A stretch of 20,000 nt of DNA from an uncultured virus (IMG/VR IMGVR_UViG_3300043466_003414) (IMGVR_UViG_3300043466_003414); one strand, 5' to 3'. Positions 1 to 20,000 are shown, numbered from the stretch's first letter. Numbers and translations: made by a program. The notes: generated by a model not told the origin, from the letters alone.

Positions 1-68
1 CCTTCCCTTATAAATTCATAAGGGTCAAGTCCAAATTTTATATAATTTTTTAAATAACTAAAAGCCAT
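1..68 (-). CDS. 5' part of a gene running off the window (MAFSYLKNYIKFGLDPYEFIRE...), translationally coupled to the AAA ATPase; product unknown, possibly a vWA partner
   Basis: ATG at 68-66 overlaps the ATPase stop (TAATG); the frame is open to the window edge. Confidence 0.7.
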   Translation of the reverse strand, partial: MAFSYLKNYIKFGLDPYEFIRE

Positions 69-1435
69 TATTTGATTTTGTCTTTAGTAGTTTGCTCAAA
101 TTGTTTAATTAGCATTTCTGCTTCTTTTTTATCAGTATCAGTCGTTAAATCTGCAAGCGATAATTTGTTTTTTTGGTCGATTAAATCGTAAAATTCATTA
201 GTATTTACTTCTGAATTTAAAACTGAACGTTGTTGCTCGGTAAATAAATCTAAAAATGTTTTTACAGCAATTTGTAAAGTTTTAGGTTGAGAAATTTTGT
301 TAGAACCTTGCATTTCGTTTAATCTATAAGCAATATATGTATCACGCATAGAAACCATTAACCTTTGAGAAACAAATGCTCTACCGCTATAATTATTTTT
401 TTCAATAGCTGTTCTTAACTTGAATAAAAAGTTAAATATAAATGTAAAAGAAGTTATTTCATCTCCTACTTTTATGTTAGACATGATATTGTCTAATTCG
501 TATTGTGGGTCGATAATTAACTCGTATGTACTACCAGCAAATCGGTCTTGCAAAGACAAATCTTGCTTGAAGTTAGCTTCATAGTTTACATCAGCTTCAT
601 TCAACAAAGAGTTACCAGTTGCTATAACAAATATGTTTTTCTTTGAAATAACTTGACCTCTACCATTTGTAATTGTAGGCATTATTTCTCTACCACTTTC
701 ACTTCTTTCAATTGGGTCTTTTATTTTTGACAAACCATCATTTAAAACCCCTGCTGTATTTGGGTCTAACTTTGGCAACTCATCTAGCAACAATAAAGCA
801 CCAGAATAAGGTTTTCCAGTATTTGCATTTATTTCATTAGCATCCCATAAATTACCAAAAGCATAAGTTAATCTACCCTCTTGATAACCCTCAATTGTTT
901 GTCCACCGACAATATCTAATGGAGAAGTAAATTGGTTACAATTCAAAGTAACTAATTTATAGTTCAAAGCTTTTGCTATTTGACCAGCTATAAAGGTTTT
1001 TCCAGTACCAGCACCACCATATAAATAAACATTGTTACCAGCTTCAAAGTCAGATAAAACTATGTCAAAAATCTTTCTTTTTTTACCATCAGAAGTTTTA
1101 ACTTTTACATTTTGCCAGTTTACGATTTGAACAGTTTGTGTTTTTCCAATTAAGTCTAAAATACTTGAATCCAAGTTCTTTTTACCTATTTTAAGGGTCT
1201 TAAACCTATCAGTAAGTATTTCTTCTACTTTTTGTTTATCAACTCCAGCATTTGCAAGTTTTTCAATTGATTTGTTAAACTCTTTTACCGCAAACAATAT
1301 ATCATTATCTACACCTTGACTTTCATCTTCGGTTTCAAGTGCTAATATTTTGTCAAGTTGCATTTGTGCATCTGCTTTTATATCCGCTTCAATGTTCGGA
1401 TTATTAATAATTTCTAATAATTGTTCTTTTTTCAT
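68..1435 (-). CDS. MoxR/CobS-like AAA+ ATPase with N-terminal helical extension
   Basis: Walker A GGAGTGKT, Walker B LLLLDE, sensor-1 IATGN, DLSLQDRF arginine-finger motif, VSQR sensor-2-like motif. Confidence 0.88.
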   Translation of the reverse strand: MKKEQLLEIINNPNIEADIKADAQMQLDKILALETEDESQGVDNDILFAVKEFNKSIEKLANAGVDKQKVEEILTDRFKTLKIGKKNLDSSILDLIGKTQTVQIVNWQNVKVKTSDGKKRKIFDIVLSDFEAGNNVYLYGGAGTGKTFIAGQIAKALNYKLVTLNCNQFTSPLDIVGGQTIEGYQEGRLTYAFGNLWDANEINANTGKPYSGALLLLDELPKLDPNTAGVLNDGLSKIKDPIERSESGREIMPTITNGRGQVISKKNIFVIATGNSLLNEADVNYEANFKQDLSLQDRFAGSTYELIIDPQYELDNIMSNIKVGDEITSFTFIFNFLFKLRTAIEKNNYSGRAFVSQRLMVSMRDTYIAYRLNEMQGSNKISQPKTLQIAVKTFLDLFTEQQRSVLNSEVNTNEFYDLIDQKNKLSLADLTTDTDKKEAEMLIKQFEQTTKDKIK

Positions 1436-1436
1436 T

Positions 1437-2438
1437 TTATATGTTTTGTAATTCAGTTATTAAGTTTGTAGCTAATATGCTTTTTTTATCGTTTAATGAA
1501 ACTTCTTTTTCAATTCCTATTCTATCGGACAAATCTTCAATTTCGTTTTTACCTAGTAAAAACACAAAATCACGCACAAAGTCTGGAGTTGGAAATCTTC
1601 TTTTTAATTCTAAATCATCTACTTTTAATTTTTCTTTTAAAGCACTTACGACTGGCTTGTACTCTTTCTCTGCAAATTCATTTTGCATATTGTCTAAAAA
1701 CCCCATGTCGTTTTGCTCTGGTTGTTTTTCTTTGTCTATTTCATCTTTTAATCCCTTATCATTTCGATTTTTAGTAAAGTCATTATCAACTTTGCCTTCT
1801 TCTACTTTTTTTAAGAAATCTTCTAAATCAATAGCTTCGTCATTAGATTGACCTTTCGTGTCTTTGTTGTCAATTTGGTTATCTAGTTGGTCGATAAAAT
1901 CTTGAATATCTTTTGAACTCATTTTTCCTTCTGCACCTTGACCTTCGCCACCTTGCTCATCGCCACCTTGCTTATCGCCACCTTGTTCATCTCCACCCTC
2001 TTGACCTTCGCCACCTTGCTCATCTCCACCTTGTTCCTCTTTAGCTTTTTCTTCTTCTTCTTTAGCTTTTTCTTTTTCTTTTTCAAGCTCCTCTTTTAAA
2101 GTTTCAAGCAACAATTCGTTGAATTTTTTTGCTAATTCTTCGTAATGAAAATTGAATTTATTTACAGCATCCGAAAGACCTACATTTTTATAATCTTGAG
2201 CTATGTTTGTAAAATCTTCTCCGTTTTCGTAATTATAAACCCTACCCATGATTACATATCTTTCACTATTTTTAGCATAAAATAAAGCAATAGTGAATTT
2301 TAAATTAACTTCTTCTTTTAAGTCGGTAATTTTAATAGTATCTCCACCCTCGTTTAAATCAAATGAAGAATAGTTAAAGTTTTTATCTGGAAACAAAGGC
2401 AATAACCTTAATTCTTTTATTTTTTTTTCTATGTCCAT
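1437..2438 (-). CDS. Hypothetical acidic protein with coiled coil and GGDEQ low-complexity repeat
   Basis: Long ORF in the operon; ATG at 2438 (MDIEKK) lies just after the upstream stop and is preferred over the TTG at 2465. Confidence 0.8.
   Translation of the reverse strand: MDIEKKIKELRLLPLFPDKNFNYSSFDLNEGGDTIKITDLKEEVNLKFTIALFYAKNSERYVIMGRVYNYENGEDFTNIAQDYKNVGLSDAVNKFNFHYEELAKKFNELLLETLKEELEKEKEKAKEEEEKAKEEQGGDEQGGEGQEGGDEQGGDKQGGDEQGGEGQGAEGKMSSKDIQDFIDQLDNQIDNKDTKGQSNDEAIDLEDFLKKVEEGKVDNDFTKNRNDKGLKDEIDKEKQPEQNDMGFLDNMQNEFAEKEYKPVVSALKEKLKVDDLELKRRFPTPDFVRDFVFLLGKNEIEDLSDRIGIEKEVSLNDKKSILATNLITELQNI
1935..2036 (-). repeat. Imperfect coding tandem repeat (15-bp GGDEQ units with GGEGQ variants)
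   Basis: Repeated ccaccttgctcatc / ccaccttgcttatc / ccaccttgttcatc / gaccttcgccaccttg on the + strand; protein QGGDEQGGEGQEGGDEQGGDKQGGDEQGGEGQG. Confidence 0.9.
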
Positions 2439-2442
2439 ATCT

Positions 2443-5361
2443 TTATAATTTTCCCCCTTGTTCAAATCTTGAATCGGTAATCAAAGCATTAAACTCTGTT
2501 GCTGTTGTAAACTTAATTTGGTTACTATCAAAAGCACAAAACGACAATGAAGCACCATCTAACCCAGTACCTACTTTATCTGGATGGTATTCGTAAAAAA
2601 TATAGCCATCATAAGTAGTTGCCATTTTAACATACTCGGTAAAGCTTTGCCAATTTCTAATAATCATCCACGAATAAACCAATGTGTCTTGAGCCAAGTT
2701 GTTAAACAATCTAAAATTAGTCCAAAAGTCAAAATCCCCTATATTATAGTTTATTTGTAAAAACATAAGAAAATCGCTTACTGGTCTTTTTTCAACTCCA
2801 AATCTTGAGAAGTCAATTGGATTTTTTATATCCAAGAAGCATCTATAAAGATATTCGCCTTTATTTGGGTTTAAAGCTTTTAAAAGGTTTGAATCTTTTG
2901 CCGAAACATCTCCTCTCCCTTTTGACCATTGCTCTGCAAACCATTGAGAGAAATCTCTATTTTTTGCAAAATAATGTGCATTGTTTGTTTTATATGTTTT
3001 CCATTCAGTAAACAATACGTTAGTACCATGATAAACTGGCATAGGTTCTTTTGTTTCTGGGTCAATAACTTTTGAAACACCACTAAAGTCGCCAATTTCA
3101 TTAGCCAATCTCCAATCTCCAAAAAACGAACTAAAATATGGACTTCTTACATTTACCCATTCTTCATCGGTTAATTTTGTCGGCAAACCATTTGGAGCTA
3201 ACAAATCTTTTGATGGAGTAAACTCGGCATTTATATTGCCCCATTTCAAAGCATAAGCACTTTCTAACCTATCTTTTAGTGGTAAAAACTCTAATTCTTT
3301 TTCATTGGCTATTCTTAATTTTTCAATTAAGTTATTAATATCCCTTTGGTAAAAACCTATTTCTTCATTTGAAAGTCTTGGTTTTTTAAAATTCAACTCT
3401 TTTGTTAAATCGGCAATTCTTAAAGTCAAATATTTTTTAGTTGCTTCAAAATCAATTCTTACTTCTTCTTTTATTGGCTTTGGTTGTGGTGCTGGAGAAG
3501 GTTCTTGATTAAAAAAATCAGTTAATTCTTTAACAGACATTTTTTCTGGAACATTCTCTTTCCCACGAAATAATGCAGATAAATCAACATTAGGGAAATA
3601 GTTAACAAAAAACCTATCAAGAATACCTAAAGGAACTTCGTTTATGTTGAAGTGTCTTATATCTTCATTTTCTTTTTGCAGATAAAAAGAATCATTAGCT
3701 ATGTAAGTTCCTCCTATTCTCTCTAAATCTATTGTAACTTTAACATCTCTATCTGAAAAAACTTTTAAATATTCAAAAAAAGCAGAAACATAAAAAAAAG
3801 AATCCTCTGCTATTAAATTATTGTTTTCTACAATTGAAAATCTAATACGAATAGCTTTTTCTTTTGTTGGCTCTGGTTGTGGTTGAGGTTTTGGTGTTGC
3901 TTTACCTCCTAACCAATTAGTGAAATCTAAATTATTTCTTCTAATAGTAGAACCATATCTTCTTTCTAATTGTTTGTAGAAATCAGAACTTTTACCAGTC
4001 AAAGGATTAAAATTCAAAACAGTATTCTTGGTATTTTTAAATTGAATAGCTAATCTTGTTGGTGTTATTTTTTCTCCATTTTTTAAAACATAAAAATAGA
4101 AATAACCGCCAAATTTATTTTTGTCAATAAATACACTTTGTAAATCAGAAAGAAATTCTTTGTAAGAATTATATTCTGTTTTAGGCATACTGCCAGAATA
4201 AGTTGCACTTGAGCTGTCTAATCTTATAGCATCTACTTGATTAGTAGTTGCACCGCCATCGTCAAATTTTTCTACCGCTTCGTCTAAAAAGTCTAAATTG
4301 CCACCATCGGCATACAAACCAGTTTCAGCACCAACTTGACCATCAACACCTACATCCATTAAATCATTATAATTATTCAAATCTCTTGATGGATGGTCGC
4401 CTTTTTTAGATTCTTTTGATAAATCTAAATTGCCCCCTCTTTTTAATCCTACTTTTTTCAAAATAGTATAGTAATTTGGATTTTCGTACAAATGGTCTTT
4501 TACGATTTTCATTTGTTCTCTTTTTGATGAGGTATGTTCGATTTCAGCTTTTAATCCTAATTTAACTTGATTATTAATTTCAGACAAAGTTACATTATGC
4601 TTATCAGCAATTTGTTTTAATGTCATTCCTTTAGATAAATGACCACCAGTATTCATTTTCAATTCATTTGAATCTACTTTTGATGCTTTACCGCCCATTA
4701 CTGCACTATAAACCCTTGCCATTGCCCATTGTTCTTTTGACTTAACGTTTGGTCTTACACTTTCTGGATTTGTTTTATATGCACCTATACCTTTATTGTA
4801 AATTTGTTGCAATCCTTTTATAGAAATTCCAGTATCTTTTGAAATTTGTTCTAAATCATGCGAAGTACCTTTAGGGTATTTGAATTTTTTGTTATATTTA
4901 TCTTTATAAGTTACTACGCCACCTTTTTTATATTCACGCTCACTACCACAATCGTTCATGCTTTGCATAATTTCATAATCGGTCATGGTTTTACCACCAT
5001 AATTGTAGGAGCTACCATTGAAATAAATTTCTCCACCATTCTCTAATGAAACACCACCCCCTTTTTCGTTGATTTTAGACAATATTTCTCTATTGGTAAG
5101 CATTTGTCCTTCAAACTCTCTTTTTGTTTGGTCTGCAACGGCTGGTGCGGTAATAATTACTTCTCCACCTTGAACCTCAATTGGTTGTCCAGTAGATTTA
5201 TTAATACCTTTTATTCCGCCCTCTTTATGTAATTTGCCTACAAAGTAGCCACCTTGAGTTCCTTTATCGTGAATTATTGTTTGACCTTCTCTTTTACCAA
5301 CTAAAACTCCCCCTGCTGGAGATTTTTTAGCTTTTTGTTCAGTCATTATATCTTTTTTCAT
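2443..5361 (-). CDS. Large polyvalent protein: N-terminal GxxHxxGGI..EVxGGE module, DUF5824-like, DUF5661-like, two unknown domains, C-terminal ART-PolyVal-like ADP-ribosyltransferase
   Basis: C-terminal LAPNG..VRSPYFSSFFGDW..SKVID..EPMPVYHGT..HYF..FLDIKNP..YDGYIF..FDSNQIK matches the ART-PolyVal pattern; SKDTGIS..LQQIYNKGIGAY..QWAMARVYS resembles DUF5824; LGLKAEIEHT..IVKDHLYENPNYYT resembles DUF5661. Confidence 0.75.
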   Translation of the reverse strand: MKKDIMTEQKAKKSPAGGVLVGKREGQTIIHDKGTQGGYFVGKLHKEGGIKGINKSTGQPIEVQGGEVIITAPAVADQTKREFEGQMLTNREILSKINEKGGGVSLENGGEIYFNGSSYNYGGKTMTDYEIMQSMNDCGSEREYKKGGVVTYKDKYNKKFKYPKGTSHDLEQISKDTGISIKGLQQIYNKGIGAYKTNPESVRPNVKSKEQWAMARVYSAVMGGKASKVDSNELKMNTGGHLSKGMTLKQIADKHNVTLSEINNQVKLGLKAEIEHTSSKREQMKIVKDHLYENPNYYTILKKVGLKRGGNLDLSKESKKGDHPSRDLNNYNDLMDVGVDGQVGAETGLYADGGNLDFLDEAVEKFDDGGATTNQVDAIRLDSSSATYSGSMPKTEYNSYKEFLSDLQSVFIDKNKFGGYFYFYVLKNGEKITPTRLAIQFKNTKNTVLNFNPLTGKSSDFYKQLERRYGSTIRRNNLDFTNWLGGKATPKPQPQPEPTKEKAIRIRFSIVENNNLIAEDSFFYVSAFFEYLKVFSDRDVKVTIDLERIGGTYIANDSFYLQKENEDIRHFNINEVPLGILDRFFVNYFPNVDLSALFRGKENVPEKMSVKELTDFFNQEPSPAPQPKPIKEEVRIDFEATKKYLTLRIADLTKELNFKKPRLSNEEIGFYQRDINNLIEKLRIANEKELEFLPLKDRLESAYALKWGNINAEFTPSKDLLAPNGLPTKLTDEEWVNVRSPYFSSFFGDWRLANEIGDFSGVSKVIDPETKEPMPVYHGTNVLFTEWKTYKTNNAHYFAKNRDFSQWFAEQWSKGRGDVSAKDSNLLKALNPNKGEYLYRCFLDIKNPIDFSRFGVEKRPVSDFLMFLQINYNIGDFDFWTNFRLFNNLAQDTLVYSWMIIRNWQSFTEYVKMATTYDGYIFYEYHPDKVGTGLDGASLSFCAFDSNQIKFTTATEFNALITDSRFEQGGKL

Positions 5362-5380
5362 AATTAGTTATAATAATTTT

Positions 5381-5388
5381 CAAATGTA
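5381..5388 (-). promoter_or_regulatory. Bacteroidota -7 promoter element (TACATTTG) for the polyvalent-protein operon
   Basis: caaatgta on the + strand = TAnnTTTG on the - strand, about 20 bp upstream of the ATG at 5361; no TTTG at the -33 position. Confidence 0.6.
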
Positions 5389-5473
5389 ATAAATTCTATT
5401 GAAACATAAAAATCATATTATTTATAATAAGTTTTATATTTTAAACAAAATTAGGCATTTAATATTTTTTTGC

Positions 5474-5481
5474 TACATTTG
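5474..5481 (+). promoter_or_regulatory. Bacteroidota -7 promoter element (TACATTTG) for the 38-aa peptide gene
   Basis: Exact TAnnTTTG match 36 bp upstream of the ATG at 5518, followed by an A/T-rich leader. Confidence 0.6.
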
Positions 5482-5517
5482 TTGGAATAAATATTTATTA
5501 ACTTAAAATTTTAAATC

Positions 5518-5634
5518 ATGGGTGCAGGATTTTTTGACATCAAAAGTGCTAACTGGTTAGGTGGAAATAACGTACACAATACGTTAATCATCTTGGGAGT
5601 TGGTTACTTGGTTTACAAAGCTTACAAAAAATAA
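5518..5634 (+). CDS. 38-aa small membrane protein MGAGFFDIKSANWLGGNNVHNTLIILGVGYLVYKAYKK (not in the ORF track)
   Basis: ATG..TAA in an intergenic gap; own promoter and terminator; hydrophobic segment followed by a basic tail; higher GC than its flanks. Confidence 0.8.
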   Translation: MGAGFFDIKSANWLGGNNVHNTLIILGVGYLVYKAYKK

Positions 5635-5650
5635 TTTGTAGTTTTTAGCC

Positions 5651-5684
5651 AAAAAAATACCCACCGAATTGGTGGGTTTTTTTT
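5651..5684. terminator. Bidirectional intrinsic terminator
   Basis: A7-T-ACCCACC-gaatt-GGTGGGT-T7 hairpin between convergent genes (stops at 5634 on + and 5686 on -). Confidence 0.9.
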
Positions 5685-5685
5685 A

Positions 5686-5955
5686 TTAGTTTGGATAAAT
5701 TCTTTTAATTTTCATGTTTGGATTATTTTTTTGAGTAAAAATTAACACACCATCATTTCCTTCGGTATAATAAATAATTTCAGCATCATTTTCTCCAGTA
5801 TCTATTGCTTTGCAATTGTTTAATACAATTGTTTCTTTTTGATTTTGAAAAATAGCTTCTACAAAATAAGAAAAAACTTTTCTGTCAAAACCAGATTCTT
5901 CTAATTCTTTAAAAGAAATGGTTGTTCCAGTAATTAAATCTTCATGATTTTTCAT
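5686..5955 (-). CDS. Hypothetical protein
   Basis: 89-aa ATG ORF, last gene before the terminator. Confidence 0.7.
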   Translation of the reverse strand: MKNHEDLITGTTISFKELEESGFDRKVFSYFVEAIFQNQKETIVLNNCKAIDTGENDAEIIYYTEGNDGVLIFTQKNNPNMKIKRIYPN

Positions 5956-5993
5956 AATCTTTTTAGCACTTTACCTTGCAATCGGTTTCTTGG

Positions 5994-7271
5994 TTAAATT
6001 AATTTTAAAATTATTTGTTCAAACTTTTTAGCAATATCTTTCCACTTCCACTTTGTAACGTGGTTGTATGCGTTTTCGATAATATTCTTAACTTGTTCTT
6101 GAACTTCTGATTCTTCATTTTGAATATTGTAAACAATACCGCAAACTTGAGCTACTTCCTCTGGGTTTGAAATAAATCTAATTTTCTCAAAGTCATTTAC
6201 AAAAACGGCTCTTTGCATGAACTTAAATAAGAAAGCGTTATTACCATTATCGGTAATTTCTTGTATAGAAGTATGTCTTGGTGCAACAACTAGCTTTTTA
6301 GTAGCCATTGCTTCCACAATACTTAACCCCCAACCTTCCGCTGTCGTAGTTGTAATGAAACAATCAAAAGTGTTGTAGATTTTATTTAATTCGGATTCGG
6401 AAATACCATTATTTTCGTTAAAATCTTTTGGGAAAAATATGTCAGTTCCAACATCCAAACCTAACCTTTCAGATAATCTAAAACAATCAATACCCATTTT
6501 GTCTTTTGGGTTACAATGTAAGTACAAAACGGCATTAGCTTGAGTTGTATGCTTGAACATAGCAAATCCAATCATAAGGGTTGCTAAATCCTTTCTAGCT
6601 GAATTACGATTAACGCTACCAAACACAAAAACATCATTTTTTCCGAAAAGTTGTTCTTTGGTTTTACTTACTTCAAATTTGTTGTCAATAGGGTAAAACA
6701 CTTCGGTATCTATTCCATGAGGAATAACTTTTATTTTTTTCCAGATAGATTCTGAAACAAGTGGTTTTAAAGTTGCTTTACCATACTCGGTATAAGTAAT
6801 TACTTCATCAAATAAATTTAGCACCCCACAATCGCTTGGTCTTGGCTCACTATCTATTGGAGTATATAAAATGTACTTGGTTTTCTTTTTGTTGGCTTTT
6901 GCACGTTCTTTTTTTACGTTTGCCAAATGCTCGGTCATAGAGTTAAGCACCTCAATATCGTTTAGTGCAAAAAACACATCGTAATTTTCCGCATATAGAG
7001 TTTTAAGCAACTCTAATCTCGCATAACTATCTTTGTTTTCATCGGCTACCAAACATGGAATTACAAATACATTAGGTTTGTAGTTGTATGGTTTTTCCGA
7101 TAAGTCATTAATAGCTAATACTACAATGTTGAAGTTTTTATTTTTGCTCCAGTTATCAATTAGTTGTTTCGATACGTTACCGAAACCAGTTGTGCAATTA
7201 AAATCCCCATAAAAGAGGATATTTGCAACTTTGTCTGCTTTTTTAGTCTTTTGGCTGTGTACTACTTTCAT
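5994..7271 (-). CDS. Glycosyltransferase, GT4 (GT-B fold)
   Basis: N-terminal TGFGNV, VIPHGID, NRNSARK, EGWGLSIVEAMA (E-X7-E) motif. Confidence 0.92.
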   Translation of the reverse strand: MKVVHSQKTKKADKVANILFYGDFNCTTGFGNVSKQLIDNWSKNKNFNIVVLAINDLSEKPYNYKPNVFVIPCLVADENKDSYARLELLKTLYAENYDVFFALNDIEVLNSMTEHLANVKKERAKANKKKTKYILYTPIDSEPRPSDCGVLNLFDEVITYTEYGKATLKPLVSESIWKKIKVIPHGIDTEVFYPIDNKFEVSKTKEQLFGKNDVFVFGSVNRNSARKDLATLMIGFAMFKHTTQANAVLYLHCNPKDKMGIDCFRLSERLGLDVGTDIFFPKDFNENNGISESELNKIYNTFDCFITTTTAEGWGLSIVEAMATKKLVVAPRHTSIQEITDNGNNAFLFKFMQRAVFVNDFEKIRFISNPEEVAQVCGIVYNIQNEESEVQEQVKNIIENAYNHVTKWKWKDIAKKFEQIILKLI

Positions 7272-7281
7272 TTTTAAAAAT

Positions 7282-7527
7282 TTAATATTTTTCCATTACT
7301 ACTATTCCATATATATAACTATCTCCTCCTGCTAAAGATTGAGATTTTAAAATCCATCCTTTTTTCATCATATTTCCTATAAAAGAAGATTGTTTTTCTG
7401 TTTCGTAAAAATGTTTTACAATAAAATGTTTTGGCGTAGCTGGTTTAACAGTCATTACGCTAACTGTTGTTGCGGAAGTTAGGATTATTAATGCAATTCC
7501 TAACATAAAATAAAATGCTTTTTTCAT
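7282..7527 (-). CDS. Small membrane-anchored or secreted hypothetical protein
   Basis: ATG at 7527 (MKKAFYFMLGIALIILTSA) directly after the upstream stop; N-terminal hydrophobic helix. Confidence 0.7.
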   Translation of the reverse strand: MKKAFYFMLGIALIILTSATTVSVMTVKPATPKHFIVKHFYETEKQSSFIGNMMKKGWILKSQSLAGGDSYIYGIVVMEKY

Positions 7528-7528
7528 T

Positions 7529-8509
7529 TTAGTTTTTTTCGTAAATTTTAATTCCAAATAATTTGAAGTATTTAACTTCTTTTGGTTCTATTTTAGGTTT
7601 TATGCTCTTAAAGGATTTTTTTTGTTCCAAAACTTCAATTTCAATTTCTTGCTCCTTTATAACTTTTTTTGCTTCGTCAAGACTTTTTTGTGCATCTTCA
7701 AATCTTTTCTTGTAGCTTTCGGCTGAAGCTTTTTCTGAATTTAATGAATTTTCATATCCTTGAATTTTATTTTCTTGTATCTTAATTATTTTTAACGATT
7801 GTTTTAAGTTTTCTTCCGTTTCAAAAATTCTTTTTTTGTAGCTTTTATTTGCAGTTTGTTGTCGAGTTAAAGCTTCTCTTTCTTTTTTCAGTTCCTCTTG
7901 TAATTGCTTATACTTTATATTAAGCGATTGTAAATCTTGAGCATAAGAATTTGGAAACAATTCTTCAAGCGTAGGCTCTCTATGTTGAATTTTTAATTTT
8001 GAATTTTCTACTGATTTTTTTTCTGATAAAATTTCACTTGCTCTTTTTATCGCATCTTGCCAATTTTCATCTTTTTCTCTTATTTCTTTAGCTAAAGTCA
8101 TTGCTGTATTTCTAGGTTTAAAAAGACCTTCGTTAAAATGAAAAAAAGGATGGTCAAAATTTTCTATCAATTCTTCCGAAGTTGAAATAGCATCTTGTTT
8201 TTTTTGCCTTTGCATTATTTCTTCTCTTGATTTTATAGCATTATTGTATAAAAAATCAAATATATGATAGTTTAAATTTCTTCGGAAATTCCATTTGTAA
8301 AACTTTTTTTTACCTTCTTTTTTGGCAATTTTAATGTAATCTTTAGATACTAAATTTTCAAATATCTTATAATTATATATCGATGAATATTTTTTGCTTA
8401 TTTCAAAAGTTGCCATTTGATTTTCTATCAAATCATCTCTCATTTTTCTTAAATCACTAATCATTCTTTTTTTAGTGAAAACCGTTCTTTTTTTTCTAGT
8501 GTTTTCCAT
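7529..8509 (-). CDS. Hypothetical protein with basic N-terminal domain and long coiled coil
   Basis: ATG at 8509 (MENTRKK) lies downstream of the conserved promoter/leader; heptad-rich C-terminal half. Confidence 0.75.
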   Translation of the reverse strand: MENTRKKRTVFTKKRMISDLRKMRDDLIENQMATFEISKKYSSIYNYKIFENLVSKDYIKIAKKEGKKKFYKWNFRRNLNYHIFDFLYNNAIKSREEIMQRQKKQDAISTSEELIENFDHPFFHFNEGLFKPRNTAMTLAKEIREKDENWQDAIKRASEILSEKKSVENSKLKIQHREPTLEELFPNSYAQDLQSLNIKYKQLQEELKKEREALTRQQTANKSYKKRIFETEENLKQSLKIIKIQENKIQGYENSLNSEKASAESYKKRFEDAQKSLDEAKKVIKEQEIEIEVLEQKKSFKSIKPKIEPKEVKYFKLFGIKIYEKN

Positions 8510-8520
8510 TTCTAATAAAG

Positions 8521-8578
8521 TTTTAAAGTTCAAGTTTCAAAAATACAAAATATTATTTTAAATACAAAATATTATTTT
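8521..8578 (-). promoter_or_regulatory. Conserved phage promoter with tandem palindromic operator (copy 1)
   Basis: TTTG(8568-8565)-N19-TATTTTTG(8545-8538); AAAATATTATTTT at 8547-8559 and 8566-8578; leader TGAACTTTAAAA at 8532-8521. Confidence 0.8.
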
Positions 8579-8602
8579 AGATATAATTTATTATTTTTAA
8601 TA

Positions 8603-9280
8603 TTAATCAATTCCTTGCTCCCTATTATCAGATAAACTCATTACATGATATGTAGGTGGGTGGTTTGTTGCTTTAGCGTTTATTCCAAATTTAGCCATTG
8701 CTTCTATTAATGCCCAATCGTGTCCATAGTGTTCGTTATGGGTCGGCATTGTTTTTAAAAACTCGGTTCTAATGATTAATTCGCTATGTCCAATCATTCC
8801 ATATTGAAGTTGTGCTATTCTATTTGCTCGTCTAGGTGCTACATAACTATCGAAATACATAAAGTCATAATTAGTATTTTCAATAGCCGACAAATAGTTT
8901 TCAAAATGGTTTGGCAAAATAATATCATCGTTAGCAAAAAAAGTAAAGTATTTACCTCTAGCAATTCTAATGTTTTCATTGGTTATAAAGTAACCATGAC
9001 CCCCTTGATTAATCTTGTTGTTCGTTATAATAAGTTGGTTTCCTTTTGCTTCGCAATCCTTTACAATATCAGCAAAATAATTGCTATCTATGAAGTCTTG
9101 CATAATAGGACAACCATCTCCAGTAACAAGTGCTTCCCAATCGTTTGCCGTTTGGTTTGCAATACATTCAATTGCTCTTATAGTACCTTTTCTTCTACCG
9201 AAACAAGGCATTGAAACAGTCAACCTAAATTCGGTTGAAAAGTAATCGTGGTTAGTGCATGGATTCTTCATGTCTTTCAA
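8603..9280 (-). CDS. Glycosyltransferase, GT2 (GT-A fold)
   Basis: LTVSMPCFGR, ANQT..WEALVTGDG, ARGKYFTFFANDD (DxD-like), HDW motif. Confidence 0.85.
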   Translation of the reverse strand: MKDMKNPCTNHDYFSTEFRLTVSMPCFGRRKGTIRAIECIANQTANDWEALVTGDGCPIMQDFIDSNYFADIVKDCEAKGNQLIITNNKINQGGHGYFITNENIRIARGKYFTFFANDDIILPNHFENYLSAIENTNYDFMYFDSYVAPRRANRIAQLQYGMIGHSELIIRTEFLKTMPTHNEHYGHDWALIEAMAKFGINAKATNHPPTYHVMSLSDNREQGID

Positions 9281-9965
9281 TCATTTTTTCAAATTCAGCA
9301 CAAATATCCAAAACCATTTCGTAACTCCATTTTTGTTTTTGGTAGTCGTTTTCCTTTATATATTTAGCTGGGTTTCCAACATACGTTCCAAAGCATTGCA
9401 CGTTTACTTTTTTAGTAACAATAGAACCCATACCTATCATTGCATAAGAGCCTATTTTAGAGTATTGGTGGCAAATACTACCTAATCCCATATTTACTCC
9501 AACTCCAAGCAAGGAATGACCCCCAATAAGCACATTGCAACTAATCGTGCAATCGTTATTAATTTCGCTATCGTGTCCAATATGCGAACCCCTTAACATA
9601 GTTATATTATCGCCTAATTGAGTTGGCACAAAACAACCAGCATTAATCGTTACATATTCTCTAAAAACATTATTGTTTCCAATATAAGTTCCTTTATTTT
9701 TTTTGCCGAAAAAATCTTTATGTTCTGGCTCGTTTCCTATTGAACAAAAAGGCTCAAACACATTATTGTCGCCAATCCATGTTTTACCTTGAATTACTAC
9801 ATAAGCACCAATTTTGTTGCCTTTTCCAAGTCTAACATTTTTTCCGATTATTGCGGTTGGGTGGATATGATTATCTCTTACCATTTGCATAAATCTTTTA
9901 GTAGGTTGAGTAGCTGTATCGGTAGTGTAGTATTGTTTTTGAAATGGTGTTAAATCGCTCATCAT
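9252..9965 (-). CDS. LpxA-like hexapeptide-repeat (left-handed beta-helix) acyltransferase
   Basis: IHPTAII start, hexapeptide repeats, REYVTINAG, HIGHD, CHQY and GNPAK motifs as in UDP-GlcNAc acyltransferases; the C-terminal helical domain is short. Confidence 0.85.
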   Translation of the reverse strand: MMSDLTPFQKQYYTTDTATQPTKRFMQMVRDNHIHPTAIIGKNVRLGKGNKIGAYVVIQGKTWIGDNNVFEPFCSIGNEPEHKDFFGKKNKGTYIGNNNVFREYVTINAGCFVPTQLGDNITMLRGSHIGHDSEINNDCTISCNVLIGGHSLLGVGVNMGLGSICHQYSKIGSYAMIGMGSIVTKKVNVQCFGTYVGNPAKYIKENDYQKQKWSYEMVLDICAEFEKMIERHEESMH

Positions 9966-10210
9966 CTATAAGTTTTTGGTGTTATTTGACAATGAAAACC
10001 TTTTTTACAATCCAAAACATCGTATGGGTTAATCCCACTCCAAAATAACTCGAATTTAAAAACTTCTTTCTCTTTATACTTAAATAAGTAGTAACCACTT
10101 AATATTGACATATATTCAATCCAAGTATAACCTCTTACTACATGGATTCTTTCTGGTGCTGGTTTTAGTTCGTCTAAATCTTCAGCTTTTTTAGATTTTT
10201 TAGTTAGCAT
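9962..10210 (-). CDS. Hypothetical protein
   Basis: 82-aa ORF tightly coupled to its neighbours (ATGA overlap). Confidence 0.7.
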   Translation of the reverse strand: MLTKKSKKAEDLDELKPAPERIHVVRGYTWIEYMSILSGYYLFKYKEKEVFKFELFWSGINPYDVLDCKKGFHCQITPKTYR

Positions 10211-10211
10211 T

Positions 10212-10850
10212 TTATTTGTTGAATTTAGTTAAATATTTTTCTTCGGTAGGTAAGCCACCCCACATTTGAATATACATTTGTTTGTTTTGCATAAACTTTT
10301 GATTCAAAGTTGGGTCTTTGGCAATAGTCATTGAATTACGATAAACAATAGGGTCTAAAAATGAAGTCCATGTTTTCTTTGCTCCAACTAAAGTCATTTT
10401 ATAGTCAAAGCTATTATCTTCAAAATATGCTGGGAAAAACTCCTCGTCAAACATTCCTGCTTTTTTCCAAATATCTACTCTCAAAATGTAACTACACCAA
10501 TTGTGAAATGAATTTATGAAGTCGGCATCTAAATTGTTTTTTATTAGCATATACAAATCGGTTTCGTTTTTGCCTAAATAAATATCGTCATTCAGAATTA
10601 GTACATGGGTTGCTCCTATCTTATCAGAATAGTCCATAAGCATATTCCAACTTTTTGCAACTCCTAAATTTTCTTGAGGTCTATAAATCATGAAGTTTTC
10701 TTCACGAGTAATAATATCTTGGTTTCCATTATCACAAATTGCAATATGAGTATTTTTAAAATCCTCAAAGTATTTTGTAAGTGCTTCATTGAGCAAATCT
10801 GCTCTATTGATAGTCGGTATTGCGACTACTAGTTTAATTTCTTTATCCAT
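10212..10850 (-). CDS. Glycosyltransferase, GT2 (GT-A fold)
   Basis: VAIPTINR, ICDNG, NLGVAKSWN, ILNDD, GMFDEEFFPAYFED motifs. Confidence 0.9.
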   Translation of the reverse strand: MDKEIKLVVAIPTINRADLLNEALTKYFEDFKNTHIAICDNGNQDIITREENFMIYRPQENLGVAKSWNMLMDYSDKIGATHVLILNDDIYLGKNETDLYMLIKNNLDADFINSFHNWCSYILRVDIWKKAGMFDEEFFPAYFEDNSFDYKMTLVGAKKTWTSFLDPIVYRNSMTIAKDPTLNQKFMQNKQMYIQMWGGLPTEEKYLTKFNK

Positions 10851-10861
10851 TTTTTTTGATT

Positions 10862-11164
10862 TTACAATATTTCTCCAGTTTCTAAATCCACTATTAACTG
10901 CGGACTTTTCTTTTCGGTTATTCTAATCAAGTCTATCAAAGCTGTTGTAAAATATTTATCATTGTACTTTTTTGAGTATAAGTGATAGTTAATCTTTACT
11001 ACATCGCCAACTTCTAAATTGATTTGGTTTATAACTCTTTTTTGTTCGTTAGTTGCGGTAAAACAAATAGGAATATAAGCATTATCCCATTTTTTACGAA
11101 TAACAACTTGGGTAGCAAATTCATTGCTTTTAATAATACTTATTACTTTTCCACTTTCTACCAT
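10862..11164 (-). CDS. Putative OB-fold single-stranded DNA-binding protein (DUF3127-like)
   Basis: GKVI..QVVI..ICF..LEVGDVVKINYHLYSKKYNDKYFT pattern; acidic tail DLETGEIL. Confidence 0.55.
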   Translation of the reverse strand: MVESGKVISIIKSNEFATQVVIRKKWDNAYIPICFTATNEQKRVINQINLEVGDVVKINYHLYSKKYNDKYFTTALIDLIRITEKKSPQLIVDLETGEIL

Positions 11165-11174
11165 AATACAATAT

Positions 11175-11206
11175 AAATTATTATTTCAAATATAAAATAT
11201 TGTTTT
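11175..11206 (-). promoter_or_regulatory. Degenerate copy of the tandem operator with an overlapping TATATTTG -7 element (copy 2)
   Basis: aaattattatttc (11175-11187) and aaaatattgtttt (11194-11206) at 19-bp period; caaatata at 11187-11194. Confidence 0.55.
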
Positions 11207-12039
11207 TAATAATCAATCATTGAGTAAGTTATTTTTTCAATAATTTTACTAACATCAAATTCTTTTAGCCAAATGTTTACAACAAACTCTCTAGCGTATT
11301 TTTTTACCTTATCTTCTTCCTCAAAGTTTAAATCGGAAAGGGTTTTATAGCTATGGTGCTTAATGGTTGCTTCCATGTATTTTTTCTTTTTTTCATCAGA
11401 AAACCTTTTTTTACCATACTCTATTGCACTATCTGACATTTCTTTTGGAATCGACATTAATTTATTTTTTCTAATGAATCCGTAAATTATATCTCCAGCA
11501 TCAACGTAAGTTTCTGTTTTAGTGGTTTCTTTGGCATGAACAAGCAAGTCTTTGAAGTTTTTTAATCTTTCCTCTTTATTTATGACTTGTGGCTTTTCGT
11601 TTTCCATTTTTTGCAATTCCTCACGAACTCTAAAAAGGACTTTGAATTTGTAATCTTGATAAGCATGAAGCACTTTTGAACAATACATAACACTCAAGCT
11701 ACCATAAGCTTCGGCATCGGTTTCCAATCTACCATTTACCAATAGATTAATCATTTCGTTTAAATCTACATCGTTAAAGTTTGGAAAACTCTCTTTAATG
11801 TAATTTGCAATAGTATTTAGGTCTAATGCTTCTGGTTGTTTTGCACCAATGTATTTTGCCCATTTAGTTATTAAAGCGTTCATTAAAAGCAAGTCTTTTT
11901 CCGTAGAATATTCCTTGAATTTTTTGTTAACCAAACTTGCGTTATAAATACTAACTTGGCTTGTACTTACATTTCTTATTTGCTGTGGATTAATTACTTG
12001 TATTCCAACCGAGTTTTGTTGCTTCACTAACTTGTTCAT
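11206..12039 (-). CDS. Hypothetical protein downstream of the replication protein (possible helicase-loader position)
   Basis: 277-aa ORF overlapping the replication gene; function inferred from position only. Confidence 0.6.
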   Translation of the reverse strand: MNKLVKQQNSVGIQVINPQQIRNVSTSQVSIYNASLVNKKFKEYSTEKDLLLMNALITKWAKYIGAKQPEALDLNTIANYIKESFPNFNDVDLNEMINLLVNGRLETDAEAYGSLSVMYCSKVLHAYQDYKFKVLFRVREELQKMENEKPQVINKEERLKNFKDLLVHAKETTKTETYVDAGDIIYGFIRKNKLMSIPKEMSDSAIEYGKKRFSDEKKKKYMEATIKHHSYKTLSDLNFEEEDKVKKYAREFVVNIWLKEFDVSKIIEKITYSMIDY

Positions 12040-12625
12040 AAGATATTTCTTGTTTTGTTTTCTTTGACATTTGGTTTAAATAACTCTCAAATTTGTTTCC
12101 AAAAAGAGTTTCTGGTCGTAGGAATTTGTGAAAATCCGTTCCTATCCACTCGCTTGATTTTTTATCAATTACTTGGTAAAAATCTTCTATTTTATAACCT
12201 GCTTTTAGCCTTGCATTTATAAAACCTCTGTAAGAAGTTGTTTGCGATTTGTAACCAGTTCCAGCTTTTTGATTAAGGTAAGAAATTATACTTTCATAAA
12301 CTTCTTCCATGTTAATTTCGGCTTCGATTAATTTTGGTTCGCTTTTCGCTTTTTTCTCTGCTTTGGGTTTAACTTGTTTTATGGTTTCGGTTTTTAAAAT
12401 AGATAATTTTCCGTAATTAAGTTCAATAGGTGTGTGTTGGATTTTCTCGTTCCATAATTTCATTCCAAAAGATATAATTCGGTAATATTGGGATTTTGAT
12501 AAATCCAGCCTTCTATGTAGCTCTATCGTGTTGCTTTCCTCAAGTCTAAAAAGAATTGACATCCATACATCATGATAAATTTTACCTTTCTTTTGTAAGC
12601 CTTTTATAAAACTTATAAATTCCAT
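11990..12625 (-). CDS. Phage replication initiation-type protein with conserved phage C-terminal domain (Phg_2220_C-like)
   Basis: IISYLNQKAG..Y..FINARLKAGYKIEDFYQVIDKK..EW..KFLRPETLFGNKFESYLNQ signature; N-terminal HTH-like segment. Confidence 0.85.
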   Translation of the reverse strand: MEFISFIKGLQKKGKIYHDVWMSILFRLEESNTIELHRRLDLSKSQYYRIISFGMKLWNEKIQHTPIELNYGKLSILKTETIKQVKPKAEKKAKSEPKLIEAEINMEEVYESIISYLNQKAGTGYKSQTTSYRGFINARLKAGYKIEDFYQVIDKKSSEWIGTDFHKFLRPETLFGNKFESYLNQMSKKTKQEISYEQVSEATKLGWNTSN

Positions 12626-12626
12626 A

Positions 12627-12854
12627 CTAATCTACAATATCGTCAATTGGCACATCTAAAGCGTTTGCAATTAAAATTGCTGTATTGATATGATAATTAG
12701 TTCTTTTACCATTAATTATTTCATTCAAAATATACATGGAAACTTTATTACCATCGTTCTCCTTAATAATCAATTCGTATAATTCCTTTTGCGACATTCC
12801 ACGTTTAGCTAATATTTGGTATAGCTTTGTTACTTTCTTTTCTATTATTGGCAT
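12627..12854 (-). CDS. XRE/Cro-family HTH transcriptional regulator
   Basis: LAKRGMSQKELY..LNEIINGKR..TAILIANALDVPIDDIV pattern. Confidence 0.85.
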   Translation of the reverse strand: MPIIEKKVTKLYQILAKRGMSQKELYELIIKENDGNKVSMYILNEIINGKRTNYHINTAILIANALDVPIDDIVD

Positions 12855-12859
12855 AATTA

Positions 12860-13075
12860 TTAAATTTTAAAGGTGTCTAGTGCTTTTATGTAGTCGTTTG
12901 TTATTTTGGAGTTATTGTAAATTTCTAAAAACTTTTTTTCCCCATTAGCGACTAAAAAATCAGCTACTTTTACTTGTACTTGATGAAAGTTTAATTTGTT
13001 TTGGTGTTGAAAAAGATAATTGGTCATATCTTGCATAACATCAAATGTTAATGAAGTGATTTTCTTATAAGCCAT
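12860..13075 (-). CDS. Hypothetical protein
   Basis: ATG (MAYKKITS) near the upstream stop is preferred over the TTG at 13111. Confidence 0.6.
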   Translation of the reverse strand: MAYKKITSLTFDVMQDMTNYLFQHQNKLNFHQVQVKVADFLVANGEKKFLEIYNNSKITNDYIKALDTFKI

Positions 13076-13460
13076 TTTTGTAGTATTTATAAGTTTTGGT
13101 TGATTTGTCAAAAGAAATTTTCATACCTCTTTTATATCTTAAAAAATAAACCTTTTTAGCATAAAATTGTTTCTCTTTTCTTGACATTTCACTTACCTCT
13201 AAAACCCCATTATTGATTAAATAATGACGAAGTTGTGTAGAAGTCATTCTTGGATTAATAACTAAATCTTTTTTTGGTGTTTCTGGATTACAAAATTCTA
13301 ATCTACTTACAACCTTTTCGTGAATTACCTTAATTTCGGCTACTGACTTTTGCATTTCTGCAATTTGTTTGGATTCTTGCTTTACAAGTTCTTCGGTTTT
13401 TTTAAAATCTGGTGTTCCATACCCAAACAACCATTTAAAAAAGTTAAAAATTCTTTTCAT
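13065..13460 (-). CDS. Hypothetical protein
   Basis: ATG at 13460 (MKRIFNFF); the longer TTG start lies inside the promoter -7 element. Confidence 0.7.
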   Translation of the reverse strand: MKRIFNFFKWLFGYGTPDFKKTEELVKQESKQIAEMQKSVAEIKVIHEKVVSRLEFCNPETPKKDLVINPRMTSTQLRHYLINNGVLEVSEMSRKEKQFYAKKVYFLRYKRGMKISFDKSTKTYKYYKNGL

Positions 13461-13484
13461 TTTTTTATTTGTTAAAGTTATCTT

Positions 13485-13525
13485 CAAAAGTATTAATTAT
13501 TATTTTAAATACAAAATATTGTTTT
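13485..13525 (-). promoter_or_regulatory. Conserved phage promoter with tandem operator (copy 3)
   Basis: TTTG(13515-13512)-N19-TACTTTTG(13492-13485); boxes at 13494-13506 and 13513-13525. Confidence 0.8.
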
Positions 13526-13537
13526 TAATAATTTATA

Positions 13538-14491
13538 TTATTTTAGCGATTTTAAAGTGTTTTCGATTATCTTTCGTAATTGGTCTGGAATAATAAAGTT
13601 TAAAGCGGTTTCTAAAGCTATCTTCATGTCAGTATGCTCTTGCTTTACAACTTCTATGCTTTTTACATGTTCAACATTGCTTTTAGCAATAGCTTCAAAC
13701 TCTAAAGATTTTTTTGTTAAAACTGTAACTTTTTTTTCTGCATTATCAACCTTTTTTTGCAACTCGGCATTTTGTTTTGCCAATAATTCCTTTTGCTCAT
13801 CATCTTTTTTCTTGCGTTCAACTAGCCTATCGAATATTTCTTGGAATTGTTCTTCAGTAGTGTCTAAATACAAAACATCTTCTTCGTTTTTTACGAAAAA
13901 AGAATAAGGTGCTAATTGTATTTTTCTTTGTGAATATACCTTGTTTATTCTTTCCTTTTCTTCTTGCTCAAGTCTAATTTTTTCTTGTGCTTTCTCAAAA
14001 TTTTCAAGACTAACTTTTGCACCATTCAAAATGGTGTTGAAAGCAACATCGGACATAGTGCTTAAATCAAATTGAGTTAAATCTAAAAAATGCAAATAAG
14101 GGTTTAGTAATTCTAATCTTTCTGCTTTTAGTTTTGATTTTCGTAACTGCTCTTTAATTTCGGTGTGTTTTTCTTGTAACTCCAAATGTTCCTCTGCTGG
14201 CTCAATTATAGCAAATAACCTTTTAGCAAGGCTATCTATAAATCGACCTTCCAGTAAAGATTGTTCTTTAAGGCGTTTGCGTGTTTTTTCTATTTCAACT
14301 CGCTTTGCTTTGAGTAATAACCTACCCTCTCTAGCTTGTTGCATTAAATCTAGTTGACTATCGTCAGTAACTACAATTTCGTATGCTTTTTTGTTCCACT
14401 CGTTAGCAATATCTTCGTATTCTTTGAATTTGCTATCAATTGATAATACTACTTCTCTTGGTAGTCCGTTTTCTAATTCTTGTGTGTTCAT
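13538..14491 (-). CDS. Phage coiled-coil protein
   Basis: 317-aa helical, charged protein; AREGRLLLKAKRVEIEKTRKRLKE..GRFID segment typical of phage recombination-region coiled-coil proteins. Confidence 0.7.
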   Translation of the reverse strand: MNTQELENGLPREVVLSIDSKFKEYEDIANEWNKKAYEIVVTDDSQLDLMQQAREGRLLLKAKRVEIEKTRKRLKEQSLLEGRFIDSLAKRLFAIIEPAEEHLELQEKHTEIKEQLRKSKLKAERLELLNPYLHFLDLTQFDLSTMSDVAFNTILNGAKVSLENFEKAQEKIRLEQEEKERINKVYSQRKIQLAPYSFFVKNEEDVLYLDTTEEQFQEIFDRLVERKKKDDEQKELLAKQNAELQKKVDNAEKKVTVLTKKSLEFEAIAKSNVEHVKSIEVVKQEHTDMKIALETALNFIIPDQLRKIIENTLKSLK

Positions 14492-14493
14492 AA

Positions 14494-14649
14494 TTAATTA
14501 ATTTCTTGAATGTATCTAATTTTTAAGTTTGGAGCGAATATTCTAAAGTTTTTATAAGCATCGTCAAAATTGTTTGCTTCAATTTCTTTTTCAAAATCTT
14601 CCCATTGGTCATTTTGATATTTCCAATAGCCTACTAACCATTTTTTCAT
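14494..14649 (-). CDS. 51-aa hypothetical protein MKKWLVGYWKYQNDQWEDFEKEIEANNFDDAYKNFRIFAPNLKIRYIQEIN (not in the ORF track)
   Basis: Fills the gap exactly; ATG overlaps the exonuclease stop (TAATG). Confidence 0.8.
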   Translation of the reverse strand: MKKWLVGYWKYQNDQWEDFEKEIEANNFDDAYKNFRIFAPNLKIRYIQEIN

Positions 14650-15389
14650 TACGTTAATGATTTTAAATATTCTCTAATTTTTGTTTTTGTTTCGTTGGAA
14701 AATGTGTTTTGTTGTAGTACCCAATCAACGTACTTCATGTCATTTTGAATTGGTTTATTAACGTTTTTACCAAAAGTCCAACAAACGTTTCCGTTTTCGT
14801 CTAAATACAACTTATTGCATAAATCATATCGTTTTTTCAATCGGTAGAAATCTTCCATTTGCTCTGGAGTAATTTCTTCTTTACCATCGTATTGGTGGAA
14901 CAATATTTCAAGTGTTGCATTTACATCGGCTAGGGCGGAGTGGGCATCTTCTAGTTCCTTTCCAGTATATCTTTTATAAACATCTGAAAGCTTACTTGGT
15001 CGGAGTAGTTTTTCTATTCTATAAACATCAACAGTATTTAGTTCCCAATCGCCAAAAACAATATTGCATCTTGAAAATTCTTGAACCAACAATGGTATGT
15101 CAAAGTTGTCGGAATTAAAACCAGCTATGTCGCAACCATAAAAGAAAGCATATAATGATTTTGATAATTCAATGAATCTAGGTTTATCTTGTACTTTGTC
15201 ATCCGTAATACCATGAACATCGCTTGCTTCTTTTGGTATTGGTATTGTTGGGTTTATAAGTGAATGTTTTTCGGTCTTTGTTCCATCAACATCAATTTTA
15301 ATACAAGCAATTTCGACTATCCTATCGGTAGAAACATCAACTCCAGTTGTTTCCAAATCGAAAAAAATAATTGGTCTTTTTAGTATCAT
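14649..15389 (-). CDS. DEDDh 3'-5' exonuclease (DNA polymerase III epsilon-like)
   Basis: ExoI FFDLETTG, VHGIT, ExoII GFNSDNFD, ExoIII AHSALAD; C-terminal FGK..YVDW subdomain. Confidence 0.93.
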   Translation of the reverse strand: MILKRPIIFFDLETTGVDVSTDRIVEIACIKIDVDGTKTEKHSLINPTIPIPKEASDVHGITDDKVQDKPRFIELSKSLYAFFYGCDIAGFNSDNFDIPLLVQEFSRCNIVFGDWELNTVDVYRIEKLLRPSKLSDVYKRYTGKELEDAHSALADVNATLEILFHQYDGKEEITPEQMEDFYRLKKRYDLCNKLYLDENGNVCWTFGKNVNKPIQNDMKYVDWVLQQNTFSNETKTKIREYLKSLT

Positions 15390-15390
15390 G

Positions 15391-15705
15391 TTATTTGTTT
15401 TTAGTGTTTAAAAAATATAGTTCTTGATTAATTCCTTCTCTTTTGGTTATTTGGTTTTTTTCTTGTAATTCTTGTAATGCTTTTTCTATTTCTTCAAAAG
15501 AAAACAAATTTCTTAATTGTATTACTGAAAGTCCATTGCTACCATTTGTTTGTTTATGGTTTAGCTTTACTTTACTTAACAGCTTTCTTTTTAAGAAGTA
15601 ATTGCTTAAATCTTCCTCTGGAACATTATTTAAAAGCTTAATGTAGAAATCTTGTTCGGTTGAAGCTATTACTTCTCCATCGGTAGTTATAATTTCTGCT
15701 ATCAT
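15391..15705 (-). CDS. Hypothetical protein, possible C-terminal winged helix
   Basis: 104-aa ORF coupled to its neighbours; helix-helix followed by ITKREGINQELYF hairpin. Confidence 0.65.
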   Translation of the reverse strand: MIAEIITTDGEVIASTEQDFYIKLLNNVPEEDLSNYFLKRKLLSKVKLNHKQTNGSNGLSVIQLRNLFSFEEIEKALQELQEKNQITKREGINQELYFLNTKNK

Positions 15706-15797
15706 ACGTTTAAAATAATAGCTACTAAAATTCTACCCAAAAAGTAACAAGCTACCGCAATAATAATTGCATTATAGATTTTTTGTGATTTTTTCAT
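15702..15797 (-). CDS. 31-aa membrane peptide MKKSQKIYNAIIIAVACYFLGRILVAIILNV (not in the ORF track)
   Basis: First ORF after promoter copy 4; ATGA overlap with the next gene; hydrophobic. Confidence 0.7.
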   Translation of the reverse strand: MKKSQKIYNAIIIAVACYFLGRILVAIILNV

Positions 15798-15805
15798 GTT
15801 CTTGG

Positions 15806-15861
15806 TTTTAAAGTTCAAGTCAAAATTATAAAATATTATTTTAAATACAAAATATTATTAA
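15806..15861 (-). promoter_or_regulatory. Conserved phage promoter with tandem operator (copy 4)
   Basis: TTTG(15851-15848)-N19-TAATTTTG(15828-15821); boxes at 15830-15842 and 15849-15861; leader TGAACTTTAAAA at 15817-15806. Confidence 0.8.
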
Positions 15862-15873
15862 AGATATTTTATA

Positions 15874-16251
15874 TTATTTATAAAATTCTATGTTGTTTTC
15901 CTCATCGAATATTAATCTCAATACATTATCGTTATCAAATAGCTGTAAATAAAATTCTTCTGCGTTTTTTTGATTAATAACTTGAATACCTTGATATTCA
16001 AAACCACCATCGGTTTTGCCGTTTTCTAGCTCGCTTATTTGGTATAAAGTAAAAACTTTACCAGTAGCAAATTTGAAAACAATTTTTCTTTCTCCATCGG
16101 CATTAAAAACAACAACTACCGAAATTTCTTTTTCTTCTTCTTTTACTCCGTTTTTAGTGTTTATAAAAGAAGTGTAGTTTCTTACAAAAGTGTCTTGTGC
16201 AAAGCTTGTAAACGATACAAGAAACAACGCAATAAATAATAGTTTTTTCAT
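15874..16251 (-). CDS. Secreted beta-rich hypothetical protein
   Basis: Signal peptide MKKLLFIALFLVSFTSFA followed by Gln (Bacteroidota Q-rule). Confidence 0.8.
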   Translation of the reverse strand: MKKLLFIALFLVSFTSFAQDTFVRNYTSFINTKNGVKEEEKEISVVVVFNADGERKIVFKFATGKVFTLYQISELENGKTDGGFEYQGIQVINQKNAEEFYLQLFDNDNVLRLIFDEENNIEFYK

Positions 16252-16484
16252 AGATTAAATAATTTTAAGATTAATACACCTACTACCGAGCCACATCCAG
16301 CTCCTAGTGAATAAGTTAATTTTTGATTTAAAGTTGATATTGCAACTCTACTTACATTAAACGCCCAAAGAAGGCTAATTAAGAAACTAACTACAAAAAT
16401 ACCTATAAGATAACCTTTTGTAATTAATATTGTGCTTACAGCCACCAAACCGACTTGAAAGAACGATTGTAAAAATATTCTCAT
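16248..16484 (-). CDS. Small integral membrane protein (about 3 TM helices)
   Basis: 78 aa with three hydrophobic stretches; ATGA overlap. Confidence 0.75.
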   Translation of the reverse strand: MRIFLQSFFQVGLVAVSTILITKGYLIGIFVVSFLISLLWAFNVSRVAISTLNQKLTYSLGAGCGSVVGVLILKLFNL

Positions 16485-16519
16485 GATTAATTGTTTGTTA
16501 TTTTTTATAAAATTTTACT

Positions 16520-16960
16520 TTATGTTAAATCAAATTCAAAGACAATAGATTTGTCAAACATAGCTTTATAAATTTCTTCAAAATTTATTTTTGAAATAAC
16601 AATATTCATAGAATCATCATCTTTTTCAGTTTCTATAACCTTACGTTCTTTTTCAAAATAAGTTCTAAATCTTTTTACTTCTATTCTTGGTCTTGGACTT
16701 ATTAATGTTGATGGTTTATTGTTTTCGTGTAATCCATATTGAATTATTTTTTCATAATCTTTTTCAGTAAAATTTTTAGGATTTTCTCCATTTTCTATTT
16801 TTTTTATCAAATTAATATCTGAATTATGTATGTAAAAATGATATAAATTAACCATCGTTGAAATTTTGTGTGCTTTAGGTTTATAGAATTTTTCTTCTTT
16901 AAAATCAAAAGCATACATTGTATATCCTTTATCTATTAAAAATTCTTCAAATTTTGTCAT
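16520..16960 (-). CDS. Hypothetical protein
   Basis: 146-aa ATG ORF, particularly AT-rich. Confidence 0.7.
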   Translation of the reverse strand: MTKFEEFLIDKGYTMYAFDFKEEKFYKPKAHKISTMVNLYHFYIHNSDINLIKKIENGENPKNFTEKDYEKIIQYGLHENNKPSTLISPRPRIEVKRFRTYFEKERKVIETEKDDDSMNIVISKINFEEIYKAMFDKSIVFEFDLT

Positions 16961-16970
16961 TTGTTTTGTT

Positions 16971-17045
16971 TTAATTAGTTATATATCCTACCAGAATAAA
17001 CTTTCCGTAACACCATTTGTAATAGGGTATTTTTTGTTCTTTCAT
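16971..17045 (-). CDS. Possible 24-aa peptide MKEQKIPYYKWCYGKFILVGYITN
   Basis: Fills the gap; ATG 2 bp after the upstream stop. Confidence 0.45.
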   Translation of the reverse strand: MKEQKIPYYKWCYGKFILVGYITN

Positions 17046-17047
17046 AG

Positions 17048-18088
17048 TTATTTCTTTTTAAATTGTTTGATAGCTTGACTTGGGTCAAATGCAAATTTGA
17101 TATTACCATCAAAATCTACATCGCTAACTAATTGCATTTTATTTCCAAAAGCAATCATATCTTCATCACTATACTTATTCTTGTCTTGTTCTTGTTGCCA
17201 TTTAGATTCTATTTCTAAAAGTTCATTTTCTATTCTATAAATAACGGAATCTAAAGTTTTTTGAACAAAAATATTTATTTGAGTTCTCATAAATTCATCT
17301 TCAATTGTGTCAATTGATTCTTTAACTGATATTTTAGTTTCTCTTAAATCTTTAAGTAAATCATTCATTGGACTTACTTTTTCAAGTGTTTCTTGTTTTT
17401 TAATAATACAACAACATACATCATTATTGCAGTTATCACAAGCTTCTTGTTTTACATATTCTAACAATCTATTCTTATCTTGTTCTTGTTGCCATTTAGC
17501 ACCGAGTTTAAAAGAAGTATAATCAAATTCAGAATAATCTAATTCATTTTTTATTCTCTTACAAGCTTCTTCAAGTGTTTCTTGTTTAGGTTCTTCTTGT
17601 GGAATAATGATTTTGTATTTATAAGTTAAAATCATATTGTTCAAAGATTCTGCCGATATAAAACTTGGAGGGTCTTGTAAGTAATTAAATCTTATTTTTG
17701 GATTTTTTGGAGAAACAAGTTCATCTTCTTCTTTATCAACCTCAACAAACTCACAACTTGGATTTTTAACAAACCACTCTAAAAATTCATCATCAATAGC
17801 TTGTACACCATCTTTGATTAAGTCTTGGTCTGTTGTTAGGATGATTTTTTTACAGCTTGGAGCCATATTTGCAATATCGAACAATTCTCCATTATTAATG
17901 TCGTTCCTATCTAAGTTTAACCAATAATCTCCTTCTTTAATTTCTTCATCAGAAGTGATGTAGATATGTCTATTACTTACCGACCCTCCTTGTGATGTAA
18001 CTGTATAACTAAATGCGTAATATTTTGCCTTTGTATTAAAATATAACCTACTTGGTTTATCTGTTGGTAATACGTGTATGTTTTTCAT
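17048..18088 (-). CDS. Mosaic phage protein with internal KQETLE / KWQQEQDKN repeats
   Basis: 346-aa ORF; two pairs of near-identical DNA repeats inside. Confidence 0.8.
   Translation of the reverse strand: MKNIHVLPTDKPSRLYFNTKAKYYAFSYTVTSQGGSVSNRHIYITSDEEIKEGDYWLNLDRNDINNGELFDIANMAPSCKKIILTTDQDLIKDGVQAIDDEFLEWFVKNPSCEFVEVDKEEDELVSPKNPKIRFNYLQDPPSFISAESLNNMILTYKYKIIIPQEEPKQETLEEACKRIKNELDYSEFDYTSFKLGAKWQQEQDKNRLLEYVKQEACDNCNNDVCCCIIKKQETLEKVSPMNDLLKDLRETKISVKESIDTIEDEFMRTQINIFVQKTLDSVIYRIENELLEIESKWQQEQDKNKYSDEDMIAFGNKMQLVSDVDFDGNIKFAFDPSQAIKQFKKK
17176..17587. repeat. Interleaved direct repeats: 30 bp (17176-17205 / 17470-17499, one mismatch) and 18 bp (17381-17398 / 17570-17587, identical)
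   Basis: tattctt(g/a)tcttgttcttgttgccatttag x2; ttcaagtgtttcttgttt x2. Confidence 0.9.
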
Positions 18089-18101
18089 AGCTTATTTGTT
18101 T

Positions 18102-18368
18102 TTAACGGCATTGACCTAATTGTGGACTTAATGATGGATTTGTTGTATCGTAAGTTTTTTCTCTTTGTATTTGCGTACAATCGTTAATTGTTGTGTAAAC
18201 GGAGTGATAAGTTATTGCTGGATTTTGTGGTGTACCAACAATATTAAAAGTAGAAACTTGAACAACTCTATCGCAATTACAATTTGGTTCTTCTGTGTTG
18301 TTTGATGAATCGTCTTGGCTACAAGCTACCATTCCAATAGCTAATGTAAATAATAATAGTTTTTTCAT
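18102..18368 (-). CDS. Small Cys-containing lipoprotein
   Basis: MKKLLLFTLAIGMVA-C lipobox followed by SQDD; four further Cys. Confidence 0.85.
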   Translation of the reverse strand: MKKLLLFTLAIGMVACSQDDSSNNTEEPNCNCDRVVQVSTFNIVGTPQNPAITYHSVYTTINDCTQIQREKTYDTTNPSLSPQLGQCR

Positions 18369-18409
18369 AAGTATAAAACGATTAACCTTTACATCGTGAG
18401 GTATTTTTA

Positions 18410-19258
18410 TTAAACTAATTCTGATAAAATTCTAAAAGCATTATTGTTTTTTTTATAACCACTTCCAACCATAACGTTTTCTAATTGATTATTTCTTTTT
18501 GTGTCAACGTGATTTGTTTTCCATGTAACTGCATTAAACAAACCCCATAAGGTTGCACCATGCGAATTAAACTCGGCATCCATTATTTCTTTAAATCTTC
18601 CAATGTCGTTAATCTTTCTTGTAGAAAAATCTTCAACTGGATTATCAAAATCTTCTGGTTTAAAATCAAATAAATCTGCTACAACAAGTTTTATTGCTTT
18701 GTTGCTTACTTTTACTTCAGACATTCTTTTAAATGTGTCCATAACCTCGTTTTCGGCTAACAACAATTCTCTAACTTGCTTTCTAGCAATTTCAAGTCTT
18801 TCTTTTGCCGAAGTAGTGTGTCTAAATTTTTGTACTTCTTTCATAGCTTTGTAAAAAGTATTTTGACAAACCACAACTGTATTAGAAAAACCAAATCCAA
18901 TAGAGGAAGAACCATCATGTGAATTTAAGATAGTTAAATATCTTTTGACTTCATCTCGGTCAATTATAACTGGGTCTATTTCGGTTTGATAAAAAACTTT
19001 TTTACCATTGTTAAGCATACCCCCATTATGTGAAGTAGAAATATCTTCAGTAGTTGCAATTAAAGTTTCAACAACTTCAAAGTTTTGTATTGGCTCATAT
19101 TGTTTGCCAATAGTACCTAACCAAAGGTTATTGTCATTTCTAAACATACCAAAAGATTCTGTTGCAAATCCGTTTTCGGTAATAAGTGGTAATTTGTTAA
19201 CTGTCCAGTTAGTAGAAGTTTGCTCAAGCAATTCTAAAGTTTGATTGTGTAAATCCAT
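18410..19258 (-). CDS. DUF932/DUF945-family phage/plasmid protein
   Basis: WTVNK.P, R.DNN..LG..GKQYEPIQN, LNNGKKVF, NSHDGSSS, VVCQNT, TLWGLFNAVT motifs. Confidence 0.88.
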   Translation of the reverse strand: MDLHNQTLELLEQTSTNWTVNKLPLITENGFATESFGMFRNDNNLWLGTIGKQYEPIQNFEVVETLIATTEDISTSHNGGMLNNGKKVFYQTEIDPVIIDRDEVKRYLTILNSHDGSSSIGFGFSNTVVVCQNTFYKAMKEVQKFRHTTSAKERLEIARKQVRELLLAENEVMDTFKRMSEVKVSNKAIKLVVADLFDFKPEDFDNPVEDFSTRKINDIGRFKEIMDAEFNSHGATLWGLFNAVTWKTNHVDTKRNNQLENVMVGSGYKKNNNAFRILSELV

Positions 19259-19267
19259 TTGTGTTAA

Positions 19268-19323
19268 TTTTAAAGTTCATAGCAAATGTATAAAATATTA
19301 TTTAGAATACAAATTATTGTTTA
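19268..19323 (-). promoter_or_regulatory. Conserved phage promoter with tandem operator (copy 5)
   Basis: TTTG(19313-19310)-N19-TACATTTG(19290-19283); boxes at 19292-19304 and 19311-19323; leader TGAACTTTAAAA at 19279-19268. Confidence 0.8.
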
Positions 19324-19446
19324 GAATATTTTTCAATACTTTTTTCTTATGGTTATTTTTTTTTCTATAAGTTTTTACTATTGTTTGTTTTTTGTTTTTT
19401 TAATAAAAATTGGAGCAAAAAACATAAAAAACCTTGTAAGCACCAA

Positions 19447-19700
19447 TAAAATCAATACTTAACAAAGGTTGATTTTTTTTTGACGAAAATTTATGCAAAA
19501 TTTAAACAAAATTAAAAACCTCTGCGAAACCCAATAAAATAAAGAACTATAAGAAAAATTTATTGAAATTAAAAAAACGATAGATTTAATCTTGTCGTGT
19601 TTTTGCACCATTTTTACGCTTTTTTGGTGTTTTTTCACTTTTTTCGGATGAAGAATTTTTTTTATGATGCGAAGTGTAGTAAAATCAATACTTAACAAAG
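19447..19700. repeat. Exact 21-bp direct repeat TAAAATCAATACTTAACAAAG at 19447-19467 and 19680-19700
   Basis: Read directly from the sequence. Confidence 0.9.
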
Positions 19701-19808
19701 ATTTTTATGTTAAAATTGAGTGCTTTTTTTGTGTTTTTTAAGCACCTATTAAAACGCTTGATTAAAGGGGGTAAAAAGGGGTGTTTTTTAGGTGTTTTTT
19801 TGAGCTAT

Positions 19809-19852
19809 TTTTTTAGACATTTTTTAGACATTTTTTAGACATTTTTTAGACA
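19809..19852. repeat. Perfect tandem repeat, 4 x 11 bp TTTTTTAGACA
   Basis: Read directly from the sequence; partial fifth unit follows. Confidence 0.95.
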
Positions 19853-20000
19853 TTTTTAAAATCCACCCAAACACTTCCCAAACAATTCCCACATTTAGTT
19901 CCATTTTTTTGATTAATTAATTGATTATCAGATTTAGAAAGTTCCAAACAAGTTCCAGAACAAGTCCCAGAATTTCAAAAACCCCCCACGACCAACCCAG

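Follow-up and report, generated by a model that had tools for sequence, protein, structure and literature searches.

Does a reading frame of 38 codons, standing alone on the plus strand of a virus genome whose credible neighbouring genes all lie on the other strand, represent a gene, and if so what would its product do? The frame lies in a 20,000-nucleotide stretch of DNA from an uncultured virus (IMGVR_UViG_3300043466_003414), which as a whole we call the window. The original prediction described it as the only credible plus-strand gene there, and as a very abundant small membrane protein that might belong to a virion membrane or coat, exclude superinfecting phages or resemble a toxin.

The survey of open reading frames fits this description. 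The stand-alone frame was confirmed at its predicted place (Table 1), all credible neighbours are on the opposite strand, and each plus-strand ORF of at least 60 aa in the window is overlapped by a longer minus-strand ORF. The minus-strand genes are phage-like and include a Cro/CI-type HTH protein, a replication initiator (Phg_2220_C), a DnaQ-like exonuclease, four sugar-modifying enzymes and an AAA_5 ATPase. The gap between the minus-strand genes that flank the peptide gene measures 324 bp and accommodates two promoters that point away from each other, the tiny gene itself and a terminator used from both sides; the GC content of the gene is 36%, compared with 29% in its surroundings. On its upstream side lies the gene of a polyvalent protein, for which 38 related loci were found in viral contigs. 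On its downstream side lies an ORF of 89 aa, which had no family match in PHROGs or Pfam and no relatives in viral contigs, and beyond it a glycosyltransferase gene whose product is at most 31.8% identical to GenBank phage records (30.5% in the best-ranked, full-length match).

Table 1. Features of the peptide locus, in window coordinates
Feature	Position	Strand	Description
Polyvalent protein gene	2443..5361	-	972 aa; DUF5824, DUF5661, ART-PolyVal (Pfam); divergent from the peptide gene
Predicted divergent -7 box TACATTTG	5381..5388	-	Lies 20 nt upstream of the polyvalent-protein start codon (ATG, 5361)
Predicted -7 promoter box TACATTTG	5474..5481	+	Bacteroidota sigma-A type, TAnnTTTG
Predicted 5' UTR	5486..5517	+	32 nt, from the geometry of the -7 box; no Shine-Dalgarno sequence; A at -3 (5515)
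Peptide CDS	5518..5634	+	38 aa; coordinates include the stop codon; reads MGAGFFDIKSANWLGGNNVHNTLIILGVGYLVYKAYKK
Predicted bidirectional intrinsic terminator	5651..5684	both	A run 5651-5657, hairpin 5659-5677, T run 5677-5684
89-aa ORF	5686..5955	-	Closes the convergent minus-strand operon; 9 nt separate its stop codon from the shared hairpin
GT1-type glycosyltransferase	5994..7271	-	425 aa; phrog_2170 (E 1.8e-35), PF00534; conserved synteny partner on the downstream side

Homologs of the peptide proved to be numerous. A phmmer search of 1.84e9 representative proteins returned 11 matches at E ≤ 1e-3, mostly of 37-39 aa, and a search with a profile of the family recovered 429 clusters at E ≤ 0.01 among 2802 candidates. 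These clusters are 35-40 aa long with conserved start and stop; among the 120 of the 429 that were listed, none carries a Pfam domain and the names supplied all read 'hypothetical protein'. At the DNA level, related loci were collected from viral contigs with a degenerate DNA pattern (33 loci) and through the neighbouring polyvalent gene (three loci). Across 351 pairs from 27 distinct coding sequences pS was 0.69 and pN 0.25, with synonymous sites near saturation. Because the degenerate pattern fixes ten codons, pN/pS was recomputed with those codons removed, giving 0.48, and on eight sequences found independently of the pattern, giving 0.42 (pS 0.76, pN 0.32); the full range across the computations on the peptide family was 0.36-0.48. 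Conservation and dN/dS had been proposed alongside the original prediction among the means of checking it, and both came out in its favour. Judged by these substitution patterns, the ORF is a genuine protein-coding gene under purifying selection.

The distribution of the gene was assessed on records of at least 59 kb that were fetched through an unrelated conserved ATPase, not through the peptide pattern. The peptide was found in 10 of the 10 records obtained in this way, nine of them new and one already known, and seven of the ten are at least 90% complete. In the nine loci parsed from these ten records, the peptide gene is antisense to both of its flanks. The same arrangement holds among related loci generally: the ORF next downstream lies on the opposite strand in all 34 loci that have one, and the ORF next upstream does so in 22 of 26, the other four lying at a distance of 0.9-2.9 kb because the ATG-only ORF caller missed a long gene. 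An opposite-strand glycosyltransferase-like ORF of 396-428 aa occurs within the first few downstream ORFs at 31 of 35 loci. The peptide gene is a core gene of an uncultured Bacteroidota virus lineage, located between the replication and glycosyltransferase genes on one side and the polyvalent-protein gene on the other, and always alone on its strand.

A promoter and a strong hairpin terminator of its own had also been attributed to the gene, and both attributions held. In the AT-rich window the -7 octamer has 40 matches against 40.2 expected, so that alone it is no better than chance, and its weight as a promoter derives from the conservation of its position in relatives. Of 28 distinct related loci, 22 have an exact TAnnTTTG whose end falls 21-40 nt upstream of the ATG, compared with 3% of random 45-nt windows, while the remaining six carry GATATTTG or CATATTTG, which by eye are one-base variants. 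Passages of PMC9723704 and PMC6847099 give a consensus for the Bacteroidota -7 box and place it at -12 to -5 in Flavobacterium; this geometry puts the predicted start site near 5486 and yields the leader listed in Table 1. The same passages describe an A at -3 as a positive determinant of initiation in the Bacteroidota phylum, and this base is present in the window gene and in 31 of 34 family loci. Equivalents of the divergent minus-strand -7 box were noticed by eye, without statistics, in loci L001, L002, L003 and L005.

The predicted terminator consists of a hairpin of eight pairs, five of them G-C, followed by a T run. A scan of positions 4500-7000 returned four terminator-like sites against 0.9 expected, and in 27 of 28 distinct loci the folding z of the 80 nt after the stop codon is lower than -2. 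One pair varies in a compensatory manner across 12 related hairpins, being GC in eight, CG in two and AU in two. The structure scores as a terminator on the minus strand as well, because an A run precedes the hairpin, and the short distance from the hairpin to the stop codon of the 89-aa ORF indicates that it closes the convergent operon also. By these features the peptide gene forms a transcription unit of its own, bounded by a -7 box of host type and a bidirectional terminator.

The codon usage of the gene points to strong expression. The codon counts first reported were exact (Ile 3/3 ATC, Tyr 3/3 TAC, Asp GAC and His CAC); in addition Asn is AAC at two of four positions and Phe is TTC at neither of two. 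Altogether 10 of these 14 codons end in C, compared with 504 of 2052 (24.6%) when 27 minus-strand ORFs are pooled (simulated P = 3e-4). The C-ending fraction stays at or below 0.32 in all other ORFs of the window, and strand asymmetry alone would predict about 0.13. Across the family 176 of 313 codons end in C where 79.7 would be expected from the long ORFs of each locus, and the fraction exceeds the own-locus background at 26 of 27 loci, the 27th having no background ORFs; with only 11-14 codons to count in each gene, and with loci that are related to one another, the result amounts to a consistent trend and not to a set of independent tests. In the related genomes G004 and G001 the peptide gene ranks first in codon adaptation, among 111 and 86 ORFs respectively, and the most conserved candidate structural protein, of 233 aa, ranks third in both. 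The preference for C-ending codons noted in this one gene is a property of the family, and the peptide, being both universal and the best codon-adapted gene product of the lineage, is probably among the most abundant proteins of these viruses. A search of sequencing runs returned only small shares; contigs from four runs labelled as RNA, two of them probably DNA, covered parts of the polyvalent and glycosyltransferase genes, and as none reached positions 5340-5609 they speak neither for nor against expression.

An alignment of 115 members revealed near-invariant residues at S10, L14, G15, G16, N18, V19, H20, N21 and K34, with L14, G15 and G16 conserved in 111-114 of the 115 sequences. The predicted shape is a neutral, conserved head of 21 residues (FDIKSPNWLGGxNVHNT) followed by a short helix, whose sequence varies among the 115 members with its hydrophobic character kept, and a Lys-rich tail. 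The head carries no net charge in 89 of 114 members, and the tail is positive throughout, between +2 and +4 (114 of 114). AF2, run on the family alignment, modelled a loop at residues 1-18 and a helix at 19-37 with a pLDDT of 80.7. The description of the product as a membrane peptide was borne out in part: the modelled helix and the basic tail agree with it, but the hydrophobic core comprises 11-13 residues and the best 19-residue hydropathy is only 1.03, below the usual threshold of 1.6. On account of this short and weakly hydrophobic core, the peptide is likely, though not certain, to span the membrane, and it may sit at the membrane surface or be non-membrane-bound.

Searches of Pfam, PHROGs, NCBIfam and PADLOC matched the peptide to no family; below the cut-off there were only hints of CcoM (E 0.07) and SpoVM (E 0.0013) for two relatives. 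No ESM Atlas match exceeded 0.79, and Rfam gave only sub-threshold, terminator-like matches on the locus. The family is unannotated and without a relative of known function.

The related genomes range from about 52 to 132 kb, and seven genes of the window lie in synteny with G004 (84,420 bp; 100% complete according to CheckV). G004 has an exact terminal inverted repeat of 127 bp; this length is also a common assembler word length, and the repeat may be an artefact. No cultured relatives were found among 50,697 GenBank phage records in searches with the locus DNA, the peptide, the window, the ATPase and the 233-aa protein, and a search of article full texts found no paper describing the lineage or the peptide. 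The peptide had two hits in 185,579 species genomes. One is on a 132-kb contig in a Sediminibacterium MAG; as this contig has virus-like ends and no host genes among 20 ORFs tested, the assignment of Sediminibacterium as a host is only a lead. The other comes from an archaeal MAG, in which it sits on a contig of 4.3 kb. We infer Bacteroidota hosts from three features: the type of promoter, the lack of a Shine-Dalgarno sequence and the AT-rich DNA. A tyrosine integrase was found in none of five records, and the lineage appears to consist of virulent phages.

The particle-building genes of the lineage are almost wholly unrecognisable. Searches of G001 and G004 in full against PHROGs and Pfam identified no recognisable capsid, portal or terminase, and PHROGs matched only 2 of 29 central ORFs of G004. 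Terminase_6N, Phage_capsid, TerL_ATPase, Terminase_3, Phage_portal and FtsK_SpoIIIE (PF01580) were each found in none of five records (complete ones, for FtsK_SpoIIIE), absences that do not prove the genes to be lacking. The choice posed at the outset, between an HK97 capsid with terminase and a jelly-roll capsid with an FtsK-type ATPase, thus met with neither marker set in recognisable form in the relatives.

Two further proteins are conserved in the relatives. The first is a P-loop ATPase of 272/273 aa, 53% identical between G001 and G004. Its best Pfam match is DUF87/HerA, at 26.1 bits in G001 (cut-off 23.2) and at 17.8 bits, below the cut-off, in G004, and a profile of the ATPase matched HerA among PDB sequences at E 0.016, over the P-loop only. 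A weak match to phrog_2666 had suggested a split terminase, a candidate that was dropped with DUF87/HerA as the best Pfam match. The ATPase gene is followed by a TM ORF of 37-42 aa and then by that of the second protein, of 233 aa, which is 62% identical between G001 and G004 and is represented by 1382 clusters. Its AF2 model has a beta-sandwich core, with pLDDT values of 68-94 per 10-residue block. The jelly-roll fold matches are weak (best Foldseek E 1.8e-3, best VIA Z 5.7) and mixed: capsid parts of PR772, phiCjT23, FLiP, PM2 and PRD1 (P3) are among them, but so are tail proteins, and many are fibre heads of the C1q/TNF-like type. Five of five further peptide-bearing records contain the ATPase as well as the 233-aa protein. 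A protein of 325/355 aa encoded upstream of the ATPase was considered as a capsid candidate and dropped, being by eye charged and of low complexity.

Downstream lie many small ORFs with a single TM segment: 17 in G004 (35.1-44.0 kb) and 22 in G001 (20.5-31.3 kb). TM-bearing ORFs account for 34% of the total in G004 and 40% in G001, compared with 38% in PRD1 and 16% in lambda, as counted by a rough hydropathy criterion on ORFs called from ATG alone, with these two genomes as the only controls. By the same counts C-terminal TM anchors number 15 in G004 and 21 in G001 versus 1 and 3 in PRD1 and lambda, and the longest uninterrupted series of TM ORFs comprise 8 and 11 members in the G004/G001 pair. 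The abundance of small membrane proteins that characterises viruses with an internal membrane is thus found here, within the limits of this crude method and its two controls. The anchors of this cohort resemble the helix and tail of the peptide, having a Gly/Ala/Val/Leu-rich helix, an aromatic residue and a Lys-rich end (e.g. ...GLGVGALFLVYLAYKLIKR).

We tentatively favour the view that the peptide is an abundant structural or assembly membrane protein of a virus-specified membrane. Among the possible explanations it appears the most likely, because the gene is core, its codon class is shared with the candidate major structural protein, and its style of anchor is shared with the cohort. The peptide would enter the membrane without a signal peptide, along the route that the Pf3 coat protein and other small N-out/C-in proteins take; following the positive-inside rule, the neutral conserved head of 21 residues would come to lie on the trans (periplasmic) side and the Lys-rich tail in the cytoplasm. 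Produced in very large amounts for this membrane, it would be both the smallest and the most plentiful among 15-21 phage proteins with a like anchor, and a separate strong promoter and terminator would allow its dosage to be set independently of the surrounding long operons. Against this reading stands the location of the gene: some 20 kb separate it from the membrane-protein module and the ATPase, which are on the other strand, and the structural genes of PRD1 lie inside late operons.

PRD1 provides one comparison. Its small membrane proteins P20 (42 aa) and P22 (47 aa), encoded next to the packaging ATPase P9 and the capsid protein P3 and carrying a 'DNA packaging' label in the PRD1 record, are like the peptide in size and in having a single helix, and about one third of PRD1 ORFs have a TM segment, as in the relatives. 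There is also a likeness in gene order: in PRD1 the P9 ATPase is followed by gpi, P20, the P3 capsid protein and then small membrane proteins, and in the relatives the ATPase is followed by a tiny TM ORF and the beta-sandwich protein. However, P20 and P22 have no sequence similarity to the peptide, and they are encoded inside a same-strand late operon whereas the peptide gene is a lone antisense unit distant from the ATPase. Moreover, the PRD1 genome is 15 kb in length compared with 52-132 kb here, where a lipid membrane and a jelly-roll capsid are hypothetical.

The major coat proteins of Pf3 and the inoviruses, which are 44-50 aa long, offer a second comparison. They share with the peptide an uncharged or acidic head, a hydrophobic helix and a basic tail, the lack of a signal peptide (Pf3), very high expression and, as far as it can be predicted for the peptide, N-out/C-in insertion. 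These coats belong to filamentous ssDNA phages of 6-10 kb, whereas the peptide is encoded in a large dsDNA virus genome and has a shorter hydrophobic core; no similarity between them was found in Pfam, PHROGs or NCBIfam.

A more specific form of the structural reading is that the peptide is the major protein of the lipid membrane of a previously unrecognised Bacteroidota virus lineage of 52-132 kb, one with no recognisable HK97 set but with a HerA-like ATPase, a jelly-roll-type core and 15-21 anchored proteins. We regard this as doubtful. The option of a virion membrane protein in a putatively lipid-containing virus gained indirect, if unexpected, support from the ATPase, the level of TM proteins, which is PRD1-like in genomes of 52-132 kb, and the likeness of the anchors. 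On the other side, PHROGs match a 'short tail fiber' in G001 (E 2e-28), and fibre proteins of collagen-like type are encoded there too; these fit a tailed phage and speak against a membrane-containing particle, as does the possible artefact in the terminal repeat of G004. If the proposal is true, there would be membrane-containing phages several times the size of PRD1 that obtain a bulk membrane component from a lone antisense gene. Particles containing lipid would widen the known size range of membrane-containing phages, and the peptide would then serve as a simple metagenome marker and as a handle for virion proteomics.

Alternatively, the peptide could act on the host envelope, the main rival explanation, which we think somewhat unlikely although several features would suit it. 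From a host-type promoter it would be expressed immediately upon DNA entry and insert into the inner membrane, where its periplasmic head would bind an envelope component and thereby keep out the DNA of other phages or shut down some function of the host membrane. A sigma-A-type promoter and a terminator of its own, and a position opposite the long operons and beside the replication module, speak for such a role. So is the conservation of the head, which far exceeds that of the helix (S10, L14, G15, G16, N18, V19, H20, N21) as would befit a binding surface, and the distribution of charge fits the N-out/C-in topology. However, known exclusion genes and morons are accessory and patchy, whereas this gene is present in all ten large relatives. 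The lack of a tyrosine integrase in the five records makes expression from a prophage unlikely, the top codon rank alongside the structural candidate suits a bulk component better than a stoichiometric inhibitor, and PADLOC returned no hit. The proposals of an exclusion factor and of a toxin-like peptide have both lost ground, since the gene is core rather than accessory.

The same consideration distinguishes the gene from phage morons. Morons such as bor and lom, both annotated in the lambda record, are likewise promoter-gene-terminator units inserted between operons with a higher GC content, and here too a promoter (22 of 28 loci) and a terminator (27 of 28 loci) accompany the gene. Morons vary between relatives, whereas the peptide gene was found at the same position in 10 of 10 records and within the same synteny in 35 loci, and its composition is explained by apparent codon selection. 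A small phage membrane protein encoded in an autonomous unit is of a known kind; what is unusual is that this one is a core gene, not a moron, in a lineage whose particle genes are dark.

A role in the timing of lysis, as a tiny holin-like or holin-modulating protein, strikes us as improbable. A single helix, a charged C-terminal tail and strong expression would be appropriate, and a function needed by all lytic phages would explain the core status of the gene. Holin genes form a lysis cassette beside the endolysin gene, but in the window there is no endolysin near the peptide gene. In G001 the endolysin (phrog_894, E 9e-38) is encoded about 9 kb away and has its own adjacent two-TM ORF of 85 aa, so that the part of a holin appears to be taken there by another gene. 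The peptide matched no PHROG lysis family, and at 38 aa, with a hydrophobic core of 11-13 residues, it is shorter than known holins.

We also give little credence to the idea that the peptide is processed. Here the glycines at positions 15-16 would be cleaved as a double-glycine leader or as a GlyGly-CTERM-like sorting signal, and either a cationic hydrophobic peptide of 22 residues would be released or a head of 14-16 residues would be released or linked to lipid. Tripartite sorting signals consist of a motif, a helix and a basic cluster, and the peptide resembles them in this order as well as in the strong conservation of L14, G15 and G16. Six polar residues separate the glycines from the helix, however, the leader lacks, by eye, the usual hydrophobic/acidic pattern, and AF2 treats the glycines as a mere break before the helix. 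NCBIfam, which contains sorting-signal models, returned no hit at E ≤ 10, and the Pfam hits of the window include no processing enzyme, neither a peptidase-containing ABC exporter nor a rhombosortase, although an exporter might be supplied by the host.

A toxin of type I is very improbable. In this scheme the mRNA would be held in check by antisense read-through of the minus-strand operon across the shared terminator, and the convergent arrangement does mean that read-through transcripts would be fully antisense to it. The peptide has the size and shape of small prophage toxins; BsrG of SPbeta likewise is 38 aa long and hydrophobic with a charged end, and is transcribed from its own promoter with a shared 3' end. 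In contrast to BsrG, no dedicated antisense RNA gene was found at the locus, where Rfam gave nothing above threshold, and the gene is core in apparently virulent phages, in five records of which no integrase was found. Its optimal codons and the A at -3 suggest maximal translation rather than repression.

Finally, the notion that the frame arose by chance in an untranslated regulatory spacer holding two divergent promoters and a terminator, which could appeal to the need for a terminator and a promoter in the 324-bp gap in any case and to the chance-level frequency of the octamer, is effectively refuted by the profile clusters with their conserved length, start and stop and by the retention of amino acids at near-saturated synonymous sites, and is further opposed by a codon bias that is in frame. 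Genes this short are routinely missed by gene callers. The lineage is widespread, as seen from the 429 clusters of the peptide and the 1382 clusters of the linked 233-aa protein.

Among the 52-132 kb records of the virus lineage, including the relatives G001 and G004, no capsid, portal or terminase was recognisable using Pfam or PHROGs. The lineage does encode a small HerA-like ATPase as well as a 233-aa beta-sandwich protein that is highly conserved (1382 clusters); both were found in these two relatives and lie outside the window. The share of membrane-protein ORFs in G001 and G004 is similar to that of PRD1, and C-terminal anchors consisting of a helix and a Lys-rich end are numerous among them. 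We suggest that the lineage may be a membrane-containing virus group.

The record G005 was found to hold a 406-aa single open frame (G005:C1:17396-18406) in which the beta-sandwich core of the 233-aa protein occurs twice in tandem (E 6e-29 and 3e-30), along with additional, shorter paralogues of this protein. The 38-aa peptide can also be doubled: P0012, a 79-aa family member from a contig of only 1155 bp, is a single open frame with two complete copies, indicating a tandem duplication that is either fused or read through.

Inverted terminal repeats are assigned to four records: G004 (ends L078 and L082), G009, G011 and G015. The G004 repeat measures exactly 127 bp, a word length commonly used by assemblers, and may therefore be artefactual.

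The polyvalent protein encoded divergently from the peptide gene is a mosaic, as judged by sequence comparison. DNA shared between the window and G001 is limited to 4294-5687 and 5953-7296 (85-94% identity), and the protein alignment is confined to the first ~380 residues (79% identity). The C-terminal parts are unlike, with ART-PolyVal in the window versus RusA-like and processivity-factor-like matches in G001.

Location of features in the window and in related loci
Feature	Location	Strand	Remarks
Polyvalent protein gene	window 2443-5361	-	G001 counterpart L075:5133-8375
Sugar-modifying gene cluster	window 5994-10850	-	GT1, GT2, hexapeptide acyltransferase, second GT2/TAGT-like enzyme
HNH endonuclease gene	L075:8702-9067 (G001)		phrog_59, E 3e-43
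51-aa single-helix protein gene	L005:1800-2100	minus strand of locus	own TAAATTTG box

Between the two divergent promoters lies an AT-rich, near-palindromic TATTATTTATAATA-like motif (window 5418-5432), which could be an operator. It recurs in the same spacer of five related loci (L001, L002, L003, L055 and L068), picked out in every case by eye only, and its distance to the -7 box varies. At the more distant polyvalent-gene locus L005, the gene in the divergent position encodes a 51-aa protein unrelated to the peptide; the positions of its charges suggest a topology opposite to that of the peptide.

On the downstream side, an HNH endonuclease gene separates the peptide gene from the glycosyltransferase in G001, the closest relative, and the window carries an 89-aa ORF alone at this site. 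The sugar-modifying set of G004 additionally includes FkbM methyltransferases, a GT9 heptosyltransferase-like domain and a PAP2 lipid phosphatase. What these enzymes modify may be DNA, the virion or the host envelope.

One peptide-family member is carried by a 4.3-kb contig (L077) binned with a Bathyarchaeia MAG, most likely because the contig was misbinned and not because the host is an archaeon.
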